Shown one piece after another: positions 1 to 64,000 of a stretch of 64,000 bases of DNA. The translations under genes and the position numbers were made by a program. Where the stretch lies: contig CAZLEV010000005.1 of NCBI GenBank assembly GCA_964558645.1, positions 175,321 to 239,320 on the forward strand, read 5' to 3'. Under the pieces are notes generated by a model that ran no database searches, was not told where the DNA came from, and worked only from the letters and a program-made list of their open reading frames with translations. How positions within the stretch are numbered: the stretch's first letter is position 1; every line of letters begins with the position of its first letter. Origin of the DNA: an uncultured archaeon. Lineage in GTDB: Archaea > Asgardarchaeota > Thorarchaeia > Thorarchaeales > Thorarchaeaceae.

Positions 1-3000
1 CGGATGCCTGGATATGAGCGATAGTCCTTAGCAGCCAACCGACCGGCAGCGCTCTCTGCGGGAGTACGCGTCACACCAAAGTGCAGCCCGGTCTCCTCTC
101 GATACTCATCAGCCCGCTTCTTGAGATGCTTGAGCACCTTGATGCCGAAGCGTGTGCCGTCTCGCTCGTGGAGATGCTGACCGGTCTGAATCAGAGCCAT
201 CTCTTCAAAGCCCACTGTTCCCAGCAGGAATTCTCTGGTGGACATGTTAATCAAGGGGTCACCGTTGGGCTTTGGTTGCGTGTAGAACGGAACGCTGCCG
301 CTTGCGATGAGCTTGTCCATGAGGCGTTTCTTCTCCAGAATGACCTCCTTTGACAGTTCGAGGTACTCATCGACCTTCTCAAAGAAGCGGTCCTCGTCGG
401 AGCGACCGATATAGGCGGCCCTCCCGAAGTTGGGAGTGACCATCTGCGAAGCACCGAAGACCATGTTGCCTGAGAGGAACTCCTCCATCTCCTCGTCGGT
501 GCTAGCGGTCCAGAGGTGAGAGCAACAGCTGCTGCAGCCTGCCTCTATCTTAGAGCGCCAGTTCAAGTAGTTCTCGAAATAGGGACTACCATGAAGCGCC
601 GTGAGCTCGGCGACCTTTCTCCATGACTCGTCATAATCGTTCTTCATGAACTCTTTTCTGAGCACTATGTTGGGCTTCGGGAAGCTGAAGGCCTTACCCT
701 TATGGTCACCCTTTATCATGACCTCCATGAAGGCATCAAAGAACTGATTGGCCTCGTCCTCGAAATCACCATAGGTGTCACGGCCCGTCTTCCCACCTGG
801 AAGCACTGCCTCCACATCTCGCATGATCTTTGGAATACCGGGTGTCAGGTCCACACTTGAGAAAATGACCTGGCCGCCCCGGGCGACGTATTGCTGCGTG
901 AGTGTGAATATCAGCTGCTGAGCGGCCTGCTTGATCTCCTTGTACGACTTGCCCGCCATGAAGGGCGCGAGGAATGTGTTGAAGAAGAAATACCCTTGGC
1001 CGCCGGAATTGTGCAGAATTATCCCGCCGTGTCCGCCTATGAAGTTCTCATAATCATCAACGGACAAGTCATAGACTTGACCCTCGAAGCTCTCTCGTTC
1101 GATGACTTCGACTATGTCAAAAGCCACATCCCCACTAGTAAGATGCCGTAACGACTCAATCTCGTCTGAGTAATCAACGGCAGTGTCTGAGAATTCGATT
1201 AACTGGTCAAGGACAGCACCAAAGAGATGAGGGGCCATATGCTGCTTCTGGAATATTGCATTGATTCTTGGTATTTTGCTATGTGTATGTGGCACTCCCA
1301 TCTTGCTGATGAGTTCTCGCACGTTCGTTTTCTCAATTGGAATCGCATCGGGAAGCGAGGTTGTTGTTAGCTTTCGAGTCTTGTATTCGAAGTCCTCAGT
1401 GGTAATATCGGGAATGTGTGCTGCAAACCGTCGTATGTTCTCCCGGCCATAAATAGAAGTGCGATAACCAACACTCTTCCGTATCGTACGATTACCGATC
1501 TTGTGGCTTGATGATCTATGGGTCCTCTGCCTGGCAATGATACCCAGCTGGAGAAGGAGATAGAGCAAATCGGTGCTTAGCCCTTCTGTAACTGAAGTGA
1601 ACTCGATGCTTCTTCTGTGTATATGACCATCGCAGAAGTATCCATTCAAGAACTCCCACTTAATCTCGGCAGAACCGGATAGCACTACGGGCGGAATCCT
1701 CTTGTCTTTAGCATTCCGACCTGTTCTGAGAATCTCTGTCATGATAAGAGCGACTAATTTGTTGCAGATAACAAGCTGAATCTCGGTCTCATGGGGGCGT
1801 TGTACATTGATATCAGCACCCCATACACATCGGATGCATTTCTTCGCATCTTCAATTCGGTGTTTCTCATGAACGCCAAAGCTGAGCACTATTGCATTTG
1901 GCTCCTTGTGGCGGTCAAGACCGATATTTCCCTCCGCAGCGAAATATCCTAAGAACCGGGACAATTCACGACTAATGTCAATCTCGGCAGGCAATTCGTA
2001 AGATGATCGTGATAGACTTAACAGAGAACCTGAGAAGTCAATATCGCGATTGTGATCTCGAACCTTCAATAGTGAAACGCTGTTGCGTCTTCTTTCCCAT
2101 TCCTCCAGCTCACTCAACTGATCGGCAATACCCTTGACATACACAGAAGAGATCTTGTCTTCGCCAAGCTCAAGAAGGGCATGGGCTATATCAAGAGTAT
2201 TGGGACCATCGCCATTAGGGAGCACACGGGGTACTGCAATCAAGTCGCCTTCCTTCAAGTTGATCACTGCGATGGGTTTGACCTTTCCATTCTCAAGCGT
2301 GAATAGACTGTGTGAACCTGTACACCGGATTTCGCGTCCAGTACGAGTACGTATTCTGTATACATCGTCTGATATCGGATGACGAATGACCCTGTTGATC
2401 TCCTTTCGTTCAATTATCATTGTTTCAGGGTTGAAAGCATAAGTATAGAGACCGTCCCCTGTGATATCAGCAACCTCGCCATTCACCTGCGGAATCCGTT
2501 TGCATGGTTTCTGTTCCATTATCCTGTCCACAAGAGGGCCGATGGGGATAAGTCGAGTCCCTTGCTCGTCCGATAATAGGACTTCTTGTTCAGGAGTAAC
2601 TGAGAAAGAGCTCTGTGCTGCTGCAAGCCAGATTGCTGAGTGATTGATGGCCACCGGAAGATGTTGCGCGGGCCCGGCTGCTGATGAGTGCATCCCACCG
2701 AGACCGTCCGGTGCGATGCCTAGCTTGAAGATCTGTCGCAGGTCCCAGGTGGCACAGTAGTCACGGGTCGAGAAGTATTCGCGGTCCTTGATGTAGATGT
2801 CACCGCTCAGGTGGGCATCGGCAAGGTGCGGCGGAATGGTGAGGAAGGTGTGCTGTTCCATGACCTCGTCGTGAACCAGTTTGGCTATGGTCTCGGGGTT
2901 CCGCATGAGGTTAGCGTTCGATGTGTGATGAGCTGGGTTGTTGATCAGCTTATCTAGATCGTACATGGGAACTCCAACGCGAGTATAAGAGATTCGCTCC

Positions 3001-3254
3001 CGTTCGAAACCCATCTCCGCAAGAACACTGTTGCACATCTCTCGGATGAGCGGTCCTGACAGAAACTTGATACCTGAGGCGGCAATCCTGTCCATGACTC
3101 TTACTGCAACCAGTTGGGCATCGCCCCGACTAAGACTTGCCTCCTCAATCAGACTATCGATGATACGCTGCGCGTCAAATGGTTCCATGGTGCCCTTGGT
3201 CGATCGGACCTTGGGCAGCTTCTTCTCGCGCTTTCTCACTTCTTCACTACTCAC
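1..3254 (-). CDS. nrdD: Anaerobic (class III) ribonucleoside-triphosphate reductase with N-terminal ATP-cone, intein-containing; 3' end lies beyond the window
   Basis: Manual translation of the minus strand: MSSEEVRKREKKLPKVRSTKGTMEPFDAQRIIDSL (ATP cone), AHLSGDIYIKD, AQSSF|SGGQG, RGGQVIFSS, FSFPKP, finger loop GCSSCCSH, TPAESAAGRLA. Not in the ORF track because the stop codon is outside the window. Start is GTG 3254 or TTG 3257. Confidence 0.95.
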   Translation of the reverse strand, partial: MSSEEVRKREKKLPKVRSTKGTMEPFDAQRIIDSLIEEASLSRGDAQLVAVRVMDRIAASGIKFLSGPLIREMCNSVLAEMGFERERISYTRVGVPMYDLDKLINNPAHHTSNANLMRNPETIAKLVHDEVMEQHTFLTIPPHLADAHLSGDIYIKDREYFSTRDYCATWDLRQIFKLGIAPDGLGGMHSSAAGPAQHLPVAINHSAIWLAAAQSSFSVTPEQEVLLSDEQGTRLIPIGPLVDRIMEQKPCKRIPQVNGEVADITGDGLYTYAFNPETMIIERKEINRVIRHPISDDVYRIRTRTGREIRCTGSHSLFTLENGKVKPIAVINLKEGDLIAVPRVLPNGDGPNTLDIAHALLELGEDKISSVYVKGIADQLSELEEWERRRNSVSLLKVRDHNRDIDFSGSLLSLSRSSYELPAEIDISRELSRFLGYFAAEGNIGLDRHKEPNAIVLSFGVHEKHRIEDAKKCIRCVWGADINVQRPHETEIQLVICNKLVALIMTEILRTGRNAKDKRIPPVVLSGSAEIKWEFLNGYFCDGHIHRRSIEFTSVTEGLSTDLLYLLLQLGIIARQRTHRSSSHKIGNRTIRKSVGYRTSIYGRENIRRFAAHIPDITTEDFEYKTRKLTTTSLPDAIPIEKTNVRELISKMGVPHTHSKIPRINAIFQKQHMAPHLFGAVLDQLIEFSDTAVDYSDEIESLRHLTSGDVAFDIVEVIERESFEGQVYDLSVDDYENFIGGHGGIILHNSGGQGYFFFNTFLAPFMAGKSYKEIKQAAQQLIFTLTQQYVARGGQVIFSSVDLTPGIPKIMRDVEAVLPGGKTGRDTYGDFEDEANQFFDAFMEVMIKGDHKGKAFSFPKPNIVLRKEFMKNDYDESWRKVAELTALHGSPYFENYLNWRSKIEAGCSSCCSHLWTASTDEEMEEFLSGNMVFGASQMVTPNFGRAAYIGRSDEDRFFEKVDEYLELSKEVILEKKRLMDKLIASGSVPFYTQPKPNGDPLINMSTREFLLGTVGFEEMALIQTGQHLHERDGTRFGIKVLKHLKKRADEYREETGLHFGVTRTPAESAAGRLAAKDYRSYPGI
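1008..2603 (-). mobile_element. Intein (532 aa) with LAGLIDADG homing endonuclease, inside nrdD
   Basis: In-frame 1596-nt insert. It begins with Ser (SVTPEQEVLL) and ends VYDLSVDDYENFIGGHGGIILHN, followed by a +1 Ser (SGGQG). Endonuclease blocks FLGYFAAEGNI and FLNGYFCDGHI are present. Removing it restores the NrdD motif QSSFSGGQ. Confidence 0.95.
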
Positions 3255-3281
3255 CAATGAGCTTCTGATATCCGTCAATCT

Positions 3282-3560
3282 TCACTGCACCTCTAGTGCG
3301 TCCCGGATTCCGTCGAGAGTTGGTATCTCTCCGCTGTAGAGCATCTGGAGGGATCCGTTGTTCTCAACTATTATACTGGGGGTTGAAGCAATGAAGACCT
3401 GTTCCTCGAGCAGTCTGAACTCGAAGTCAGAATCCATCTCTGCGAGGTCAATCTCCGTTATCTGCACACCGGTTCCATCCAAGGCCTCATACACAACCTG
3501 TTTTGCGGCGGGGCAATTCACACAGTTCTGTTGTGTGACAAGGTATAGAGTCGGTGGCAT
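3282..3560 (-). CDS. NrdH/glutaredoxin-like thioredoxin-fold protein
   Basis: CVNCP active site and STP cis-Pro motif; immediately upstream of nrdD. The ATG at 3560 follows GGGAGG and is preferred over the longer ORF to 3719. Confidence 0.85.
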   Translation of the reverse strand: MPPTLYLVTQQNCVNCPAAKQVVYEALDGTGVQITEIDLAEMDSDFEFRLLEEQVFIASTPSIIVENNGSLQMLYSGEIPTLDGIRDALEVQ

Positions 3561-3961
3561 GTTTTTCCTCCCGGCGACTGTCTCAGCACCCTCTCCCAGT
3601 TGAGGGGACATTGAGGCCTTTGCCGCCAGTGGCATAAAAGGATTTACCTCCACTGAGAGATTCTCTGGATGGGACAGACGGCCTCGAGAGCGGGATTCAT
3701 TCGGGGGGCGCTTGGACACACCCCTATTTCCTTTGACCGACTATTAAGGTCGTACATATTGTCAACTTGACCTTGAATAGAGGGCTCACAGACTGCACCT
3801 CCGAGCATCCCATCGGACCGAAGTTGAACGAGCAGGTCATGATTCTCCAACTCGGAACCGCGCCAAAGAGTGAACCATAGTTAAACGAGGGAAGAGTGAT
3901 AAGACGATATTCTCGTTCAATGGTCCAAGAAACCTCAACGCATTGACAGGGAGCAGAAGCA

Positions 3962-4585
3962 ATGGCCACCTATCTCAGAGCACGGACACCAGTGGACGGA
4001 TGGAAGAGAGTCATCCGGAAGATTATGGGCTTCGGCATGACAAGAACAGACGAACGCGGAATGAGGACGAGATGGCTTGACAATGTCATGGTGCATATTG
4101 TCGAACCCTACAAGGACAGAGTCACTGACTTGTATCCCTTCAGTGAGAAGGTTCTCAAGGAGAAATACGCCACCCAACTGCTGAGTCCCGATCGTCTGGA
4201 TTTTGAGTATACGTATGGTGAACGACTCAACGCTTGGGGTGACGAGGAGATAGACCAGATCGAATACGTTGTACGCAAGCTGAAGGAGAACTTTCATAGC
4301 CGAAGGGCGGTGGCCACAACCTGGGACCCACGAGTCGACTCAAATCATGACGAAGTCCCATGTCTGAACCATTTTGTGTTCATGGAGCGGGATGGGCTCC
4401 TAGACCTTTCAGTGATGATCAGATCCAACGATATGTATGGGGCATGGCCTGCCAATGTGTATGCCATAGGCGAGCTTCTCAGAGATGTCGGAGGAAAGAC
4501 AGGTCTCAGACCCGGGCATCTCACAACGGTATCTGTAAATGCGCACATCTACGAACATGACTGGAGCAGAGCTGCGCAGCTCTAA
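3962..4585 (+). CDS. thyA: Archaeal-type thymidylate synthase
   Basis: YTYGERL, SRRAVATTW, catalytic VPC, RSND, and NAHIYE motifs. Confidence 0.9.
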   Translation: MATYLRARTPVDGWKRVIRKIMGFGMTRTDERGMRTRWLDNVMVHIVEPYKDRVTDLYPFSEKVLKEKYATQLLSPDRLDFEYTYGERLNAWGDEEIDQIEYVVRKLKENFHSRRAVATTWDPRVDSNHDEVPCLNHFVFMERDGLLDLSVMIRSNDMYGAWPANVYAIGELLRDVGGKTGLRPGHLTTVSVNAHIYEHDWSRAAQL

Positions 4586-4679
4586 CCAAACATAAGGCGT
4601 GCTATTCATATAGTGCTTTAACTAACCTGTCACAAAAGGTTACCATATGTAATCTGGAAAACACCCACTCTGTGGGGGG

Positions 4680-5303
4680 TTGGCTCAGGTGGACAACATA
4701 GACAAAGAAATCATTTCGATTCTGTACAGAGATGGTCGAACTACGCTATCAGACATGGGCGACCAGCTGGGCATGTCACATGTGGCTGTGAGCAAGAGAT
4801 TGGACAGTCTCGTGAAAGAGGGGCTACTGCAGGTCACAGCCGCCGTGAGTGCCGAGAGGATGGACATGAAGATGCTGTTCATGGGAATCGAGACCGAAAA
4901 CATGGATGTAGCGGATAGGATAACCGAGAAGTACGAGGACTGTCCACGTCTTCTGATGCTTGCGCCGGTGACAGGGCGATACAACTTGTTTGCGGTGATG
5001 CTTGCAGAAGATACATGGAGCCTTGAGTCAATCATCGGAACCTGTAGCATGCGGACGGAACCAGGGGTGAGAAGATCTGAGACTTGGTTCGGAAACGCGC
5101 CGCTCGTCCCCGAGTATCTGCCGGTAGACCTCGCGCCGGAAAGAGAAGACAGCACTATCTCGCCCTGTGGAAGAAACTGTCTGAAGTGCCGCCGATATGA
5201 GAACGAGAAGTGTATAGGCTGCCCACCAACAGACTCCTACAAAGGCCTGCTCTGGGTCTCTCCGAAGACAAAACCGAAGCGGTCACGAAAAGGCAAGAGT
5301 TAA
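4680..5303 (+). CDS. Lrp/AsnC-family transcriptional regulator with a C-terminal Cys-rich domain
   Basis: [14 protein letters not shown]...VSKRL HTH, RAM domain (VTGRYNL), and C-terminal CGRNCLKC...CIGC. Confidence 0.85.
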
Positions 5304-5338
5304 TTTCTGTCACTGCCCGCCACACCCATGTGAACGAG

Positions 5339-5929
5339 ATGAGTGGTCCATTCATACATGACTTGGCTGTTGTAGACGAAGGAGCTCAGATCGGCAACGG
5401 GACACGTGTTTGGCATTTCGCGCATGTCAGAGGGTCCGCAAGAATCGGCAGGGATTGCATCATTGGAAAGGATGTCTATGTGGACGCAGATGTGGTCATC
5501 GGCGACCGGGTGAAGATTCAGAATGGGGTCTCCGTGTACCATGGAGTAACAATTGAAGATGATGTGTTCTGTGGACCACACATGACCTTTACCAATGATA
5601 TGTATCCCCGAGCCTTCAGTGAGACTTGGAGCGTCGTAAAGACTCTTGTGAAGAGAGGTGCCTCAATTGGAGCCCACGCAACAATTGTCTGCGACACGAC
5701 CTTGGGAGAATACTGCATGGTAGGAAGCGGCGCCGTGGTGACAAGAGACGTGCCAGATCACGGACTGGTCATTGGCAATCCAGCACGTCTAATAGGATTC
5801 GTGTGTACCTGTGGTCAACCTCTGAAGAAGGAAATCGAGCGGGATGACAAGACAGTAACGTTCGAATGCGGTGGATGCGGAGAAACAATCATCATCCCTA
5901 GGGAAGACTTCAAGCATAAGGTAAGGTAA
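5339..5929 (+). CDS. Hexapeptide-repeat N-acetyltransferase (WbpD/WlbB-like) with a C-terminal Zn-ribbon
   Basis: [40 protein letters not shown]...CGGCG. The ATG at 5339 is preferred. Confidence 0.88.
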
Positions 5930-5935
5930 TAGCCC

Positions 5936-8017
5936 GTGTCACATGTTTACAAGAGATTCGTCCAAGAGAAGATAGCAGGTCTAATCGGCAATACGGAGAA
6001 CATCAGAAACTGCACAGTCATTGCTCACATTGATCACGGTAAGACAACTCTCACTGATTCCTTGATTGCGGCATCGGGACTCCTATCAGATCGCGTGGCT
6101 GCCAGAGCCAGGCTTCTTGACTACGACATGATAGAACAAGAGAGAGGCATCACTATCAAGGCATCTGGCATCTCGCTTCTTCACAAGCGAGGGGAGAGGA
6201 AACATCTCATCCACCTTATTGACACCCCGGGCCACATAGACTTCTCCAGTCATGTCACCAGAGGGCTCCGGCTTACTGATGGAGCCATTGTTGTCGTGGA
6301 TGTTATCGAAGGTATCATGGTGCAGACTGAAACGGTGACGCGTCAGGCCATGCAGGAACTGGTCAGACCCCTGCTCTTCATCAACAAGATCGATAGACTG
6401 GTCAATGAGAAGAAACTTGATGCAAAGAAGATTGCATCTGAGATCAGCAAGGTGACACGCGAGTTCAATGGAATGCTCGGGAAGTATCTTGACGACGAGT
6501 GGCTGGAAGAATGGGAGGTATCATTCAACAAGAACTCTCTTGTAATCGGTTCAGCCCTCGACAAATGGGGAATTTCGCTCTCTACACTTCTCACTAAGAC
6601 AGATGGAAGCAAGAACGAGACCCGTCTTGCGGAGGCCTTTCTTCACGTACTCAGCGAAGTCGTTGATTGCTACAAGAACAACGACGAGGAGTCCCTCCAC
6701 GATAAGTACCCTGTAGCCCCGGTGCTTCTTGATTCTCTTGTTGAGGTCATTCCAAACCCACCATCAGCTCAAAGGTACCGGATGGAGAGAATCTGGGAGG
6801 GGGACGTCGGTTCAGAAGCCGCAAGACCTTTTGTCGAGTGTGACCCGAAGGGCCCAACCGTGATTCTCGTGGGCAATGTTGAACCCGACCGACACGCCGG
6901 GACTGTTGCATCTGTACGCATATTCTCGGGTCAGCTTGAGAGAGCTGCACCCCTTAGAAACCTCAGATCAGATACGGTGAGCAAATCACTCCAGATTGGA
7001 ATCTCAATGGTGAAGTCAAGAGTAGCCCTGCCATCGATTCCAGCTGGCAATCTTGCCTTTGTCACGGGAATGAGAAACATCGCAATTGGAGATACGTTGG
7101 TGACGAGCGATACGGACATGGACACCCCCATGAAGGGGCTTCAATATCCAACAGAGCCAGTCGTTACCTACACCGTTGAACCACAACTACTAAGAGAGCT
7201 TGCTGAGGTTCAGGAGGAAATCGCAGAATTCGCTGAGGCCGATCCCGCATTGGACTTCTATGTGAATCCCGAGACTGGAGAGATGTTGCTCTCTGGTGCT
7301 GGAGAACTTCACATCGAGATTACGGTGGAGAAGCTCGCAAGACAGGGAATACGAGTCAGGCTTGGAGAGCCAATAGTACTGCTGAAGGAACAGATGGCCA
7401 AGGACGGGGCGAGCAGCTCAGCAGGAACTGAGGAAGCAAGCAGCTTCACTGTCCGTGCAGTAATCACTCGCGAGGACGAGTCAGTGAGAGAGCTTGGTAC
7501 GGTGATTGCATCGCACCTGTCCTCCTCATGCTATTTGATTGACCAGACTGGGAAGGTCGGGCCATACGATGACGAGACTGAATGGATACGAGAGGCATTT
7601 AATGCTGTAAGGAGAAGTGGGCCAGTTGCAGGAGAGCGTATGCGGAAAGTCACGCTGTTGATAGAGAAGGCAAGCATCAAGATGGAGTCACCCGAAACCT
7701 CTTGGAGAGACATAACTCAACCGCTCGTCAAGGCCTCTCGTCAGAGCATCAAGTCTGGCGAACCCAGAGTACTCGAACCTTGGATTCGCCTTGAAATCAG
7801 TGCACCGGAAGACTACGTGGGCGCCACAACCTCTATTCTTGCGAGAAGAAAGGGAAACATCATTGCAATCGATTCCGAGAAGATGCTGTACCATATCGAG
7901 GCAGAGATTCCTGTTCGCGAGTCCTTTGGTCTGGCCAACGAACTCCGAACATCGACGTCAGGTTGGGTCACGTGGGGAGCAAGACCCGGCGAATACAGAG
8001 AGATGCGATCTCCATAG
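5936..8017 (+). CDS. Divergent elongation factor 2 paralog (translational GTPase)
   Basis: AHIDHGKTT, ERGITI, DTPGH, NKID, GAGELHIEI, and a domain V motif (ESFGLANELRTSTSG). The diphthamide loop is replaced by MESPETSWRD. Confidence 0.9.
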   Translation: MSHVYKRFVQEKIAGLIGNTENIRNCTVIAHIDHGKTTLTDSLIAASGLLSDRVAARARLLDYDMIEQERGITIKASGISLLHKRGERKHLIHLIDTPGHIDFSSHVTRGLRLTDGAIVVVDVIEGIMVQTETVTRQAMQELVRPLLFINKIDRLVNEKKLDAKKIASEISKVTREFNGMLGKYLDDEWLEEWEVSFNKNSLVIGSALDKWGISLSTLLTKTDGSKNETRLAEAFLHVLSEVVDCYKNNDEESLHDKYPVAPVLLDSLVEVIPNPPSAQRYRMERIWEGDVGSEAARPFVECDPKGPTVILVGNVEPDRHAGTVASVRIFSGQLERAAPLRNLRSDTVSKSLQIGISMVKSRVALPSIPAGNLAFVTGMRNIAIGDTLVTSDTDMDTPMKGLQYPTEPVVTYTVEPQLLRELAEVQEEIAEFAEADPALDFYVNPETGEMLLSGAGELHIEITVEKLARQGIRVRLGEPIVLLKEQMAKDGASSSAGTEEASSFTVRAVITREDESVRELGTVIASHLSSSCYLIDQTGKVGPYDDETEWIREAFNAVRRSGPVAGERMRKVTLLIEKASIKMESPETSWRDITQPLVKASRQSIKSGEPRVLEPWIRLEISAPEDYVGATTSILARRKGNIIAIDSEKMLYHIEAEIPVRESFGLANELRTSTSGWVTWGARPGEYREMRSP

Positions 8018-8019
8018 TT

Positions 8020-10308
8020 CTAGCGTCGAATGTAGAACCGACGACTCATCTCTTCACCGAGAAAAGCAAGCACGCGTCGATCTACCATGGCAACATCATC
8101 CATCATCTTCAGAGCACGCGCCATATTGGAGAAGATGGCATTGAGATACGGTTGAGACCTCAGAGTCTCTGATTGATCAACCATCTGCAGATAGGCCTCT
8201 GTTATCTTGATCAGACCCAGCCAGTCATCTGATAGTATGAAACTGAAGTGCGTATCTGAGAAGCGCTCGGCCAACCTTGGCTGCTGGGTGCGGTCAATTT
8301 TCGCGCTGTACCGGTTCTCCAGAACTAGAGCGAACTGAAAGAGGACACTTGAGAGGGACAATGCAGTCGCCTTGATGAACTCCAAGGACTCGTCAAATGA
8401 AGAAACACTGGCCTCAACCTCCTGAAGCTTGACAGCTGAGTCATACAGACCAGAAGCAAGTTCTGAATAGTCTCTGTTCCGATAGAACAAATGAAGCGTC
8501 TTAGCCAAGCCCGTCTGGCCCCTCCAGTATTGAGCAAGAAGGGGGTCAGTGTTCTGCACGCTCTGTGTCACAGGGTCCGTGACCTCACCTGTCATCTCAA
8601 GCTTCACAGCATCGAGATTCAGCTTCGAAATAGCAAGAGCCTGCATCAGAGGGACAACATCCATGATTCCATTGTCCTGACTAGCAAGAGACCTACAACG
8701 ATTTCGAAGAGTCAGCCATGAATTGTTCATGAATGGTACGACAAGCGCTACGCCATCGATGAATACATCATCATTCGTTGCTCGAGCATCGGACAACATC
8801 CTATCGATGTCATCGAGAAGTCTCAGGAAACGATGCGGCATGGAGCCTCCGTGTCGAAGAGTCAACCAGACAGTGTTGTATGTCGCTATTGCAACTTCTG
8901 TGAATGCACGGGTGTCAGTTGGAAACAAAGGCGTGTATTGGACTAGTAGACTTCGAATAGGCGCGTAATCATCTCCAATGGGAGTCTCAAGCTTACGAAG
9001 CCTTGACAATTCTAGACCGATCTGGCTTCCGAGCAGCACCAGTTCCGATATCTTTCCGTCGCCGAGGAGTTTCTTTCTCATATCAACTGCACGTTCGAAG
9101 GCCTCAATGCCCGTGTCCCATAACTCATTGGACTCACACCCAAGACATAGCCAGCCTATCGAGTGCTCACAGACCGACAGCTCAACTTCTGCATCCTCGA
9201 TTTGCTCAAGGATAGAACGGGCGCGGGAGAGATACTCTAGAGAGAGGGTGATGTTTCGATGGTCGCTCTGAAGACCGTGTGCGAATCCAAGGGCTGCAAG
9301 GCATCTGTAAAGGTGCATGTTCTGCTCCTGGGTAAGACCTTCCATGTCCTCATAGATGCTCAGGCACTCCTCCAGTCGCTCAATGGCTTCAGGAACTCCT
9401 TCAAACCACCCGTTTGCTAGGATGTTCGACCCAATCAGGAGATAGGCGAAACCGAGGTCATCTTTCGAAGCAAGTTCAATATTCACCGCTTCTCGGAACA
9501 GAGAAGTCGCTGTATCAGCTAGTGCTCTGGCGGTCTTGTGATGAACTGCGTCATCACGGGTCTCGTTGATGGCCAACTGGAGGGTCACATCCGCCAATTT
9601 GATGCTGTCATGCTCCTTCTTAGCAACGTCGGCAAGATTGTGCAAGATGGTACGCGACTGCTGGTACATTCCCAGCTCCGTCAGAACGGCAGCTTCATCC
9701 AGAGATACATCGAAATGTGTCGCCTCCATGTCCATGTCTTGAGAGAAACCAATCAGGCGGTTCAGCAGGACATCAGCACAGTCAAACATACCTTCACGAA
9801 GAAGCATGTGAATGGCATAGTGAGACTCATGGATAGCCAGTCTGGTAGACGCTTCATGACCACGTGCGAAGAGGGCCTCAAGGGTCAGCAAAGCTTCATC
9901 GGTGAGAAAGGGCAATAGGGGGCGCAGGTTGAGACTCATGGCCATGTACATGGACTGGGTGAGGTCACCCAGAATATCCAGTAAGACTGGGATTGCATGC
10001 ACATCCGGGAGTAGCTCGCTCTCTTCTCGTCTATGTGCCGTTGTAAACCTAGTATCTAGTAGCTGAAGCATCTGAGGAAGGGTTCGGTCCTGCCTGAACG
10101 AAAGACGCACCGACAGTTCGGTGAGCTTTGCGCTGGCAATACCCGGCCTTCGAAGGAGGATCTCCTCAACTGCCCGGGCAATCTCGAACGCAAGATCGAC
10201 ATCGTCTTCTCTCCGTCTTGATATGTTCTGAATCGCTGACAACCCGTCATCAAGAGACATGGCTCCACAGAGGATGTCTCTCAGTGTGACGATTGCCATT
10301 GATTCCAA
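8020..10308 (-). CDS. Large alpha-helical (TPR-like) protein of unknown function
   Basis: 762-aa Leu/Ala/Glu-rich ORF with TPR-like segments (EAIERLEECLSIYE, GIEAFERAVDMRKKL); co-oriented downstream of the KaiC-like genes. Confidence 0.7.
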   Translation of the reverse strand: MESMAIVTLRDILCGAMSLDDGLSAIQNISRRREDDVDLAFEIARAVEEILLRRPGIASAKLTELSVRLSFRQDRTLPQMLQLLDTRFTTAHRREESELLPDVHAIPVLLDILGDLTQSMYMAMSLNLRPLLPFLTDEALLTLEALFARGHEASTRLAIHESHYAIHMLLREGMFDCADVLLNRLIGFSQDMDMEATHFDVSLDEAAVLTELGMYQQSRTILHNLADVAKKEHDSIKLADVTLQLAINETRDDAVHHKTARALADTATSLFREAVNIELASKDDLGFAYLLIGSNILANGWFEGVPEAIERLEECLSIYEDMEGLTQEQNMHLYRCLAALGFAHGLQSDHRNITLSLEYLSRARSILEQIEDAEVELSVCEHSIGWLCLGCESNELWDTGIEAFERAVDMRKKLLGDGKISELVLLGSQIGLELSRLRKLETPIGDDYAPIRSLLVQYTPLFPTDTRAFTEVAIATYNTVWLTLRHGGSMPHRFLRLLDDIDRMLSDARATNDDVFIDGVALVVPFMNNSWLTLRNRCRSLASQDNGIMDVVPLMQALAISKLNLDAVKLEMTGEVTDPVTQSVQNTDPLLAQYWRGQTGLAKTLHLFYRNRDYSELASGLYDSAVKLQEVEASVSSFDESLEFIKATALSLSSVLFQFALVLENRYSAKIDRTQQPRLAERFSDTHFSFILSDDWLGLIKITEAYLQMVDQSETLRSQPYLNAIFSNMARALKMMDDVAMVDRRVLAFLGEEMSRRFYIRR

Positions 10309-10365
10309 TATTCTTATCCCTCGACTAGGTCGAACTCGATGTGTTCCATGTTAAAAGCCTTCACG

Positions 10366-11073
10366 CTACTCAATCAAGAACTCATTCCACGAACGTGAGG
10401 TCTCTGTCCCCCGCATTCGCTCCATCCTCACGTAATGACTGGGTCCTGAATCGGAATCTTCAATTCTGAATCGTAGGACAGCATCAGCGATGTATGAAAA
10501 CGTCGCATAGGTCTTGTCATCGTGAACACCCTCCTCGAGAATGTACATGATACTGTGTGAGCCCTGTTTGAGTCGTCCGCTCAGACGTTGAACCGCACGG
10601 GGCATCTTGGCAGGATTGGAATGAAGGATAAGTGTCGAGAGGCTATCGATGACAACTCGGGCAACAACAAGGTTCTCAAGCACTTCCGAGAGAACTATCC
10701 CCAACTCACTGATATCATCCACCTTTGCAAGAGAGTAAGAACTCTTACTCTGAGGAGCGCCCATGCGTTCAGAGTAACCATCAATGAAGACGAATTGGCC
10801 GGATTCTTCGTAGTCCTCAATCGACCAACCATGACGACTCATGTCATTTCGAATGACCCTGGGAGAAACGTCGGTGGTAACAAATACTGCTGGAAATCCA
10901 AGACGAAGTCCCTCTGCAAGATAGCCCTCAGCATAGGTTGTCTTACCCGAACCTATCGGCCCGAGAAGCATGATTGATACTTGCGTCAGCTGGCCGAATT
11001 CCACCAGATCGCCAAGCATGGGAGTGACTTTGGCCGGTTCTGAACCAGATGTCTCCGAGACCTTATCGTTCAT
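10366..11073 (-). CDS. KaiC/RAD55-family RecA-like ATPase with degenerate catalytic glutamates
   Basis: Walker A GPIGSGKT, VVIDSLS, SYIADAVL, RMRGT. VTTDV stands where VTLEE is usual. Confidence 0.85.
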   Translation of the reverse strand: MNDKVSETSGSEPAKVTPMLGDLVEFGQLTQVSIMLLGPIGSGKTTYAEGYLAEGLRLGFPAVFVTTDVSPRVIRNDMSRHGWSIEDYEESGQFVFIDGYSERMGAPQSKSSYSLAKVDDISELGIVLSEVLENLVVARVVIDSLSTLILHSNPAKMPRAVQRLSGRLKQGSHSIMYILEEGVHDDKTYATFSYIADAVLRFRIEDSDSGPSHYVRMERMRGTETSRSWNEFLIE

Positions 11074-11091
11074 CTACAATACCTCTTCAGT

Positions 11092-11835
11092 CTAGCTGCC
11101 AGGACTGATCTCACCCGGCCATACTCTGATACCTTCATCAGTAATCCGCATAGAGTGAATGCGTGAGCTATGTTTCGAACCCCTCAATTTCAGTACTTCT
11201 ATCGATCGCGACCTTGATGTATCACTGATCTTCTCGTTGTAGAGCACTACTACGCCGGATGCCAGGAAGGCCTCTATGTCAAAGACACCAAGTCCCGTAT
11301 CCCGGGCGGGTATCTCGCTGGTCAGGAGTAGGGTGGTGCCCTTCGCGGTTATGCTGGCACATAGTTTGAAGAATTCCTCTCGCAGAATGTCCCGGCTCTT
11401 GAACTTGTATGCCAGAATCGAGAGGGTGTCGATCACTACTCTCTTCGCATTGATTCGATCGATGTGGCTGTGGATTATCGCCTCCAGCCCTGAAAGGTCA
11501 AAGCTGGGATACTCATACAGGTTCTTCGGTTGAGGCCGTGCAGGAGACAGGTCAACAATGGCCATCTTCTCCTGTTTCACCATCTTTTCCAGATCCATAC
11601 CGAATCTCATCATGTTCCGCTTGATTGCACTGGGGGCCTCCTCTAGAGTTACCAGAACGCCAGGTTCGTCGTAGACGGCGGCGCCCTTGTAGATGAACTG
11701 ATTGGCAAGAATGCTCTTGCCAGTGCCCGCCTTCCCTGCAACAAGTATCGTGTCACCCTTGGGAAATCCGCCCTCAATCAGGTCATCCAGACCAGGGATG
11801 CCTGTCTTAATCCGCTCAATTGTGTAGTCATTCAT
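11092..11835 (-). CDS. Single-domain KaiC-family ATPase
   Basis: IKTGIPGLDDLIEGG, GKAGTGKS, VTLEE, RVVIDT, EVLKLRGSKH. Confidence 0.92.
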   Translation of the reverse strand: MNDYTIERIKTGIPGLDDLIEGGFPKGDTILVAGKAGTGKSILANQFIYKGAAVYDEPGVLVTLEEAPSAIKRNMMRFGMDLEKMVKQEKMAIVDLSPARPQPKNLYEYPSFDLSGLEAIIHSHIDRINAKRVVIDTLSILAYKFKSRDILREEFFKLCASITAKGTTLLLTSEIPARDTGLGVFDIEAFLASGVVVLYNEKISDTSRSRSIEVLKLRGSKHSSRIHSMRITDEGIRVWPGEISPGS

Positions 11836-12164
11836 TAGTCAACACCTCTGCCATGTGAAAGACGAGACCCAAGTATCATCTTCAGGAGTGCCTCGGGTTC
11901 GGGTATGCCCGTGACAGCCACCCCTCCAATCATTATCGTAGGCAATGCAAAGACTCCGTATTCTTCTGCAACCTCGGGGTTCTCAGAGACATTGATTGTA
12001 TTGACTCTGAACATGTCAGACTCGAACTCACCGATGGTCTCCAACAGAACTTCTTCAGCACGGGGACAGAAGGCACAGGTGTCAGACTTGAAGAAGACTA
12101 TCTCTATCTGAGAGAAATCAGCGTCTTGTTCGACCGCTTCTTGACTCTCTCCATCTTCAACCAA
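11835..12164 (-). CDS. Thioredoxin-fold protein (CxxC), KaiB-like by position
   Basis: CAFCP and NVSENPEVAEEYGVFALPT. Its stop overlaps the start of the KaiC-like gene (TAATG). Confidence 0.85.
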   Translation of the reverse strand: MVEDGESQEAVEQDADFSQIEIVFFKSDTCAFCPRAEEVLLETIGEFESDMFRVNTINVSENPEVAEEYGVFALPTIMIGGVAVTGIPEPEALLKMILGSRLSHGRGVD

Positions 12165-12253
12165 TGAACCGTCTCCTGGACCGCACCGAGGCTAAGGCGC
12201 ATGAGGTAACAAATCACTTGAATGTTTCTCACACATCTCTCTGTTGTTGGAGG

Positions 12254-12631
12254 CTATTCCATGAGATGTCGAATCTTGGTGGCGGCCTTACCAACAGCCC
12301 GTGCATGGTATCTGATTCGCTTTGGCATGAGGGCTGCAAGAATGAACGGCTGACGTGTTCCTGTAACCTTCTTGAAGACTGCTTTTCCCTCAGAACAGCG
12401 AACAGTGATATCGCGGAGCTGTCCCAAGCTCAGTTCATCTCTCATCCGTTCAACAGTAGATGCAACATACCCCGACATAGCAGCGACCACCTCTCGATTT
12501 GTGGTAGGGCTTGCAGCAGAGGCCATGAGCAGGCCGTCTTCTCTAGCCAGTATGGACGCGCGAAATCCGCCCTCTCTGTTCATCTCTTCCAGGATATCTG
12601 CCAAGGCTCTGTAGTCAGGACGCTTATCCAT
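12254..12631 (-). CDS. Roadblock/LC7 domain protein
   Basis: 125 aa; GFRASILAREDGLLMAS...VVAAMS...LSLGQLRDITV matches the roadblock pattern. Confidence 0.88.
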   Translation of the reverse strand: MDKRPDYRALADILEEMNREGGFRASILAREDGLLMASAASPTTNREVVAAMSGYVASTVERMRDELSLGQLRDITVRCSEGKAVFKKVTGTRQPFILAALMPKRIRYHARAVGKAATKIRHLME

Positions 12632-12790
12632 GTCTCACACCCGGTCCTAGGACCGCATGCTCAGAATTGCGCATTGCTTATTAAACTATGACCTGCTCTA
12701 CTCTAAACCAGTAAGTATTCTCTCTGTTGAAGGATGTGTTCCGTCACAGTAGGATTTTAAGGCCGATTACTTATCAGAGATTATAGGGAA

Positions 12791-13333
12791 GTGAATAGTG
12801 TGCCAGCCGAATACCGATTCAAGGTCGTCATGCTGGGAGATGGAGCAGTAGGCAAGACTGCGCTAACCACACGGTTCACTCAAGATCATTTTAGTGCTGA
12901 TTACAAGCGTACGATTGGAAGCGATTTTGCTGTCAAGCGGTTGGTTCTACCTGAACAAGACAGTAATGTCACCCTTCAAGTCTGGGATCTTGCAGGTCAG
13001 CCCAGATTCGAAATCGTTCGACAGTCATTCTATCGCGGGGCAAGAGGTGCACTCCTTGTCTACGATGTCACCCGAAGGAGGACATTCCTCAATCTCGACC
13101 GCTGGCGAAAGGAAGCGTATGATAACACAGGCCGCGAGATTCCAGTAATTGTCGTCGCAAACAAAGTGGACCTTGAAGACAGCAGAGTAGTGCAGCCCGA
13201 GATGGGCGAGCAGTATTCCGAGAGCATCGGCTCCATATACGTTGAGTCAAGCGCATTGACCGGGGAGAACGTTGAGAAGGCATTTGAGCAGCTATGCAAG
13301 GTCATGATTGACTCGAGTAGAAGCAGGTCCTGA
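12791..13333 (+). CDS. Rab-like small GTPase (Ras superfamily)
   Basis: GDGAVGKT, TIGSDF, WDLAGQ, FYRGA, NKVD, ESSA; no C-terminal prenylation motif. Confidence 0.95.
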   Translation: MNSVPAEYRFKVVMLGDGAVGKTALTTRFTQDHFSADYKRTIGSDFAVKRLVLPEQDSNVTLQVWDLAGQPRFEIVRQSFYRGARGALLVYDVTRRRTFLNLDRWRKEAYDNTGREIPVIVVANKVDLEDSRVVQPEMGEQYSESIGSIYVESSALTGENVEKAFEQLCKVMIDSSRSRS

Positions 13334-13342
13334 AACGTACGA

Positions 13343-14482
13343 TTATTTCATGCGCCTCGGTTTCCCCTTCAGCAGACCAAGACCTTTCTTGCACTGCCAT
13401 AAGACGTAGAAGACTCGCTTGTCACGCAGGACCTCTGGATCATATTGACTACGAAGATCTTCAAATTTCTGGATAAGCTCATTGCGTCTCGAGCCGCTTG
13501 TATCTGACTTGACCTCATCCAAGAGCTGCTCAAAAGGTTCCATCACACGATCCAGCTCGGCGATGTCCCAGCGGATGATGGCTCCACTACCATCAGAGGT
13601 CAAGAATCCTCGCTCATTGTGAATCCATTCGATTCCGTCGATCTCGCTATCTGTTGTGGCTTCACCCTCTACTCTGCCGGTCTCGAGGTTCCACACGAAG
13701 AGGTTCTTGTTGGCAGACCCAGACACCAAGTACTTGTTATCCGTACTGAACACAACGGAACGTACCTCCCCTGAGTGCCCCCGTAAGACACATTTCTTCG
13801 TTAGCTCTTCTCCTGAGGAGTTCCAGACGATGATATCGTGATCGGAGGACCCGGAAGCCACGAGAGAACCATCAACGGAGAAGCGGACAACCTGCACAGC
13901 GGTTCGATGCTCTTCAATCCATTGCTTCTTCTCGCCGGTATTACCATCCCACAAGCCGATTGATGCATCAACGCTTGCCGACACTATTTTCTCGTTCACC
14001 GGAGACCATTCGCAGCTCACTACGTAGAGGGAATGACCCTTCATCCTGTGTATCTTCTCTCGATCATCAACATCCCAGATGATCATGGTTGTATCGCCGC
14101 TCCCAGAGAGCAGCTTGCTGCCATCGGGTGAGAAAGAAAGTGACAGGACTGGGTAAGTGTGTCCTTCTAGCCTGGCCAAGCATTCACCGGTTCGTATATC
14201 CCAAAGCTTCACCACACGATCGACGCCACCTGATGCGATGATGTCGCCACGCGGGCTGAAGGCGATGGATGTGCAGAGAAACTCATCCTGAAGGCGCTGA
14301 ATCTCTTCACCGTTAGAGACATCGTATAGCCGAATAGCACGGTCTTGAGTAGCTGAGGCAATCATGCGCCCAACCTTATTCATTGCGAATCTACGAGTGA
14401 TATCGCCAGCTACCTCTGCAGGAGGTTTCAATACCTTAGGTCGCAGGAAAAGGGTAATCTCTGGTCCTTCCATCTGGTTCAC
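13343..14482 (-). CDS. WD40-repeat beta-propeller protein with a C-terminal helical tail
   Basis: About 7 GH...WD repeats, e.g. LEGHTYPVLSLSFSPDG...IIWD. Confidence 0.95.
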   Translation of the reverse strand: MNQMEGPEITLFLRPKVLKPPAEVAGDITRRFAMNKVGRMIASATQDRAIRLYDVSNGEEIQRLQDEFLCTSIAFSPRGDIIASGGVDRVVKLWDIRTGECLARLEGHTYPVLSLSFSPDGSKLLSGSGDTTMIIWDVDDREKIHRMKGHSLYVVSCEWSPVNEKIVSASVDASIGLWDGNTGEKKQWIEEHRTAVQVVRFSVDGSLVASGSSDHDIIVWNSSGEELTKKCVLRGHSGEVRSVVFSTDNKYLVSGSANKNLFVWNLETGRVEGEATTDSEIDGIEWIHNERGFLTSDGSGAIIRWDIAELDRVMEPFEQLLDEVKSDTSGSRRNELIQKFEDLRSQYDPEVLRDKRVFYVLWQCKKGLGLLKGKPRRMK

Positions 14483-14565
14483 CCTGAGAAGACTTGAGTT
14501 CTCGGCGAGATGTATTTGCTAAAAGTGTTATGAATCAAGAAGGCGCGTACATATTCAGAGACCTT

Positions 14566-15132
14566 CTACATCATGCCACCGTCTTCGAGAATCTTGATTG
14601 CCAGCTCCAAGAAAGAGGCCTCAACATTCTCTCCGGTCTTGGCAGAGGTCTCGATGAACGAAGATTGAACTCCCTGATTCCCAATGCTCTCGGCGAATGC
14701 CTGACCCTCCTCAGTTGTCACGATTGTCTGCTTCATGACAGGGTTGTCCTGGAACTGCTCCCTCAGGTCAATCTTGTTGCCTATGACCACGACAGGGATC
14801 TTCTTTCCTGCATTCTTCCAGCATTCATCAAGCCAGTTGGGCAGGTTCTCAAACGAGGCTCGTTCCACAGTAGAGTAGACAGCAAGTGCGCCTTGAGCCC
14901 CTCGGTAGAACGTCGAACGGACGCTCTTGAAGTGCTCCTGGCCTGCAAGGTCCCAAATCTGGATACTCACATCGTGACCACCCTCAAGGGACATCTTTTT
15001 CACGGCAAAGTCAGCACCAATAGTGATCATATAGCTCGCCCTGAAACCCTCGCCCATGTACGTTCTTCGTAGCGAGGTCTTCCCTACCGAGCCATCTCCC
15101 ATGAGAACGATCTTGAACAACGCTGTAACCAT
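14566..15132 (-). CDS. Rab-like small GTPase (Ras superfamily)
   Basis: GDGSVGKT, TIGADF, WDLAGQ, FYRGA, NKID, ETSAK; no CAAX/CC tail. Confidence 0.95.
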   Translation of the reverse strand: MVTALFKIVLMGDGSVGKTSLRRTYMGEGFRASYMITIGADFAVKKMSLEGGHDVSIQIWDLAGQEHFKSVRSTFYRGAQGALAVYSTVERASFENLPNWLDECWKNAGKKIPVVVIGNKIDLREQFQDNPVMKQTIVTTEEGQAFAESIGNQGVQSSFIETSAKTGENVEASFLELAIKILEDGGMM

Positions 15133-15453
15133 TTTGTAACCACCCTGCGGCCTGTGAGGCTCAGAGCCGGCATCGGCCTAGTAGACCAGTTGGCCTAGGT
15201 AAGCTGGTACGACTATTTGACGTTTCCCCTACTAGATTCAACCAGTCAGTTTGATGTGGTGAGTCTTCTAACCTGCAATAAGAAGCTTCCTTGTTTCTTT
15301 TCACACAATAGTTTCGGCAACCAGCCACCTCTCGAGATGTTTATCCAATACAACGATGGTGTCGCGAAAATGTCAGAATTGTATGGGAGGAAGGTATGTT
15401 CTGAAGGTCAACAGAGGGATTACCTCTGAGCTCGTCACAGAGAGGAGAAATCG

Positions 15454-15720
15454 ATGGGTCGCACAGCACGAACATTCAGAGATGCTCTTGATATCGAAGA
15501 AAGACGCTGGGAAGAATTCAGACGCACCCTGAGGGCCTCACAGAGAGGACTCCTTGACAGGGTCTTTGAAAAGGCACGACAGCACGCTGATGCAGGTTCC
15601 ATGATTATCACCCCCCGAATCATGGAGGTTGTTCTTGTAGCGGCATTGATGGAATTGACGGCAGACCTTGAGCGACTAGATGGTCGACTCTCCCAGCTTG
15701 AACAGCAGCTTGGAAAATGA
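15454..15720 (+). CDS. Small PolB2-associated protein (arCOG07300-like)
   Basis: MGRTARTFR...W.EFRRTL with a coiled-coil tail; overlaps the polB2 start, as in known archaeal polB2 operons. Confidence 0.8.
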   Translation: MGRTARTFRDALDIEERRWEEFRRTLRASQRGLLDRVFEKARQHADAGSMIITPRIMEVVLVAALMELTADLERLDGRLSQLEQQLGK

Positions 15721-17996
15721 CGAAGATGAGAGAAATAGGATGGCTAATGGATGCCAGCATAGACACACAACAGCATGCTCTCACTCTGTGGATCAAGATC
15801 GGTGGTAAGACCCGGGGATACACCTATCACGACTTCAAGCCCTCGGTCTTTGTTTCCACCGATCTGTTGAAAGACGCTGAATGGACCAAAGACAGAATCA
15901 TAGGATTGGTGGAGGAACACCCTCTCGTTGTAGATTCGCAGGTGGTCCGGCGTTTCGTGGACGTATATGATGTTGAACCACAAGAGGTCATTGAGGTGTT
16001 CTCATCCCCCGATTCGATTCGGGAGCTGGCCGAGGATCTGGAGAGGCTGCCAGGTGCAACGGTGTTCAACGCAGATATAGATCCGATTCAGCAGTTCTTC
16101 ATAACGCGAGAGATATTTCCCTTCGGACGAGTAGAGTTGCAATTCACCGAACAGACTGTCACCAACATCAGGTGTATCGACAGTAGAGAGGCAGTTCAGT
16201 ATGAGGTGCCATATCTCCGAGAGATTCGGATTGAGGTCTTTGTGGATACAGACAGGTTGTTTCCAAGATTGGAAGACCCGATTCATCACATCGAGATAGA
16301 GAGCGACGGAGAGATCATCACCATAAAGGAGAGAAGCGAACGGGAAACCTTGGAGAGATTTCAGAGGACCATCGACGACATAGACCCGGACATCATAGTG
16401 ACACAGGGGGGTGACGAGGACCTGTTCCGCTATCTCACTATCAGATGCAGAGTCAATGATTTCGAGCTGGTTCTCTCCCGTGACGATACACCACTCCGGG
16501 TGCAATACCGTGAGCCGACCTCGTTCTGGCAATATAATAGAGTCGTGTACCGCTCCGGCAACCAAGTCATGTTCAACGGTAGAATGCATATCGATCGAAC
16601 TGAAGGTTTCTCCTATTCCCCCTCGGGCATGGAAGGAATCATCGAGGGGTGTAGACTTGCATTTGCACAGCCTCAACGCGTTGCACGGATGTCTATTGGT
16701 GGGGTGAATGCTGCGGTTCAGTTCTATAATGCATATCAGATGGGGATGCTGATTCCACCAGTAAAGAGAAACCCTGAGTTTCTCAAGTCGGTCAATGAAC
16801 TAGCCACTATCGACCGTGGAGGACTAATTCTTCAACCTCAACCTGATATCTATGAGAACATAGCAGAATGCGACTTCTCGTCCATGTATCCAACGCTCAT
16901 GGTGACCCGGAACATAAGCCCCGAAACCATCTGCACACGGGAAGACTGCCCCTTTGACTACGAGCACTGTATAGAGGTACCGGGTCTTAACTTCCGCCTG
17001 TGTAATCAGAAGCGTGGGATAGTAGCTAAGTCACTCGAACTGATTCTCAAGAAGAGGAAGGAGTTCAAGAGACTCATCCGAGAGGGAACGGACACTGCAC
17101 GGTATGAGCGGATGCAAAACACTCTGAAGGGAATCCTGGTCTCCTGCTTCGGATACCTCGGGTTCAAGAATGCAAAGTTTGGACGAGTAGAGGCCCACAC
17201 TGCAGTCACCGCACTGGCCAGAGATGTACTGCTAAGGACCCAAGAGATAGGAGAGGAGATGGGGCTGGAGATGGTTCACGGTATCGTAGACTCACTCTGG
17301 GTGAAGTCTGACAGCCCGATAGACTATGAGCATGTGAGGGACTTCTGCGAACGGGTCACAGAAACAGTGGGAATCGAAATGTCATTGAAGGGCATCTATC
17401 GATGGATGGTGATTCCTTCGTCAAGACTTCATCCCACAATAGCTCCCTTGAACCGGTACTACGGCGTCTATAGAAATGGGGCGATAAAGACCAGAGGGAT
17501 TGAAACGCGGCGGCGCGACACATGCCTCTATGTAGGGGACTGCCAACAGGAGATGATCAAGGTCCTTGCTCGTGGTAAGGATAAGGAGGGGTTTCTCGAC
17601 AGAATACCGGATGCATATGAGACGTGTAGAAGATACATACAAAGGCTCAATGAGGGGGATGTTGATATCCGGGATTTGATTTTGAACTCCCGTCTGACCC
17701 GAGAGCCACAGGATTATCGGACAACCTCACGCGCCTCAATTGTTGCACAGCAGCTCATCAAGGCAGGAAGGGAGCTACACGCCGGGCAAAAGGTACGATA
17801 CATCATGGTGGATGCAAGTTCTCAGAATCCACTCAGGAGAGTGAAAGCTCTAGAACTTCTCAATAAGAACACGCATTACGATGCCGCAGCCTATGCAACA
17901 CTGTGTTTCAGAGCCTTTGAGAATCTGATACCGGCCCAGTACATCTCAAGAACTGAGGCGTATCCCGTGTATCAATATACCAACCATGCTCACTGA
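15717..17996 (+). CDS. polB2: Family B DNA polymerase, PolB2 group
   Basis: Motif A DFSSMYP, motif B KGILVSCFGY, motif C altered to HGIVDS (PolB2 hallmark versus YGDTDS), and a degenerate exonuclease domain. Confidence 0.9.
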   Translation: MTKMREIGWLMDASIDTQQHALTLWIKIGGKTRGYTYHDFKPSVFVSTDLLKDAEWTKDRIIGLVEEHPLVVDSQVVRRFVDVYDVEPQEVIEVFSSPDSIRELAEDLERLPGATVFNADIDPIQQFFITREIFPFGRVELQFTEQTVTNIRCIDSREAVQYEVPYLREIRIEVFVDTDRLFPRLEDPIHHIEIESDGEIITIKERSERETLERFQRTIDDIDPDIIVTQGGDEDLFRYLTIRCRVNDFELVLSRDDTPLRVQYREPTSFWQYNRVVYRSGNQVMFNGRMHIDRTEGFSYSPSGMEGIIEGCRLAFAQPQRVARMSIGGVNAAVQFYNAYQMGMLIPPVKRNPEFLKSVNELATIDRGGLILQPQPDIYENIAECDFSSMYPTLMVTRNISPETICTREDCPFDYEHCIEVPGLNFRLCNQKRGIVAKSLELILKKRKEFKRLIREGTDTARYERMQNTLKGILVSCFGYLGFKNAKFGRVEAHTAVTALARDVLLRTQEIGEEMGLEMVHGIVDSLWVKSDSPIDYEHVRDFCERVTETVGIEMSLKGIYRWMVIPSSRLHPTIAPLNRYYGVYRNGAIKTRGIETRRRDTCLYVGDCQQEMIKVLARGKDKEGFLDRIPDAYETCRRYIQRLNEGDVDIRDLILNSRLTREPQDYRTTSRASIVAQQLIKAGRELHAGQKVRYIMVDASSQNPLRRVKALELLNKNTHYDAAAYATLCFRAFENLIPAQYISRTEAYPVYQYTNHAH

Positions 17997-17998
17997 CA

Positions 17999-19345
17999 TC
18001 ATTCGGTGACTGCATGTGCCTGCAGTGCCACTCGCGGCTTAAGCTCTCGCACAGGGATTCCCGTCTCCGCTGACACCTTCATTATATCATCAGCCTCAGG
18101 CTTGATGTTGATTATGCTGCCGTCTGGTCCTCTTGATATCTTCACACGAACCATGTAGTCCTTATTATCGATCTCCAGCTTACAGACAATAGTCTCGCGG
18201 GCAGCCTTCAGACGTTGCCATGATGTGTACCGGATTCCCAGAGTACCTAGGTGACGAATCATGATTTCGGCAATGCTCTTCAGACCGGTCTTGGCTGCGA
18301 TGACTTTGACCACAAAGCAGGGTCGATTCTTCTTACCATATGCCGGGATCATCACCACATCGTAGGCCAATCCCTCCGAGAGTAACGTGTCGAAGAGACT
18401 GCCCATGACTTCGCCATCAACGTCGTCTACATTTGCTTCAATCACAATAACGCTATCATCGTTCCATTGTTCAAACACTTCAGCCCTCTCCTCTCCACGA
18501 GTCGGCGGACTCACCACTTGAGAAGCCTTTCGTTCAGTCTTCTCAGAACTCTTGGGTTCTGGAGCCTCTGCAACGCCCTCTGCCTCCTTGAAATTGCCAA
18601 GGGATATCTTCATTCTGTTGGGAACTTCCCCAAGGTCGCGTGAGCCAAACCCGGTACCCTGTTGTGCAAGGACAAAATCCTCAGTCGAATCTACATACTC
18701 CTGAGCGAGGGATACCAGAAGGGCCGCTCCAGTGGGAGTCAGGATTTCAGTTTCGGCTTTGCCGGTGAGAAATGGAACATCATGAGCAACCAATATCTCA
18801 GCCACTGCGGGAACTGGAACCTCCAGCTCGCCATGCTCGGTTTCGATGGTGCCACTGCCAACTGCAACTCTTGTCGCCACAAATCTCACTTCATTCAGAA
18901 GGCCCATCTTCTCGAGGAGATACACTGTTCCGACAATATCTAGAACAGTATCAACTTGGCCAGTTTCGTGGAGGTGTAACTGCTCAATAGGGGTATCGTG
19001 TGCGCGCACCTCGGCCTGAAGAATCTCATCCAGTGCCCTCTCTGCCAGCTTTGCTGCTGTCTTGGAGAGCTCGAGTTCCTCACAGACAGTCTGTAACACT
19101 TCCAGCATCGACTTCGGACTGAGTCGGATACCCTTGTCCCCCACGACCTCGAGTCGCTTACCGTTCACTCCAGCCTTTTCCTCTTGAACAACCTTGACAC
19201 GCAGAGTCGGATCGTAGATAAGCAGGGCTGCAGCAACAGGCAACAAGGCATCGTCTTCTCCCATCAAATCGAGAAGAGCAGCTAGAAACATATCTCCTGA
19301 TGCACCAGCTTCATGAACATCGATTAGAGCAGTCTTCTTGGTCAA
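17999..19345 (-). CDS. larC: Nickel-pincer cofactor nickel chelatase LarC
   Basis: AGASGDMFLAALLD, HLHETG..D, TPTGAA, EANVDD, GKKNRP, TLGIR, KPE. The TTG start at 19345 is preferred. Confidence 0.9.
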   Translation of the reverse strand: MTKKTALIDVHEAGASGDMFLAALLDLMGEDDALLPVAAALLIYDPTLRVKVVQEEKAGVNGKRLEVVGDKGIRLSPKSMLEVLQTVCEELELSKTAAKLAERALDEILQAEVRAHDTPIEQLHLHETGQVDTVLDIVGTVYLLEKMGLLNEVRFVATRVAVGSGTIETEHGELEVPVPAVAEILVAHDVPFLTGKAETEILTPTGAALLVSLAQEYVDSTEDFVLAQQGTGFGSRDLGEVPNRMKISLGNFKEAEGVAEAPEPKSSEKTERKASQVVSPPTRGEERAEVFEQWNDDSVIVIEANVDDVDGEVMGSLFDTLLSEGLAYDVVMIPAYGKKNRPCFVVKVIAAKTGLKSIAEIMIRHLGTLGIRYTSWQRLKAARETIVCKLEIDNKDYMVRVKISRGPDGSIINIKPEADDIMKVSAETGIPVRELKPRVALQAHAVTE

Positions 19346-19511
19346 TGGAATTGGTTCTCCTTTCTTTAGAGGTCTGCAACTGCAGGCTGACACTGCAATC
19401 CTTTTCTTTCTTTCGCAGTCAGGAGTCAGGACGTAACACGACAAGGTCAATCCGTTCTTAAATAAAAACCTGCGACGGGGACAGTCACTGTGATTAGTGC
19501 TTCACTGTGGC

Positions 19512-20291
19512 CTATTCAGCCATGCCCCGTCTCCATTGTTCGAAGATTGCCATGTACATGCACTCAGCAGGGCTTATCCACATTGCAGACGAATCAAAGG
19601 CCTCGTCAACCAGTTCGACTGGGGCATCACGAATAAGCACAGCAGGTATAGACTCGTCAGACTCGCCCATAAGCACGGTACATGCAGATGCCAAGTTGTC
19701 TGCCACTGCTCTGCGAGTTATACGGAGCTCGTTGCCGAAGAGATCTCTACGTCCTCGGTCGTCCATGACAGGCCGAAATCCGGCCACGCCTAGGGCCATC
19801 CCAATATTGCCGAGCCTGAGAGGTTGCGTCCTGCTGTCAATGATGATCACTCCAAGCCTCAATCCCCATCGTCCCAGAATTTCTTGACGGATTCGAGCAG
19901 CACTGGCCTTTGCATCGACTGGCAAGAGCGAGGCATAACCAGCCGGAACGTTTGACTTGTCAACCCCAGCATTCGCCATGAGGGTATTGTTCTTGATGGT
20001 CAATACAACACGAGGAATACCACCAAGAATCTCATCCGCCTCATCTAGTACCAGCTGTGCCACTGCAGGAAGGATGTCATACTTCGTGCCTAGATTGCGA
20101 GCCTCATCAGTCACACTGACATCGTTCAATCTAACAACCCTACCTTCAGTCGTCCCCAACGGAGTCTCGGCAATGCCCATGATGTCACCCTCCTTGGGGT
20201 CGAGATCTTGGGACTTCATGGATTGCGAAATCACGCTGAGGAAGTCATCTTCTCTTGTGATGGTACGAGTCTTTATCGGAAATAGTTCCAA
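19512..20291 (-). CDS. cofE: CofE-family gamma-glutamyl ligase (F420-0:L-glutamate ligase-like)
   Basis: ANAGVDKSN, VIIIDSRTQPLRLG, DLFGNELRIT, MGESDESIP. Confidence 0.88.
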   Translation of the reverse strand: MELFPIKTRTITREDDFLSVISQSMKSQDLDPKEGDIMGIAETPLGTTEGRVVRLNDVSVTDEARNLGTKYDILPAVAQLVLDEADEILGGIPRVVLTIKNNTLMANAGVDKSNVPAGYASLLPVDAKASAARIRQEILGRWGLRLGVIIIDSRTQPLRLGNIGMALGVAGFRPVMDDRGRRDLFGNELRITRRAVADNLASACTVLMGESDESIPAVLIRDAPVELVDEAFDSSAMWISPAECMYMAIFEQWRRGMAE

Positions 20292-20380
20292 TGCACAGCC
20301 TCAATACTTCCGCGAGGAGAACTGCAAATAAAGCATACCTATCTCTCAGTCGGCTATATCATGGTGCAAGACGATGGAGA

Positions 20381-21796
20381 CTATTCTCTCTGAAGCTTCA
20401 TCCGCGCACCCATTATACACGAGTCCCCTCTTCGACCGCCCATCGGATTCTCTCGCGTCCCCATTGAGTTCATGCATCTAGCGGTCACAGCAGCACCCAT
20501 GGCGAGCCCGTCCTCGACAAATACAACCTGGCGTGATGGTTCCGGAGGCATCAGCTTGCCACTCAGGAGTTCAGCAAGAAGAAGGGCCGGTTTCTGCCCT
20601 GTCACGAGTGCCCGTCCTGTTAGCCCAAAAGAGGTTTCAGGGCGCACCAGTTTCCTGAAGTCACAGATGCTTATCAAGCGATATGCCAGTCGGGCCATCA
20701 GCAGGTCCACGACAGCCAAGAATAGACCTTTTCCGCCCTCCTCGACTATCTCAAAACCATGTCGTGACAACAGAGGCAAGTCTGAACCATTGTCGCCAAC
20801 GTCTATGCCGATGAGCAGGGTCCCGGACTCGGCGGCTGCATCGGTATTAACAGGAACTGTACCGTACTGCTCCACTCCATCTGGAACCTCCTCAATCTGG
20901 ATTATCTTCTCAAGACGCTCAACCCATTGCTCTACCTTCAGATCAGTAGTCCTTGTGGATTGCGATGACAAATCGAGCATGACTGCATCAGTTCTGCTCG
21001 AGAGTCCTGACCCCTTTGCCAGAGCATCAGGAATGGCCCCTGCAAGCCCTGCGAATGAACCAGTAGTATGAGCATAGGGATAAGAGTCATCAACGACTCT
21101 TCCAGCAAGAGTTGTCCCAAAGTCCAACGTGAGAACAGGATTTCGAAAGTCGATATCTGTGCCTTTGACAGCACCTTTGATTCCTGCAGTGACCAGCTCC
21201 CCTTCCATCTCATTTGCCACGATTTCTGTATTCGCTGGGGGAAGGCAGCTTGCGACGGCTCCATCGAAATACACCTTCTTAAGCCAAGTGTACCCTCGAA
21301 CGCCTGGAGGGAGATTCTCAGGAGACAGCGATGCAGTCATCTTTCGCGGTGGAACACCAGCATCAAGACAGCCCTGTGCCAGCGCCTTGATTATGCAGTG
21401 GACTTCTTGTGGCGTCGTGAATCCTGCATTTATGCCTGTAGACCTGACCACGAAGTGAATGTCATTCTCTATGTCGAGCTTGGCCTTTGATACTGCACTT
21501 GTGAGGAGGTCAGCAACCATCTCAGTGACGGAGTTCTCTGTCAATGGCACGCCTGTGATTGTTTCTCCAAAGCTCGACTCGTCGTCTCCTGGCGGACGAA
21601 TGTCCCGTGTCATGCGTACCTCTTTTGCCACCTCAAAGATCTCGGCAGTCTCGAGATTGGTGGCCACTATGATGCACTTGGTGGTCGTATTTCCCAGCTC
21701 TACTGACACAACCGTATAGAATGGACCAACCTTCAGTGAGGATGCACTGATTCTTCGAGGATGTACTATTTCAGGTCTCATCAGTGTCAACACCAT
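20381..21796 (-). CDS. Methanogenesis marker 14 protein (DUF2114-like, ASKHA-fold)
   Basis: SVELGNTTTKCI, FVVRSTG, NEMEGELVTAGIK, LDFGTTLAGR, VFVEDGLA.GAAV.ARCMNS.GT..NP.GG.RG..C. Confidence 0.85.
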   Translation of the reverse strand: MVLTLMRPEIVHPRRISASSLKVGPFYTVVSVELGNTTTKCIIVATNLETAEIFEVAKEVRMTRDIRPPGDDESSFGETITGVPLTENSVTEMVADLLTSAVSKAKLDIENDIHFVVRSTGINAGFTTPQEVHCIIKALAQGCLDAGVPPRKMTASLSPENLPPGVRGYTWLKKVYFDGAVASCLPPANTEIVANEMEGELVTAGIKGAVKGTDIDFRNPVLTLDFGTTLAGRVVDDSYPYAHTTGSFAGLAGAIPDALAKGSGLSSRTDAVMLDLSSQSTRTTDLKVEQWVERLEKIIQIEEVPDGVEQYGTVPVNTDAAAESGTLLIGIDVGDNGSDLPLLSRHGFEIVEEGGKGLFLAVVDLLMARLAYRLISICDFRKLVRPETSFGLTGRALVTGQKPALLLAELLSGKLMPPEPSRQVVFVEDGLAMGAAVTARCMNSMGTRENPMGGRRGDSCIMGARMKLQRE

Positions 21797-21803
21797 CAGT
21801 TTG

Positions 21804-22739
21804 TCAGAGTAGTTTCTTGAATGGGTGTTCGTTGGAGGGTTCAATGCCAAGCTCGGCCTTGACAGACTCCGCGGTGAAAATGTCAGCCATACTAGCTACA
21901 GGAAAGACACGTTTTGCATTGTTCAGCGGCCCGTAGAGGACGAAATCAGCACCCATCATCTGGAGCATCAGACTGGAGGCAACATCGCAAATCATGTAAG
22001 CCTCCTTGTCTACCTTCTTTCGGTTCTTCAGCCAGGTCCAAGATGCCGGTGCATTGTGGATTCCTGATCCGGTAGGCAACCCGTAGACAGACTTCGAAAC
22101 AAAGGTGAAGGCCACTGCAGAACCTGCACCAGCACCCATGGCTGTGGTTGCGGTATCGATAAGCGGCTTCTGAACGCCAACCTCCTTCGCAAGGGCAAGA
22201 AGACCCGAAGAACTATCGTCGATTCCGGTATCCAACACTGCCCTCCGTCCGCCGATGGAAGAATCACGAGGATTGAATGCAAGGATGATAGCTGATTCTG
22301 GACCGATCGCATCAATCGCTTCGAGTTCTTTGCTCTCCACGGAAACACTGATTGAATTGTAGATTGCTCTGTCAAGGCAGCCAATCTCCTCAGCGTGTCG
22401 AAGCCCTGCCACTCGAACTTCAGATTCTGTTGAATCAATCAGGAAGGGGACATCAGAGACCTCAGTGACAAAATCAATGAACTTGCACATGGCCTCATCG
22501 GTCTGTGAGCATATCTGTAACATACAGGGATTCCCCGTGATCTCGGACATCTCTTCTTGGGTAGCTATCTGCTCTTCTGCCTTCGCCCTGTCGAAGCTGC
22601 CCTTCTTGGCGTCTTCCAGCAGTTTGTCTCCATGATAGAAGATTGTGCCCACAAGAACAGTTGGCAACTCACCAGGCGAACCTCCTATCTCGACATCACC
22701 GATTCTGTGGATGACCTGTTCTTTCTCAAATACAAACAT
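21804..22739 (-). CDS. mtrH: MtrH-family methyl-tetrahydropterin:corrinoid methyltransferase (copy 1)
   Basis: MFVFEKEQ, IGGSPGELPTVLVGTIFY, FLIDST, IYNS, GSGIHNAP, ADFVLYGP. Confidence 0.92.
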   Translation of the reverse strand: MFVFEKEQVIHRIGDVEIGGSPGELPTVLVGTIFYHGDKLLEDAKKGSFDRAKAEEQIATQEEMSEITGNPCMLQICSQTDEAMCKFIDFVTEVSDVPFLIDSTESEVRVAGLRHAEEIGCLDRAIYNSISVSVESKELEAIDAIGPESAIILAFNPRDSSIGGRRAVLDTGIDDSSSGLLALAKEVGVQKPLIDTATTAMGAGAGSAVAFTFVSKSVYGLPTGSGIHNAPASWTWLKNRKKVDKEAYMICDVASSLMLQMMGADFVLYGPLNNAKRVFPVASMADIFTAESVKAELGIEPSNEHPFKKLL

Positions 22740-22741
22740 AT

Positions 22742-23446
22742 CTACATCTCCTTTCCAATCAAGACAGTACCAGACTCCATCTCGCGAACTTCAATTCCCA
22801 CATTGGTGGGATGTAGTGAAAGAGAAGCTCCCAGAGCAAACTGCTCCAAAAGAGATGTCATCGGGTCCAAGTATACATCAAACTCCGGAAGGACGGCAAT
22901 TCCTGCACCGAGGGTTCTATGAGCGGCACGTTCGGCCTCCACAGTGAACTCCACCCAGAAAGGACCCTCAGGAAACGGGCCAATCTGGTGAGCAAGAAGA
23001 GATTCAGCCTCATCACGAATCGTGTCCGGGTCTGTAACGTTCATCAAGTCGATGAGTTGCACTTGCCCTCTGAATCGGTCTATTGCCTCCATTGGAATGT
23101 TCTCAATATAGGGGATTGCACCCGGCGCATTCAGAATCTTTCGATTGTCGTGGCTGACACCATATTGATGGAGACAGCTCAATGATGCACCCGTCCTATG
23201 TCCCGGTACTTCTGGACCACAGAGAATGAGATATCGGATGTTTGGATTCGAGATGATATTGACGACCACACGCTCAATGCCAATATTCTCGGTCTTGCAT
23301 GTCCCGATTATGGCATACCTGCTGTTGACTTCAATCTTCTTCCCCAGAGTGCATATGGCAACACTCAGCGATGGATCACCTACTTCAAAATCTCCAGCAA
23401 CAACAGGCCAATCTCGAGTGTTTTGTTCACCAGACATCTTCTTCAC
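22742..23446 (-). CDS. mtrA: MtrA/MtxA-like corrinoid protein without an obvious C-terminal membrane anchor
   Basis: WP.V.GDF.VGD, CKTENIGIERV..NIISNPNIRYLILCG.EV.GH.TG (cobalt-ligating His), GAIPYIEN. The C-terminus is hydrophilic. Confidence 0.92.
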   Translation of the reverse strand: MKKMSGEQNTRDWPVVAGDFEVGDPSLSVAICTLGKKIEVNSRYAIIGTCKTENIGIERVVVNIISNPNIRYLILCGPEVPGHRTGASLSCLHQYGVSHDNRKILNAPGAIPYIENIPMEAIDRFRGQVQLIDLMNVTDPDTIRDEAESLLAHQIGPFPEGPFWVEFTVEAERAAHRTLGAGIAVLPEFDVYLDPMTSLLEQFALGASLSLHPTNVGIEVREMESGTVLIGKEM

Positions 23447-23448
23447 CT

Positions 23449-24366
23449 TTAGGTGTACGTTGGGGGATCAAACAGCTCTGCATCGCGTCCAAGAGTCCGA
23501 CTGGCCTCAGCAACAGCTGTTGCCAGTGCGTTCCCAATCAATGCAACAGCTGCATATACTTCCTTTGTACGGACCATTGACCCATACATTATGCAGTCAG
23601 TAGCAAACAGCTGGGCTGCAACGGTTGATGCAACAACCGTAGAGAGATGAGTAATCTCATCATCTAAGCCCTCTTGGCGTATGAACTTCCAAGCCGATGG
23701 CGCATTGTGGGGACCAAGACAGGTGGGGAGGCCTAGCTCGGACTTGATGGCAAGAATTGTCCTGTACTCAAGACCGTATCCTGCACCGACTGGTAGAGTT
23801 GCGGGATCCACCAACACTTTCTCAACGGCCATTGAGTGGGAGTCTTCGAGCATCTTCTTGACGGTGTCCATTCGGTCGGATAAGTTGGTTGCACGTGGAG
23901 ACCAACCCAGAACAACAGCCATGTTCAACGAGCTCTCTCGAAGCAACGCTTTCTCATCATCCTTCATCGAGAGATTGATTGAGTTGTAGATTGCTCGATC
24001 AGAGAGACCGGTCTCATCACAGTATTCAATTCCGCGTTTTCGGGCTTTCGCACTGGTAGACTCGAACATAAAGGGGCCCTCGAAGGAATCAGCAAGCCAA
24101 GAGATGTGCTTCTCCATCGCCTCAGGTGTCCGCCCGAATGCCTGAATCACGAGGGGATGACCCGTTCGTTCCTCCATTTCCACGCCGGTGGCAATCCAGT
24201 CAGAGGCCAGTTCCTCATTAAACAATCCCTGTTTCGTGTTCTCCACAATTGGCTGCCCCTTGAAAAAGAGACCACCTATGAGGACGGTGGGGTTCTCTCC
24301 GGGCTGACCGCCTATGGTCACACCGCCGAAATCGTATGATACCTGGTTCTTCTTGAACACGAACAT
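23449..24366 (-). CDS. mtrH: MtrH-family methyltransferase (divergent copy 2)
   Basis: MFVFKKNQ, IGGQPGENPTVL, FMFEST (E in place of D), IYNSIN, GPHNAPSAW, IMYG. ATG at 24366. Confidence 0.88.
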   Translation of the reverse strand: MFVFKKNQVSYDFGGVTIGGQPGENPTVLIGGLFFKGQPIVENTKQGLFNEELASDWIATGVEMEERTGHPLVIQAFGRTPEAMEKHISWLADSFEGPFMFESTSAKARKRGIEYCDETGLSDRAIYNSINLSMKDDEKALLRESSLNMAVVLGWSPRATNLSDRMDTVKKMLEDSHSMAVEKVLVDPATLPVGAGYGLEYRTILAIKSELGLPTCLGPHNAPSAWKFIRQEGLDDEITHLSTVVASTVAAQLFATDCIMYGSMVRTKEVYAAVALIGNALATAVAEASRTLGRDAELFDPPTYT

Positions 24367-24376
24367 AACGACTCTT

Positions 24377-25351
24377 TCACCTAGGTCTTGGGTAGAGGCC
24401 TGCACCTTTAACTAGTTCGGGGATTGCGCTCTCCCAGCCCACGCCCATGATATGAATCCCATCCACTCCGTTTATCTTACGAATGTTTTCGATTGTTTCT
24501 GAGGCCATAAGGAGTCCCTCTGCTCTAACAGCTTCGCGCTTGTCAGCACCCTTTAGACCTCTCCCTGCCTCATCAAGCCGGGAAATCATAGAATCGGGAA
24601 TCTTAATGCCAGGAATGCGCTTGTTCATGAATCTGGCCATCTTAGGACCCTTCAGAGGGATGATTCCAGCTAGGACTCCAGCATCAAGTCCTTCGATGCC
24701 CTTCATAAACTCCTGCAGACGGCTTGTATCATAGATGGCCTGGGTCTGAAAGAACCTAGCCCCCGCTGCCTGTTTCTTCTCAGTCCGCCAGATATGCATC
24801 TCAAGGGGATCAGCATAGGGATTGAAAGTAGCTCCGATGAAGAATGTTGGAGTCCCCTCCAGTTCTTGCCCGGAGAGGTCTGTTCCGTGCATAAGATGCT
24901 TGGTAACCTGTAGCGCTTGGATAGAGTCCATGTCAAAGACCATCTTTGCCTCTGGATGGGATCCGAGCAGAGTATGATCGCCTGTGATGAACATGAGATT
25001 ACGCACGCCGAGCGCGTAGGCGCCATAGAGCTCGCTCTCAAACAGGATTCGGTTCCTGTCTCTCGCAGACATCTGCATTATGGGCTCGGCCCCAGCCTGA
25101 AGAATGAAATGGGCACAGACCATGCTGCTCATTGTCGGTATACCCCGAACGTTATCAGTGATGTTGATTGCATCACAGTATTCAGCAACCAGATGGGTGT
25201 GCTCACGGATTATGTTGGCGTCGGAACCATGAGGAGGTGTGATCTCACCTGTTACAACGAACTCATTGTTCTCAAGTAGGGAATCTAGATGACTGATTGG
25301 CAGGTTTGATTTCTCCAGATTATTTGCTTGCACCAGAGCGACTCTCTCCAC
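24377..25351 (-). CDS. metF: Methylenetetrahydrofolate reductase, catalytic subunit
   Basis: VVTGEITPP, INITDN, RDRNRI, ITGDH, KKQAAGARFFQTQ, GIHIM. Confidence 0.92.
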   Translation of the reverse strand: MERVALVQANNLEKSNLPISHLDSLLENNEFVVTGEITPPHGSDANIIREHTHLVAEYCDAINITDNVRGIPTMSSMVCAHFILQAGAEPIMQMSARDRNRILFESELYGAYALGVRNLMFITGDHTLLGSHPEAKMVFDMDSIQALQVTKHLMHGTDLSGQELEGTPTFFIGATFNPYADPLEMHIWRTEKKQAAGARFFQTQAIYDTSRLQEFMKGIEGLDAGVLAGIIPLKGPKMARFMNKRIPGIKIPDSMISRLDEAGRGLKGADKREAVRAEGLLMASETIENIRKINGVDGIHIMGVGWESAIPELVKGAGLYPRPR

Positions 25352-25430
25352 CCTTATTTCATTTCCGAGCCCAAGAGATGTCAGTCACCATGTCGTACGC
25401 ACGCTTCTAAGATGCAGCGCAGGACGATGT

Positions 25431-26090
25431 CTAGAAGAAAGCTCCGTGTTCAAGCTTTCGAGGACCGCGAGCAAGGCTCCAGTCCTTGAGGGCCCAAATC
25501 TTCTTGATATTCTCTTCTTTCCCGAGAGCCTTGAGGCGGTCGTATATCAACTGCCATACACACTCAGTATCTTCATCTCTCTCGCACATACCATCCATTG
25601 AACCACCACACGGACCATTCAAGATGCCCTTGGCACAGCGCGCGATGGGGCAGATGCCCCCTGTAAGATCAAGGATGCATTCTCCACACATGACACACTG
25701 CTCATGATGGTGAAATCTCTCGGGCATGTTTCCAAGAAACTCAGAGTCAGTTGCAGGGAACGATTCTTTCTCAGAATGCAGCTGAGTTAGTGTCTGGGTA
25801 GCAACGCCGCATGCTTGAACAAGGAAGGCATCGGCCTTCTCAACAATCTCTTTGTTCGCTTCGAGTTCTTGCTTGAACGCATTGATATCACACATTCCGC
25901 CCTCAACGAAGACGTATCCAAGCACCTCCTTGCCATTCTCTTCAAGGAAGTCACCCATGTCCTCAAGCTGAAGGATGCCCCCAACGTCACACATCTGTGC
26001 GCAGCCAGAGTCTCCAAACAGGACAATGCGATGTTTCCCTTCTAGCATCTCGAGAATCTTCTCGGGCGATTTCAGTTCCATGACAATCAA
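25431..26090 (-). CDS. metV: MetV, the Fe-S/Zn partner subunit of MTHFR (MTHFR_C domain)
   Basis: CAQMC.VGG, ACGVA.Q, CVMCGEC....TGGICPIARCAKGILNGPCGG...CE...ECVWQLIYDRL. Confidence 0.9.
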   Translation of the reverse strand: MIVMELKSPEKILEMLEGKHRIVLFGDSGCAQMCDVGGILQLEDMGDFLEENGKEVLGYVFVEGGMCDINAFKQELEANKEIVEKADAFLVQACGVATQTLTQLHSEKESFPATDSEFLGNMPERFHHHEQCVMCGECILDLTGGICPIARCAKGILNGPCGGSMDGMCERDEDTECVWQLIYDRLKALGKEENIKKIWALKDWSLARGPRKLEHGAFF

Positions 26091-26157
26091 GCAGCAATTC
26101 ACCCAGTTTGTGGAGCGCAGAAACGACTAAAAGCTATTGCCTGACTGCATTCCTGTT

Positions 26158-27462
26158 TCATTCACTAGGCACAAATCGCTCCATTCTCTTGAGAGCGCCT
26201 TCAGGCAGCATCGTGAACAAGCGTTGGACAGTATCATAGCTGAGACGTGCTTCCACAGTGATTACATTCTCGCCAAATTCTTCTTTCTCCACATGACCGT
26301 TATCGTGCAACCAGGACAGCATTGCCATTCCCGATGACTCGTAGGGAATAGTGACATGGTATCTGTGAAGGACCGGTAAACTGCGTCTGACTTCAAGAAT
26401 CAGTTCTTCAAGGTTCGTTTCTTCCTTTGCGGATATTGGAACAACAGCACGCCCGATATCTTGCAGCATAGTCATCCGTTCACGTACAGAGATGTCCTCC
26501 ACAAGGTCAATCTTATTCAGGGCCACTACCAGAGGAATGCCATTCACCCCAATCTCCTTGAAAGTGTCAATACAGGCGCCGACCTTCCGATTCATCTCAT
26601 AGACCGAGTCACTGGCATCCACCACCAGAACGATGACGTCAGCGTTCCCAATCTCCATGAGAGTAGTATTGAAGGCATCAAGAAGCTCAGGTGGGAGATC
26701 ACTGATGAAACCTACAGAGTCGCTTACCACGACCTGTCGGCCAGGAATGTCAAGGCGCCGGGTCTTCGTTGATAGCGTTGTGAATAGCTGGTCGGCGACC
26801 TTTACCTCGGAACCTGTAAGAGTGCGGTGCAGAGTGCTCTTTCCTGCATTGGTATAGCCTGTCAGAGTCACTTCCAAGAAGCCGACCTTCGACCTTCTCT
26901 TTCGTTTCAATTCCTGAATATCGGATATCTTTTCTAGTTTGGAACGAATGGTGGCAATGCGTCTACGAAGTTCCATGGTTCGGATATTCAGCAGGTCTTC
27001 TCCTGCACCCACTTGTTCTCCCACAGGTCGGGCACCAGTGTGTTCACTCTGAAGTTGTATGCGTAGCTGATGTCGGATAAAGGGGAGCTCATACTCAAGT
27101 CGCGCTTGTTCAATCTGCAGCTTGGCCTGGGGTGTCCTTGCGTGCTTACCGAATATCTCGAGTATCAGCTGGTTTCTATCACGAACCTCAACATCCCATT
27201 TCTCCATGAGGCGATACATCTGACTGGACTTCAATTTGGGGGAGAAGAGTACAACATCAGGTTTGCTGATATCAATATGAGTTGCAATCTCTTCGACCTT
27301 GCCCGATGATATGGCAAAACGAGCCGATTTCGGACCCACAATATCCATTGCCTCGACCACAGTATAACCCGCGGTCTCAGCTAGTGCCTGGAATTCATCC
27401 AGAAGATCATGTTCGCCGTATTCTCGGCTCTGAACCAGGAGAGCTCTCAGGGATTCCATCAT
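26158..27462 (-). CDS. hflX: GTPase HflX
   Basis: LILEIF..HART..AKLQIE, GYTNAGKST, LFTTL, DSVGFI, NKID, ISAK. Confidence 0.95.
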   Translation of the reverse strand: MMESLRALLVQSREYGEHDLLDEFQALAETAGYTVVEAMDIVGPKSARFAISSGKVEEIATHIDISKPDVVLFSPKLKSSQMYRLMEKWDVEVRDRNQLILEIFGKHARTPQAKLQIEQARLEYELPFIRHQLRIQLQSEHTGARPVGEQVGAGEDLLNIRTMELRRRIATIRSKLEKISDIQELKRKRRSKVGFLEVTLTGYTNAGKSTLHRTLTGSEVKVADQLFTTLSTKTRRLDIPGRQVVVSDSVGFISDLPPELLDAFNTTLMEIGNADVIVLVVDASDSVYEMNRKVGACIDTFKEIGVNGIPLVVALNKIDLVEDISVRERMTMLQDIGRAVVPISAKEETNLEELILEVRRSLPVLHRYHVTIPYESSGMAMLSWLHDNGHVEKEEFGENVITVEARLSYDTVQRLFTMLPEGALKRMERFVPSE

Positions 27463-27564
27463 GCAATGTCAAAAGCCAAGTGTCTTAAACGGTTTGATTC
27501 GTGAATTGACCCAACAATGGCCAGCAGTTGCTTTGTATCGCATTGAAGAACTAGGGTTGGTATA

Positions 27565-29598
27565 ATGGAACACTTTGAGATAAAGAACAAGGACTTTCTT
27601 GCAAGGTTGGGCAGATTCTCAACAAGGCACGGGGATGTTGACACACCACTTCTCATGCCCGTTATCCATCCGGGTAGATCCGAGATCAGGCCGCGACAGC
27701 TAAGAGAGCAGTTTGGCTACCAGATGGTTATCACTAATTCATACATCATCAAGTCAAAGCAGGAATTCCGCGAGCGAGCCCTTCAGGAGGGAGTCCATGG
27801 CCTGCTGGACTTCGATGGGCCAATAATGACTGACTCTGGTACATTCCAGATGTACTTCCATGGGCTGCCGGAGGGAGAGATCGATCCCTTGGACATAGTG
27901 CGGTTCCAAAGGGAGATTGGCAGTGACGTTGGGACCATTCTTGATGTGTTTTCTGAACCTGATGCGGGGAAGATGAGGGTTGAAGGGGATGTAAATACGT
28001 CGCTAGAGAGAGCTAGAAAATCCGTAGCGGAGAAGGGCGACATGTACTTAGCAGGTACTGTCCAAGGCGGAGTCTACGAAGACCTGAGGAGGAGGGCTGC
28101 ACATGAAATGGCCGCCTTAGATATCGAGATTCACCCGATAGGGGGTGTTGTTCCGCTGATGGAACGATATAGATTTGCTGATGTCATCAGAGCAACTCTT
28201 GCTGCGAAGAGTCGACTTCCCCCGAATAGGCCAATACATCTCTTTGGATGTGGGCATCCGATGTTCATGGCCATCGCAGCCTTAGCCGGATGTGATTTCT
28301 TCGATTCGGCCTCCTATGCAAAGTTCGCCGATGCCGGCAGAGTTCTGTTACCAACGGGCACAGTGCATCTGGAGAACCTGCGTGAACTGCCCTGCGATTG
28401 CCCGGTGTGTAGTGGAACCACTGCAGATGATTTGAAACAATTGCCGGAGAAAGAACGTGTGACGGCCCTCATGCGCCACAACCTTTACGTGACGGCATCT
28501 GAGATGCGACGAATACGTCAGTATATCGTTGACGGAAAGCTCATCGAGTTGGCTTCGGCCCGAGCCCGAGGTCATCCTACCCTTCAGGAGGCCCTTCAAG
28601 TCATCATAAACAGTCAGGCAATGCTTGAAGAGAATGACCCTGTTGGGAAGGGCGCGTCTATCTTCTACACTGGCCCCGAAACAGCAATCCACCCGGCCTT
28701 TGTCAGACAGCATCTTAGAATCATGAGACGGTATCCCTATTGGACCACAGATACACTGCTTCTTGTCCCCCATTTGGGAGATCGCCCCTTTTCTGATACA
28801 ACAGGGCAGATAGCCGATGCTGTTCGAGCGGTTGCCCCAGAGCGTGCCATCCTAGTCTACGTAACACCCTTCGGTGTGGTGCCACTGGAGCTTGAGCATG
28901 CATATCCTGCCCAACAGACCCTATTCCCAACAACAATCGACGCCTATACGGTAGATACAGCCAAAGCGCGGGTACTAGAACTAGTAGAGAAGATGCGATT
29001 CAGGAAGGCATACTGGTTCCTGAGGGATGTATATACAAGCACGTTTCTCTCAGCAGTCACTCCTGTCATCGACATCGAAACTCTTGACAGCGCAACCGCC
29101 GTGGCCGAAGTCATTCCGAGGGAAGACGAGAAGAAGGAGGATGCTTTGAGAAAACTCCGTGCACTCTTCGCCTATCAATGGGAAATCGATGTTTCGGACA
29201 CCTTCCTGAAGAGTTTGGAGGTCGTTTACTCAAGGTCAACGGGAAAGATACGCCATCTTAAGCGCGAGGGAGATATTCTCTTCACCGTCGTGCCAACAAC
29301 AGGGATGCTTACCCCCACATTCGAAGGGGGCCTCGAACTTCTTGTTCAGGACATCCCGGGAGAGTATATCGTCACAATGGAGGAAGAAGCCTCGATGTTT
29401 GTTGCTGCAGGGAAGTCCGCATTGGCCAAGTTCGTGACAAACGCAAGCCACACACTGCGGGCAGGCGAAGAAACTCTCATTGTTGACCCAGCAGGAGATC
29501 TTGTCGGAGTGGGGAAGGCAATCCTGAATGGCCGCGAAATGCTGGCATTCGATAGAGGCGTAGCAGTGATGACTAGGCACTCGAAGAAGCGCGGCTAG
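27565..29598 (+). CDS. tgtA: Archaeosine tRNA-guanine(15) transglycosylase with PUA domain
   Basis: TPLLMPV, ITNSYII, MTDSGTFQ, QGG, PIGGVVPLME, HLFGCGHP, DSASY, LPCDCPVC, and a C-terminal PUA domain. Confidence 0.95.
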   Translation: MEHFEIKNKDFLARLGRFSTRHGDVDTPLLMPVIHPGRSEIRPRQLREQFGYQMVITNSYIIKSKQEFRERALQEGVHGLLDFDGPIMTDSGTFQMYFHGLPEGEIDPLDIVRFQREIGSDVGTILDVFSEPDAGKMRVEGDVNTSLERARKSVAEKGDMYLAGTVQGGVYEDLRRRAAHEMAALDIEIHPIGGVVPLMERYRFADVIRATLAAKSRLPPNRPIHLFGCGHPMFMAIAALAGCDFFDSASYAKFADAGRVLLPTGTVHLENLRELPCDCPVCSGTTADDLKQLPEKERVTALMRHNLYVTASEMRRIRQYIVDGKLIELASARARGHPTLQEALQVIINSQAMLEENDPVGKGASIFYTGPETAIHPAFVRQHLRIMRRYPYWTTDTLLLVPHLGDRPFSDTTGQIADAVRAVAPERAILVYVTPFGVVPLELEHAYPAQQTLFPTTIDAYTVDTAKARVLELVEKMRFRKAYWFLRDVYTSTFLSAVTPVIDIETLDSATAVAEVIPREDEKKEDALRKLRALFAYQWEIDVSDTFLKSLEVVYSRSTGKIRHLKREGDILFTVVPTTGMLTPTFEGGLELLVQDIPGEYIVTMEEEASMFVAAGKSALAKFVTNASHTLRAGEETLIVDPAGDLVGVGKAILNGREMLAFDRGVAVMTRHSKKRG

Positions 29599-30736
29599 TC
29601 GGCGCCGGTGCTTGGAAGAGGGGATGACCGGGAACCTTCCGAAGAGCCTCCACACCACCGACAGGAAGTATCATGACTTCGGGACGGGGCGCATAGAGAC
29701 GAAGCTCCTGCCCGCCCTCAATATCTGATTCTGGGGGCAATAGAGCCTGTGCGGAGATGTCACCCACATTGAAATAGATCTCAAGGGAGTTCCCGACAAA
29801 TATCGTTCGTTCAACTTCGCCCACAATCATGTTGTCCCTCGGATCGGTCTTCTCCAGATGCAAGTCCTCAGGGCGAATGGCGCACTTCACAATCTCTCCT
29901 TTCTCGAATGGATAGTCCGGGATTGTGCTCTTACCAGCGATGGTCTGCCCTTTGGGAATAGCGACTTCTATGTAATCTGAGAGTGATGTTATCTCTCCAT
30001 CAACAAAGGTACACTGACCGATGAAATCTGCTACAAAGACAGTCTGAGGATATGAGTATATCTCCCTGGGGGGGCCAAACTGCTGAATGTATCCGTGGTC
30101 CATCACAGCCAGTTTGTCCGATATGCTCAATGCCTCGTGCTGGTCATGAGTGACATAGACGGTAGTGATGCCCAGCTCCCTTTGTATCCGGATGATTTCT
30201 TCACGCATCTCAACACGCAGCTTGGCGTCCAGATTTGACAGAGGTTCATCCAACAGCAAGACATCAGGTTCGATGACCAAGGCTCTCGCAAGCGCAACAC
30301 GTTGCTGCTGGCCTCCAGACAGCTGATGAATATGTCTCCTCTCAAGACCCTCCAGACGCACAAGCCTCAAGACCTCTCTGACACGTTTATCAATGGCCGC
30401 TTTGGTGTATTTCATCCCTTTGACACGCTTCAGTTTCAGACCGTATGCAATATTCCCATATACATCCATGTGAGGCCAAAGAGCATAATTCTGGAAACAC
30501 ATTCCGGTATTGCGTTTGTGAGGGGGTACATCTGTTACGTCCCTATTATCGAAGTATACGTGACCTCGATCAGGTTTGTAGAAACCAGCAATCAGGCGCA
30601 ACAGAGTTGTCTTTCCACATCCCGAGGGCCCGAGGAGAGTAGAGAGCTCTCCTTCTTCCAGTATCATGTTCACTTCATCAGTAGCAACGATTTCACCGAA
30701 TGTCTTTCGGAGGTTTTCTAGTCGAATTTCTACCAT
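29573..30736 (-). CDS. ABC transporter ATP-binding subunit (Fe3+/PotA/AfuC type, with TOBE domain)
   Basis: GPSGCGKT, LSGGQQQR, LLLDEP, VTHD. The ATG at 30736 follows GAGGTG. Confidence 0.95.
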   Translation of the reverse strand: MVEIRLENLRKTFGEIVATDEVNMILEEGELSTLLGPSGCGKTTLLRLIAGFYKPDRGHVYFDNRDVTDVPPHKRNTGMCFQNYALWPHMDVYGNIAYGLKLKRVKGMKYTKAAIDKRVREVLRLVRLEGLERRHIHQLSGGQQQRVALARALVIEPDVLLLDEPLSNLDAKLRVEMREEIIRIQRELGITTVYVTHDQHEALSISDKLAVMDHGYIQQFGPPREIYSYPQTVFVADFIGQCTFVDGEITSLSDYIEVAIPKGQTIAGKSTIPDYPFEKGEIVKCAIRPEDLHLEKTDPRDNMIVGEVERTIFVGNSLEIYFNVGDISAQALLPPESDIEGGQELRLYAPRPEVMILPVGGVEALRKVPGHPLFQAPAPTSRASSSA

Positions 30737-30746
30737 CCATAACACC

Positions 30747-32990
30747 TCATATACCTGTGATTGCCGAAGACCTAGCACCAAGGATTTTGTTTGTTATAGT
30801 AATAACAATCATTTGGAGTACCATCATGAGTACTCCTAGGCAAGCAGCATTGAAGTACCCACCATATTGACCCGTTGCATTCAGCACCTCATTGGTCCAG
30901 AATGTCATAGGCGCCCAATTTCTTCCTACGCTGCCCAGTATCAGACTAGTACTAACCTCACTCACCGAATACACAAACGAGAGCAATGACCCTGCAAGTA
31001 CACTCACACCAATCAGAGGCATCGTGATTCTGGCGAAAGTCTGGTTCTTGCTCGCACCCACGTTCATGGATGCCTCCTCCAGTGCAACAGGCGTTGATAG
31101 AAGCCCGGCGTATGCAGCCCTTACCGTGAACGGAAACTTGCGTATTGTATAAGACATTGTTATGAGAAACGCTGGAAACCCAGCTGGAAAGAAGGGACTA
31201 CCATAGAAAAGCGTGAAGTAGCCCGTTGCAATGACAATTCCCGGAAGTGCAATAGGGGAGGTCACCAGTAAGTCCAGCCAGGTCTTACCTGGAACATCAC
31301 GTCGTGCAATGAGGTATGCTGCACTTGTTCCGAGCAATACAATGAAGACTGTAGCAACGGCACCATAAAGCAAGGTTAGATTGATTGACTGGGCAACATT
31401 GGTATACTGCCAGAGAACGGAGTAGTTATCCAACGTCCATGCTGTCGGAAGTGGAGAGTCGGTCGCCCAGTTACCTGCAAACGAGAGAACAATCACACTG
31501 ATCTGTGGTATCAGGGCCAGAAACAGCACCGGAATGAGAACAGCGTAGAGCAGGAAGCTCGTGGGAATACGAATGCGACTCTTGAGAATCCATTCGGGAA
31601 GCTTATCCCGATACTTCGAAATCCGAGATAGAGCAGTATGGAAAGCAAGAAGAGCAAACAGAAGAATGGTTGAAACATTGAACCCTGTGCGAAGGACGAG
31701 AACACCCTCGAAGAACCAGCCTAAGGCAAGAACGGCACCATTGACCGAGAGCCCTTGAGACTGGAGTCTCCTCGTTCGTGGATTCCACTGTCCGCCCTTT
31801 GAGCCAGAAGCGTAAGACCGGAGCGATGTGTATTTTCGAATCGCTAAGAAGCCAGTCAAGGCGAATATCAGGAGGAGAATCCCAATCGCGGGTCCAGCAG
31901 GGTCTATCTGGCCGCTCTGGGTGGCAATACTCGCGAAGACCTGGTAGGCCAAAGTCTTCTGCGCCTGCTGATGCTCATAGTACACAATTGGTGTGCCGAG
32001 ATCTTCAATACTGAGAATGAAGGTCAGGATTGCTCCAGCCTGAATGCCGGGCATGGCAAGAGGGAGTGTAACGGACCTGAAGAGCTTGAAGCCCGTGGCA
32101 CCCAGATTCTCCGCTTGCTCTTCCAGTGATGGATCGATGCTCATGAAAGACGAATATGCATTGAGATATACAAGCGAAAAGAAAGAGAGCGACTGCACGA
32201 AGATAACTGCAGCAAGGCCTTGGAACTCGAAGCGAAATGGCGTCACACCAAGCATTGTGTAGAAGAGGTTGTTGAAGAATCCTCTTGGCCCAAGGAAACG
32301 CTTGATGCCGATTGCACCAATGAAGGGAGTGGCGAGGATTGGAAATATCAAAGCAGTTCGAACGATAGATTTGCCCGGAAACTCATACCTGGCGATGATA
32401 AATGCGAAGAAGACGCCGATGACTACGGAGAAGGCTGTTACCACCAAGGCAACATATATCGAGTTGAGAACGGCTCCCAAATCAACTCCACGGATGACCA
32501 TCAGGTCGCCCGCAAAGAGAACTGTCCTGAGGTCGATATAGCTGTCCCACTGACCAGTATTGGAGTTCCATTGCCAAGGCCAGAAGTTCGAGTCCGAGAA
32601 CAGATTGGAGATGTGGAATAGAGAGGGGAGTCCAGTGTTTGGGTCAACCAAGGAGAACGCCACCACACTCACGAGAGGTGCTATCAGAAAGAGACCGAAG
32701 ACAATGATGACTGCAGCTAGCTGCAGTGCTGAGAGGGCATCCAGTTCCTCCCTCAGCTTCGTATAGGTCTTCCGAATACTTCCCAAGGGATCTCTGGCAA
32801 AGGAGAGCAGAGCGTGTCCGCTATTCCTGATGAAGGCAACAACCTGACGGCCAAATGTCAGACTGCGACTCTTGATTCCACCAGGAATCCTCTTGACTCC
32901 TGATACAATCTGGTCGGTCACTCTTACTGACTCGAGTTCTTCACTCTCTTCAAGAGGTCTCTCGTCCTCTTTGCTCTCCTGCAGTGCCAT
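30747..32990 (-). CDS. ABC transporter permease (FbpB/AfuB type, duplicated TM domain)
   Basis: Multi-pass TM protein with two EAA loops (LEEQAENLGA, LEEASMNVGA). Confidence 0.93.
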   Translation of the reverse strand: MALQESKEDERPLEESEELESVRVTDQIVSGVKRIPGGIKSRSLTFGRQVVAFIRNSGHALLSFARDPLGSIRKTYTKLREELDALSALQLAAVIIVFGLFLIAPLVSVVAFSLVDPNTGLPSLFHISNLFSDSNFWPWQWNSNTGQWDSYIDLRTVLFAGDLMVIRGVDLGAVLNSIYVALVVTAFSVVIGVFFAFIIARYEFPGKSIVRTALIFPILATPFIGAIGIKRFLGPRGFFNNLFYTMLGVTPFRFEFQGLAAVIFVQSLSFFSLVYLNAYSSFMSIDPSLEEQAENLGATGFKLFRSVTLPLAMPGIQAGAILTFILSIEDLGTPIVYYEHQQAQKTLAYQVFASIATQSGQIDPAGPAIGILLLIFALTGFLAIRKYTSLRSYASGSKGGQWNPRTRRLQSQGLSVNGAVLALGWFFEGVLVLRTGFNVSTILLFALLAFHTALSRISKYRDKLPEWILKSRIRIPTSFLLYAVLIPVLFLALIPQISVIVLSFAGNWATDSPLPTAWTLDNYSVLWQYTNVAQSINLTLLYGAVATVFIVLLGTSAAYLIARRDVPGKTWLDLLVTSPIALPGIVIATGYFTLFYGSPFFPAGFPAFLITMSYTIRKFPFTVRAAYAGLLSTPVALEEASMNVGASKNQTFARITMPLIGVSVLAGSLLSFVYSVSEVSTSLILGSVGRNWAPMTFWTNEVLNATGQYGGYFNAACLGVLMMVLQMIVITITNKILGARSSAITGI

Positions 32991-33026
32991 ATCGTTCTCC
33001 TCTGCGACTCGTTTCGATGTCTTCCA

Positions 33027-34472
33027 CTACGGCAGCAATGCCAGCACCTGATTTCTTACGCTATCATACTGGGCCTTCGCAGCCGTCGTCCATAGCGATT
33101 GCATTTGCGAGGCATACACGCTGTCATAGATCATGTCATCATTGATTTCTATGGCGTACTCAACTGTGAACTCCCGGTCCAGACCCGAGTCCGGGTCTTC
33201 AATTGTAACAGGGGTACCCATAAGAGATGCGTAGTAATCCAGCTCTGTTTCATCGATGTGTCCGTCGTAGTATGCGTCTACAATGGTCTGCCAGGTGTCG
33301 ACAAGCTGAGTGTGAGAATTGGTGAAGACAGACTCGAAGTACTTGACAAATGCTGCATTCATCTGGAGCGACAAGGTATCATTGAAATCGATTCCTGTGG
33401 TCTGCACAGTCTTGTTGAAAGTGTTGTAGAGCTCAGGATTCGCCTGACCCAGAGGCTGGTCAAAAGCCTCACGCATAACAGGCATGCGAAGGATGTTCTC
33501 ATGCATCCACAGTGACTGTGCGTACGGCGAAAGAATCCAGTCTAAGAATGCCTCTGCATGACCCGGGTTGGGAGCGTTGTGAGCAACCGCAATCGGGTCA
33601 CCGTTCACGATAGACTGGCCTTCGGGCAGGATGTATTCACAGTCGGGGTTCTTTGACTGGGTGAGATAGCCGTAGAAGTCGATGGACATTGAAATCCCCA
33701 CTTGGCCGTTCTCAGCTGCGGACTGTGTTTCAACTGAGCCCACGTAGATATTGGAGCTTCCGGCCATCCGAGCCATGTTGATCCATCCTTCATCCCACCC
33801 CAGACCTTGGGTCATAATCTCATAGATTCGAGTGTTCGACGTTGTGCCAGGAGCATTTCCCATGGCGATGGTTGGAATCGTGGGGAGGAGGCTTCCATAC
33901 GTGGCATTTGCCAGATCGGTCCACTTGCGGGGCACGGGCAAGTCGTAATCATCAAGGAATGCATGGTTTACAGTGAAGCCAAACGAAGATATCGCAGCAG
34001 CGACCCACACTGGTTCACCCTCGGAGTTGTTGCGCTTCATGTTCGCGCCAGCCAATGTATCATTCACTCGGCCCAGGGCACTCTGCATCAACGGGCTGGT
34101 AAGAGGACGCAAAAGCTCGTCACGCATCAGTTGGTCGAACAGTGTCGGGCCACCACCCCAGCAAACATCAACCTCTCCAGCATCAATGAGGTTGTTCCAG
34201 AACTCGGCGCTGGGAGTCCTCCAGACTATATCGGTGATGGAGTTCTCTTGTGCATACTCACTTGCGAGAAACTCGCCCTCGTAGACACTGTGGATGGCAA
34301 CATCGTGCCGTGTAAGAATCGTGATCGACTGTCCTTCTCCGTCCGTTGGAGTGGTTGGACCACCGCCACCCCACAACAAGAACCCTGCAATTCCACCAAC
34401 AGCAACGATGGCAATCACTACGATGGCAATCACTATCGTCCTAGTGTTCCTAGTGCTTTCAAACTCGCTCAT
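33027..34472 (-). CDS. ABC substrate-binding protein (Fe3+/thiamine/sugar-phosphate class), N-terminally membrane-anchored
   Basis: N-terminal TM helix plus Thr/Pro linker; DVCWGGG, P.KW.DL, IDFYG, AEAFLDW. Confidence 0.9.
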   Translation of the reverse strand: MSEFESTRNTRTIVIAIVVIAIVAVGGIAGFLLWGGGGPTTPTDGEGQSITILTRHDVAIHSVYEGEFLASEYAQENSITDIVWRTPSAEFWNNLIDAGEVDVCWGGGPTLFDQLMRDELLRPLTSPLMQSALGRVNDTLAGANMKRNNSEGEPVWVAAAISSFGFTVNHAFLDDYDLPVPRKWTDLANATYGSLLPTIPTIAMGNAPGTTSNTRIYEIMTQGLGWDEGWINMARMAGSSNIYVGSVETQSAAENGQVGISMSIDFYGYLTQSKNPDCEYILPEGQSIVNGDPIAVAHNAPNPGHAEAFLDWILSPYAQSLWMHENILRMPVMREAFDQPLGQANPELYNTFNKTVQTTGIDFNDTLSLQMNAAFVKYFESVFTNSHTQLVDTWQTIVDAYYDGHIDETELDYYASLMGTPVTIEDPDSGLDREFTVEYAIEINDDMIYDSVYASQMQSLWTTAAKAQYDSVRNQVLALLP

Positions 34473-34759
34473 TTTTCTAATCCTCTCTCAGAATCTTCTG
34501 TGTTCCCTATCCTAAGTCATAGGCAGACTGACCCTTGTACCCCGGTAATTAAGCCTTTTCGAAAAGAGAAAAAGCAACATACCTACTAGACAATGAAACA
34601 GGCACGTGAGCTTTCAGCCTGAGTGGTTGATATCCCCGTTTCATGTTGACCTTTCGTAAGCTCCGAATGCGCATTCGCTCCTCGAAAAGGTTTTATCATG
34701 GTGGTGAAGACTGATTCATTAGTCTTCATTCAAGAAGATATACGGAGGACACGAAAGAG

Positions 34760-35782
34760 ATGGATTCAAGATTGTACGCAAAAAGAGCAGCAGCAGTGTT
34801 GCTGATAGCAGCCCTGTTTGCACCATTCTTCGTTGGTCCTGTACCGGTCAGAGCTCAAGATGCTCCCGTGATAGTCCTAGACTATTCCCATGGGCAGTAC
34901 GCTTCGAAGCTCGTGAATACTACTGATCTGCAACTGGAGAACAACCTCACCGCACTGGGCTACGAAGTAGTCTGGGCCTGGGGTGGAATCAACTCTAGCA
35001 TTCTTGCAGATGCAGATGGTCTGGTACTGGCATCAATATACGGAGAATCAAATGCCTTCCTTGCAAGTGAAATCACAGCGATTGCCGATTGGTTCAACGC
35101 TGGAGACAAGTTCATGTGGGTCGCCTACGACTCGGACTATGGTGGTGGCAAGTACATCAGCGACGACATGACTGCGATCCTTGAGGAGGTGGGTTCACAC
35201 ATCTACGGGGAACCGACTTCAGTCGAGGACCCTGTGGAGAACTGTGGTGCTCCATATCGACCCGTCACAAATAGTACTAGTGATGACCCCTTTGTGGCCG
35301 ATATAGTGGAGGGCGTAGACAAGGTCCTCATGCATGGGCCCACACTGGTCTACGGTAGCGACAGCGCCACTCCTGGTGCGGATGTGAATCCTGTTGCCCT
35401 TGAGACAGAGTCGATTGCCAACGTATACCCGTTGCTCTACTACAGCCCCAATGCTACCATTACCGACGCAGACACAACGTACCCCTATGCGCATGAGGAC
35501 GGCGACAAGGGCGCGTTTGTTGGAGCAGCATTGGAGGTCAATGCAGGTGCTGCAGGCACTGGCGCCCTTATTGTGTCAGGTGCATCACCCTACGGCGACT
35601 ACCAGCCGATGAGTTCTTGGGAGTACTACGACGTTGAGCTCTCCGCGAATTTCGTCGTGCAGGCAATACACTTCGGTATGACCTACACTCCACCCATGGA
35701 CATGACCCTTCTGTTGGTCGGCGGTGGTATCGGAGCTGTAGTCATCATCATACTGATTGTCGTACTCGTCAAGAAGAAATAG
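34760..35782 (+). CDS. Secreted, C-terminally anchored protein with a DUF4350/GATase-like domain
   Basis: Signal peptide; IVLDYSHGQ...EITAIADWF..G; C-terminal TM helix followed by KKK. Confidence 0.75.
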   Translation: MDSRLYAKRAAAVLLIAALFAPFFVGPVPVRAQDAPVIVLDYSHGQYASKLVNTTDLQLENNLTALGYEVVWAWGGINSSILADADGLVLASIYGESNAFLASEITAIADWFNAGDKFMWVAYDSDYGGGKYISDDMTAILEEVGSHIYGEPTSVEDPVENCGAPYRPVTNSTSDDPFVADIVEGVDKVLMHGPTLVYGSDSATPGADVNPVALETESIANVYPLLYYSPNATITDADTTYPYAHEDGDKGAFVGAALEVNAGAAGTGALIVSGASPYGDYQPMSSWEYYDVELSANFVVQAIHFGMTYTPPMDMTLLLVGGGIGAVVIIILIVVLVKKK

Positions 35783-35791
35783 TATAACATC

Positions 35792-35830
35792 GAGTAGGCA
35801 GCTAACTTGCCTACTCACAACCTCTTTTTA
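35792..35830 (+). terminator. Stem-loop with T-rich tail
   Basis: GAGTAGGCA-N7-TGCCTACTC perfect 9-bp stem 10 nt after the stop, followed by CTCTTTTTA. Confidence 0.6.
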
Positions 35831-35936
35831 TTCTCACTAGTCGCTTTCCATGAAATGCATCCACTAGCCCAGATGACTCTGTGGTAATGCTTATCACTTC
35901 CAGCTTCATCCATTAAGTGTCTGGAGGAAACCCAAT

Positions 35937-38327
35937 TTGCGAAAGAAGCAACTGATTCCCGTCTTTGCGTTTGTGATAATAGCCATCATCGTGGCACCTA
36001 TCGAAGCTCCATCTGTCAGATACAACATGCCAATCAAGGTGACAGATGCCGCGGCAGAAGTATACTCTGGAAAAGTCTTGTTTGACGAAGCGCACACGGC
36101 AAATGCAAGCGCCCTGTGGACGCCAGGGAATGCCTCACTCTTCGGATGGATGCTGACCCAGAATGGCTACAACACTTCAATGAACCTTGAACACGAGATC
36201 ACATCGGGTATGCTCGGCGCTTATGATGTGTTCGTTCTCTTCTTTCCCATGGTATCATTGACTAGCAGTGAAGTCTCTGCACTTACCTCCTTCGTTAGCA
36301 ACGGAGGCGGACTTCTCCTTGTGGGAATACAGCAAGAGGCCAACTGGGGATATGATTCATCAAGACTGAACCCGATCTCTGAAGAGTATGGGGTCACCTT
36401 CAACAATGACGTCATTGGGGGAAGCACTGACAGTCTAGAAACTCACCAGATAACCACTGATGTGACCCAGATAGCTCTAGAAGATGATGCATTTGGAAGC
36501 TGCTCGATTAATGTAGCAGCACCTGCAGAGAGCATCGTAAGCAAGGATGGCTCTGATATCGTAGCCTATGCTACATCCGGCAGTGGACGTGTGGTTATGG
36601 TCAGTTCAACAGCACCATTCCTATCTTACAGACGAGAGGCGCGTGGCTTTGGGCAGGATCATTTTCAGTTCTCGCTGAATGTCATAGACTGGCTTGCTGG
36701 GAACTCCCAGCGAGAAGCGCAGGTCCCGGAGATTGCTGAGATCACTGTCGGAAGTGGACCGAGCCTGAGTCCAGCTGAACTAGATGAGTACAGCACCTTT
36801 GTCGGTCTGTACCATGATCACACAACCCATAGCGATGGACAGGATACTGTTGAGAAGATGGTTGAGACTGGTATCTCACGGGGTCTTGATTTCATGATCC
36901 TCACAGAACATTCTCACAACACACCAGTCACGATAGGTGGCATCACTGGGGCTCTGGCGGCAAGGGACCTTGTTGAGAGATATGGACTGGATATCAACCA
37001 GTATATTGGAGCCGAGTTGTCAACTGTCAGACATACTGTCGGGTTTCCGCTCACAGAGAACATTTTCACCGCTGACCAGCAAGAGGCAGTAGATGAGATA
37101 CATGCACAGGGAGGGATTGCAGTTCTCTGTCATCCAACCATAGGGTTCACATACGCTGATGTATACGAGTCGCTAGACGATCTCGGATATGACGCTTATG
37201 AGGTTAACAATGGGGGTTGGATGTATGGCTCAGGAGAAGGCGGCCTAGTTCATAACTTCATTGGCGCAAGTGACGGACATCGCGCATCTTTTGTGGGAAA
37301 GGTACTCAACGCGGTGTTTGTCAAGAATCCGTCTGGACCTAACGGGGAGATGACAGGACAAGATCTGGCTGACGCCGTACTTGACAGGAGAATCGTGATT
37401 CTGGACCGCATCAACGATCTGGTCTACGGTGAGAAGGTCTGGGTCGACCGATTCATGGAGATGCTGGATGAAGCGGAAGATATCATTGAAGACGCCGAAC
37501 TAGTCATTGAAAACGAACAAGCACTGGGCAGTGATGTTTCACTGTCCGAGATGTACTTGGACTTGGCAAAGAATGCGCTCGAATACTGGAACCCAAGTCG
37601 TGCCATTCGTCTTGCGGCCAACGCGACCTCTGCAACCGCACTGGCCATCAATATCGAACTCGTCACCCCAAGAGTGGTCGACCCCAATGCGAACTTCGAC
37701 ATCGTCCTCGATGTGGAGAACAACAACGAGTTCCCCATATCTATGAATAGCACGGTCTATCAGAGGGGGTCGGTGACTGTTGACACACTGAATGCTGTCA
37801 TAGACATTGCAGCAGGGGATGCTGTAGCCACCACCAGAATCGGCACAGCGTCTTCTCAGGGACTTCTCGCATTCTGGGTTGTCATTCCGAGCTTCAACAC
37901 AAGCCAGTCGTTAGCACCACTCTTGATTCCATGGACTGCAGCAATCGATAATGTAACAGCACTACCCGTAGAAGGCGGTTCGGGCTATTCTGCTGATGTG
38001 CGCTGGCATATGGATTCGTCCTCAAGGAAACTGGTATCTGCAGTGCGAATTGCTTACGATGATGGCGAAACAGCCGAAGAGGTGAATATGAACCCAGCTT
38101 GGAATTGGTATGAGTTTCGCCTTGGGCCTTACTCTACGACAACAAACGTCACTGTCACCATAACTGTCATTGATACTGATGGAATGGAGTATGGGCTCTC
38201 AACACGCGTCATAACAGTCGGACCCACAGTCGCACCAGCACCCGATATCACCCTCATCATTGCAGGCATCGGAGTAATAGCCGTAGTTGCAGTTGTCATC
38301 CTGTTCGTGAAACGGAAACAAACATAG
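35937..38327 (+). CDS. Surface-anchored multidomain protein: DUF4350-like domain, PHP phosphoesterase, Ig-like domains, TM anchor
   Basis: LFDEAH; PHP motifs HDHTTHSDG, TEH, CHP, GASDGH; C-terminal TM helix followed by KRK. Confidence 0.8.
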   Translation: MRKKQLIPVFAFVIIAIIVAPIEAPSVRYNMPIKVTDAAAEVYSGKVLFDEAHTANASALWTPGNASLFGWMLTQNGYNTSMNLEHEITSGMLGAYDVFVLFFPMVSLTSSEVSALTSFVSNGGGLLLVGIQQEANWGYDSSRLNPISEEYGVTFNNDVIGGSTDSLETHQITTDVTQIALEDDAFGSCSINVAAPAESIVSKDGSDIVAYATSGSGRVVMVSSTAPFLSYRREARGFGQDHFQFSLNVIDWLAGNSQREAQVPEIAEITVGSGPSLSPAELDEYSTFVGLYHDHTTHSDGQDTVEKMVETGISRGLDFMILTEHSHNTPVTIGGITGALAARDLVERYGLDINQYIGAELSTVRHTVGFPLTENIFTADQQEAVDEIHAQGGIAVLCHPTIGFTYADVYESLDDLGYDAYEVNNGGWMYGSGEGGLVHNFIGASDGHRASFVGKVLNAVFVKNPSGPNGEMTGQDLADAVLDRRIVILDRINDLVYGEKVWVDRFMEMLDEAEDIIEDAELVIENEQALGSDVSLSEMYLDLAKNALEYWNPSRAIRLAANATSATALAINIELVTPRVVDPNANFDIVLDVENNNEFPISMNSTVYQRGSVTVDTLNAVIDIAAGDAVATTRIGTASSQGLLAFWVVIPSFNTSQSLAPLLIPWTAAIDNVTALPVEGGSGYSADVRWHMDSSSRKLVSAVRIAYDDGETAEEVNMNPAWNWYEFRLGPYSTTTNVTVTITVIDTDGMEYGLSTRVITVGPTVAPAPDITLIIAGIGVIAVVAVVILFVKRKQT

Positions 38328-38338
38328 TTCCAAAAAAG

Positions 38339-38381
38339 GGCTGGCAGGGCAAAAGACGCGCCCTCCAGCCATTCAGTTTTC
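38339..38381 (+). terminator. Stem-loop with T-tract
   Basis: GGCTGG-c-AGGGC...GCCCT-CCAGCC followed by ATTCAGTTTTC. Confidence 0.5.
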
Positions 38382-38424
38382 TTACCGTTACTGATTAATA
38401 CAAGACCCTGTAATAGACTAGGAT

Positions 38425-40305
38425 ATGAACCATCGATATTGCGCTCTGTTTCTGATCCTATCTGGAATAGCTCTCCCCGCAGTTGTGCTTCCCACAGCAG
38501 TTACCACGGAGGCGTGGGGGTTGAATACTCATCTATTCATCGCGTCCGAGGCCATGGGAGCCATCACCAATCAGAGTTGGTATGATGCCTTTGCACTGTA
38601 CGCTGCAGAGGTGCTCGCCGGTAGTACTACGCCAGACCAAGAGTGGCAGGACTGGGACAATCATCTGTACTATCCTGAAACAGGAGAGTATAATGCGCCC
38701 TGGGCAGCTGAACACTGGTTCAACATGACGAGAGATAACTTCTCAGCGGGAAACTGGGAAGATGGGTTCTTTGCAGTCGGGGTCATGACACACTACTTCG
38801 CGGATCCTTGCATTCCAGTTCATACCGATGAGTACTGGGACGGCCATGTTGGCTATGAGCGCGATATCAACGAGAACCTTGGAACTCTTGACTTGGAGGT
38901 CCCAACCGAGGTGCTCATCGAAAATGTCAGCCAATTTGTCATAGACTGTGCAACGTATTCACACCAGTATTATGATACTGTGCGCGCTGCATATGACAAC
39001 AATGACTCGAGGTCCCTTGACGACCCCACAATAAAGGCATTGACCGAGGACTGTCTCTCCATGGCCATCAATGGTTGTCTGAGTCTCTTCTACACTCTCC
39101 AGCAGTATGCCGAGCCACCTGATACATCGCTAACATTCCAGTACAAAGCACTGATTGACTATGCACACTCAAACGACTACATAGATTATAGCGGAGAATC
39201 GCAATTGACCTCGCTGGAGCTCACTCTTGAGAGAGAAGGTTTTGAAACATTTCGCCAAGAACAGCCCTTCTCAACTGAAGCCCTCAGTGACATCGATCTT
39301 CTGGTGATAACCTGTGCGCTGGATGCATACACTCAAGCCGAGCTGACCGCAATCGCTGATTGGGCAGATTCAGGAGAGAGGTCCCTTCTCGTCACCAGTC
39401 GGGGGGACTTCTCTACGTATACTGACATTGCGCAGGTCAATGCAATTCTGGCTGAGCTTGGTTCCATGATGCGTTCGAATGATGATAACGTCTACATGGA
39501 GGGGACATATCAACCATGGTACAACGACCTGACCTCTGTACCAGAAGCTGAGGACACCTTGAATCTCACAGGTGATGTTACCAGTTTGACGCTCTTCTCC
39601 CCGACCAGTCTCTATTTCTTGAACGAGAATCCAGTTCTGCCCCTGGCGTTTGCAGATGCCTCCGCATACCAAACAGACCAGACTGGACCGGAACCTGAAG
39701 TACTCTACGACATCGTTCAGGATGGAATTTATGGAGACCAGATACCCCTCATAGCGGCTGAAGAGATAGGCGCTCTAAGGGTTCTTCTCAGTGGAACCAC
39801 GTTCTTCAGCAACTTTGACTACGGTAGATCTTCGTTTGACAATGTCCAACTACTGAAGAACTTCTTAGAATGGGCTGTAGAGGATCGACCTCTGAGAGAG
39901 ATAGAGGATATTGACCAGATAGGACCAAGGATCTCGAATCCTGAGGTGTCTTATAGCTCGGAGGACGAGGCATTTCTCATGCGCATCAACATAACTGATG
40001 CAAGTGCCATAGAGAGCGTCATCGTTAAGTTTCAGGCCGCCGAGGGTACAGACCAGTTCAACATGACTCATGTTGAAGGAAACTTGTATGAGGCAATCGT
40101 TCCAGAAGAGGCCACAGCGTCACCGTACCTCAGGGTCATTGCCTCCGATGCGGCGGGAAACACTGGTACACGAATCTTCCACGATATCGATATGACAACC
40201 TCAACCACAACGCCCATCATCGGACTGCCAATCGAGTTGATTCTCGTTGCCGGCATTGCTGCTGTTGTGTTAGTTGCAGCAGTAGTGGTAGCGAAGAAAC
40301 GGTAA
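38425..40305 (+). CDS. Surface-anchored Zn-dependent phospholipase C / S1-P1 nuclease family protein with a DUF4350-like domain
   Basis: Mature N-terminus WGLNTH, PD...NH, HYFAD..IPVH, HVGYE; LIDYAHSN; C-terminal TM helix followed by KKR. Confidence 0.82.
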   Translation: MNHRYCALFLILSGIALPAVVLPTAVTTEAWGLNTHLFIASEAMGAITNQSWYDAFALYAAEVLAGSTTPDQEWQDWDNHLYYPETGEYNAPWAAEHWFNMTRDNFSAGNWEDGFFAVGVMTHYFADPCIPVHTDEYWDGHVGYERDINENLGTLDLEVPTEVLIENVSQFVIDCATYSHQYYDTVRAAYDNNDSRSLDDPTIKALTEDCLSMAINGCLSLFYTLQQYAEPPDTSLTFQYKALIDYAHSNDYIDYSGESQLTSLELTLEREGFETFRQEQPFSTEALSDIDLLVITCALDAYTQAELTAIADWADSGERSLLVTSRGDFSTYTDIAQVNAILAELGSMMRSNDDNVYMEGTYQPWYNDLTSVPEAEDTLNLTGDVTSLTLFSPTSLYFLNENPVLPLAFADASAYQTDQTGPEPEVLYDIVQDGIYGDQIPLIAAEEIGALRVLLSGTTFFSNFDYGRSSFDNVQLLKNFLEWAVEDRPLREIEDIDQIGPRISNPEVSYSSEDEAFLMRINITDASAIESVIVKFQAAEGTDQFNMTHVEGNLYEAIVPEEATASPYLRVIASDAAGNTGTRIFHDIDMTTSTTTPIIGLPIELILVAGIAAVVLVAAVVVAKKR

Positions 40306-40437
40306 CGGGAAGGGTGATTCCGCTCATATCTCTTCGAAATATCGAAGAGGGGGCCGTTTACTCGAACTCTGGCCAGTCCTGCATATCTTCATATGTGTTG
40401 GTTGCATATCTATAGTGAACCTGAGGGAGATGAAGAG

Positions 40438-41043
40438 ATGTCGGAGATGACCATGCAAGGTCCCGAGAGTGAGATTGAAAGAGACATCCTCAGGGCTTTC
40501 GGGTGGTCCATCATCGAATTCGAAGGGGTTCTCTTCCAGAAGTTCTTGCTCATAGCTGGGCTAAATACGATCATGACCCCAGAGACCTTCAGAAAGCATC
40601 TCTCTAGAATGGAGTCAAAAGGTTATGTGGCTCCCCTCAGATTCCAAGGCATTCCCTCTTGGAAGAAGCTCGTCGTCGAAGACAGAATAGAAGACACACT
40701 GCATCCGAGAAGAATTGAGAAACGACCCTACTCACAAGAGAGGAAGAAGACAAGACCTGAGGAGCATATGGTCACGGATACCCGTATCTTAGCTGAGGAC
40801 ATCCTGAAGATACTCAAAAGCAAGATGTTTCCAGGAAGGGCAAGGGACGAGATTACCGACCATGTCCTGAGGAATCATGTGATGGAGATGCGAAGAGCTC
40901 TGAGCGAATCAGAGGCTAGCTTCTTGCAGTACTTGGACGAGCATTTGGCCACAGTGAAGCCAGAACTGGAACAGATACTCAGGGCTCGCGGCGAGAACCT
41001 TATGATGCTCAGTCTGCGGCTCGCAGAGAGCCATAATCTCTAG
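40438..41043 (+). CDS. Hypothetical protein, possible N-terminal winged-helix
   Basis: Long ORF filling the gap between genes; FRKHLSRMESKGYV resembles a wHTH. Confidence 0.6.
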   Translation: MSEMTMQGPESEIERDILRAFGWSIIEFEGVLFQKFLLIAGLNTIMTPETFRKHLSRMESKGYVAPLRFQGIPSWKKLVVEDRIEDTLHPRRIEKRPYSQERKKTRPEEHMVTDTRILAEDILKILKSKMFPGRARDEITDHVLRNHVMEMRRALSESEASFLQYLDEHLATVKPELEQILRARGENLMMLSLRLAESHNL

Positions 41044-41046
41044 TCC

Positions 41047-42129
41047 TTAATACTTCCTCTTGATGAGAAACTCGGAGAGTTCCAAGAGAAACTTGCGGTA
41101 CTTGTCATCGAAAGCAGGTTCTGCTTGACCTAATGCGGATCGCCCCTCATTCAAGAGATTCTCCATTATGCCCTTGGCTTCCTCCAGAGCCCCAGTATCT
41201 CTAAAGACACCCCTCACTGTATCAACTTCCTGTGAAGACATCTCTGGCTTCCCCAGGAGCTTATTCAGAATGTCCTTCTGCCCAGGGTCTGCACGATTGA
41301 AGGCCTCAATGACTAAGAGGGTCTTCTTACCCTCACGGATATCACCATCTGCAGGTTTCCCCGTGACATCCTCATCACCGAAAGATCCCAGGATATCATC
41401 CTGAATCTGGAATGCCTGACCCACCTTGGTACCAAACTCGCTGAGGGCTTCCATCTGGGAACTGCTTGCTCCTGCAATGACACTCCCTATGAGCAAAGAC
41501 TTCTCAATGAGAACTGCGGTCTTCATGCGGACCATGTCTAGGTATGTTTCTGAAGGAGTAGAGGGCTGCTGGACCAAGTTCATCTCAAGAAGGACGCCAT
41601 CGGCAAGATCGTGATAGGCCGACTGGTAGTATTCCAGACAGCGAACAGTAGTCTGAGCCTCCAATCGAGCAGAGGTTATGACCTCGGCACCCATGTTGAG
41701 AAGAGAATCCCCACCGAGAATCGCCATGGCCATTCCGAAATCCTCTGCCTTGTCCTTTGAACTACTCGTCTTCTCTCGGAACCAATCGCGATAGTAAGCG
41801 TGGATAGTCTTTCCGCCGCGTCGGGTTTCATCATGATCGATGAGGTCATCATGAAGTAGAGAACCGTTGTGCAGAAGCTCTACAGAGCAAGAGGCAAGAT
41901 ACAGATTACGAGGAGCGTCTGCACCCTTGACTGCTTTGTAACCGCCAACCACGAGAACTGGTCGAAGGCGTTTCCCACCCCTCATCAAGTAGTCCTTCAC
42001 CACGCTGTAATACTGCTTGTGAATTGGACCAAGTCGCCCAATCTCCTTTATCCGCGAATCGAAGTAGTCTGAAAGCGCTTCGTTGACTCTCTCTACTTCT
42101 TGTTCCATGATGGCTTCGTAGTCGGACAA
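41047..42129 (-). CDS. Geranylgeranyl diphosphate synthase (IdsA-type polyprenyl synthetase)
   Basis: GGKRLRP, first aspartate-rich motif LLHDDLIDHDETRRG, KTA, FQIQDDILG, DIREGKKT. Confidence 0.93.
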   Translation of the reverse strand: MSDYEAIMEQEVERVNEALSDYFDSRIKEIGRLGPIHKQYYSVVKDYLMRGGKRLRPVLVVGGYKAVKGADAPRNLYLASCSVELLHNGSLLHDDLIDHDETRRGGKTIHAYYRDWFREKTSSSKDKAEDFGMAMAILGGDSLLNMGAEVITSARLEAQTTVRCLEYYQSAYHDLADGVLLEMNLVQQPSTPSETYLDMVRMKTAVLIEKSLLIGSVIAGASSSQMEALSEFGTKVGQAFQIQDDILGSFGDEDVTGKPADGDIREGKKTLLVIEAFNRADPGQKDILNKLLGKPEMSSQEVDTVRGVFRDTGALEEAKGIMENLLNEGRSALGQAEPAFDDKYRKFLLELSEFLIKRKY

Positions 42130-42251
42130 TGCTGACCCCTTACCTACTAGGGCGTGCAAACAAAGTGGTATTTAGGCATTTCTGCTTATGTCGAACCAAT
42201 CTTCGCTGATTAGCTTACCGATGGCTGGAGACGGGCCCTGACTAGTAATGC

Positions 42252-43613
42252 CTATTGGCCTACAAGGTCTACTCCCGAGAATCCAAGTGTTGGCATGACA
42301 TATTGACTGTTCACTTCAAGGTCTGAACCAACTAGGACTTCTCTCTGAATGGACTCGTAGAGGTTCCCAACTAGGAGAGCATTCCTAATCTTCTCGGTCA
42401 GCTGGCCATCTTGGATTAAACGTGCATTCCGAAGCTCATTGGAAAAGGTGCCTGATATTGGATTGACAAGCGGCCACGCGAAATGCTCAATGTAAACACC
42501 CCTATCAACCCGTTCGATGATTTCGTCTGGAGTCATTGAACCTGGTTTCATCTCCAGGGTAGACACAGCACATACAGCCGGTCTTGTGAACAGTCCCTGT
42601 GCCTCACGGGGTTCTCGCCTCATTCCGTTCCCCGTGGAGTCGAGGTTCATGATGTTGGCGTTGTAGCTATCGAAAATATACGATCGTAGCATTCCATCCT
42701 CAATGAGTAATGTATCCTCCGACGGTAGACCTTCGTCATCGACTACAGAAGATAGAAGCCCTCTTTCAGAGCGGCCATTATCTGATATATTCAGGGTCTT
42801 GTGAGCAACCTGCTCGCCCAGTCTGTCAGCCCATGGGCTGGACCGCTTGTTCACGTTCTCGGAAGATGTCGAAAATCCGACCAAGGACCCAAGCATCTGG
42901 GATCCTTCACTTGGGGCAAGCACTCCGACAATGTCTTCCCACTTATCATGAAACGGTCTAGAACTGAGCACATCTCGCGCCTGATAGTTCAACTTGGATC
43001 CAATACCTGCAAAATCGATGTCCTCAATCCGACGCGACCAACAGCGCTGTACGCCTTCACCCACGCGTCCACTGTCTTCTGATTTTGCTGTGAAGAACCC
43101 GAAGACCATTGTTGAGCTGGATTGAGCATCAATGCCCAATGAATTCATGACCTTGAAATCAACGGAGCTTACACGGAGGACACCGTTGGGAACAGTCACA
43201 TGTTTGTCCAGTGTGGCCTTAACCAGTTCCATGACGCAAGCCACAAGGTATTCACTGTCAACTTCCGCAGTAGTATCGTCGCGAAAGTAGTTGGGCGCAC
43301 CCGAGACCTTCACTGGTTCAGGCAGGGATTCAAACTTGGGATCTGCACTGGTCACTGATGCAATGGACTTGGCACGGTCAACCACATCAGATGGGGACTC
43401 AGCTAGAAGGGTGGAACTCGTGAAACCAATCTTCTTCCCCACTACATACTTCAGGCCAACTCCAGTCTCTTTCTTGACATCTGCTACCTTCGGAATACAG
43501 TCGTCAATGTATACACTGCGCGTCATAGCCCGTATAGCATATACTTCGGCTTGGCTGGCACCTGCCTCCTCAGACTGTTTGAGTAATGCAGCGGCTATCG
43601 AATCCAGAGGCAT
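42252..43613 (-). CDS. pmbA: TldE/PmbA family protein
   Basis: DDEG.P, LIEDG.L, STGNG; no HExxH; adjacent to tldD. Confidence 0.88.
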   Translation of the reverse strand: MPLDSIAAALLKQSEEAGASQAEVYAIRAMTRSVYIDDCIPKVADVKKETGVGLKYVVGKKIGFTSSTLLAESPSDVVDRAKSIASVTSADPKFESLPEPVKVSGAPNYFRDDTTAEVDSEYLVACVMELVKATLDKHVTVPNGVLRVSSVDFKVMNSLGIDAQSSSTMVFGFFTAKSEDSGRVGEGVQRCWSRRIEDIDFAGIGSKLNYQARDVLSSRPFHDKWEDIVGVLAPSEGSQMLGSLVGFSTSSENVNKRSSPWADRLGEQVAHKTLNISDNGRSERGLLSSVVDDEGLPSEDTLLIEDGMLRSYIFDSYNANIMNLDSTGNGMRREPREAQGLFTRPAVCAVSTLEMKPGSMTPDEIIERVDRGVYIEHFAWPLVNPISGTFSNELRNARLIQDGQLTEKIRNALLVGNLYESIQREVLVGSDLEVNSQYVMPTLGFSGVDLVGQ

Positions 43614-43614
43614 G

Positions 43615-45003
43615 CTAACCACCTCCCACAACAATTCTAGCCCTCATATGTGGACCCCCAGATGAAACAGGAACCCAATCTTCTTCACCTTTACCGCATG
43701 TACCCGCAGAGAACTCGAGCTCATCCCCAACTGCATCCACCGTCTTTAGAATCTCCAGTACCTGACCGGTGAGGCTCATACTTCGAACGAGATCTTTGAG
43801 CTGGCCATCCTTGATGATATAGCCTTTCAACGCAGAGGCTTGAACTCCTCCGCCGACCACATCTTCCATTCCTGACGATGCGCGAATAACATAGAGCCCG
43901 TCTTTTGTTTCGGAGATTATCTCGCCTCTGGTCCAGTCACCCCGTTCAAAGAAAGTGTTCGACATGCGAGCAAAGATGCGCCTATTGTAGTCTTGAGCCC
44001 TTCCGTTTCCAGTAGGAACCACGCCCATCAACGCAGCCGTTTCCAGTGTATGGAGATAACCACTATAGACTCCCTCACTGATTATCTCAGACCTTGAAGA
44101 AGGCGTACCTTCGGAATCGTAGGGGTAGCTTCCAGGTAGTCCATCCATTGTGCCGTCATCCACCATTGTGACATGTTCAGTAGCCACGTTCTTGCCTACC
44201 ATGCCCGTCAAGAAAGAACGTTCCTTAACAATCTCATCAGCTTCACTTGCATGACCGCAGACTTCGTGTGCTATAAGGCCAGCAACATTCCCATCCAGTA
44301 CCACAGTCATCTCACCTGATGGGGGTTTCGATGCCGACAAGAGATCGATGGCACCCTTACCAACTGCCTCGCCGATCTCTCGAATATCGATTTCTCGAAC
44401 CATCTCAAAGCCTGCCAGTCCACCCTTCGAATCATAGTCGTACTGCGTCCGCGCACCCTCCTTGGCCACTGCCTGAGCCACAAGATAGGTCCTTACTTCG
44501 TCCCAGTATATCCTCGACCCCATGCTATTCACTAAGTAGAACTCACGTTCATTGTCACGATACATAGAATTCGTGTTGACTATACGTTCGTCAACGCGTT
44601 GGGCCTCATCTAGCATTCGCACCGCCTCAAGCTTGTCTTCACTGTTCACTTCCAAGGGGTCTTCCTTTACTGATTGGATACGCTCGTCTTCAACAACATA
44701 TTCCTTGGGCAGGTCAATTGACTTGCGCGAATACTTCGCACTGGCCTTTGCCATGCTCGCCGCCTGAGAGAGAATACCAAGCATGTTTTCAACAGTCACA
44801 TCATCGGTTGTTGAAGCCTGACCCCAGCATTCCCCGACCAATGCCCTTGCAACAGTGCCAGATCTTCCACCTTTGTTAAAGCGCCGGAGTACTCCGTTAA
44901 CCATCAACATATCTGTGCCTTGACGAACCTCGTGACGGACGTCCGCAAACGCGACATCGGCTTCTGAAAATCGATCCATCGCAGCCTGGATTGTATCCAA
45001 CAT
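43615..45003 (-). CDS. tldD: TldD family metalloprotease
   Basis: HEVCGHASEAD, YDSEGT, TGNGRA, RMSNT, CGKG..WVPVS.GGPH. Confidence 0.93.
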   Translation of the reverse strand: MLDTIQAAMDRFSEADVAFADVRHEVRQGTDMLMVNGVLRRFNKGGRSGTVARALVGECWGQASTTDDVTVENMLGILSQAASMAKASAKYSRKSIDLPKEYVVEDERIQSVKEDPLEVNSEDKLEAVRMLDEAQRVDERIVNTNSMYRDNEREFYLVNSMGSRIYWDEVRTYLVAQAVAKEGARTQYDYDSKGGLAGFEMVREIDIREIGEAVGKGAIDLLSASKPPSGEMTVVLDGNVAGLIAHEVCGHASEADEIVKERSFLTGMVGKNVATEHVTMVDDGTMDGLPGSYPYDSEGTPSSRSEIISEGVYSGYLHTLETAALMGVVPTGNGRAQDYNRRIFARMSNTFFERGDWTRGEIISETKDGLYVIRASSGMEDVVGGGVQASALKGYIIKDGQLKDLVRSMSLTGQVLEILKTVDAVGDELEFSAGTCGKGEEDWVPVSSGGPHMRARIVVGGG

Positions 45004-45069
45004 TAGGGTAGCACCAGAATCAGGCCAACCCCGAGCAGAGATAAGGTTTTGCAGGCGAGTAATCCCTCT

Positions 45070-45984
45070 CTAAAAGTACAGCTTGCCCCGGAGAATGATA
45101 ACTCCCGTTCCACTCACCTTGACGCTTTGAATTGCCTCTTTGTCCCCCCGCACTTCCACGAATATCTTTCCCGGTCGGTTGACGTAGCTTCCCTGCTCAA
45201 TAACGATACTGGTCACTGGGTATGACGCATCGAGTATGCCGTAGCGAACCATATACCAGCACATACTTCCTGCGGCTGAACCGGTCACAGGGTCCTCGTT
45301 GATACCCAGAGCTGGAGCGAAGTGGCGAACATGAACATCTGGCGTAGGTTTTTCAGTTTCGGGAGAGAAGACCTGTATTGATATCCAATCCGAGTCTTGC
45401 TGGAGCTCGTTGAGTCGTTCCCAGTCTGGCCGTATTCGCTCCAACGATCTTGGCGTATTCACCGGAATCATAAGCTGTGGCGTTCCAGCGCTCACAGTCT
45501 GGATGGGGTGAGGAGTCATGATGTCGGCAAGACTGAGACCCAGGGCTTCTGTATAGTCTACAGGGTCGTAGGCCTCCATGAACGCCACTTTTTCGTGAGT
45601 GACCTGTATCTCGTGGAGACCGGTCTGCTCATTCTTTACGACCTCTACTTGAAGCATGCCTGCTCTTGTTTCTAATTCAAACATCGTCACATCTTGTGGT
45701 ATCTCGGCGAGCCCAACCTCAATCAATGCGATGAATGCAGCCACGGTTAGATGGCCTGAGAAGTTCATCTCTCCCCCTGGAGTCCAATAGGAAAACCGAT
45801 AGTCCGCCTTTTCGGAACTCATGACGAAGACTGTCTGACCAGCGCCCATCTCACTAGCAATAGTACGGATACTCTCATCAGAGAGACGGTCAGCTCCCAG
45901 AACAACTATGGCAGGGTTTCCACCGTAGGGTGTATCGGTGAATGCATCAATCTGGATCACATCAAGCGCTCGCTTTGGCTGCAT
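45070..45984 (-). CDS. PhzF-family isomerase
   Basis: IDAFTDTPYGGNPA, GH.TVA, EDPVTGSA, IEQG...RPG. Confidence 0.9.
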   Translation of the reverse strand: MQPKRALDVIQIDAFTDTPYGGNPAIVVLGADRLSDESIRTIASEMGAGQTVFVMSSEKADYRFSYWTPGGEMNFSGHLTVAAFIALIEVGLAEIPQDVTMFELETRAGMLQVEVVKNEQTGLHEIQVTHEKVAFMEAYDPVDYTEALGLSLADIMTPHPIQTVSAGTPQLMIPVNTPRSLERIRPDWERLNELQQDSDWISIQVFSPETEKPTPDVHVRHFAPALGINEDPVTGSAAGSMCWYMVRYGILDASYPVTSIVIEQGSYVNRPGKIFVEVRGDKEAIQSVKVSGTGVIILRGKLYF

Positions 45985-46860
45985 CTCTCAATAACCTCAG
46001 TTTCTGTATCTCCAACGATGGATTTAGGCTTTTATCTATCAGGATTGTGTGTCATTATGGGCAGTGCAGAGAGTAGACTGCCTTGGGGCGAAACAAGTGG
46101 CAATCTCAGGGGAAACAAACAAACGATGCCCTGCTTCTCTGCAATGTGCCAGAAGATTCAACATATTTCCAAAGCAGTGAGCGCACGCTCCGAACGTATG
46201 TAAGGTTGGCCGCACTTGTTCACGTGGAATCGCACTCCTTCGTGAACCTGTCCTACAGTCGTCTTATTGTCTGGCTACGTCACTTCAAGAATAAAACATC
46301 AGAAGAGGAATTCTCACGCAACCTGGAGTGGTTTCCGATGGATCAAATAGAAGCTAGGTGATTTACGCCACTGATTACATTTCATCATTGAATATCAAAG
46401 CATCGTAATCATAGAAGAGAGAGTGTGTGTGAAGAATAGAAGGTGGCGGGCACAAGGGTAATCGTGGTAGGAGGGGGGAGTTTCGTAATTGAGGGCATGT
46501 AACGAAAAACTAGCCCATGCACCCGCCTTGTTGACTTTTTTCTATCCGCCTACCATTCTTTTAATGCTCTTCCTCTTGGGAGAGCATATTAAGGTTTCGT
46601 TGGGGCAATTGAAAAAACTGCCCTTGATCTGTTGCTCTGCCTCTAGCATCTGGTTCTGCTCTTGAATAGTCGATGACTGTCGTCTGATTAGTTAGACAAC
46701 GGTGTCATTTTTACAAGAGTTTCGAAATCATACCTCATCTATGACGACGGTGAGTGACCAGCCAATGAAAGAAGCATAGGAGCACCGAGAGGGTTTCTGA
46801 CAGCGGCGTAGGAGTGGGACAGAGTTGGACATCAATCAGACACCTATCCAAAGGTAGAGT

Positions 46861-47100
46861 ATGTACTCTGTGTCACAGGCCGCCCTCCGCCTAATAGTAT
46901 GCGCCAAGACCATGCGTCGCTGGGATGCCCGCGGGCTCATCCCCTGCCATCGAACCCAGGAACCACCGCACAATCACCTTGCTCAGGATAGATCGGCTCC
47001 TTGGAGTCCTTCACCAGGAAACAGATATGCACCCGGTCACGAGGCGCTGTGCCATCTATGCCAGGGTCTCTGGACACCGTCAGAGGACCGATGGGGACCA
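46861..47100 (+). pseudogene. tnpA: IS607 TnpA serine recombinase, frameshifted and truncated
   Basis: MerR-type HTH MYSVSQAALRL..CAKTMRRWD.RGLI.CHRT, then a frameshift near 46957 into NHR...CAIYARVSGHRQ. A possible further relic GDTGSGL lies near 47366. Confidence 0.8.
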
Positions 47101-47708
47101 GGGCCGGAAGGCCCCACAGGAAGAATCGACGGGGTTCCTGCACAAAAGGGTGCAGGATTGTGCTGCGCAGTCCCCAGAGCATGGTCAGGATGGTCAGGTG
47201 GCTCTGCGAGCTGACCAGTACTCGGTCAGCTGTGTCGTACCTGCTGATAGATCGTCGCAGGTCAGTTGTCTGACTCGAGCACATCTCCGGGAGCAGGTCC
47301 AGAAGCATCCATGTTCACCTATAGAGATGTTCTCTCTGGAGAGGCATTCAGTTCTCGCCAGCATGGCGACACGGGCAGCGGTCTCTGTACCGATGTGCTT
47401 GGATCCATAACGACACCGTATTGTGACCAAGAGAATTTCATAGCTGTTCTCTGGGATCCAAGGCATTGGATAGACGTCATTGTAGAACCCCATTGGACAG
47501 ATATGTACAAGAAACGCCCTGGATTCGTTTCCGTTTCCTCACCGCCCCTTCTGTCCATCGTCATGCGGTGCTTTCCGCTGTGCTATTCAGGCCCCGTCTT
47601 GGTTTGATCTGTCTGCTTGGGCGGGACAAGCCAGAAGAAGCGATGGTGTAATCCGGCAGATATTGTGAGAAAGGCATATTAGAAAGTGCGCCCCAGGTAT
47701 CTGCGGAG

Positions 47709-50096
47709 TTGTTTCGTACAATGGGGCACAGACATTCAAGAGAGATACATTTACTCGTTCTGTTCCTCTGGATTGCAACTGGGTTCATGGTCTTCGTCCC
47801 GGGTCAGGTAAGGGCAGCGCCCCTTGATGCCCTCATGAACAAGGTGCGACCCACCGCATGTGGGAGATTCTTCGAGGATACCACGCTGTGTATCGGTGTT
47901 GAGCTTGAGAATGCCCTCTCCTCGCCGGTCTCGCTGCGGGCCAATCTCACCTTCCCCTTGAACTTCACACAACGCATCGAGAACCTCACAAGAACGTCTA
48001 CGCAGCCGTACTTCACCCATGGAATCAGCGGGGCCACCGGCAACTGCACATACATCCCTGCGAACGCATCAGCTCGTTCGATCTTCTCCTTTCCAACCAA
48101 TGGCTCCTTCCTGGAGAGCGAGTACTACAACCTGGAACTCCAGTGGAAGACCATCCACGGTCTCGAGGACGAGGCATCGGAGAACCTCGAATATACCCAG
48201 AGCTTCAATGTCACTCCCTTCGAGTGGATAGACCAGGAAACCATGCAGCCAAAGGTCGAGGATGGAGGACTGAGAACAGACCCGTTTGATCTCCGGATAA
48301 CCAATGTGCTTCTTACTGCTGCTCTCTTCTACAAGGGGGATTCCGTTTCAGCGCGAGTCACTGTCCATAACTATGGTCTCTACGGCATGAAACCCTATCT
48401 GAAGGCCCAAGTCAGAGAGACCAGCGGTCTCTACATCGGATTCGACAGAGGGGTGTGGTCGCACTACGGTGACGGGGTTGATATGCAGTTGTATGTCAAC
48501 CCGGGAGACACCTACACGTTCGACTTCGAGTTCGGGCCAGTACTCTATGATGACACGCGGGGCATCTGGGCACTCAATGGCCGACTTGATACGGAAGACC
48601 CGAATGACTTCAATGCCAAATCAATCGTGTACAATCTGTACGAGGTCCAGCTCAGAGGTTGGTGGCTGTATACCTTCTACACCACTCACACCTTTACCTG
48701 CAGCCGGCACTTCTACGTACAGCAGTCGTTTGGCACCAAGAGAATCTTTGCCGCCGTTGTCGACGACGAAACATTTCCATCCTACTTGGACGCTGCAGAG
48801 ATCTACGAGCTTGTGGTGACATCAGACCTTCGTATCGGCGAGGGCGACAACCTAGGGCCCTGGACCACCTTTGAGGAGGCCTTCAGCCTAGACTTCAGGT
48901 TCTACACCGTAGGGCGATACAATTGGCATGACAGCCTGCATGGTGTGGCTGGGTCCGGAGATGCGTTACGGAACACGGCCCATGCCCTGGGAGAGGGGTT
49001 GAACCTCGGTGGCAATTGGGTCAGTGAATCCACCAATCATCCCTCTGGAGTGGACTACGATTACGGCTATACCCAGCGTGAGAATCATGGGTTTGACGTA
49101 GGTCTGGGATTCATGACTGCGGGATTCGAAACCAACAATGGGGAGGGAAACGCGGTCCAAAAGGGTTCTCTCGCAGTCGCAATGGGCACGCTGGCTTTTG
49201 ACCTGGATCGCGTGATGGAGTGTGCGCTGCATGAGATCTGCCATCTCTTCGGGGCAATCCACGGTGACGAGTACGGGGCTGATAGTTTCGGACCACAGGA
49301 GGACGGTGATGGATACACCTACGTGATGGCGGGCAGTACGGGAAACGACTTGGGCGACCCACCAGGATGGAGGATGCACACCTACACGCAGCAGAGGATC
49401 ACCGAACACAACCACCTGCAGAAGTTCGACGGGGCCCCGTACCCAATGTTCCTGTCAAACCTCTGGTATGGCCAGCGTTTCTGCTACGTGCTGATGAATG
49501 CTAACCAGCCAAGTGAGCCCGTGCTGAAACTGAAACTCGACGGTCTCTATCACTGGGGATACAACAGCTATTACTATGACAGGTTCTCTGTCACAGATAG
49601 CTTCGACTTGGGAGTGGAACCACCCGGAGGTCAGAGAGCCATCATCACGAAGCACATAGATGCGGACTGCTCGTATCCGGACCCCGGATTCGCGGGTTTC
49701 TATGTGGCTTACAAGCTGTACTGGGAGTCCGACTACTGGCCCTCGGGATTTGATCCGGCTCAAGGAATGAAACTGAATGTGCGATACTGGTCGTGGCAGG
49801 ACAGCGGCACCACCAACTCTGTGGTGGACAACGTGAGGATGCGGGTCATCTCTCATCGATCCGGTGTCCCAGCAGAGTACTACTTTGCCACCTTTGAGGC
49901 CAACAGCCCTTCCGGGGGTTGGAAGAACTGTCACCAGCAATGGGCGGAGCAGGACGCACTGCAAAACATTGACTTATCTGATTCAACAGTCTATCTTTTG
50001 CTAGGCTTCTATGATGCATGGTCGGCGGACTGGGAACAGGAGCTGAAGGTATATCCGACATTGATGAGGTTCAGATACGAATGGAACGGTTGGTAA
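47709..50096 (+). CDS. Secreted metzincin-type zinc metalloprotease with flanking beta-rich domains
   Basis: Signal peptide; HEICHLFGAIH (HExxHxxGxxH) and Met-turn YVMA. Confidence 0.8.
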   Translation: MFRTMGHRHSREIHLLVLFLWIATGFMVFVPGQVRAAPLDALMNKVRPTACGRFFEDTTLCIGVELENALSSPVSLRANLTFPLNFTQRIENLTRTSTQPYFTHGISGATGNCTYIPANASARSIFSFPTNGSFLESEYYNLELQWKTIHGLEDEASENLEYTQSFNVTPFEWIDQETMQPKVEDGGLRTDPFDLRITNVLLTAALFYKGDSVSARVTVHNYGLYGMKPYLKAQVRETSGLYIGFDRGVWSHYGDGVDMQLYVNPGDTYTFDFEFGPVLYDDTRGIWALNGRLDTEDPNDFNAKSIVYNLYEVQLRGWWLYTFYTTHTFTCSRHFYVQQSFGTKRIFAAVVDDETFPSYLDAAEIYELVVTSDLRIGEGDNLGPWTTFEEAFSLDFRFYTVGRYNWHDSLHGVAGSGDALRNTAHALGEGLNLGGNWVSESTNHPSGVDYDYGYTQRENHGFDVGLGFMTAGFETNNGEGNAVQKGSLAVAMGTLAFDLDRVMECALHEICHLFGAIHGDEYGADSFGPQEDGDGYTYVMAGSTGNDLGDPPGWRMHTYTQQRITEHNHLQKFDGAPYPMFLSNLWYGQRFCYVLMNANQPSEPVLKLKLDGLYHWGYNSYYYDRFSVTDSFDLGVEPPGGQRAIITKHIDADCSYPDPGFAGFYVAYKLYWESDYWPSGFDPAQGMKLNVRYWSWQDSGTTNSVVDNVRMRVISHRSGVPAEYYFATFEANSPSGGWKNCHQQWAEQDALQNIDLSDSTVYLLLGFYDAWSADWEQELKVYPTLMRFRYEWNGW

Positions 50097-50101
50097 ACGC
50101 A

Positions 50102-50719
50102 ATGAGGACAACCAGGTATATTGCAGTCATCTTTCTGATAGTCATTGCTGGTCTGCTTAGTTTGCCGACGTGCAAAGAATCGAGAGGCTTCCTTAGAACA
50201 AGCACATCTTACCACTCTCAGTTCAGTCTACAGAACGAAACCATATTTCAGAACTACACCTACGATAATGCCTATACTTGGAGTCAATCATGTGTGCCTT
50301 GGGTGTTCATAGACGTGGTTGACCCCAATGACGTGGCGGCCGTCTGGTTTACCTACAGACAGTCCAACGAGAGTACCACACAGAAAGGAGATATGGCGCC
50401 ATCCATCTTTGGCACCAACGGATGGGATGGCAGCTTTCGGGTCAATGTCAGTGAGCGCGAGACCATCTTCGTCGTCCGGTTCTATGCCAACGACACCCTA
50501 GGCAACATGGCATCCTCGTCAGAGTATACTCTCCTGGTCACCTATGACCCCTATGAGCCGTGTCCCACAACCTCCACAACCACCACCACGACAACCACAA
50601 CAACATTCCCCGATGGCTCGCTCGATCCGCGCTATCTCGTCTTCCTGGCGGTGCTGGGCTTGTCGGTGGTCATCATTGCTGGTGTGATCCTTCAATGGAG
50701 GAAACCTCCTGCGTCATGA
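50102..50719 (+). CDS. Surface-anchored protein: signal peptide, Ig-like domain, poly-Thr linker, C-terminal TM
   Basis: RFYANDTLGN Ig-like end, TTSTTTTTTTTTT linker, TM helix followed by RK. Confidence 0.75.
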   Translation: MRTTRYIAVIFLIVIAGLLSLPTCKESRGFLRTSTSYHSQFSLQNETIFQNYTYDNAYTWSQSCVPWVFIDVVDPNDVAAVWFTYRQSNESTTQKGDMAPSIFGTNGWDGSFRVNVSERETIFVVRFYANDTLGNMASSSEYTLLVTYDPYEPCPTTSTTTTTTTTTTFPDGSLDPRYLVFLAVLGLSVVIIAGVILQWRKPPAS

Positions 50720-51037
50720 ACTCCCAGAGAGGGGGCTCATGGAGGTTGAGGACCCAGTGAGCAAAGCCCTAGTCTTGCTAGGAAATCCAGTGGATTCTGG
50801 TGATACTCAACCAACACGAAGTACACGCGAGTCAGTGGAATTCTATCAGTGAAGAATCTTAGCCCATCTTCAGTGGATAGAACCGAGACAACTCTTCGGC
50901 AACCCATATGCCGAGCTGTCCCTCGACACATCAACTCTGCCGTTCCGACAAATGGTACTGCCCAATCCGGAGTTCCGGACCTTCGTCACAATTCCTCCTT
51001 CGAGATTCTGAGGAGAGTCCCCTGAAGATACCACAGG

Positions 51038-51658
51038 ATGTGCCGCATCCTTCATGCCAGGGGAACCCCGACACTGGAGAGGGTAATGATGGAAGCGGTC
51101 TGCGACCTGATTGGTACAGCTAAGGCTCCCACAGATAGGCAGGTGAGACAGCTTGCAGACCGGGAGGACAAGCCAACGGACTTCCCGCGGTGTGCTGAAC
51201 GTCATGCCCTTAGGGACCCTGCAAACCCGGCACTGATGAGCAAGAATCTTCTACTGAACCGCACAGGGGGCACAGGTCTGGAAGGTAGGTATCGAGTCAT
51301 ATTCGGTGAGAACCTGAAAAACTACCAGCCGCCCAGAGGGTATGGCACTCATTCATGGAGATTGTCGAGCAATCTCTGGTCCAAGGTGCTGGACACCATT
51401 CGGTACACGCGACAGACCCTTGGCCACCGCTACGGTGGGATCTGGACGATGAGCCCAGCGCGGATCTCTCAGACCTGCCACCAGTGTGGAGAACGAGGAG
51501 TCCGGGTGGAGCATGACAGTTCCACGAGGGAGAGAAGGGGTGGGGAGTATTTCTACTGTGGGAGGTGTGAGGAGCACTTCCATGCCGATGTGAATGCGGC
51601 ACGAAACATCATTCACGTTCAAGATTGCCAGTCCAGTGCCGTTGCTGGACGGACATGA
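51038..51658 (+). pseudogene. tnpB: TnpB (RNA-guided RuvC nuclease) C-terminal remnant
   Basis: GENLK (RuvC II), SQTCHQCG...FYCGRC Zn-ribbon, HADVNAARNI (RuvC III). The N-terminal part, including RuvC I, is not recognisable. Confidence 0.8.
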
Positions 51659-51707
51659 GTCTGTCCAACTTTGTCCAACTAACAATCAACGGTGCTCCAA
51701 CAGAACA

Positions 51708-53354
51708 CTAGTCACCAGTGTATGGAGTAGAGATACTCTCTTCTTCCATCTTGTCTGGCTTGCTACGCTTTCGCCACTCTTCGATGGGTATACCGAATTC
51801 CTTTTCGAGATGTGCTCGATGGATAGTATTCATTGTGCAGAACGGTATGATTCTGCCGTCGGGAACACCATAGTTGACATCACAGTGCTGAACCCGTTCA
51901 AGATCGAGATTGTAGGGATCCTGGAAGTGCATCATGCCAATCATGATGACACGGTCCATAAACTGCGATAATGAGTTGTAGTCGCCCCGGTTCAAGAATG
52001 CCTTCAGAAGATTGAGCATGACGCCCTTGCGCTTGATATGTCGAATCCCGGCAGCGAGCTTCGCCTTGGCTCTCTTGCTAGCAGCACGCTTCTCGTCGGC
52101 ATACAGATTGGATATTTCCTCGAAAAGCTCGATGAACTTGTCAACATCAATGAGTTCTGTAATGGGTTCATAGGATCCGTCGTCGTCAATATAGAGGAAG
52201 GTGGACATTCCGCATGCAAAATGTGAACTGAGTTCAAGTTGTGGAGAGCCCTTCATGAGACCAAGACCACGTCCCAGGGGCATCATCGCAGGAACTGGAT
52301 ACCATGCATCGGCAGGAATTCGTCCATGGGTCTGTTCCTCAATAAGCTTGATGCAGTCGGGTATCGTTATTCGCATTCTCTGTCTCGCCTCATAGTCAAT
52401 GCGGCCGGTGATACTGACAGGCTGAAAATTCACACAGCGCACAACATCGCTGTTCTTGACTGCAAACTCGACTATGTCACCAAGCTGGTCTTCGTTCACC
52501 CCTCTCACGACGGTAGGTACCAACACAAGAGAGTCTAATCCGACCTCGCGGCAGTTCTCGATAGCCTTCAGTTTCAGAGGGAGGAGATTCGTTCCTCTTG
52601 CCTCTATGTACGGCTCCGGGGTCAATCCGTCAAACTGCATGTAAATCGTTGAAAGACCTGCATCAAGAAGCTCTCGGGTATAATCAAGGCTCTTCCCAAT
52701 TCTGATGACGTTGCTGGCAATCTCCACATGACGGAAACCCAGCTCTTTGGCCCAGCGAATGTAATCTGGAAGATGTCTGCTCACAGTAGGTTCTCCACCA
52801 GCGAATTGAATGGCGGGAGTGGGAACTGGCCTGTTGCTCCTGAGGTTCTTCATCATCTCAAGAACCTCCTCGGGCGTAGGTTCGTAGACAGTGCCAGATT
52901 CAGCTGCGTGTGCAAAACAGATAGGGCACCGTAGATTGCATCTGTTGGTAACATCAAGCAATGCAAGTGCCGTGTGCGACTTGTGCTGTGGACACTGACC
53001 ACAATCATTCGGGCAGCCATCGACGGTCTCAGTTCGAGGATTATCAAGACCCACAGTCTTGTACCAGAACGTCTGGGCCTTCCGCCACATATCTGCATCG
53101 CCCCAGTATACATCAATAAATTCGCCGTGCTTATCACACGTCTTCTTCATCATCACTTTGCCATCTTCTTCGAAGAGTGTGGCATCAATCACCGAAACCT
53201 CATCATGCGCTAGGAAGCATTCAGGACAGATTGACTGGGTGGCATAGGGAAGCTCTCGAATTGCATGTTTCTCAACATGATAACGTGAGATATCCTTGTC
53301 GTCTGTCGTATGGGTGAGGGGCTCTTCGGGGATCGGTTTAATCTCGGACTCCAT
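51708..53354 (-). CDS. tes: Tetraether (GDGT) lipid synthase, radical SAM enzyme (MJ0619/Tes family)
   Basis: N-terminal CPEC...CDKHG, CPNDCGQCPQH, CNLRCPICF SPASM-less radical SAM motif, GGEP, HFACG, C...DGRIIPFC. Confidence 0.85.
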   Translation of the reverse strand: MESEIKPIPEEPLTHTTDDKDISRYHVEKHAIRELPYATQSICPECFLAHDEVSVIDATLFEEDGKVMMKKTCDKHGEFIDVYWGDADMWRKAQTFWYKTVGLDNPRTETVDGCPNDCGQCPQHKSHTALALLDVTNRCNLRCPICFAHAAESGTVYEPTPEEVLEMMKNLRSNRPVPTPAIQFAGGEPTVSRHLPDYIRWAKELGFRHVEIASNVIRIGKSLDYTRELLDAGLSTIYMQFDGLTPEPYIEARGTNLLPLKLKAIENCREVGLDSLVLVPTVVRGVNEDQLGDIVEFAVKNSDVVRCVNFQPVSITGRIDYEARQRMRITIPDCIKLIEEQTHGRIPADAWYPVPAMMPLGRGLGLMKGSPQLELSSHFACGMSTFLYIDDDGSYEPITELIDVDKFIELFEEISNLYADEKRAASKRAKAKLAAGIRHIKRKGVMLNLLKAFLNRGDYNSLSQFMDRVIMIGMMHFQDPYNLDLERVQHCDVNYGVPDGRIIPFCTMNTIHRAHLEKEFGIPIEEWRKRSKPDKMEEESISTPYTGD

Positions 53355-53480
53355 TGTCTATCGCCTCAATTCGGAGTAATACCACCACTGAAAGGAGTGG
53401 TATTCTACATCTTTGCGGGCCAGATAATCAATATAACCTTTGTCCGAAGTTTCAGAGTATGAATCAAAGGACTATCCGAT

Positions 53481-53801
53481 TCATATGGATTCCATGTCTA
53501 GGACATATCCTTCACGAAAACCGCCCCGTTTGCGTTTCTTCTCCTCTCGCAAGTCCTCAATCTGGTCAAGTCCAAGACCTCGGTGATTAAGCAAGGCGTT
53601 GATTGCTTCAAGGATATCAGCGATCTCTGTTTCGTCCCCCGAGTCGAGAAGCTCAACAGCCTCCTCCACAATCTTGTGTCGGATGAGCTTGTCTAGCTCC
53701 TCGTCAAGGGCCCTTCTCACAGAGGGAGAACCACCATCATCTCGGATGATCCGAGGAATGAAGTCACGAACCAACTTCTCATCGGGCAACCTAGGCACCA
53801 T
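53481..53801 (-). CDS. MazG/HisE-like nucleoside triphosphate pyrophosphohydrolase
   Basis: KLVRD.IP.II, K..EEA.E, EIADILEAI, K.RKRGGF. Start uncertain (53789 or 53801). Confidence 0.85.
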   Translation of the reverse strand: MVPRLPDEKLVRDFIPRIIRDDGGSPSVRRALDEELDKLIRHKIVEEAVELLDSGDETEIADILEAINALLNHRGLGLDQIEDLREEKKRKRGGFREGYVLDMESI

Positions 53802-54480
53802 CTTCTGCGCGGCCAATTACCTGGGCAACTTCCATATGATCTCTAGCAAGGTCAAAGAAACTATCCATCACTGCCTGTATCTCTTGGGGAGGATTGCTGC
53901 TCCAAGGCTTCATTGCCCCACGCGTGATATCTTCTGTCATGGACTCAAATGCAAGATACTTCAGGTTGCGTTCATCATCAACCGACACAGTTCCCATCCA
54001 TTGTCCATCTTTGATGAGCTGGTATGTTGGCAATAGGTCTTGAAGTGAATCAGGGACAATCGCATCCCAGAAGACGGAGTAACCCTTGAACTGCCCCGAC
54101 TGTCCGAGTGCAATTGTATACGTGTCCATCTTCGCTACAGCGCCCTCAATCCTATAGAGAATACCAATCCGGCAGTTAAGACATTGATTGAACTCGAGGC
54201 CATCTCCTGATGGATCCGTATAGGCAATCCCATTCTTCTCCACGTTGTCATCGTTACAGTGTGGACAGAGATTCATTCCCCAGCGTACCTCAACATGATC
54301 TTCAAATGGGCCCTCTAGAAATCGTTGCCGGGCTTCTTGGAAAGCTTCCTGAACAGCATCTTGGCCTTCTGTTTCCATCTTCTTCCTCACTATGCTCCAG
54401 ACTTCCAGTAGATCCTGCCACCTTACATTGAGGATGGTATCAGCCAGTTGGTCCAGAGACTTCTCTTCTAACGCACTCAT
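53791..54480 (-). CDS. Hypothetical protein with a Zn-ribbon
   Basis: CPHC...CLNC; co-oriented with and abutting the downstream gene. Confidence 0.65.
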   Translation of the reverse strand: MSALEEKSLDQLADTILNVRWQDLLEVWSIVRKKMETEGQDAVQEAFQEARQRFLEGPFEDHVEVRWGMNLCPHCNDDNVEKNGIAYTDPSGDGLEFNQCLNCRIGILYRIEGAVAKMDTYTIALGQSGQFKGYSVFWDAIVPDSLQDLLPTYQLIKDGQWMGTVSVDDERNLKYLAFESMTEDITRGAMKPWSSNPPQEIQAVMDSFFDLARDHMEVAQVIGRAEDGA

Positions 54481-54759
54481 TCAGTTCACCTTATACTTTG
54501 AGCCTCACGAACAGGTTTGTGGAACTTTCAATTAAGTCTTCATCGATTGCATCTCATGGTCAACTAACGCTAGCCTAACCTTTTTAACGAAGATAATTCT
54601 GTTCGGACAAAGAGCCCAACAGGTGATACAAGGATGGATTGTCAAATCATATAGGAACGAAAAGACATCTCCTGATTCATTCCATCCTCCATTCCTGCGA
54701 TCAATGGTCTCCGGGCACCGTTCTTATTCATCATACAAGCAAAATGAGAGGATACTACA

Positions 54760-57700
54760 ATGAGCCCCCTTGCAAAGCGATATGACCCCAAAACTGTTGA
54801 GGATGAGATCCTTGAATTCTGGCAATCGAAGCGCATCTATGAGAAGACCATAGAACTGAGAAGTGATGGGCCAAGATGGAATTTCCTTGAGGGGCCACCA
54901 ACAACTAACGGATTCATGCACGTCGGTCATGCACGGGGGCGTGCAATCAAAGACACTCAGTTGCGATACATGACCATGAAGGGTTTCAATGTGTGGCGTC
55001 GTGGTGGGTGGGATATGCAAGGCCTTCCTGTCGAGCTCGAAGTTGAGAAGAATGAAGACATAGCTCAGAAGGGAGATATAGAGACCTCCCTGGGCCTAGA
55101 CCTCTTTGTGGAGAAGTGCAAAGACCTAGTAGACTTCTATCTGGAGAGATGGGTCAATGATTCTATCAGATTAGGTCTATGGCTTGACTATGAGAATGCA
55201 TATCAGACAAGGCGGGACAGTTACATAGAGCACGTCTGGCATTTTCTGAAGCTGGCTGACGCTAAGGGACTCCTCGGCAGAGGATATCGTGTCAATCCCA
55301 CATGCCCCAGATGTGTGACAGCACTCTCAGGGCACGAAGTGTCTCAGGGATACGCGACCAAGGTCGATCCCTCAATATACGTGAAGTTCAAGCTCGTGGA
55401 TAGAGAGAACGAATACTTGGTCATATGGACAACAACACCCTTTACGCTGATCTCGAATGAGATGGTGACGGTGCATCCCAACTACGAGTATGTCAAAGTC
55501 AGTGTTGGTAACGAGTATTGGTGGGTTGTCGAAGATCTTCTAGAAACGGTTATGGAGAAAGCTGGCGTAGTGGAATACAGAGTCGAAGATAGACTTGACG
55601 GCAGGGAGATGCAGGGGTGGAAATACGAGCACCCCTTTAGGGATGAGGTGCCTTGGCACCAGAACCGATCTGAGAGGTTCATGCATGCAGTGGTGACGGG
55701 ACATCATGTTACGGTCGAGGAAGGGACGGGGCTTGTTCACACTGCTCCAGGCTTCGGACCAGATGACTTCGAGATGGGAAAGGAGTATGATGTTCCCGTC
55801 TTTTGCCCTGTGACCCGATCCGGGAAGTTCACTGAAGAAGTACCCATGTTCGAGGGCAAGTATGTGTTCGACACAAATGCCGAAGTGCCCGTATTGCTCA
55901 CCAAGAAGGGTCTACTTATACATCAAGAAACACTAGAACACGAGTATCCCCATTGCTGGAGATGTGACACACCACTGGTGTATCTCGCGGATAGCAATCA
56001 ATGGTTCCTAAAGATGAAAGGAGTCAGAGAGAAGCTGGTCGAACACAACTCTTCAATAGAGTGGACTCCAGAGTGGGCCGGCAGCGGAAGATTTGGGGAC
56101 TGGCTCGCCAATGCTGATGACTGGTGCATATCTCGCTCCCGCATATGGGGCTCACCGCTTCCCGTCTGGGTCTGCGATGATTGTCAGAGCGAGGTCGTAG
56201 TCGGGTCAAGAGATGAACTGAAAGAACTTGCAAAGGAGTTCCCGGAGGAGTTCGAGATGCACCGTCCATGGGTTGACAGGGTCGTACTTGAATGTCACGC
56301 GTGTGGCGGAGATATGCATCGGGAACCCTTCGTCACAGACTGCTGGCTTGATTCTGGAATGGCACACTCTGCAAGTGTTGATTATCTTGACAACAAGGCC
56401 CTATTCAACGAGCTCTTCCCCTACGACTTCATCACAGAAGCAGTGGACCAGTCCAGGGGTTGGTTCTACAGCCTGCTGTATACCTCGGTGGTTATGCATG
56501 AGAAGGCCCCATTCAAGGCCTGCGTGAGCCAGGGTCACGTACTAGACGAGGACGGAGGCAAGATGAGCAAGTCTAGAGGGAACGTAGTATGGATGAACGA
56601 TGCCTTCGATGAAGTCGGAGCAGATCCCTTCAGAATCTTCGTTATGAGTCGTGCAGCTCCGTGGACTCGGATGAACTACAATCGGAAGGAGATCGAGCTG
56701 ACCCAGAAGAACCTTGATGTCCTCTGGAATGTCGTTCTATTTGCCGAAACATACATGGACCTGGATAAGTTTAGTTTCAATGAAGAACGGATGAGGGCCT
56801 CATTAAGTGACGCAGAACCTGAGGACAAGTGGCTACTATCCCGAGTGCAAAGCGTCACCAAGACATTCCGCGAACAGATGGAGAGCTTTCTCTACCATCG
56901 GGCAGCCAGAGCTCTGCTTGAATTCATGAGCGAAGACTTGAGCAGAGTGTATCTTCCACTGGTGAAGAAACGTGTCTGGCTCGATAGTGATAACCCGAAG
57001 AAGGTTATGGCTTACGACGTTCTCTACTTTGCCCTGAAGACTCTGATAGAACTGCTCAACCCCCTCACGCCATTTCTGTCAGAGAAGATACACCGAGACT
57101 TTCTGACTCGATTCGGAGAGGGACTTCCCGAGTCAGTGAATATGGCGGACATGCCATCAGTTGATGAATCCCTCCTAGACCCTGAAACGGAAGCCACTTT
57201 CGTTGTTCTTCAGGAGCTTCGTAGTGCGGCAAGTCACGCTCGGAACAAGAAAGGTGTCAAACTCAGACATCCGGTTGCGAAGGTCATGCTTGTTCCCGAC
57301 TCTGAAGATATAGCAGCACGTGCAAGAAGTCTAGCGGATCTTCTTCTTGACGACCTTAACACTCGAGAGTTCGAAGTAGTTGAGTCCGACTTGATGGAGG
57401 ATTTCGTGCAACTTACCGTGAAACCCAATTACAAGGCCCTTGGTCCCAGATTGAAGGACAAGATGAAGGATTTGGTCAAAGTGTTGGACACGCTTGATGC
57501 TGAAGAATTGAGAGGGCACTTGGAAGAGGGAGAGGCAACCATCGAGTTAGACGACACAACCGTAACTCTCCAACCCGGAGACGTTGAATTCGAGGAGACC
57601 ATGCCGGAGGGACTGAGTTCGTCAGATAGCAAGGTTGGAAGGGTATTTGTCGACGTCACTAGGACCCAGAACCTCGAAGCAGAGGGTCTTGTAAGGGATG

Positions 57701-57957
57701 TCACACGTCGAGTACAAGTCATGAGGAAAGAGCTGGATTTGAAAGTTGAGCAGACCATAGATCTACTGATCAAGTTCTCCGATGATGAGTCAGTCGAGCT
57801 TGCCGAGATGTTCGAGGAATACCTAGCCAACGAAACAAGATCCGATGAACTCAGACTCATTGGACCCAAGTCTAAGATTGACTGGGGAGAGTATGAATAT
57901 GTCAAGGATTGGGAAGTAGATGACCTGACCTTGAAGATAGGCATGAATCCGAAGTGA
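54760..57957 (+). CDS. ileS: Isoleucine--tRNA ligase (archaeal/eukaryotic type)
   Basis: GPPTTNG..HVGH, WTTTP, GTGLVH.APG.G, DWCISRSR.WG, KMSKS. Confidence 0.97.
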   Translation: MSPLAKRYDPKTVEDEILEFWQSKRIYEKTIELRSDGPRWNFLEGPPTTNGFMHVGHARGRAIKDTQLRYMTMKGFNVWRRGGWDMQGLPVELEVEKNEDIAQKGDIETSLGLDLFVEKCKDLVDFYLERWVNDSIRLGLWLDYENAYQTRRDSYIEHVWHFLKLADAKGLLGRGYRVNPTCPRCVTALSGHEVSQGYATKVDPSIYVKFKLVDRENEYLVIWTTTPFTLISNEMVTVHPNYEYVKVSVGNEYWWVVEDLLETVMEKAGVVEYRVEDRLDGREMQGWKYEHPFRDEVPWHQNRSERFMHAVVTGHHVTVEEGTGLVHTAPGFGPDDFEMGKEYDVPVFCPVTRSGKFTEEVPMFEGKYVFDTNAEVPVLLTKKGLLIHQETLEHEYPHCWRCDTPLVYLADSNQWFLKMKGVREKLVEHNSSIEWTPEWAGSGRFGDWLANADDWCISRSRIWGSPLPVWVCDDCQSEVVVGSRDELKELAKEFPEEFEMHRPWVDRVVLECHACGGDMHREPFVTDCWLDSGMAHSASVDYLDNKALFNELFPYDFITEAVDQSRGWFYSLLYTSVVMHEKAPFKACVSQGHVLDEDGGKMSKSRGNVVWMNDAFDEVGADPFRIFVMSRAAPWTRMNYNRKEIELTQKNLDVLWNVVLFAETYMDLDKFSFNEERMRASLSDAEPEDKWLLSRVQSVTKTFREQMESFLYHRAARALLEFMSEDLSRVYLPLVKKRVWLDSDNPKKVMAYDVLYFALKTLIELLNPLTPFLSEKIHRDFLTRFGEGLPESVNMADMPSVDESLLDPETEATFVVLQELRSAASHARNKKGVKLRHPVAKVMLVPDSEDIAARARSLADLLLDDLNTREFEVVESDLMEDFVQLTVKPNYKALGPRLKDKMKDLVKVLDTLDAEELRGHLEEGEATIELDDTTVTLQPGDVEFEETMPEGLSSSDSKVGRVFVDVTRTQNLEAEGLVRDVTRRVQVMRKELDLKVEQTIDLLIKFSDDESVELAEMFEEYLANETRSDELRLIGPKSKIDWGEYEYVKDWEVDDLTLKIGMNPK

Positions 57958-57961
57958 ATGA

Positions 57962-59299
57962 CTACTGGTGTTTGCCAGTCAGCAGCTCAACGAGCCGGTA
58001 GAAGAACTCGGCATTCTTCTCAATCGAAGAGATCTCCACCCATTCATTGGGACCATGCAAATTATTACCCTCCGGCCCAAAGTCAAACAGGTCGGACCCG
58101 TACCCGCTGAAATACCGAGAATCAGACCCACCAAAGCCCTCCACCAGTTGGAAGGGTATGCCAACGTCGCCCAGAGCAATCTCCGCAGTTTGAATAAGCT
58201 GGGAATACCTGTTGCTCTCTACGTATCCTATTCCGCTGCTGGCAGCTACAGAGTCAAATCGAACAAACTCGCCGACGGCTTTCTCTATTGCAGTGGTGAC
58301 AGTCGAACCATCATTGGTCATAGCACGGATATCACAATAGAGATCCCATATCTCGTCTCGCCTCTCAAGGAGGTTTGGACAGACGACAGTACCCTTGTCT
58401 GAGTGTTCTGTAGGAAATGATGCCTGGCTTACTGATAGAAGAGATCGCATCAAGCCGGTAAGAGCCTCATCATATTCGTGTAGTTCGCCCTCACTATTAG
58501 TATGTAGCAGGTCAAGTTCAACCCAATCTGGAACCACATTTGATTTCACAAATGCACCTCTCACACTCTTGACCAACGTCTGAGGGTGGAGGTCAAGATA
58601 CTTGGACGCTGTCAACATGGCATGCCTGTCAACTCCTGGCCGCATGTATGCCGAATGTCGAGTATCGGTTCCAAAGGTTTCTGTCTTGAATCGTACTGTC
58701 TCGATAACACCAGTATCAGTGGCCTGTTTTGAATGCAGTTTGATATGAGTAGGCAGGATGTTCCGTCGTCTGTAAATCACCTGTTGATGAATTCCGTCCG
58801 CAACGACAATATAGTCAGGAAACGCCTCACGGTCTAAGAGGCAATCACGGAGATACCGTGCACCATGAGCACCACCTATTTCCTCATCACCCGTGGCCGC
58901 CACCATGACCCTACAGGATAGATCGGAGTCTGAGATCTTCTCCGCCAGATGAAGAAGCGATACAATATTGCCCTTGTCATCACAGGTGCCCCTACCAAAC
59001 GCACGATTACCACGTACAACTAATGAGAATGGGTCGGTCTTCCATCCACCACCAGTGGGAACAACATCGAAGTGCGCCATGAAGAGAACTGAACAAGGAC
59101 CATCGCCATGTGTTCCTAGGGCCGTGTAGTATCCATCGGATTCCAAGATCTCTGTTTCAAAACCATATTGATCCAAGATGGAATTGATATGCGCTGGGCA
59201 TTTCGTTGATGCCTGCTTTCGTGTATCTCTATCGTTCACTGTATCAATTGAAACCAGCTCGGACAGAACCTCAACAGTATCAAGAGTCATTGTTATCAC
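57962..59299 (-). CDS. M20 family metallopeptidase/deacylase (ArgE/DapE-like)
   Basis: AHFDVVP, GRGTCDDKG, GDEEIGG, GGSD, HGPNE. Confidence 0.9.
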   Translation of the reverse strand: MITMTLDTVEVLSELVSIDTVNDRDTRKQASTKCPAHINSILDQYGFETEILESDGYYTALGTHGDGPCSVLFMAHFDVVPTGGGWKTDPFSLVVRGNRAFGRGTCDDKGNIVSLLHLAEKISDSDLSCRVMVAATGDEEIGGAHGARYLRDCLLDREAFPDYIVVADGIHQQVIYRRRNILPTHIKLHSKQATDTGVIETVRFKTETFGTDTRHSAYMRPGVDRHAMLTASKYLDLHPQTLVKSVRGAFVKSNVVPDWVELDLLHTNSEGELHEYDEALTGLMRSLLSVSQASFPTEHSDKGTVVCPNLLERRDEIWDLYCDIRAMTNDGSTVTTAIEKAVGEFVRFDSVAASSGIGYVESNRYSQLIQTAEIALGDVGIPFQLVEGFGGSDSRYFSGYGSDLFDFGPEGNNLHGPNEWVEISSIEKNAEFFYRLVELLTGKHQ

Positions 59300-59409
59300 C
59301 TAGGCTAATAGCGAAGGTGAGAAATATCTTTCCAAATCTTGAGAGTAACAGCTAGTGCCAGTAGAAAGCGGGAGAGAGTGACAGAATGCGTGCCACTCTC
59401 AACTTGGTC

Positions 59410-61623
59410 CTAAGTTCTCCGATATACGTAGCGACTCCATGAACTGAGATTTGGCATTTCTTCGGGCATTCCCTTGCGTTTACGAATCTCAAGTATCTTC
59501 TCTTCTTGGAGATTCGAGGGAACCGGCTCGAATCCACGGAACTCATATCCAAAGAAACTTCGGCCAGCAGTGGCACTTCTGAACTCGTCAGCAATGCCTA
59601 TTGTTTCTGCAGTGGGCAAGATGCCCTTTATGGCCACAGCCTCTTCTTCACCCTCAATGGTGATGACCTGACCTCTGTGCGAGGTAAGCACCTTGATGAC
59701 TTGACCCTGAGTTTCGGTAGGGGTCTTGATGTCCACATTCAGGATTGGCTCAAAGAGACCAGGGATTCCGGTGAGGAAACCCATGTTCAGTCCCGAACTA
59801 GTCATTGTGGCAACTTCATTGTATCCAGTATGAGCAGGATCTGTGTGGACCGTAGCATCGGTCAGTGTCACTTTCACACCCATAACCGGTTCATGGGCAA
59901 TCGGGCCAGCATCAACGAACTCCCGAAATGTTGTCTGGAGATATGAAAAGATTCTGTCGAATCGCTGGACGCCACTCATCGCGTCCACAAGCATGCAGGA
60001 CTCGTAGATATCCAGAATCTTACGTGCCTCTTTCGCGTCCCAGCCAGCCTCATCTCTGAGAATCTGTGCCCGATCTCTTGACGGTTGATCAGCGTAGATC
60101 GTCTTCTTCTTGATGAGATCTACTGTCTTTTCATCGAGGGGCTCCAGATACATCTTGAGGCGGTTATGACCGTTCGGAGACTTGGTATGGAACTCATCAC
60201 CTCGCTCAGTCATCTTCTCACGATAGACAATGATGGGCTCAGATACCGAGATCGGTACCTGTTCATTGATCCGTTTCGTCAGAATCTCTATCTGCAACGG
60301 GTCTATGCCGTCCAAGCGATACTCGCCAGACTCCTTGTCGTGAACAAACCGCGCTGTGGGGTCTGCCATAATCCATTTTGAAACAACTTCGCCGAGTTTG
60401 GCTATGTCTTGAGGATCTTTGGGCTTGATGCTTCTGCTTACCACCGGCTCGCTGACGTATTCGATTGCCTCAAAACCGTGCAGCTCTGAGTTTGGACCCA
60501 CAAAGGTCTCGCCTGAGGGGCACATGAATCCGAAGATCGAGAACAGATTACCTGCTGGAACCTCATCCATGTCTAGGATATCCGTAATCTCTTGGACACC
60601 TAATCGCCGCACACGGGCATTCTGTCTCATGTTGACAAGCCGTATCTCCTGTCCAGACTTCAGTGTCCCTGAGAAGACTCTTCCGATGAGAGTAGGACGC
60701 TTGCTCTTCGGATCCACGAATATTTTCGTAATCATCCCGAGAAGTGGTCCATCAGGATCGCAGTTGCGCAGTGAGTGTCCCTCTGGGCTCTCAGGATCAC
60801 CCTTCCATATCCTTGGAATCTTGTACTGCTGAGCTGTCTTCGGATCGGGAAGGTGTTTCACAATCATCTCAAGAAGAGCATCGTCAAGAGGCAGGTTCTC
60901 TCTCAGCCACTTCTCATCACCCTCGTTGTACTTCTCGAAGACAACAATGGGCTTGATTCCCTTCTTCTCAAGAGTCTTCATCGTAAAGGCCCAGCCAGTC
61001 TTGGCACTACCAATAGCAACGCTGCCCTGTTCGAAGCTGACCCGCCAGTCCTTTGCATACTCATCTGGTGCAACCTTCTTGATGAGTTCGTTCACTTTCG
61101 CGATGATGATGTCAATTCGCTCGTAGACCTTTTGGGGTGGCAGCTTGAGCTCGTTGATGAGCCTATCTACCTTGTTGACGAAAAGAACGGGCTTGCATGC
61201 CTCACCACCGACAGCAAGGCGGATGTTTGTCTCCGTTTGGGTCATGACTCCTTCAAGAGCATCTACAAGAATGACCGCCCCATCGCTGGCACGCAGTGCA
61301 CGTGAAACCTCACCTGTGAATGAAAGATGCCCGGGGGTATCTGACAGCTGCACAAGATACTCTTCTCCATCGATTTCGAAGTTAAGCAGTACGACTGAAG
61401 TGAAGATTGTGATACCTCGTTCCTGTTCTTCTTCGTCGCTGTCGGTCATCAAAGCCTGTCCGGCGGCGGCATCACTCATCAAACCCGCTCGGCGCATGAG
61501 ATAGTCAGTGGTAGTTGTCTTACCATGGTCAATATGAGCGCTGATGGATATGATTCGCTTGTGCGCGTAATCGTCTGATTTGATGAGCCGTTTTATTGCG
61601 TCTGGCTCCTTGATCTTTACCAA
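59410..61623 (-). CDS. Elongation factor 2 homolog (probable Asgard aEF-2p paralog)
   Basis: AHIDHGKTT, ERGITI, DTPGH, NKVD, KSPNGHNR, IRKRKG. The diphthamide loop reads HTDPAHTGYNE rather than HxDxxHRG, and domain III GELH is replaced by DPLQ. Not in an S12/S7 operon. Confidence 0.9.
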   Translation of the reverse strand: MVKIKEPDAIKRLIKSDDYAHKRIISISAHIDHGKTTTTDYLMRRAGLMSDAAAGQALMTDSDEEEQERGITIFTSVVLLNFEIDGEEYLVQLSDTPGHLSFTGEVSRALRASDGAVILVDALEGVMTQTETNIRLAVGGEACKPVLFVNKVDRLINELKLPPQKVYERIDIIIAKVNELIKKVAPDEYAKDWRVSFEQGSVAIGSAKTGWAFTMKTLEKKGIKPIVVFEKYNEGDEKWLRENLPLDDALLEMIVKHLPDPKTAQQYKIPRIWKGDPESPEGHSLRNCDPDGPLLGMITKIFVDPKSKRPTLIGRVFSGTLKSGQEIRLVNMRQNARVRRLGVQEITDILDMDEVPAGNLFSIFGFMCPSGETFVGPNSELHGFEAIEYVSEPVVSRSIKPKDPQDIAKLGEVVSKWIMADPTARFVHDKESGEYRLDGIDPLQIEILTKRINEQVPISVSEPIIVYREKMTERGDEFHTKSPNGHNRLKMYLEPLDEKTVDLIKKKTIYADQPSRDRAQILRDEAGWDAKEARKILDIYESCMLVDAMSGVQRFDRIFSYLQTTFREFVDAGPIAHEPVMGVKVTLTDATVHTDPAHTGYNEVATMTSSGLNMGFLTGIPGLFEPILNVDIKTPTETQGQVIKVLTSHRGQVITIEGEEEAVAIKGILPTAETIGIADEFRSATAGRSFFGYEFRGFEPVPSNLQEEKILEIRKRKGMPEEMPNLSSWSRYVYRRT

Positions 61624-61907
61624 TTATTTCACCCTACTTGTGGCATTCTGTCCCCAACTCAAGAGATGAACACGAGAGAACTCGGTCAGGGACACCGATA
61701 ATACTCATCGGTGGTTTGGGCGAAAGCCAAATTCGATGCATAAAAGATTATCGTCACGGCATCGGACATGGTATCTCTAAATGGCTGCAAACAACCTAGT
61801 GAAGCTTGGACATCAATCGGATAACAGTTTGAGAGAACTGACAGGACCACCTATCGCTCAGCACAATGACTCAAGAGAAATGCAAACATGCTCTTTTTCT
61901 AGGTAAA

Positions 61908-61939
61908 GTGTCAGATAAGAGTGTCAGAAATGTGTCAGA
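61908..61939 (+). repeat. Three tandem GTGTCAGA repeats, with a fourth copy at 62425-62432
   Basis: Copies at 61908, 61921 and 61932, about 45 bp upstream of a TATA box. Confidence 0.7.
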
Positions 61940-61979
61940 TTTTTGCTTGTTTTCCCCTGAAGAGACCATACCGGGAGGA

Positions 61980-61988
61980 GATTATATA
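61980..61988 (+). promoter_or_regulatory. Archaeal TATA box for the putative ncRNA
   Basis: Purine-rich GGAGGAG followed by ATTATATA, about 25 bp before a GC-rich structured region. Confidence 0.5.
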
Positions 61989-62010
61989 CCACCGTCACGA
62001 CTAGCATACT

Positions 62011-62434
62011 GGACTAGGCAAGTGGGCCAGTGCTGTAGCACGGAGCTCGCGGCCGAAGGCCCGAGGGAAGTCTCAGACTTCTCGACGGAAGTCCATACTC
62101 CTCCCCAAAGGGATCGCATCAGCTCCCGGAGAGTCCGCGGCTGTTCACCTTGCTCAATCGAGCCTTGCTGCCTTCGGTGACGGAGCCACCAAGGGTGATC
62201 ATGAACCCGCCGTGGTAAAAACTGTGGAAAGCCTCACTGTGGCTGAGGGTGATGCCTCAGGACCTGCACAGGAGGAGGAAGCCAGGACCGTGGGAGGGAT
62301 TCCATCCCGATGAGCACGGACAAAGCCCCTGCTGCCTCAGCGTCCTCTGGGACTGCTGGGGGCGGTGACGCTGGCAGGGGACGGGTGGAACACAGAAGTT
62401 TCCGACACCTTGAGTTCACTCAATGTGTCAGAAA
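62011..62434 (+). ncRNA. Putative ~400-nt structured RNA (RNase P- or SRP-like, unresolved)
   Basis: GC-rich with no credible ORF; upstream TATA; 5' GGACTAGG can pair with CCTTGAGTTC near 62408-62417; many hairpins. Confidence 0.5.
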
Positions 62435-62570
62435 TGGTTTATCAAGAATGAGGTCAACGTGATATGGCAGAAACCTCTCAGAGTCAGTCAATTGCCATTC
62501 CATGGGCCTACGACACTCTCTGTCCGACAATGTACGACTTACAACGAACGGTCTCACCGGGGGAGTATGC

Positions 62571-63365
62571 TTACTTGGTTGCAACCACAACCATTCGCTC
62601 ACAGTTTGCCGAATAGGGTGTTCGCGGAAGCTTGTTCTGGCCCCAGAATTCAACCTTCGAATACCCCACGTCATCTAGGAGATCGCGAATCTCCAGAGCA
62701 GTGTACATTCGAATATCATTGTTGGACATGGCATCCTCATCCATCAATACTATCCTGTCATTTCCTGTATCGATGAAGGTTGCAGGCCGTCCTCGAAGAA
62801 CTCCGCTGGGAGCATCCAGAACATGAGGCTCTGTGATAAGGTACCCATTCTCCATTTTGGTCCAGCTTCTATGAGATTTGGGAAGGTTGTAAGGATTCAA
62901 CAGGTCCAGCAAGATCCGTCCCTTCTTAGCAAGCGACCTGTACGAGTTATCAAGTACACCTTTGTTCTCCTCTTGGTTGAAGAAGCCAAAACTGTGACTC
63001 AGAAGTACCGCCCCTTTGAATCTCTGATCGAAGTCCATCTCCCTCATGTCTCCACGATAGAACTGGACATCCACCTTCTCTCGCTTCGCCTTCTCTTTCG
63101 CAAACTCGATGAGGGTCTCGGATATGTCAAACCCTGTGACCTTAAGCCCCCGCTTAGAGAAGAGAATCGAATGATCTCCTGCCCCACATGCAATATCGAG
63201 TATCTCGTCACCCTTCTTCAGATTCAGGGTCTGAATACAGAATTCCACAACCATCTCATCGTAATGCCTGATTCCGGGAATTGAGCTTCGATGCTTGATC
63301 CTAAAGACCTCGGCCCAGAAATCATCCCAGCCCAGTTCAACCTGTTCCATCGCAGTTACATCCAT
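62571..63365 (-). CDS. Class I SAM-dependent methyltransferase
   Basis: ILDIACGAGDH, VTGFDIS, GDMR, SFGFF. Confidence 0.9.
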   Translation of the reverse strand: MDVTAMEQVELGWDDFWAEVFRIKHRSSIPGIRHYDEMVVEFCIQTLNLKKGDEILDIACGAGDHSILFSKRGLKVTGFDISETLIEFAKEKAKREKVDVQFYRGDMREMDFDQRFKGAVLLSHSFGFFNQEENKGVLDNSYRSLAKKGRILLDLLNPYNLPKSHRSWTKMENGYLITEPHVLDAPSGVLRGRPATFIDTGNDRIVLMDEDAMSNNDIRMYTALEIRDLLDDVGYSKVEFWGQNKLPRTPYSANCERMVVVATK

Positions 63366-63746
63366 GAGAAACGAGCTGGCGCGGAATATGAACATTGCCA
63401 TATTGATGCGGATGTGAGTCTTTCAAAAGCAATAGATGTAATCAAGTGGAGAGGACCCGTACCCTGTCTTTTCTTGATTACTCTCCGCCGGGAGGGACGC
63501 AGACTCAAGCAACAGGAAAACTCCATCAAGTTACCATGATGATACGGGTCTTACGTCTCCATATTTATAACGGGATGATTTCCCTATAAATCTACGGGTT
63601 GAAGCCTAAAGACTATAACTCTTCTTTTTTTCGGCATATATGACTAATAGTAGAAGAGGGCCTGAAGGGGCGCATAACGGACAGCAATTTGGTAGGGAGT
63701 CATAGACGCAAAAAGAGAAGAGAAAAGACCATGAATATATGGAGAA

Positions 63747-63822
63747 TGGTAGCCCCGCCAGGATTTGAACCTAGGTCCGGGGGGCCAGAACCCCCGATGC
63801 TGGACCACTACACCACGGGGCT
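63747..63822 (-). tRNA. tRNA-Gln(CTG), intronless, CCA encoded
   Basis: AGCCCCG...CGGGGCT-A-CCA acceptor with A1-U72, anticodon loop TTCTGGC, T-loop GTTCAAATC. Confidence 0.97.
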
Positions 63823-64000
63823 ATACTAGTTTCAGATGCTGCGCATCCAGCTTCAGCACCCGGCCACTGCTGAACATCATATTATCTTTTCGATTCTGCC
63901 TTTGTTAATCACGGCAACGTCTGAGAAGCCTGACTAGTATAGTCTACCAGTAGATTTGCAAATCACATGATCTCACCACCATGAGGAAGAATCTCGAGTA

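Follow-up and report, generated by a model that had tools for sequence, protein, structure and literature searches.

In the analysed window, a 64,000-nucleotide stretch of DNA of a Thorarchaeota genome, five minus-strand genes of one orientation encode a Roadblock/LC7-domain protein, a small CxxC thioredoxin (Trx), two KaiC-like proteins (KaiC1 and KaiC2) and a TPR solenoid, in this order (Table 1), at the places given in the first-pass annotation. The translational coupling of the thioredoxin to the first KaiC-like ATPase, claimed there, was also confirmed, as the Trx stop and the KaiC1 start overlap (TAATG). The KaiC1 and KaiC2 genes are separated by an 18-nt spacer containing GAGG, while the gaps between KaiC2 and the TPR gene and between Roadblock and Trx are of 57 and 89 nt, respectively. 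The Trx gene is preceded by a GGAG located 8 nt upstream of its start. An AT-rich, TATA-like element, TTTAATAA, precedes the Roadblock ATG by about 48 nt, and the divergent intergenic region may therefore contain a candidate promoter of the Roadblock operon.

Table 1. Genes and other features of the KaiC locus and its surroundings
Feature	Position	Strand	Evidence and remarks
Roadblock/LC7-domain protein, 125 aa	12254..12631	(-)	PF03259 30.8 bits; first gene of the operon
Small thioredoxin (Trx), 109 aa	11835..12164	(-)	Thioredoxin_3 33.1 bits, TIGR00411 57 bits; TTG start
KaiC1, single-domain CI-type KaiC ATPase, 247 aa	11092..11835	(-)	PF06745 232.9 bits
KaiC2, predicted inactivated KaiC paralogue, 235 aa	10366..11073	(-)	PF06745 106.8 bits, DUF7504 37.5 bits
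TPR-like all-alpha solenoid, 762 aa	8020..10308	(-)	AF2 fold; last gene of the operon
Divergent intergenic region, 159 bp	12632..12790	.	between the Roadblock operon and the GTPaseA gene, common to both
GTPaseA, Rab-like small GTPase, 180 aa	12791..13333	(+)	Ras family 175.7 bits; PDB 7EZB 271.7 bits
WD40 propeller	13343-14482	(-)	Pfam WD40
Second Rab-like GTPase	14566-15132	(-)	Pfam Ras

The WD40 and second Rab-like GTPase genes adjoin the locus collinearly throughout the Thor family and are not found beside the operon of its sister family (G025); whether they belong to the module is uncertain.

The operon Roadblock protein, scoring above the PF03259 cut-off (23 bits), is a divergent paralogue among the 12 Roadblock hits of this genome, and its PDB matches (Asgard Roadblock proteins and LAMTOR2) are weak. 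By sequence, GTPaseA is orthologous to Thor-Rab, which has been crystallised (7EZB) and whose gene on LRSL01000056.1 (locus L070) has a neighbourhood arranged as in the window. The GTPaseA gene is divergent from the operon in the window; in G025 it is co-oriented and placed directly upstream of Roadblock. Thor-Rab (7EZB/7EZD/7EZE) hydrolyses GTP slowly and is said to need a GAP or GEF, and pairing of Asgard GTPases with regulators via genome layout was called difficult (Tran et al. 2024, PMC10933270). That paper makes no mention of KaiC, thioredoxin or Roadblock genes nearby, and the Roadblock crystallised in it is another paralogue, giving about 25 bits to the operon protein. A Roadblock gene beside a small Ras-superfamily GTPase gene is also a feature of the MglA/MglB and Rag/Ragulator systems, from both of which the Thor module differs by the KaiC/iKaiC (inactivated KaiC) ATPase pair and the thioredoxin inserted into it; moreover, GTPaseA is Rab-like, not MglA-like, and the GAP or GEF activity of the operon Roadblock is putative.

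The 762-aa protein stays below the Pfam TPR_12 threshold (27.9 vs. 30.1), and it was recognized as a TPR protein because of its AF2 fold (pLDDT 89.4; 34 helices forming an all-alpha solenoid). Foldseek retrieved generic TPR scaffolds alone (Ctr9, Ski3, LGN, and IFT-A), and the Atlas hits were TPR clusters. Its gene is limited to one Thor family and missing from G025, which disagrees with the output role proposed for it by the first-pass annotation.

KaiC1 has an intact Walker A, catalytic LEE (VTLEE), Walker B and arginine finger, and it matches the CI domain of KaiC 8zn5 with 181 bits, compared with 72 bits for CII. Its EAFLAS segment aligns with EEFVAD/EEFVSD of CI, and there is no Ser or Thr at the KaiC phosphosite position. 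In KaiC2, the Walker A (GSGKT), Walker B and arginine finger are kept, while the catalytic Glu pair is changed to Asp-Val (VTTDV). Both VTLEE and VTTDV are invariant across 17 orthologues, in agreement with the previously noted pairing of an active KaiC with a paralogue devoid of catalytic glutamates, and the whole TTDVSPR of KaiC2 is invariant too. KaiC2 is thus predicted to be an inactivated paralogue (iKaiC), which is probably still able to bind nucleotide and to donate an arginine finger. Its orthologues were found only in Thorarchaeota, apart from one 52% outlier, and the KaiC2-like partners of all the lineages are without the Glu pair (TTDV, TIDE, TTNN, and TTSK). The nearest solved relatives of KaiC2 are the single-domain KaiC-like hexamers PH0284 (the best PDB match) and PH0186 of Pyrococcus horikoshii (2DR3, 2ZTS; 83 and 69 bits), which likewise consist of one RecA-like domain each; however, PH0284 retains the catalytic EE pair, where KaiC2 has TD-V.

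The thioredoxin had been described as KaiB-like, which its sequence does not bear out. It scores 33.1 bits with Thioredoxin_3 and 20.1 bits with the KaiB profile, under the cut-off of 27, and in a profile search against PDB the MJ0307 thioredoxin 1FO5 was matched with an E-value of 2.9e-17, whereas KaiB appeared at rank 60 (1.4e-3). The AF2 model (pLDDT 83) shows the canonical b-a-b-a-b-b-a topology, and KaiB was not found among its top 50 Foldseek hits, nearly all of which were thioredoxins or Trx-tagged fusion constructs. The CxxC, the cis-Pro and this fold are shared with the best-matching MJ0307-type small archaeal thioredoxins (1FO5, 1NHO; TIGR00411), from which the operon Trx is distinguished by a score (57 bits) below the TIGR00411 equivalog cut-off of 92.75, by an acidic, disordered N-tail and by being locked to a KaiC gene. 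As at least eight canonical, better scoring thioredoxin genes (55-92 bits vs. 26 bits for the operon Trx) are present elsewhere in the same genome, Trx is a dedicated, divergent paralogue coupled to KaiC1. Its motif is CAFC in the window, with CxFC invariant among orthologues, and C30, C33, and P75 (CxxC and cis-Pro) vary neither among the 17 aligned orthologues of the Thor order nor in further database relatives, which argues for selection on redox chemistry.

In the cyanobacterial and proteobacterial systems, a fold-switched, thioredoxin-like KaiB is bound to the CI ring of KaiC. The Thor locus resembles them in that a Trx-fold gene stands immediately before, and is co-translated with, a gene for a CI-type KaiC domain, in which a B-loop-length segment is present. 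The first-pass annotation went further and proposed a redox-gated timer, in which KaiC1 and KaiC2 are the separated CI and CII rings, Trx acts as KaiB and a serine of KaiC2 is the time-storing phosphosite. Besides the strong CI-likeness of KaiC1 and the coupled Trx-fold gene, this proposal is favoured by the Trx-fold partner from Freyarchaeia, whose 27.9 bits just exceed the cut-off of 27 set for KaiB in Pfam, and by a weak (16-bit) HMMER alignment, in which FSYIAD of KaiC2 meets ISTITD of CII, Ser193/Tyr194 lie opposite S431/T432 and the invariant Thr188 opposite T426. The claimed alignment of the serine thus stands, but Ala takes its place in one of the 17 orthologues of the Thor order, and the KaiC2-like proteins of other lineages do not conserve it; furthermore, KaiC2 lacks the catalytic glutamates required for autokinase chemistry, and KaiC1 has one domain, without CII, phosphosites or A-loop. 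The separation into CI and CII was rejected, since KaiC2 is nearer to CI (42 vs. 16 bits, and 68.6 vs. 41.6 bits when the closest two-domain KaiC is the reference) and falls outside the group of CII-type domains in the tree. In addition, the Thor Trx, with its intact CxxC, is a thioredoxin of the MJ0307 type whose binding to KaiC1 is putative, no KaiA, SasA or RpaA-type output accompanies these genes, and in published surveys KaiB is found only with full-length KaiC (PMC5520375). Such a timer is therefore considered highly improbable.

The order of the operon genes is identical in about 70 Thorarchaeota species. In 78 loci, the distance between Trx and KaiC1 lies between -20 and +9 nt, and 49 of these loci show an overlap of 4 nt. 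Collinearity in the Thor family extends over an entire 13-kb block reaching from Lrp to PolB; synteny at the family level is thus by itself weak evidence. In G025 the order is GTPase-Robl-Trx-KaiC1-KaiC2, with all genes co-oriented and the TPR gene absent, and the module parts (Trx-fold protein, active KaiC, inactive KaiC, Roadblock, and GTPase) are found again, reordered, in six or more further families of Asgard archaea. A Trx-fold gene of Jordarchaeales (G040/G030) and Freyarchaeia (G060) is followed by KaiC1-like, an iKaiC::Arf/Ras GTPase fusion, Roadblock, and KaiC2-like genes; G036/G046 contain Trx - KaiC1-like - RagA-like GTPase, and G048 Trx - Trx - KaiC1-like - KaiC2-like, while KaiC1-like, KaiC2-like, and GTPase genes occur together in G063, G035, G060, and a second G008 locus. 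The iKaiC::GTPase fusion itself represents a widespread archaeal family. The close Trx-KaiC1 spacing and the recurrence of the component set in other orders exceed what chance would give.

KaiC-family ATPases elsewhere are known in RadA-like, archaellum/pilus, and gas-vesicle-type roles, and the KaiC pair could serve one of these, with the adjacency to GTPase and Roadblock genes being frozen synteny of no functional meaning. The Lrp-to-PolB collinearity would fit, chance adjacency is not negligible considering the many GTPase, Roadblock, and KaiC paralogues of Asgard genomes, and of 20 KaiC1-like loci picked blind to context 14 had an unrelated one. Yet, in the tree all 16 linked KaiC1-like proteins belong to one clade (98/93), where KaiC1 also lies and from which all 14 unlinked ones are excluded (for the blind sample, 6/6 linked inside and 0/14 unlinked). 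Together with the fusion of iKaiC to a GTPase within the same operon type, the reordering in other families and the co-oriented GTPase of G025, this makes frozen synteny the least probable of the readings weighed here. The locus is a real, conserved signalling module, and nothing shows it to be a clock or a divided KaiC. Its composition varies: Trx is missing from about half of the GTPase-linked KaiC loci sampled and is therefore optional, and the GTPase partners are not orthologous across lineages, being Rab-like in Thor, Arf-like in the fusions, and Rag-like in G036.

As to Trx, its canonical fold with intact CxxC and cis-Pro would suit an ordinary disulfide reductase, for which co-translation with KaiC1 only sets expression. 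It cannot serve the KaiC proteins in this way, because conserved cysteines are absent from KaiC1 and KaiC2 (orthologue Cys count; KaiC2 has no cysteine at all), but single conserved cysteines of Roadblock (C79, 16/17) and GTPaseA (C169, 15/16), or an unrelated client, might be the substrate. In G032 a Trx-like gene is flanked by GTPase genes, and no KaiC gene is close to it. An ordinary reductase is nonetheless quite improbable, given that the genome is already supplied with canonical thioredoxins, the Trx-KaiC1 stop/start overlap is kept in nearly all loci, and in five other lineages a Trx-fold gene comes directly ahead of a KaiC1-like one. The Trx-fold partner in this position lacks the CxxC in Jordarchaeales and Freyarchaeia, where it contains no cysteines, and so does one of the two G048 genes. 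This, along with the Freyarchaeial score for KaiB, the lack of reducible KaiC cysteines and the B-loop-length segment of KaiC1, could indicate a purely structural adaptor of KaiB style, sitting on the KaiC1 ring, whose cysteines are leftover or fold-stabilising and convey no redox input. The Cys-less and CxxC partners, however, form separate groups resembling two families, and as these co-occur in G048, neither can be taken for a defunct form of the other and their jobs may differ; the B-loop-length segment, a would-be KaiB dock, is present in all single-domain KaiCs examined, not just the Trx-linked ones. Considering also the invariance of CxxC and cis-Pro, we regard a purely structural role as rather unlikely.

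The reading that we favour, and hold to be moderately probable, is that of an Asgard-wide KaiC-ATPase/small-GTPase signalling module with a Trx-fold regulatory subunit, represented in Thorarchaeia by this locus and acting as a switch, not as a clock. KaiC1 would form an ATP-hydrolysing ring, and KaiC2, mixed into this ring or docked on it, would be a non-catalytic partner or adaptor linking the ATPase to the GTPase, a proposed link which would be covalent in the Jordarchaeales and Freyarchaeia fusions. The Rab-like GTPase may have its MglB/Ragulator-type GAP or GEF platform in the Roadblock dimer, the Trx-fold protein may regulate KaiC1, with the thiol redox state of the Thorarchaeota-invariant CxxC tuning its binding or the ATPase, and the TPR solenoid could be a lineage-specific scaffold for downstream partners. 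In effect, the nucleotide state of the Rab-like GTPase would be coupled to the ATPase cycle and possibly to the redox state. From the first-pass annotation this reading retains the conserved operon, the active/inactive KaiC pair, and the coupled Trx-fold gene, and abandons the split KaiC, the KaiB identity, the timer, and the TPR output. The small GTPase, a recurrent partner across Asgard lineages, had been missed there.

The idea that archaeal KaiC-like ATPases, with iKaiC domains among them, are signal transduction hubs was put forward by Makarova, Galperin, and Koonin (2017, mBio 8:e01959-17, via PMC5847659). In these hubs, single-domain KaiC ATPases and inactivated paralogues share operons with putative input/output domains, as they do here, and the fit of the Thor module to the hub idea is supported. 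Our literature search found no paper with the set of Trx-fold protein, CI-type KaiC, iKaiC, Roadblock, and Rab/Arf/Rag-like GTPase. The module also names testable regulators for an Asgard GTPase, Thor-Rab. A KaiC-REC type fusion has been reported for Methanosarcinaceae, and one locus related to the Thor module carries a KaiC2-like::REC fusion.

The operon occupies the minus strand from position 8020 to 12631 of the window, and its five co-oriented genes, their junctions and the VTLEE and VTTDV motifs of the KaiC-type proteins KaiC1 and KaiC2, as read in the first-pass annotation, were borne out by the coordinates and the sequence. The stop codon of the thioredoxin (Trx) gene overlaps the start codon of KaiC1 (TAATG), KaiC2 is preceded by a spacer of 18 nt carrying GAGG and the last gene by one of 57 nt, while Trx itself is read from a TTG start codon with GGAG 8 nt upstream. 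In our opinion, it is rather probable that the locus encodes a KaiC/iKaiC ATPase module (iKaiC being an inactivated KaiC domain) combined with a Rab-like GTPase/Roadblock switch, a Trx-fold regulatory subunit and a lineage-specific TPR scaffold. This reading builds on what was observed directly: the components with their motifs, how closely they are coupled and how they recur, the fusion of two of them, and the fact that the linked KaiCs form a monophyletic subfamily.

Genes of the KaiC operon and the divergently oriented GTPase gene, with positions in the window
Gene	Position	Strand	Features
Roadblock/LC7 (Robl)	12254-12631	minus	125 aa; PF03259 30.8 bits (above the cut-off of 23)
Thioredoxin (Trx)	11835-12164	minus	109 aa; CAFC motif; Thioredoxin_3 33.1 bits
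KaiC1	11092-11835	minus	247 aa; PF06745 232.9 bits (cut-off 26.6)
KaiC2	10366-11073	minus	235 aa; PF06745 106.8 bits; DUF7504 37.5 bits
TPR-like protein	8020-10308	minus	762 aa; TPR_12 sub-threshold
Rab-like GTPase (GTPaseA)	12791-13333	plus	PF00071 175.7 bits

Of the 24 genomes sampled from the same family, 22 carry orthologues of KaiC2 (69-96% identity), and one genome of a sister family (G025) has one with 52% identity; the named contigs with such orthologues are nearly all Candidatus Thorarchaeota MAGs. The order of a divergent GTPase followed by Robl, Trx, KaiC1, KaiC2 and TPR genes was observed in approximately 70 species, wherever the contig extends far enough. This family-level synteny is weak evidence, because an entire 13-kb block (from Lrp to PolB) is collinear throughout the Thorarchaeaceae. 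The arrangement in G025, where GTPase, Robl, Trx, KaiC1 and KaiC2 genes are all co-oriented and the TPR gene is absent, is more telling. Across 78 loci the spacing between Trx and KaiC1 ranges from -20 to +9 nt, with a 4-nt overlap in 49 of them, and the remaining junctions are looser (medians of 25, 61, and 91 nt). A reading of the operon as an anti-phage defence system was rejected, since no PADLOC system was matched; screening with these models gave only P-loop-level similarities to mad8 (20.5 and 14.9 bits).

The Walker A motif (GKAGTGKS), catalytic glutamate pair (VTLEE), Walker B motif (VVIDTLS) and arginine finger (LRGSKHS) of KaiC1 are invariant in 17 orthologues. Compared with the solved KaiC domains, KaiC1 scored 181 bits against CI and 72 bits against CII (the first and second domains of circadian KaiC); its EAFLAS segment was aligned by HMMER with EEFVAD/EEFVSD of CI, and it carries Ala-Phe at the positions of the CII phosphosites. 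In KaiC2 the Walker A motif (GSGKT), Walker B motif and arginine finger are kept, with an invariant TTDV replacing LEE in the 17 aligned orthologues, and by these motifs it is an inactivated single-domain KaiC of the iKaiC type (a name given by Makarova et al. 2017, cited through PMC5847659). Its closest solved relative is the single-domain protein PH0284 (83 bits).

The first-pass annotation had proposed that KaiC1 and KaiC2 resemble separated CI and CII rings and together form a redox-gated switch or timer. Circadian KaiC is a protein of about 500 aa with tandem CI and CII domains, the latter bearing the S431/T432 phosphosites and the catalytic residues E318/E319. The operon holds two separate single-domain genes and no tandem CI + CII protein, and the circadian KaiC models TIGR02655 and NF006799 gave 209.6 and 168.6 bits, under their cut-offs of 408 and 546. 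In an exhaustive search with KaiC1, all Thorarchaeia orthologues were folded into one representative and the next match was the two-domain KaiC P0122, to whose halves KaiC1 shows 41% and 38% identity and KaiC2 25% and 24%, the N half being higher-scoring. The maximum-likelihood tree placed the CII-type halves in a clade of their own, and KaiC2 with other inactive KaiCs elsewhere, on long branches. An origin by splitting into CI and CII is therefore unsupported, because KaiC2 matches CI better than CII (42 vs. 16 bits) and falls outside the CII clade. As for the serine in the phosphosite region of KaiC2, which would speak for such a timer, its presence was confirmed: in a weak alignment of 16 bits HMMER matched FSYIAD with ISTITD of a CII domain, which gives Ser-Tyr at the S431/T432 positions of a protein without the catalytic glutamate pair. 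Its conservation was not, as the serine is replaced by alanine in one Thorarchaeia genome and is not kept in KaiC2-like proteins of other lineages. We regard a split-KaiC timer as very improbable.

The operon Trx exceeded the cut-offs of two thioredoxin families, PF13192 (Thioredoxin_3; 33.1 vs. 24.8 bits) and PF00085 (27.0 vs. 23.5 bits), and its residues C30, C33 and cis-Pro P75 are invariant in 17 aligned orthologues and in database relatives. The single-chain AF2 model (pLDDT 83) shows the canonical b-a-b-a-b-b-a thioredoxin topology. A profile of the 17 orthologues recovered the MJ0307 thioredoxin (1FO5) with an E-value of 2.9e-17 and KaiB (1wwj) with 1.4e-3, at rank 60. The designation of this protein as KaiB-like could not be upheld for Thorarchaeia, since PF07689 (KaiB) aligned with a stretch of only 28 residues and gave 20.1 bits, under the cut-off of 27, vs. 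33.1 bits for Thioredoxin_3, and thioredoxins and fusion constructs with a Trx tag made up nearly all of the top 50 Foldseek matches of the model, none of which was a KaiB. Membership in the KaiB family was thus ruled out by Pfam, the PDB profile search and the fold search. By sequence, the MJ0307 family is the closest one, though Trx is not an equivalog of it: TIGR00411 gave 57.1 bits, below the curated cut-off of 92.75. The same genome carries at least eight other thioredoxin-domain genes closer to the canonical family (55-92 bits vs. 26 for Trx), and the operon Trx is a dedicated paralogue.

It is unlikely that Trx reduces disulfides in the KaiC pair, because neither KaiC1 nor KaiC2 (the latter usually cysteine-free) has a conserved cysteine. 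Redox input, if any, must act by way of the state of Trx itself or via other targets. Robl and the Rab-like GTPase have exactly one conserved cysteine each, C79 (16/17 sequences) and C169 (15/16), respectively, and these residues are candidate thioredoxin targets or sites of mixed disulfides. An ordinary reductase role of Trx, directed at other targets, agrees with its invariant CxxC motif and cis-proline; set against its dedication to the operon and the close junction with KaiC1, this possibility seems quite unlikely to us.

Asgard archaea encode dozens of eukaryote-like small GTPases together with Roadblock or longin proteins, and, to our knowledge, no Asgard GTPase has yet been matched to a regulator. 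GTPaseA gave 271.7 bits with Thor-Rab (crystal structure 7EZB) vs. 146.9 bits with the best eukaryotic Rab, and its sequence identifies it as a Rab-like protein and the orthologue of Thor-Rab. The Thor-Rab gene itself, located on LRSL01000056.1 (locus L070), has the same divergent position beside Robl, Trx, KaiC1, KaiC2 and TPR genes. Tran et al. 2024 (PMC10933270) showed slow GTP hydrolysis by Thor-Rab and a probable need for a GAP or GEF, and stated that the genome layout makes the matching of GTPases with regulators hard; KaiC, ATPase and thioredoxin are unmentioned in that paper, and the Roadblock protein crystallised there is a different paralogue from that of the operon. The Roadblock gene lies beside a GTPase gene in each arrangement, i.e., divergent here, co-oriented in G025, and within the operon next to a fusion GTPase in Jordarchaeales and Freyarchaeia, and on this adjacency its product is a putative MglB/Ragulator-type GTPase regulator.

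Two co-oriented genes at positions 13343-15132 of the window encode a WD40 protein of the seven-blade type and another Rab-like GTPase, which scored 139 bits with Thor-Rab 7EZB; both genes are collinear with the operon across the Thorarchaeaceae and absent beside the operon of G025. A second Roadblock gene (35 bits), with a weak KaiC-family match approximately 500 nt downstream (24.8 bits, 336-aa ORF), was found outside the window (G000:C1:147050-148189), and it may be a further instance of Roadblock paired with KaiC in this genome.

The product of the last gene scored 27.9 bits with TPR_12, under the cut-off of 30.1, and its AF2 model (pLDDT 89.4) is a solenoid of 34 helices. Foldseek matched it, with low TM-scores, to generic TPR scaffolds only (Ctr9, Ski3, LGN and IFT-A/BBSome subunits), and an Atlas search gave TPR clusters only. 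The protein is restricted to the Thorarchaeaceae and can be read as a lineage-specific scaffold. Its gene is convergent with that of an EF-2-like GTPase (693 aa; positions 5936-8017), with 2 nt between the gene ends.

Synteny across Asgard genomes, on which the first-pass annotation had staked its proposal, was confirmed in that the gene order is kept in Thorarchaeota and the component set recurs in other Asgard lineages. When 14 other Asgard genomes were searched with the Trx profile and the results crossed with KaiC matches, Trx-like ORFs were found immediately 5' of KaiC genes in three of them. In two Jordarchaeales genomes (G040 and G030) and one of Freyarchaeia (G060) the order is Trx-fold protein, KaiC1-like protein, iKaiC::GTPase fusion, Roadblock and KaiC2-like/DUF7504 protein, the fusion joining an inactive KaiC domain without Walker A to an Arf/Ras-type GTPase; both lineage names follow the source labels of proteins identical or nearly identical to those encoded here. 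Such fusions constitute a family of approximately 380-400 aa present in many archaeal phyla, with none in the genome analyzed here. Moreover, Trx (CGFC), KaiC1-like and RagA-like GTPase genes adjoin in G036 and G046 (family f13), two Trx-fold genes precede a KaiC1-like and a KaiC2-like gene in G048, and KaiC1-like, KaiC2-like and GTPase genes occur without Trx in G063, G035, G060 and a second locus of the Thorarchaeia genome G008. The catalytic glutamate pair is missing from the KaiC2-like partners in every lineage. In G063, the gene directly after the GTPase and KaiC1-like genes joins a KaiC2-like/DUF7504 domain to a response-regulator receiver domain (REC, 89.5 bits; L179:5144-6454).

Twenty KaiC1-like loci from 10 other families were chosen on similarity only, without regard to the neighbouring genes: six have a Trx and/or GTPase neighbour, and 14 lie in another context, mostly with an ORF of ~170 aa upstream and a ~670-aa gene nearby. 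All 16 linked KaiC1-like proteins, including these six, were placed in one clade (98/93 support), which also takes in the CI-type N-domains of two-domain KaiCs, and all 14 unlinked ones fell outside it; the sampled genomes are related to one another and so lack independence, but this split is clean. The link with Trx and GTPase genes is a property of one KaiC subfamily. Meaningless synteny, the reading to which the collinear 13-kb block would lend itself within the Thorarchaeaceae, is, in view of this split and of the recurrence in other lineages, hardly credible. Within the unlinked clade, loci L167, L169-L172, L176, L181, L184 and L186, from many Asgard families, have an ORF of ~165-175 aa immediately upstream and a gene of ~670 aa nearby.

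The Trx-fold partners of Jordarchaeales and Freyarchaeia have TPKY in place of CxxC. The cysteine-less partner of Freyarchaeia, alone among these proteins, passed the Pfam KaiB cut-off (27.9 vs. 27 bits; Thioredoxin_3 21.8), and that of Jordarchaeales gave the reverse pattern. In the tree of Trx domains, the cysteine-less partners (Jordarchaeales, Freyarchaeia and one of the two in G048) constitute a 100/100 clade, and the CxxC partners fall into two further groups, one of Thorarchaeia and one of f13 with the other G048 copy; the KaiC-linked proteins cluster non-randomly, three label changes being needed in this tree of ~100-aa domains, which is as compatible with one origin of these partners as with several. 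The tandem Trx-fold genes of G048 (L180:5373-6027), located before the KaiC1-like/KaiC2-like pair, encode one cysteine-less protein of the Jordarchaeales/Freyarchaeia group and one CAFC protein of the f13 group. Two distinct families of Trx-fold partners therefore coexist in G048, and, because both types adjoin there, the cysteine-less form should not be taken simply for a dead Thorarchaeia Trx.

KaiB binds KaiC at the CI B-loop. A segment of B-loop length is present in KaiC1, but it also occurs in every unlinked single-domain KaiC that was examined and is lacking only from CII-type domains, so that it was rejected as a specific sign of KaiB-style docking; it would permit such docking and is no argument for it. 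According to Schmelling et al. 2017 (PMC5520375), KaiB occurs only alongside full-length KaiC and never with KaiCs of ~250 aa, a pattern from which the module's Trx-fold partner departs, since it adjoins a single-domain KaiC. That the Trx-fold protein is a cysteine-independent, KaiB-style adaptor, as the TPKY forms might suggest and the invariant cysteines of the Thorarchaeia proteins do not, is in our view unlikely.

Under the reading we favour, that of an ATPase module joined to a GTPase switch, KaiC1 would form a ring to which Trx would bind, KaiC2 would bridge the ATPase to the GTPase, Roadblock might serve as a GAP or GEF platform, and redox state could matter to the module. A more specific version, offered here tentatively and as doubtful, is that the Trx-fold protein is a KaiB analogue which docks on the KaiC1 ring according to nucleotide state (and, in Thorarchaeia, thiol redox) and sets the GTP/GDP state of the Rab-like protein via KaiC2 and a Roadblock dimer. 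If true, this would mean ATPase-paced, redox-gated control of a eukaryote-like GTPase in archaeal relatives of eukaryotes, and a KaiB-KaiC partnership older and broader than circadian clocks.

We rate the module as a variant of the proposed archaeal KaiC signalling hub, which it ties to the GTPase switches later expanded by eukaryotes. Our literature search, with Makarova et al. 2017 outside its range, found no report in which KaiC is linked to Asgard GTPases, Roadblock or thioredoxin. The module gives a concrete conserved neighbourhood to the one Asgard Rab-like GTPase for which purification, a crystal structure and assays already exist, and its candidate regulators of Thor-Rab are one particular Roadblock paralogue, a KaiC pair with an active and an inactive member, and the dedicated Trx. 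The iKaiC::GTPase fusion serves as a Rosetta stone for the KaiC-GTPase link, and a Trx-fold partner locked to a single-domain CI-type KaiC allows testing whether KaiB-KaiC-like pairing predates clocks. All parts of the module are small soluble proteins amenable to in vitro work.

Several further genes were observed at the related loci. GvpD-like P-loop proteins of ~480 aa (GvpD_P-loop 53-54 bits where scanned) adjoin KaiC1-like and GTPase genes in three genomes (L135:3094-4560, L136:3995-5428 and L182:2900-4354), and may be a further recurrent component of the module. The Trx, KaiC1-like and RagA-like GTPase genes of G036 follow a set of small ORFs of 139, 100, and 152 aa, the 152-aa one giving no Pfam match (L129:7535-8860). 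Finally, in G032, a genome in which no close relative of KaiC1 or KaiC2 was found, small-GTPase genes flank a Trx-like gene with CxxC (L133:5924-7717), which suggests a link between Trx and GTPase without KaiC.

What the first reader, a model, noticed from the sequence alone, without database searches (positions are those of the whole stretch)
19512..26090. Candidate new system: soluble corrinoid methyl shuttle (MetVF-MtrH-MtrA-MtrH-marker 14-CofE) in an Asgard archaeon
Seen: seven co-oriented genes. From metF to marker 14 the gaps are only 2-10 bp. Two divergent MtrH paralogs sandwich an MtrA that keeps the cobalt-ligand His (EVPGH) but has no C-terminal TM helix, and no mtrBCDEFG genes are nearby. 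Known: MetVF makes methyl-H4folate in acetogens; MtrH transfers methyl from methyl-H4MPT to the MtrA corrinoid; soluble MtrH homologs such as MtgA and CmuB use H4folate. Inference: one MtrH loads the corrinoid from methyl-H4F and the other unloads onto H4MPT (or the reverse). That would be a Na+-pump-independent bridge between the folate and methanopterin C1 pools, linking bacterial-type and archaeal-type Wood-Ljungdahl branches.
Basis: partly seen in the sequence, partly recalled or inferred. Interest (0 to 1): 0.9.

Follow-up and report, generated by a model that had tools for sequence, protein, structure and literature searches.

The report
Membrane-free Mtr methyl shuttle, Thorarchaeia
This Asgard archaeon keeps a soluble remnant of the methanogens' vitamin-B12 methyl pump, with two different methyltransferases around one cobalt carrier; it probably passes methyl groups between the cell's two one-carbon carriers (folate and methanopterin), but that job is inferred, not shown, and the core gene set was already published.

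Summary
The genes are real and as described: metV-metF-mtrH1-mtrA-mtrH2-marker14-cofE. The core mtrH1-mtrA-mtrH2 is adjacent in 60/60 Thorarchaeia loci; mtrE was found in 0/41 genomes, and this genome lacks mcrA. MtrA keeps its cobalt His, has no TM helix, and ends in an arm resembling MtrB's MtrH-docking N-terminus. H2 is canonical MtrH; H1 is a Thorarchaeia-specific, remodelled copy with MtrH-like ancestry, not MtgA. New here: H1 evolves about half as fast where metV is kept, tying H1 to MetVF; metV and ACS (cdhD/E) are almost mutually exclusive (36/40 genomes). A folate/methanopterin methyl shuttle is the best reading (0.45). The claimed link to Wood-Ljungdahl acetyl-CoA synthesis fails for this genome: no cdhC/D/E were found, and mer is deleted in place. 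MtrAH plus a marker gene in Thorarchaeia is published (Adam 2022), and this scan already noted the operon and the MtrB-like tail in other genomes. New variant of a known kind; interest 0.55.

The parts
25431..26081 (-). metV, Fe-S partner of MetF; accessory in the family
   Evidence: PF12225 E 3e-33; 29 of 86 relatives over the cut-off, single copy
24377..25351 (-). metF, methylene-pterin reductase (start codon uncertain)
   Evidence: PF02219; catalytic Glu, Asp, Gln equivalents conserved; only copy in the genome; next to mtrH1 in 56/56 loci holding both
23449..24366 (-). mtrH1, Thorarchaeia-specific remodelled MtrH (G32, E102, N128, D187, H220, N221, R202; basic tail patch lost)
   Evidence: TIGR01114 238 bits, under the cut-off 271; residue profile of 59 copies; stem of 1.26 changes/site or more, short crown
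22742..23437 (-). mtrA, soluble corrinoid carrier; cobalt-ligand His80 at about 23198-23200; no TM anchor
   Evidence: PF04208; model matches MtrA 5l8x at Z 27.1, rmsd 1.0 A over 157 aa; only MtrA in the genome
22841..22900 (-). MtrB-N-terminus-like arm within the MtrA tail (invariant Pro-Glu), likely MtrH-docking beta-meander
   Evidence: Tail profile's best PDB hit is MtrB 8q3v_B, E 0.19; Pfam MtrB in 15/40 members, best E 0.0011, no other family in more than 1; M. barkeri MtrB 13.5 bits
22745..22828 (-). second conserved beta-meander of the MtrA tail, origin unknown
   Evidence: Strands 204-207, 213-220, 223-230 at pLDDT 62-76; no significant match to MtrB/F/G or to the first arm
21804..22739 (-). 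mtrH2, canonical-type MtrH (T32, Q75, D102, N128, D195, H228, N229, K241/K242 patch)
   Evidence: TIGR01114 373 bits, over the cut-off; groups with Methanosarcina and Methanosphaera MtrH at 88/90
20381..21796 (-). methanogenesis marker 14 (DUF2114), ASKHA-fold putative ATPase or kinase
   Evidence: model pLDDT 85; ASKHA folds at Z 12-17.5 with no single best family; also follows mtrH in a Methanosphaera mtr operon
19512..20291 (-). cofE-family gamma-glutamyl ligase; one of three paralogs in the genome; link to the module uncertain
   Evidence: TIGR01916 just over the cut-off; paralogs on C21 and C1; next to marker 14 in 51/53 loci and in one non-Thor Asgard contig

Best explanation
A soluble, non-pumping, B12-dependent pterin-to-pterin methyltransferase derived from the methanogen Mtr complex. 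Shown: gene set, conservation, absence of mtrE, soluble MtrA with cobalt His, two distinct and conserved pterin sites, coupling of H1's rate to MetV. Inferred: the MtrB-like arm fused to MtrA docks MtrH as MtrB does in Mtr (the arm's invariant Glu pairs with H1's invariant Arg202), most simply an H1:H2 heterodimer or two homodimers. The corrinoid domain swings on its flexible linker between the two sites. H2 serves H4MPT, H1 serves the folate-type pterin handled by MetVF, so methyl groups equilibrate between the pools without Na+ pumping. Marker 14 is an ATP-using helper, perhaps for corrinoid loading or reactivation (weak lead). Direction and use differ by lineage: feeding ACS where Cdh is present, joining the Fhs/FolD/MetVF and Mer/Mtd/Mch branches where it is not. 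In this genome the H4MPT side has lost Mer.
For: Core adjacent in 60/60 loci, metF-H1 in 56/56. MtrE 0/41. MtrB-like arm. H2 keeps the basic patch proposed to bind the H4MPT tail, H1 lacks it, as does MtgA. H1 keeps Asn, Asp, His, Asn, Arg/Lys and an invariant carboxylate at 102 with Thr32 changed to Gly. H1/H2 terminal-branch ratio: median 0.54 with MetV, 1.09 without, 1.48 in the two metF-less genomes; those two carry 14 and 10 changes at conserved H1 sites against 4 and 3 in H2. Fhs 81/87, Mch 27/27. Four 95-98% complete genomes (G003, G008, G009, G013) have MetVF plus Mer but no CdhD/E and no MtaC-type corrinoid protein, and no MetE or MetH was found in the class, which leaves the two reductases as the only evident methyl-level ends. 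Eleven Cdh-positive genomes lack a canonical Mer.
Against: No substrate was tested. This genome has neither Mer nor Cdh, and neither do three further genomes of genus g10 and several others, so methyl-H4MPT has no evident partner there unless the Mer-like paralog (186 bits) acts. Single-contig genome G010 has no metF yet keeps H1 with its core residues. H1 retains Q75, H229 and R211 of methanogen MtrH and does not group with MtgA-like proteins. Asp102 is essential in MtgA (PMC7154762); Glu there may impair catalysis. ANME-1-type MetF may use H4MPT (PMC9012536). Genomes are related, and most are incomplete.
Confidence: 0.45

Rival explanations
1. One-pterin module. MetVF replaces Mer on methylene-H4MPT, as proposed for ANME-1. 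H1:H2 is a subfunctionalised heterodimer (H1 docks the MtrB arm and MetF, H2 catalyses), and methyl-MtrA exchanges with an unknown outside donor or acceptor such as an MtaA-like thiol methyltransferase.
For: mer is deleted here and absent in about 18 of 40 genomes. ANME-1 MetF clusters with Asgard homologs. The MtrB-binding Arg is kept only in H1, the acidic residue 5 only in H2. H1+H2 as sisters is not rejected (p-AU 0.28). MtaA-like / corrinoid / MtaA-like trio on C7.
Against: 13 of 18 MetV-positive, Cdh-negative genomes also have Mer, which makes MetVF redundant on H4MPT. H1's own pterin-binding residues are invariant. Four near-complete genomes lack any MtaC-type corrinoid protein.
Confidence: 0.25
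2. Methyl-acceptor hub for methylotrophy. Methyl groups from methylated substrates arrive through MtaA/MttB-type enzymes and a corrinoid protein; H1 (working like MtgA) and H2 unload them onto H4F or H4MPT for oxidation. Pterin-to-pterin transfer is at most a side reaction.
For: MtaC-type corrinoid proteins in 26/32 genomes, with no AcsE/MetH-type pterin domain in this genome. This reading fits the present genome, where MetVF-FolD-Fhs could oxidise methyl-H4F without Mer or ACS. A similar idea is published for other Asgards (PMC11291895).
Against: The module is kept in five Thorarchaeaceae genomes of 95-98% completeness that have no such corrinoid protein. No substrate-side methyltransferase lies in any of the 60 loci.
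Confidence: 0.2
3. H1 is a catalytically dead scaffold, or the operon is a decaying methanogenesis remnant held by conserved gene order.
For: Asp-to-Glu change at an essential position; housekeeping flanks are equally syntenic.
Against: 113 conserved columns in each paralog, intact frames across 16 genera, H1 slower than control genes in MetV lineages.
Confidence: 0.1

Closest known systems
Thorarchaeia 'canonical MtrAH' plus marker m26 (Adam et al. 2022, PMC9635834)
   Same: Same lineage and genes: MtrA and MtrH without other Mtr subunits, with an Mtr-linked marker; proposed to act as a methyltransferase around the Wood-Ljungdahl pathway. I take m26 to be DUF2114/marker 14 from its described distribution; not confirmed in the text I read.
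   Different: The passages read do not mention a second MtrH, the link to metF/metV, the MtrB-like arm or a folate/methanopterin bridge.
Membrane Mtr complex MtrABCDEFGH (M. mazei 9QTP/9QTS, PMC12774963)
   Same: MtrA corrinoid domain, canonical MtrH2, MtrB-type docking arm, mtrH-marker14 adjacency as in Methanosphaera.
   Different: No MtrE found, no TM anchor, hence no CoM site or Na+ pump; two different MtrH genes in place of one homodimer.
MtgA of Desulfitobacterium hafniense (PMC7154762) and CmuB-type MtrH homologs
   Same: Soluble TIM-barrel corrinoid:pterin methyltransferase; H1 lacks the H4MPT-tail basic patch, as MtgA does.
   Different: H1 scores 163 bits against a cut-off of 550, has Gly32/Gln75/Glu102/His220 for Ser32/Asp75/Asp102/Ser226, groups on the canonical side of the tree and is paired with MtrA, not an MtgC-type protein. 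CmuB itself was not in my tree.
MtxXAH operon of Methanosarcinales (PMC12978539)
   Same: MtrA and MtrH homologs outside the mtr operon; function unknown.
   Different: One MtrH homolog and marker 4 (phosphotransacetylase fold) there; two MtrH, marker 14 and MetF here.
MtrA-like / MtrAH fusions of Atabeyarchaeia and Freyarchaeia (PMC11291895)
   Same: Asgard MtrA/MtrH without MtrE or Mcr.
   Different: Fused or non-canonical proteins; marker 14 was found in only 1 of about 300 Asgard genomes outside Thorarchaeaceae.

Membership tests
Energy-conserving Mtr (MtrABCDEFGH) | MtrA with cobalt-ligand His and MtrA fold | tested here: met
Energy-conserving Mtr (MtrABCDEFGH) | C-terminal membrane anchor on MtrA | tested here: not met
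   Hydropathy 0.93 here, mean 1.10 over 61 copies; strands in the model
Energy-conserving Mtr (MtrABCDEFGH) | Membrane subunit MtrE in the genome | tested here: not met
   0 of 41 genomes at least 90% complete; controls positive. MtrC, D, F, G were not searched genome-wide.
Energy-conserving Mtr (MtrABCDEFGH) | MtrB N-terminal MtrH-docking arm | tested here: inconclusive
   Consistent but weak sequence match in the MtrA tail, E 0.19 in PDB and 0.0011 in Pfam
Canonical MtrH (for H2) | TIGR01114 cut-off; T32/Q75/D103/N129/D196/H229/N230 and basic patch | tested here: met
Canonical MtrH (for H1) | TIGR01114 cut-off; Asp103; basic patch | tested here: not met
   238 bits under 271; Glu in 59/59; patch lost
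MtgA (for H1) | NF047990 cut-off; Ser32/Asp75/Asp102/Ser226; grouping with MtgA-like proteins | tested here: not met
MtgA (for H1) | H4F as methyl acceptor | not testable with these tools
   Needs an enzyme assay
Acetogen-type MetVF | Adjacent metV-metF with catalytic residues | tested here: met
Acetogen-type MetVF | Specificity for methylene-H4F (against the ANME-1 proposal of H4MPT) | not testable with these tools
   No close structure; no ANME-1 reference sequence was fetched
Wood-Ljungdahl pathway (this genome) | ACS/CODH with CdhC and CdhD/E | tested here: not met
   None found; genome 93% complete; also absent in 17 of 18 other near-complete MetV genomes
Corrinoid reactivase (RACo/EutA/DdrA) for marker 14 | ASKHA fold closest to a known reactivase | tested here: inconclusive
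   ASKHA fold clear; RACo rank 3 by Foldseek, DdrA Z 12.7, EutA feature score 0.83, but kinases rank as high or higher

The most novel reading that the evidence does not exclude
A dedicated B12 enzyme that moves methyl groups directly between tetrahydrofolate and tetrahydromethanopterin, built from Mtr by losing the membrane part, fusing MtrB's docking arm to MtrA and duplicating MtrH into two pterin specificities. In the half of Thorarchaeia without ACS it would join the two C1 branches into a formate/CO2 redox loop instead of a carbon-fixation route.
Probability: 0.4. Interest if true: 0.78.

Novelty: new variant of a known kind. Interest (0 to 1): 0.55.

Why it matters
The role of MtrAH outside methanogens is stated to be unclear (PMC9635834). 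This operon gives a small, soluble system in which the question can be assayed. I found no report of an enzyme that exchanges methyl groups between folate and methanopterin (10 paper searches and my own knowledge); one would explain how Asgard archaea with both carriers connect them, and how the Mtr pump was reduced to a soluble enzyme. The near-exclusive split between metV and ACS suggests two metabolic types within Thorarchaeia and warns against calling the class Wood-Ljungdahl users. The ASKHA fold gives a testable lead for marker 14, a gene of unknown function in methanogens.

Tried and rejected
Complex prediction of H1 + H2 + MtrA tail: no verdict (score 0.13, mark 0.32); not used either way. 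My idea that the MtrA tail holds two MtrB repeats: rejected, the second meander matches neither MtrB/F/G nor the first arm. Methyl supply for methionine synthesis: rejected, no MetE-family (0/36) or MetH homocysteine domain (0/20). H1 as an acquired MtgA: not supported. Recruitment by a membrane Mtr elsewhere: no MtrE. Fold searches with full MtrA reported only the corrinoid domain, so the tail's fold was not tested. Marker 14: no PDB sequence match; the fold searches did not single out a reactivase. Promoter and terminator scan at chance level, and it does not cover archaeal promoters. Paper searches for DUF2114 or marker 14 function gave nothing useful. Liu et al. 2018 was not held. The homolog search with H1 listed only close relatives (67-100% identity), nearly all named ones Thorarchaeia. 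The genes inserted between hflX and metF in some relatives look like secreted or substrate-binding proteins and seem unrelated.
Full report
Observation. Seven minus-strand ORFs fill 19512-26081: MetV, MetF, MtrH, MtrA, MtrH, marker 14 (DUF2114) and CofE. Gaps from metF to marker 14 are 10, 2-11, 2 and 7 bp. The genome is 3.63 Mb and 93% complete; its named relatives are Thorarchaeota. It holds one MtrA, two MtrH and no McrA. MtrE was found in none of 41 genomes of the class.

Conservation. MtrA occurs in 78 of 87 genomes of the class. In 60 fetched loci mtrH1-mtrA-mtrH2 are always adjacent, mtrH2-marker14 in 57/57, metF-mtrH1 in 56/56 and marker14-cofE in 51/53. These loci were chosen by their MtrA match. 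The flanks tgt-hflX and larC-polB are as stable, so synteny alone says little about cofE. The metF link is better evidence, because insertions fall upstream of metF and never between metF and mtrH1. Marker 14 is in 76/79 other Thorarchaeaceae and 1 of about 300 other Asgard genomes. MetV is in only 29 of 86 relatives. Two genomes (G010, a single contig, and G014) keep the core but lack metF.

MtrA. The corrinoid domain superposes on solved MtrA at 1.0 A. In place of the membrane helix is a 55-residue tail modelled as two small beta-meanders at moderate confidence. A profile of 40 tails finds MtrB as its best PDB hit (E 0.19), and Pfam MtrB in 15 of 40 members. The match is weak in absolute terms but specific, and is limited to the first 20 residues. 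In M. mazei Mtr this part of MtrB docks the MtrH dimer, with a Glu9-Arg211 salt bridge (PMC12774963). The Glu is invariant in the tail; the Arg is invariant in H1 and absent in H2. Docking is inferred from this. I noticed the arm before consulting earlier notes; the scan had reported it in other genomes.

The two MtrH. H2 passes the MtrH cut-off, keeps all pterin ligands and the basic patch proposed to bind the H4MPT tail, and groups with methanogen MtrH (88/90). H1 forms its own clade with a long stem and short crown. It keeps Asn129, Asp196, His229, Asn230 and Arg/Lys239 (M. barkeri numbers), but has Glu for Asp103 in all 59 copies, Gly for Thr32, and no basic patch. MtgA, which uses H4F, also lacks the patch, but H1 sits away from the MtgA-like proteins. 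A duplication within Thorarchaeia is neither shown nor rejected (p-AU 0.28).

H1 follows MetVF. On a fixed tree, the ratio of H1 to H2 terminal branch length has median 0.54 in 13 MetV-positive genomes, 1.09 in 21 MetV-negative ones and 1.48 in the two without metF (Mann-Whitney p 1.6e-5, overstated by kinship). MetV appears lost roughly 7-9 times on that rough tree. The metF-less genomes deviate at 14 and 10 conserved H1 sites against a median of 1-3 elsewhere, while their H2 is normal. This assigns H1 to the MetF side. It does not name the pterin.

Metabolic setting. Fhs (81/87) and Mch (27/27) are near universal. This genome has Fhs next to FolD, Mch, Mtd and a dihydropteroate-synthase-like gene beside glycine-cleavage-like genes (the last named by eye). 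Among 40 genomes at least 90% complete, 18 have MetV without CdhD/E, 18 have CdhD/E without MetV, 1 has both and 3 neither. Nine less complete MetV genomes also lack CdhC. Canonical Mer is patchy (22/40). Here mer is deleted in place: about 945 bp are missing against the same-genus genome G074, flanks are contiguous, and a decayed 3' remnant is left. No CdhC/D/E were found, and no methionine synthase in the class. An MtaA-like / corrinoid / MtaA-like trio lies on another contig.

Mechanism. Best reading (0.45): a soluble H4F/H4MPT methyl shuttle, with MtrA's corrinoid moving between H1 and H2. From my own knowledge, N5-methyl transfer between the two pterins should be near equilibrium, so no pump is needed. 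The strongest support is four near-complete genomes with MetVF and Mer but no ACS, MtaC-type protein or methionine synthase, and the Cdh-positive genomes without Mer. The strongest objections are genomes like this one, with neither Mer nor ACS, and G010, with H1 but no MetF. Rivals: a one-pterin heterodimer with MetVF replacing Mer (0.25; PMC9012536), a methylotrophic acceptor hub (0.2), a dead or vestigial H1 (0.1). Marker 14 has an ASKHA fold; a corrinoid-reactivating role is only a lead.

Known and new. Adam et al. report canonical MtrAH without other subunits and an Mtr-tied marker in Thorarchaeia. This scan had already described the operon, the two paralogs and the MtrB-like tail in other genomes. 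Added here: the H1-MetV rate coupling, the metV/ACS exclusion and the in-place loss of mer, which together support a link of H1 to MetF but remove the acetyl-CoA framing for this organism. It is not a member of the energy-conserving Mtr family; it works like Mtr's first half-reaction run at two sites. Verdict: new variant of a known kind, interest 0.55.

Noticed in passing
G000:C24 about 17350-17510 (compare L167:8490-9610): Canonical mer gene deleted in place in this genome, leaving a decayed 3' remnant; intact in same-genus G074.
   Followed up: yes
G000:C7:142962-145989 (L157): MtaA/CmuA-like, MtaC/MtbC-type corrinoid protein and a second MtaA-like gene; substrate unknown.
   Followed up: partly
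L164:7001-11139 (JGI 3300022546): mtrH-marker14 facing mtrB-mtrA and two small mtrF/G-like genes with TM anchors, but no mtrEDC within the 15 kb locus; this MtrH is the sister of Thorarchaeia H2. Possibly an intermediate stage of Mtr loss.
   Followed up: partly
L145:8943-11162 (G381, another Asgard family): cofE directly upstream of marker 14 at a contig end, the only marker 14 found outside Thorarchaeaceae among about 300 Asgard genomes.
   Followed up: partly
window 17999-19450 (-): larC (nickel-pincer insertion protein) follows cofE in 50/50 loci; a larC-family gene also lies near mtrH in unrelated locus L165.
   Followed up: no
window 14566-15132 (-) and 13343-14482 (-): Rab/Ras-like small GTPase next to a WD40-repeat protein, eukaryotic-signature type genes (by eye).
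   Followed up: no
L167:3810-4001 and many contigs of G000: A dispersed repeat of about 190 bp with at least 15 matches in the genome at 76-88% identity, perhaps a MITE.
   Followed up: no
metF of MetV-negative genomes (e.g. L035, L039, L049): MetF is shorter at the N-terminus and half of the copies have His instead of Gln at the His88-equivalent site, which may reflect a change of electron donor after metV loss.
   Followed up: partly
G072:C213, G062:C70, G031:C84, G063:C64: A second, longer (331-345 aa frame) non-canonical MtrA-like gene in a few Thorarchaeia.
   Followed up: no

Follow-up and report, generated by a model that had tools for sequence, protein, structure and literature searches.

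Among diverged Cas1 proteins, aCas1 reportedly comes from Makarova et al. 2020. Transposons of Asgard archaea that join aCas1 to TnpB (Cas1H-Asgard-1/-2) were predicted by Altae-Tran et al. 2023, who described a T, a hypervariable stretch and a GTTCACTCA motif downstream of the aCas1-associated TnpBs, and proposed the hypervariable stretch before that motif as a possible guide (PMC10691335). Gene-less omegaRNA elements have been described for IS200/IS605 as stand-alone omegaRNAs or PATEs (PMC10691335; Meers et al., PMC10055086), and Fanzor ghost loci are ~550-nt gene-less copies that retain ends and omegaRNA (Saito et al. 2023, PMC10432273).

Here we describe a related locus in a 64,000-nt stretch of an uncultured Thorarchaeaceae genome (the stretch is called the window, its genome G000). 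The locus is very probably a non-autonomous miniature of a Thorarchaeia aCas1-TnpB transposon, which has kept the ends and the omegaRNA scaffold, has lost both genes and carries a TATA box before the scaffold. As in the Asgard aCas1-TnpB loci, the host is an Asgard archaeon, TnpB stands beside a diverged Cas1, and a T, a hypervariable stretch and GTTCACTCA are present downstream of tnpB. The copy described here departs from the published loci as a derivative that has no genes but has a TATA box of its own, and the present analysis adds defined ends, empty sites and a duplicated target of 6 bp. It resembles IS200/IS605 PATEs in being non-autonomous, in keeping the ends and omegaRNA, and in its expected cooperation with TnpB in trans, but differs in its scaffold of ~430 nt, in its duplicated target hexamer (IS200/IS605 is without target duplication) and in that no Y1 transposase (Y1_Tnp) was found in G000, an assembly that is 93% complete. 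Gene-less copies with ends and omegaRNA, and a partner nuclease with a rearranged RuvC-II, also recall the Fanzor ghost loci; here, however, the elements are archaeal, have no 30-nt terminal inverted repeats, carry a much longer scaffold and have a Cas1-type candidate transposase. With casposons they share a candidate integrase of the Cas1 fold, duplication of the target and some tRNA-adjacent insertions, whereas the ORF lists of full elements lack PolB, clear long terminal inverted repeats are absent, TnpB is present, and the Cas1 has no N-terminal beta domain in its model and is fused in a protein of 1400-1860 aa.

A recent 571-bp insertion between two host genes

The RNA-bearing tract (62011-62441) is intergenic, lying between a gene for EF-2 of a paralogue type (59410-61623) and a SAM methyltransferase gene (62571-63401), both on the minus strand and both host genes outside the element. 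The EF-2 is of the stand-alone kind, with HTG in place of HRG in its diphthamide loop, and a tRNA gene (Rfam 52.9 bits) is found on the minus strand at 63750-63822. The insertion itself measures 571 bp and, read on the plus strand, has TCAAGA at both ends, at 61871-61876 on the left and at 62442-62447 on the right, where conservation among copies ends. Its left end (61877-61940) contains three direct TGTCAGA repeats (at 61909, 61922 and 61933), which are probably transposase-binding sites, and one TGTCAGA repeat lies near the right end. An archaeal TATA box (61981-61988, plus strand) stands ~30 nt 5' of the RNA start and is, from its sequence, a putative omegaRNA promoter. By analogy with TnpB systems, the host flank at 62448-62467 on the same strand is the predicted guide segment if transcription passes the right end.

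In G001, a genome of the same genus, exactly 571 bp are absent at this site and a single, diverged hexamer is present. Two further filled and empty pairs again show two hexamers versus one, giving three empty-site cases in all; for three further copies whose empty sites were sought, no orthologous flank was found. Among the 14 elements of G000 with both ends, the hexamers are identical in 8, differ by one base in 4 and are degenerate in 2, and the hexamer sequence, including its central dinucleotide, differs between copies. TCNNGA directly follows the right end in 21 of 32 copies (background rate 0.7% per position), and beyond six bases past these 32 right ends the sequence is random from position 7, a 6-bp motif being all that the insertion sites of miniatures have in common. 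The element in the window inserted recently, at a hexamer of the TCWWGA type that ends up duplicated; the insertion data fit both a 5-6 bp duplication and a shared core.

A DNA search returned up to 15-17 matches per genome, in 17 of 24 genomes of the same family and in 0 of 16 more distant ones, the range beyond the family resting on a single-sequence search. The named relatives are Thorarchaeota. G000 holds ~10 long gene-less copies, some of them truncated or split at contig ends. Six further copies of ~180 bp are reduced to their ends and the last hairpin, one minimal copy measures 75 bp, and two right ends occur on their own. Since about six 180-bp copies without most of the RNA have also spread, the RNA is dispensable for mobility. 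One such 180-bp derivative (L001; G000:C6:184836-185008) is located just 3' of the true SRP RNA gene, a position at which it is absent in G001 and G002. At G000:C2:271922-272260, a miniature is cut after ~180 nt of RNA and is followed by a motif resembling the tail of a 730-aa TnpB family, possibly as a nested insertion or an inter-family recombination. Near-identical duplicated segments occur on contigs C9 and C11 of G000, in keeping with its 6% contamination estimate.

A covarying RNA scaffold with a subterminal hairpin

An earlier note, made from the letters of the window, had proposed a structured RNA gene at this place, which was taken for either a strongly diverged SRP or RNase P RNA or a new class. 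It did not include that the tract is multicopy, that it lies inside a mobile element starting at 61871, or that it contains a vestigial 100-codon TnpB tail. The TATA box on which it drew is present (61982-61988), the tract is GC-rich as described (60-63% versus ~49%), and every motif quoted was located at or near its given position.

Single-sequence folding of the tract is modest (z -1.57). In an alignment of 38 homologues, 54 of 97 pairs show a compensatory change and 95.9% of the cells are paired; 0 of 500 shuffles matched this and slid controls gave 40-45%, figures that are not a p-value because the structure was derived from the same alignment and kin are not independent. The scaffold (62011-62441, plus strand) is multi-branched and ~430 nt long, with a long-range helix joining 62222-62226 to 62391-62395. 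Of the helices drawn earlier, the hairpins at 62066-62082, 62233-62274 and 62326-62380 are supported by the homologue alignment, and the 3' terminal hairpin at 62399-62434 is likewise supported. Two pairings had to be redrawn: the 5' end pairs with 62090-62094 instead of with the 3' end, and 62097-62103 pairs with 62128-62134, replacing the proposed 62098/62271 helix.

The subterminal hairpin (62399-62434, plus strand) bears in its loop the GTTCACTCA motif (62414-62422), which comes after a hypervariable stretch as in the Asgard aCas1-TnpB loci, and its 3' arm includes the right-end TGTCAGA repeat. As this hairpin aligns poorly, it was assessed by an arm swap, in which cognate arms gave -10.7 and swapped arms -7.7 kcal/mol (0/10000 permutations). 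The hypervariable stretch looks structural and not a guide, because it is paired with the arm behind the GTTCACTCA motif; it behaves like the 5' arm of a subterminal hairpin, a feature that typifies omegaRNAs. Known omegaRNAs range from 79 to 466 nt and are recognised by a subterminal hairpin within ~10 nt of the end (PMC10278001), and the hairpin described here ends 7 nt before the right junction.

A covariance-model search of the tract against Rfam gave no match at E<=5, including to RF01857 (archaeal SRP) and RF00373 (archaeal RNase P), and the sole Rfam match in six homologous loci was a tRNA. Together with the covariation, this absence of a match supports the earlier view of a conserved structured RNA outside the Rfam families, while none of the identities proposed for it is supported. 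The canonical genes of G000 score above the Rfam cut-off elsewhere in the genome (SRP RNA at C6:184495-184807, 102.5 bits; RNase P RNA at C4:209083-209421, 153.9 bits), and with both RNAs encoded on other contigs the housekeeping role has no vacancy. BLAST detected no similarity of the tract to either of them. The tract is multicopy, against the single copy expected of archaeal RNase P RNA, and the motifs read as 'SRP helix 8' and 'RNase P' vary among copies. Nor is a new class supported, the RNA being the same one that overlaps tnpB 3' ends, that is, a transposon omegaRNA scaffold.

Origin from the 3' end of tnpB

In 25+ loci of G000 and its relatives, this RNA is found directly behind the TnpB zinc finger, overlapping the last 100 codons of the gene. 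It thereby occupies the tnpB 3' end and reaches the transposon right end, the arrangement of TnpB omegaRNAs. With its strongly covarying structure and this overlap, the RNA is in all likelihood a scaffold of the omegaRNA kind, ~430 nt long, and we regard the identity of the tract as an omegaRNA miniature as highly probable. The window copy still contains a vestigial frame (62011-62313, plus strand) comprising the last 100 tnpB codons and the stop, without a start codon, with 68% identity to TnpB residues 459-557 (E 2e-33). A peptide from this frame is unlikely, because no start codon follows the in-frame stop at 62002-62004 and many copies are frame-broken (about half of the gene-less ones).

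The TnpB proteins are identified by Pfam Cas12f1-like_TNB and by fold matches to Cas12f/TnpB (E 1e-16), and residues D241, G344, E402 and D436 are invariant in 14 of 14. The RuvC-II glutamate is changed to glycine, and an invariant alternative glutamate is found before the zinc finger; this rearranged arrangement is active in TvTnpB and Fanzors (PMC10530073), and a rearranged active type is also described in PMC10691335. No TnpB relative was found on viral contigs. A derivation of the TATA box from the tnpB coding region was considered and rejected as not significant (264/2000 shuffles).

Other tnpB-related units occur in these genomes. The window contains, at ~51446-51610 on the plus strand (G000:C5:226766-226930), a fragment of a second TnpB family of ~730 aa, whose members end ~16 codons past the zinc finger; their repeats are TGTCCAA, their right end is short and of another kind, and giant Cas1-domain genes adjoin them too. 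Two tandem tnpB-like genes are present in G001 (L136:9145-13162). Upstream of tnpB, at G000:C26 ~37350-37440 and in L048, L049, L076 and L077, a conserved unit lies between tnpB and the giant gene, and consists of a TATA box, a 40-nt hairpin, a short palindrome and a further TATA box, from which tnpB would be transcribed as a leaderless mRNA. The 3' arm of the 40-nt hairpin is complementary to the omegaRNA terminal loop, and the unit is possibly a small regulatory RNA or an operator.

Full-length elements and a giant Cas1-domain protein

Of 20 loci examined, 16 have tnpB arranged head-to-head, in changing host contexts, with a gene for a protein of 1400-1860 aa. Searches of this giant protein against Pfam and the ESM Atlas returned nothing, and a sequence-profile comparison of its N-terminus with CRISPR Cas1 was not significant; it was the fold search alone that gave its Cas1 identity. 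In that search, the first 240 residues adopt the Cas1 catalytic-domain fold, with the top 12 structural matches all being Cas1 or casposase, the best of them at Z 13.2 (rmsd 3.4, 179 residues aligned) and the next unrelated one at Z 6.6. Residues E104, H170 and D180 are invariant, and a PD-(D/E)XK-like motif was recognised by eye after the Cas1-fold domain. By this fold match, tnpB is linked to a diverged Cas1, as in the Asgard aCas1-TnpB transposons.

Locus L138 is a complete element, with giant gene, tnpB and RNA, and with TCAGGA on both sides. Its left and right ends are the same as those of the miniatures of its genome, and the left ends of L139 and L152 are similar; in all three, the left-end type seen in the window is located behind the giant aCas1 gene. 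In G013 and G005, a miniature and a full element share both ends. Full elements that have ends of this kind carry genes for TnpB and the giant Cas1-domain protein, and their ORF lists contain only these two genes and sometimes one of 224-247 aa. The element ends have only short imperfect symmetry. For the window subfamily, only the right end and the RNA were matched to tnpB loci, and a search of G000 for a full element with this left end found none. This genome has six open giant-protein frames, and a window-type left end was found directly behind the giant gene in 0 of 6, in an assembly that is 93% complete and has several loci broken at contig ends; therefore no specific mobiliser is assigned to the window copy. 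The Pfam-detectable Cas1 of G000 belongs to an ordinary CRISPR-Cas locus (G000:C4:103000-117000), where a CRISPR array is accompanied by cas1-cas2-cas4 and type I-D-like effector genes.

One subfamily of full elements lies against tRNA-Gly(TCC), in L043, L080, L082, L144 and at G000:C2:426000-432950. On the far side of these elements lie a partial, degenerate copy of the tRNA and the remnant of a right end. This arrangement suggests repeated insertion at that tRNA. In L152, a tRNA-like fragment is duplicated at both ends.

Possible roles of the miniature RNA

We propose that the Cas1-domain protein would mobilise the miniature in trans: it would bind the TGTMAGA repeats of the ends, excise or copy those ends and integrate them at TCWWGA. 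The inserted miniature would then be transcribed, yielding the scaffold together with ~20 nt of the right flank as a host-derived guide, and TnpB encoded at another locus would take up this RNA and cut vacant alleles, the repair of which would restore the element, as modelled on IS200/IS605 (PMC10055086). A duplicated hexamer serving as TAM would make the filled right junction a self-target, and therefore the TAM or the guide start would differ from the simplest model. Active use of the miniature RNA in trans is the outcome towards which we lean.

An origin from the same transposons would also be compatible with a silent RNA in the gene-less copies, each being a MITE-like remnant whose scaffold has not decayed. 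Shorter derivatives without the RNA have proliferated too, several copies are truncated or show decay of the TATA box, and in the window's clade the selection signal is weak, with 15 of 28 variant pairs kept (54%, versus 37% neutral), which gives only a faint indication of selection on structure after gene loss. Set against this, the tree has gene-less copies beside tnpB-bearing relatives in a pattern that needs at least four label changes on strongly supported branches, which means that they arose three times or more. Each of these origins has kept the whole scaffold with a common 5' start, preceded by an AT-rich box (positions -28 to -34; present in 20 of 21 gene-less copies), and 95.6% of the cells are paired in gene-less copies versus 96.0% in tnpB-linked ones, despite decay of the reading frame. 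We consider a silent passenger unlikely, if well short of negligible. That the gene-less copies would be selected, transcribed guide cassettes, each Cas1-catalysed insertion providing a new guide for a shared TnpB and building a dispersed guide library, is a more daring proposal and a distinctly doubtful one.

The RNA might, beyond a post-excision nuclease role, guide or scaffold the aCas1 transposition machine in the recognition of targets or ends. The joint occurrence of TnpB and the giant Cas1 protein across genera, the repeated position of some subfamilies beside tRNA-Gly and the placement of the RNA at the large end of known omegaRNAs would agree with such a role, which is nevertheless improbable given that miniature sites have only the 6-bp motif in common, that derivatives without the RNA still move and that the TnpB catalytic residues are intact, unlike those of Cas12k-type guides. 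Mobility through a serine or tyrosine recombinase acting at a short shared core, with the hexamer as crossover core and not as target duplication, is highly improbable. The asymmetric ends with their short direct repeats do recall IS607, either model would accommodate palindromic hexamers at the two junctions, and G000 encodes one tyrosine integrase as well as a fragment of an IS607 TnpA; but the fragment is broken and its end repeats are different, the central dinucleotide of the hexamer varies among copies, and no recombinase gene is found inside any full element examined. Y1, serine and tyrosine recombinases of G000 were considered as partners, and none fits. The housekeeping reading, whether as a highly diverged SRP or RNase P RNA or as an Alu-like repeat derived from SRP RNA, can be set aside in spite of a superficial 5' likeness to archaeal SRP RNA, as the lack of Rfam and BLAST matches, the canonical genes elsewhere, the unconserved motifs and the different topology of the covarying structure all speak against it, and homology to the TnpB tail, an origin that accounts for the tract sequence, rules it out.

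Implications for Thorarchaeia

As a miniature of an aCas1-TnpB transposon, the element brings several new features: the 6-bp TCWWGA duplication, the secondary structure of the omegaRNA, at least three gene-less origins, and evidence for the hypervariable 'guide' as a hairpin arm. A literature search of incomplete coverage found no paper on these miniatures, their target or their RNA structure. Caution is called for in the annotation of Thorarchaeia genomes, where copies of this sort can pass for housekeeping RNAs.

Asgard aCas1-TnpB elements, known so far by prediction, unite in one transposon both ancestral parts of type V CRISPR, the Cas1 integrase and the TnpB nuclease. The miniatures supply minimal ends, a target motif, empty sites and a ~430-nt omegaRNA outside Rfam, and with these the means to test both enzymes. 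If the gene-less copies did serve as selected guide cassettes, they would form a functional intermediate between transposon and CRISPR-Cas12, in which the RNA may possibly also steer integration.
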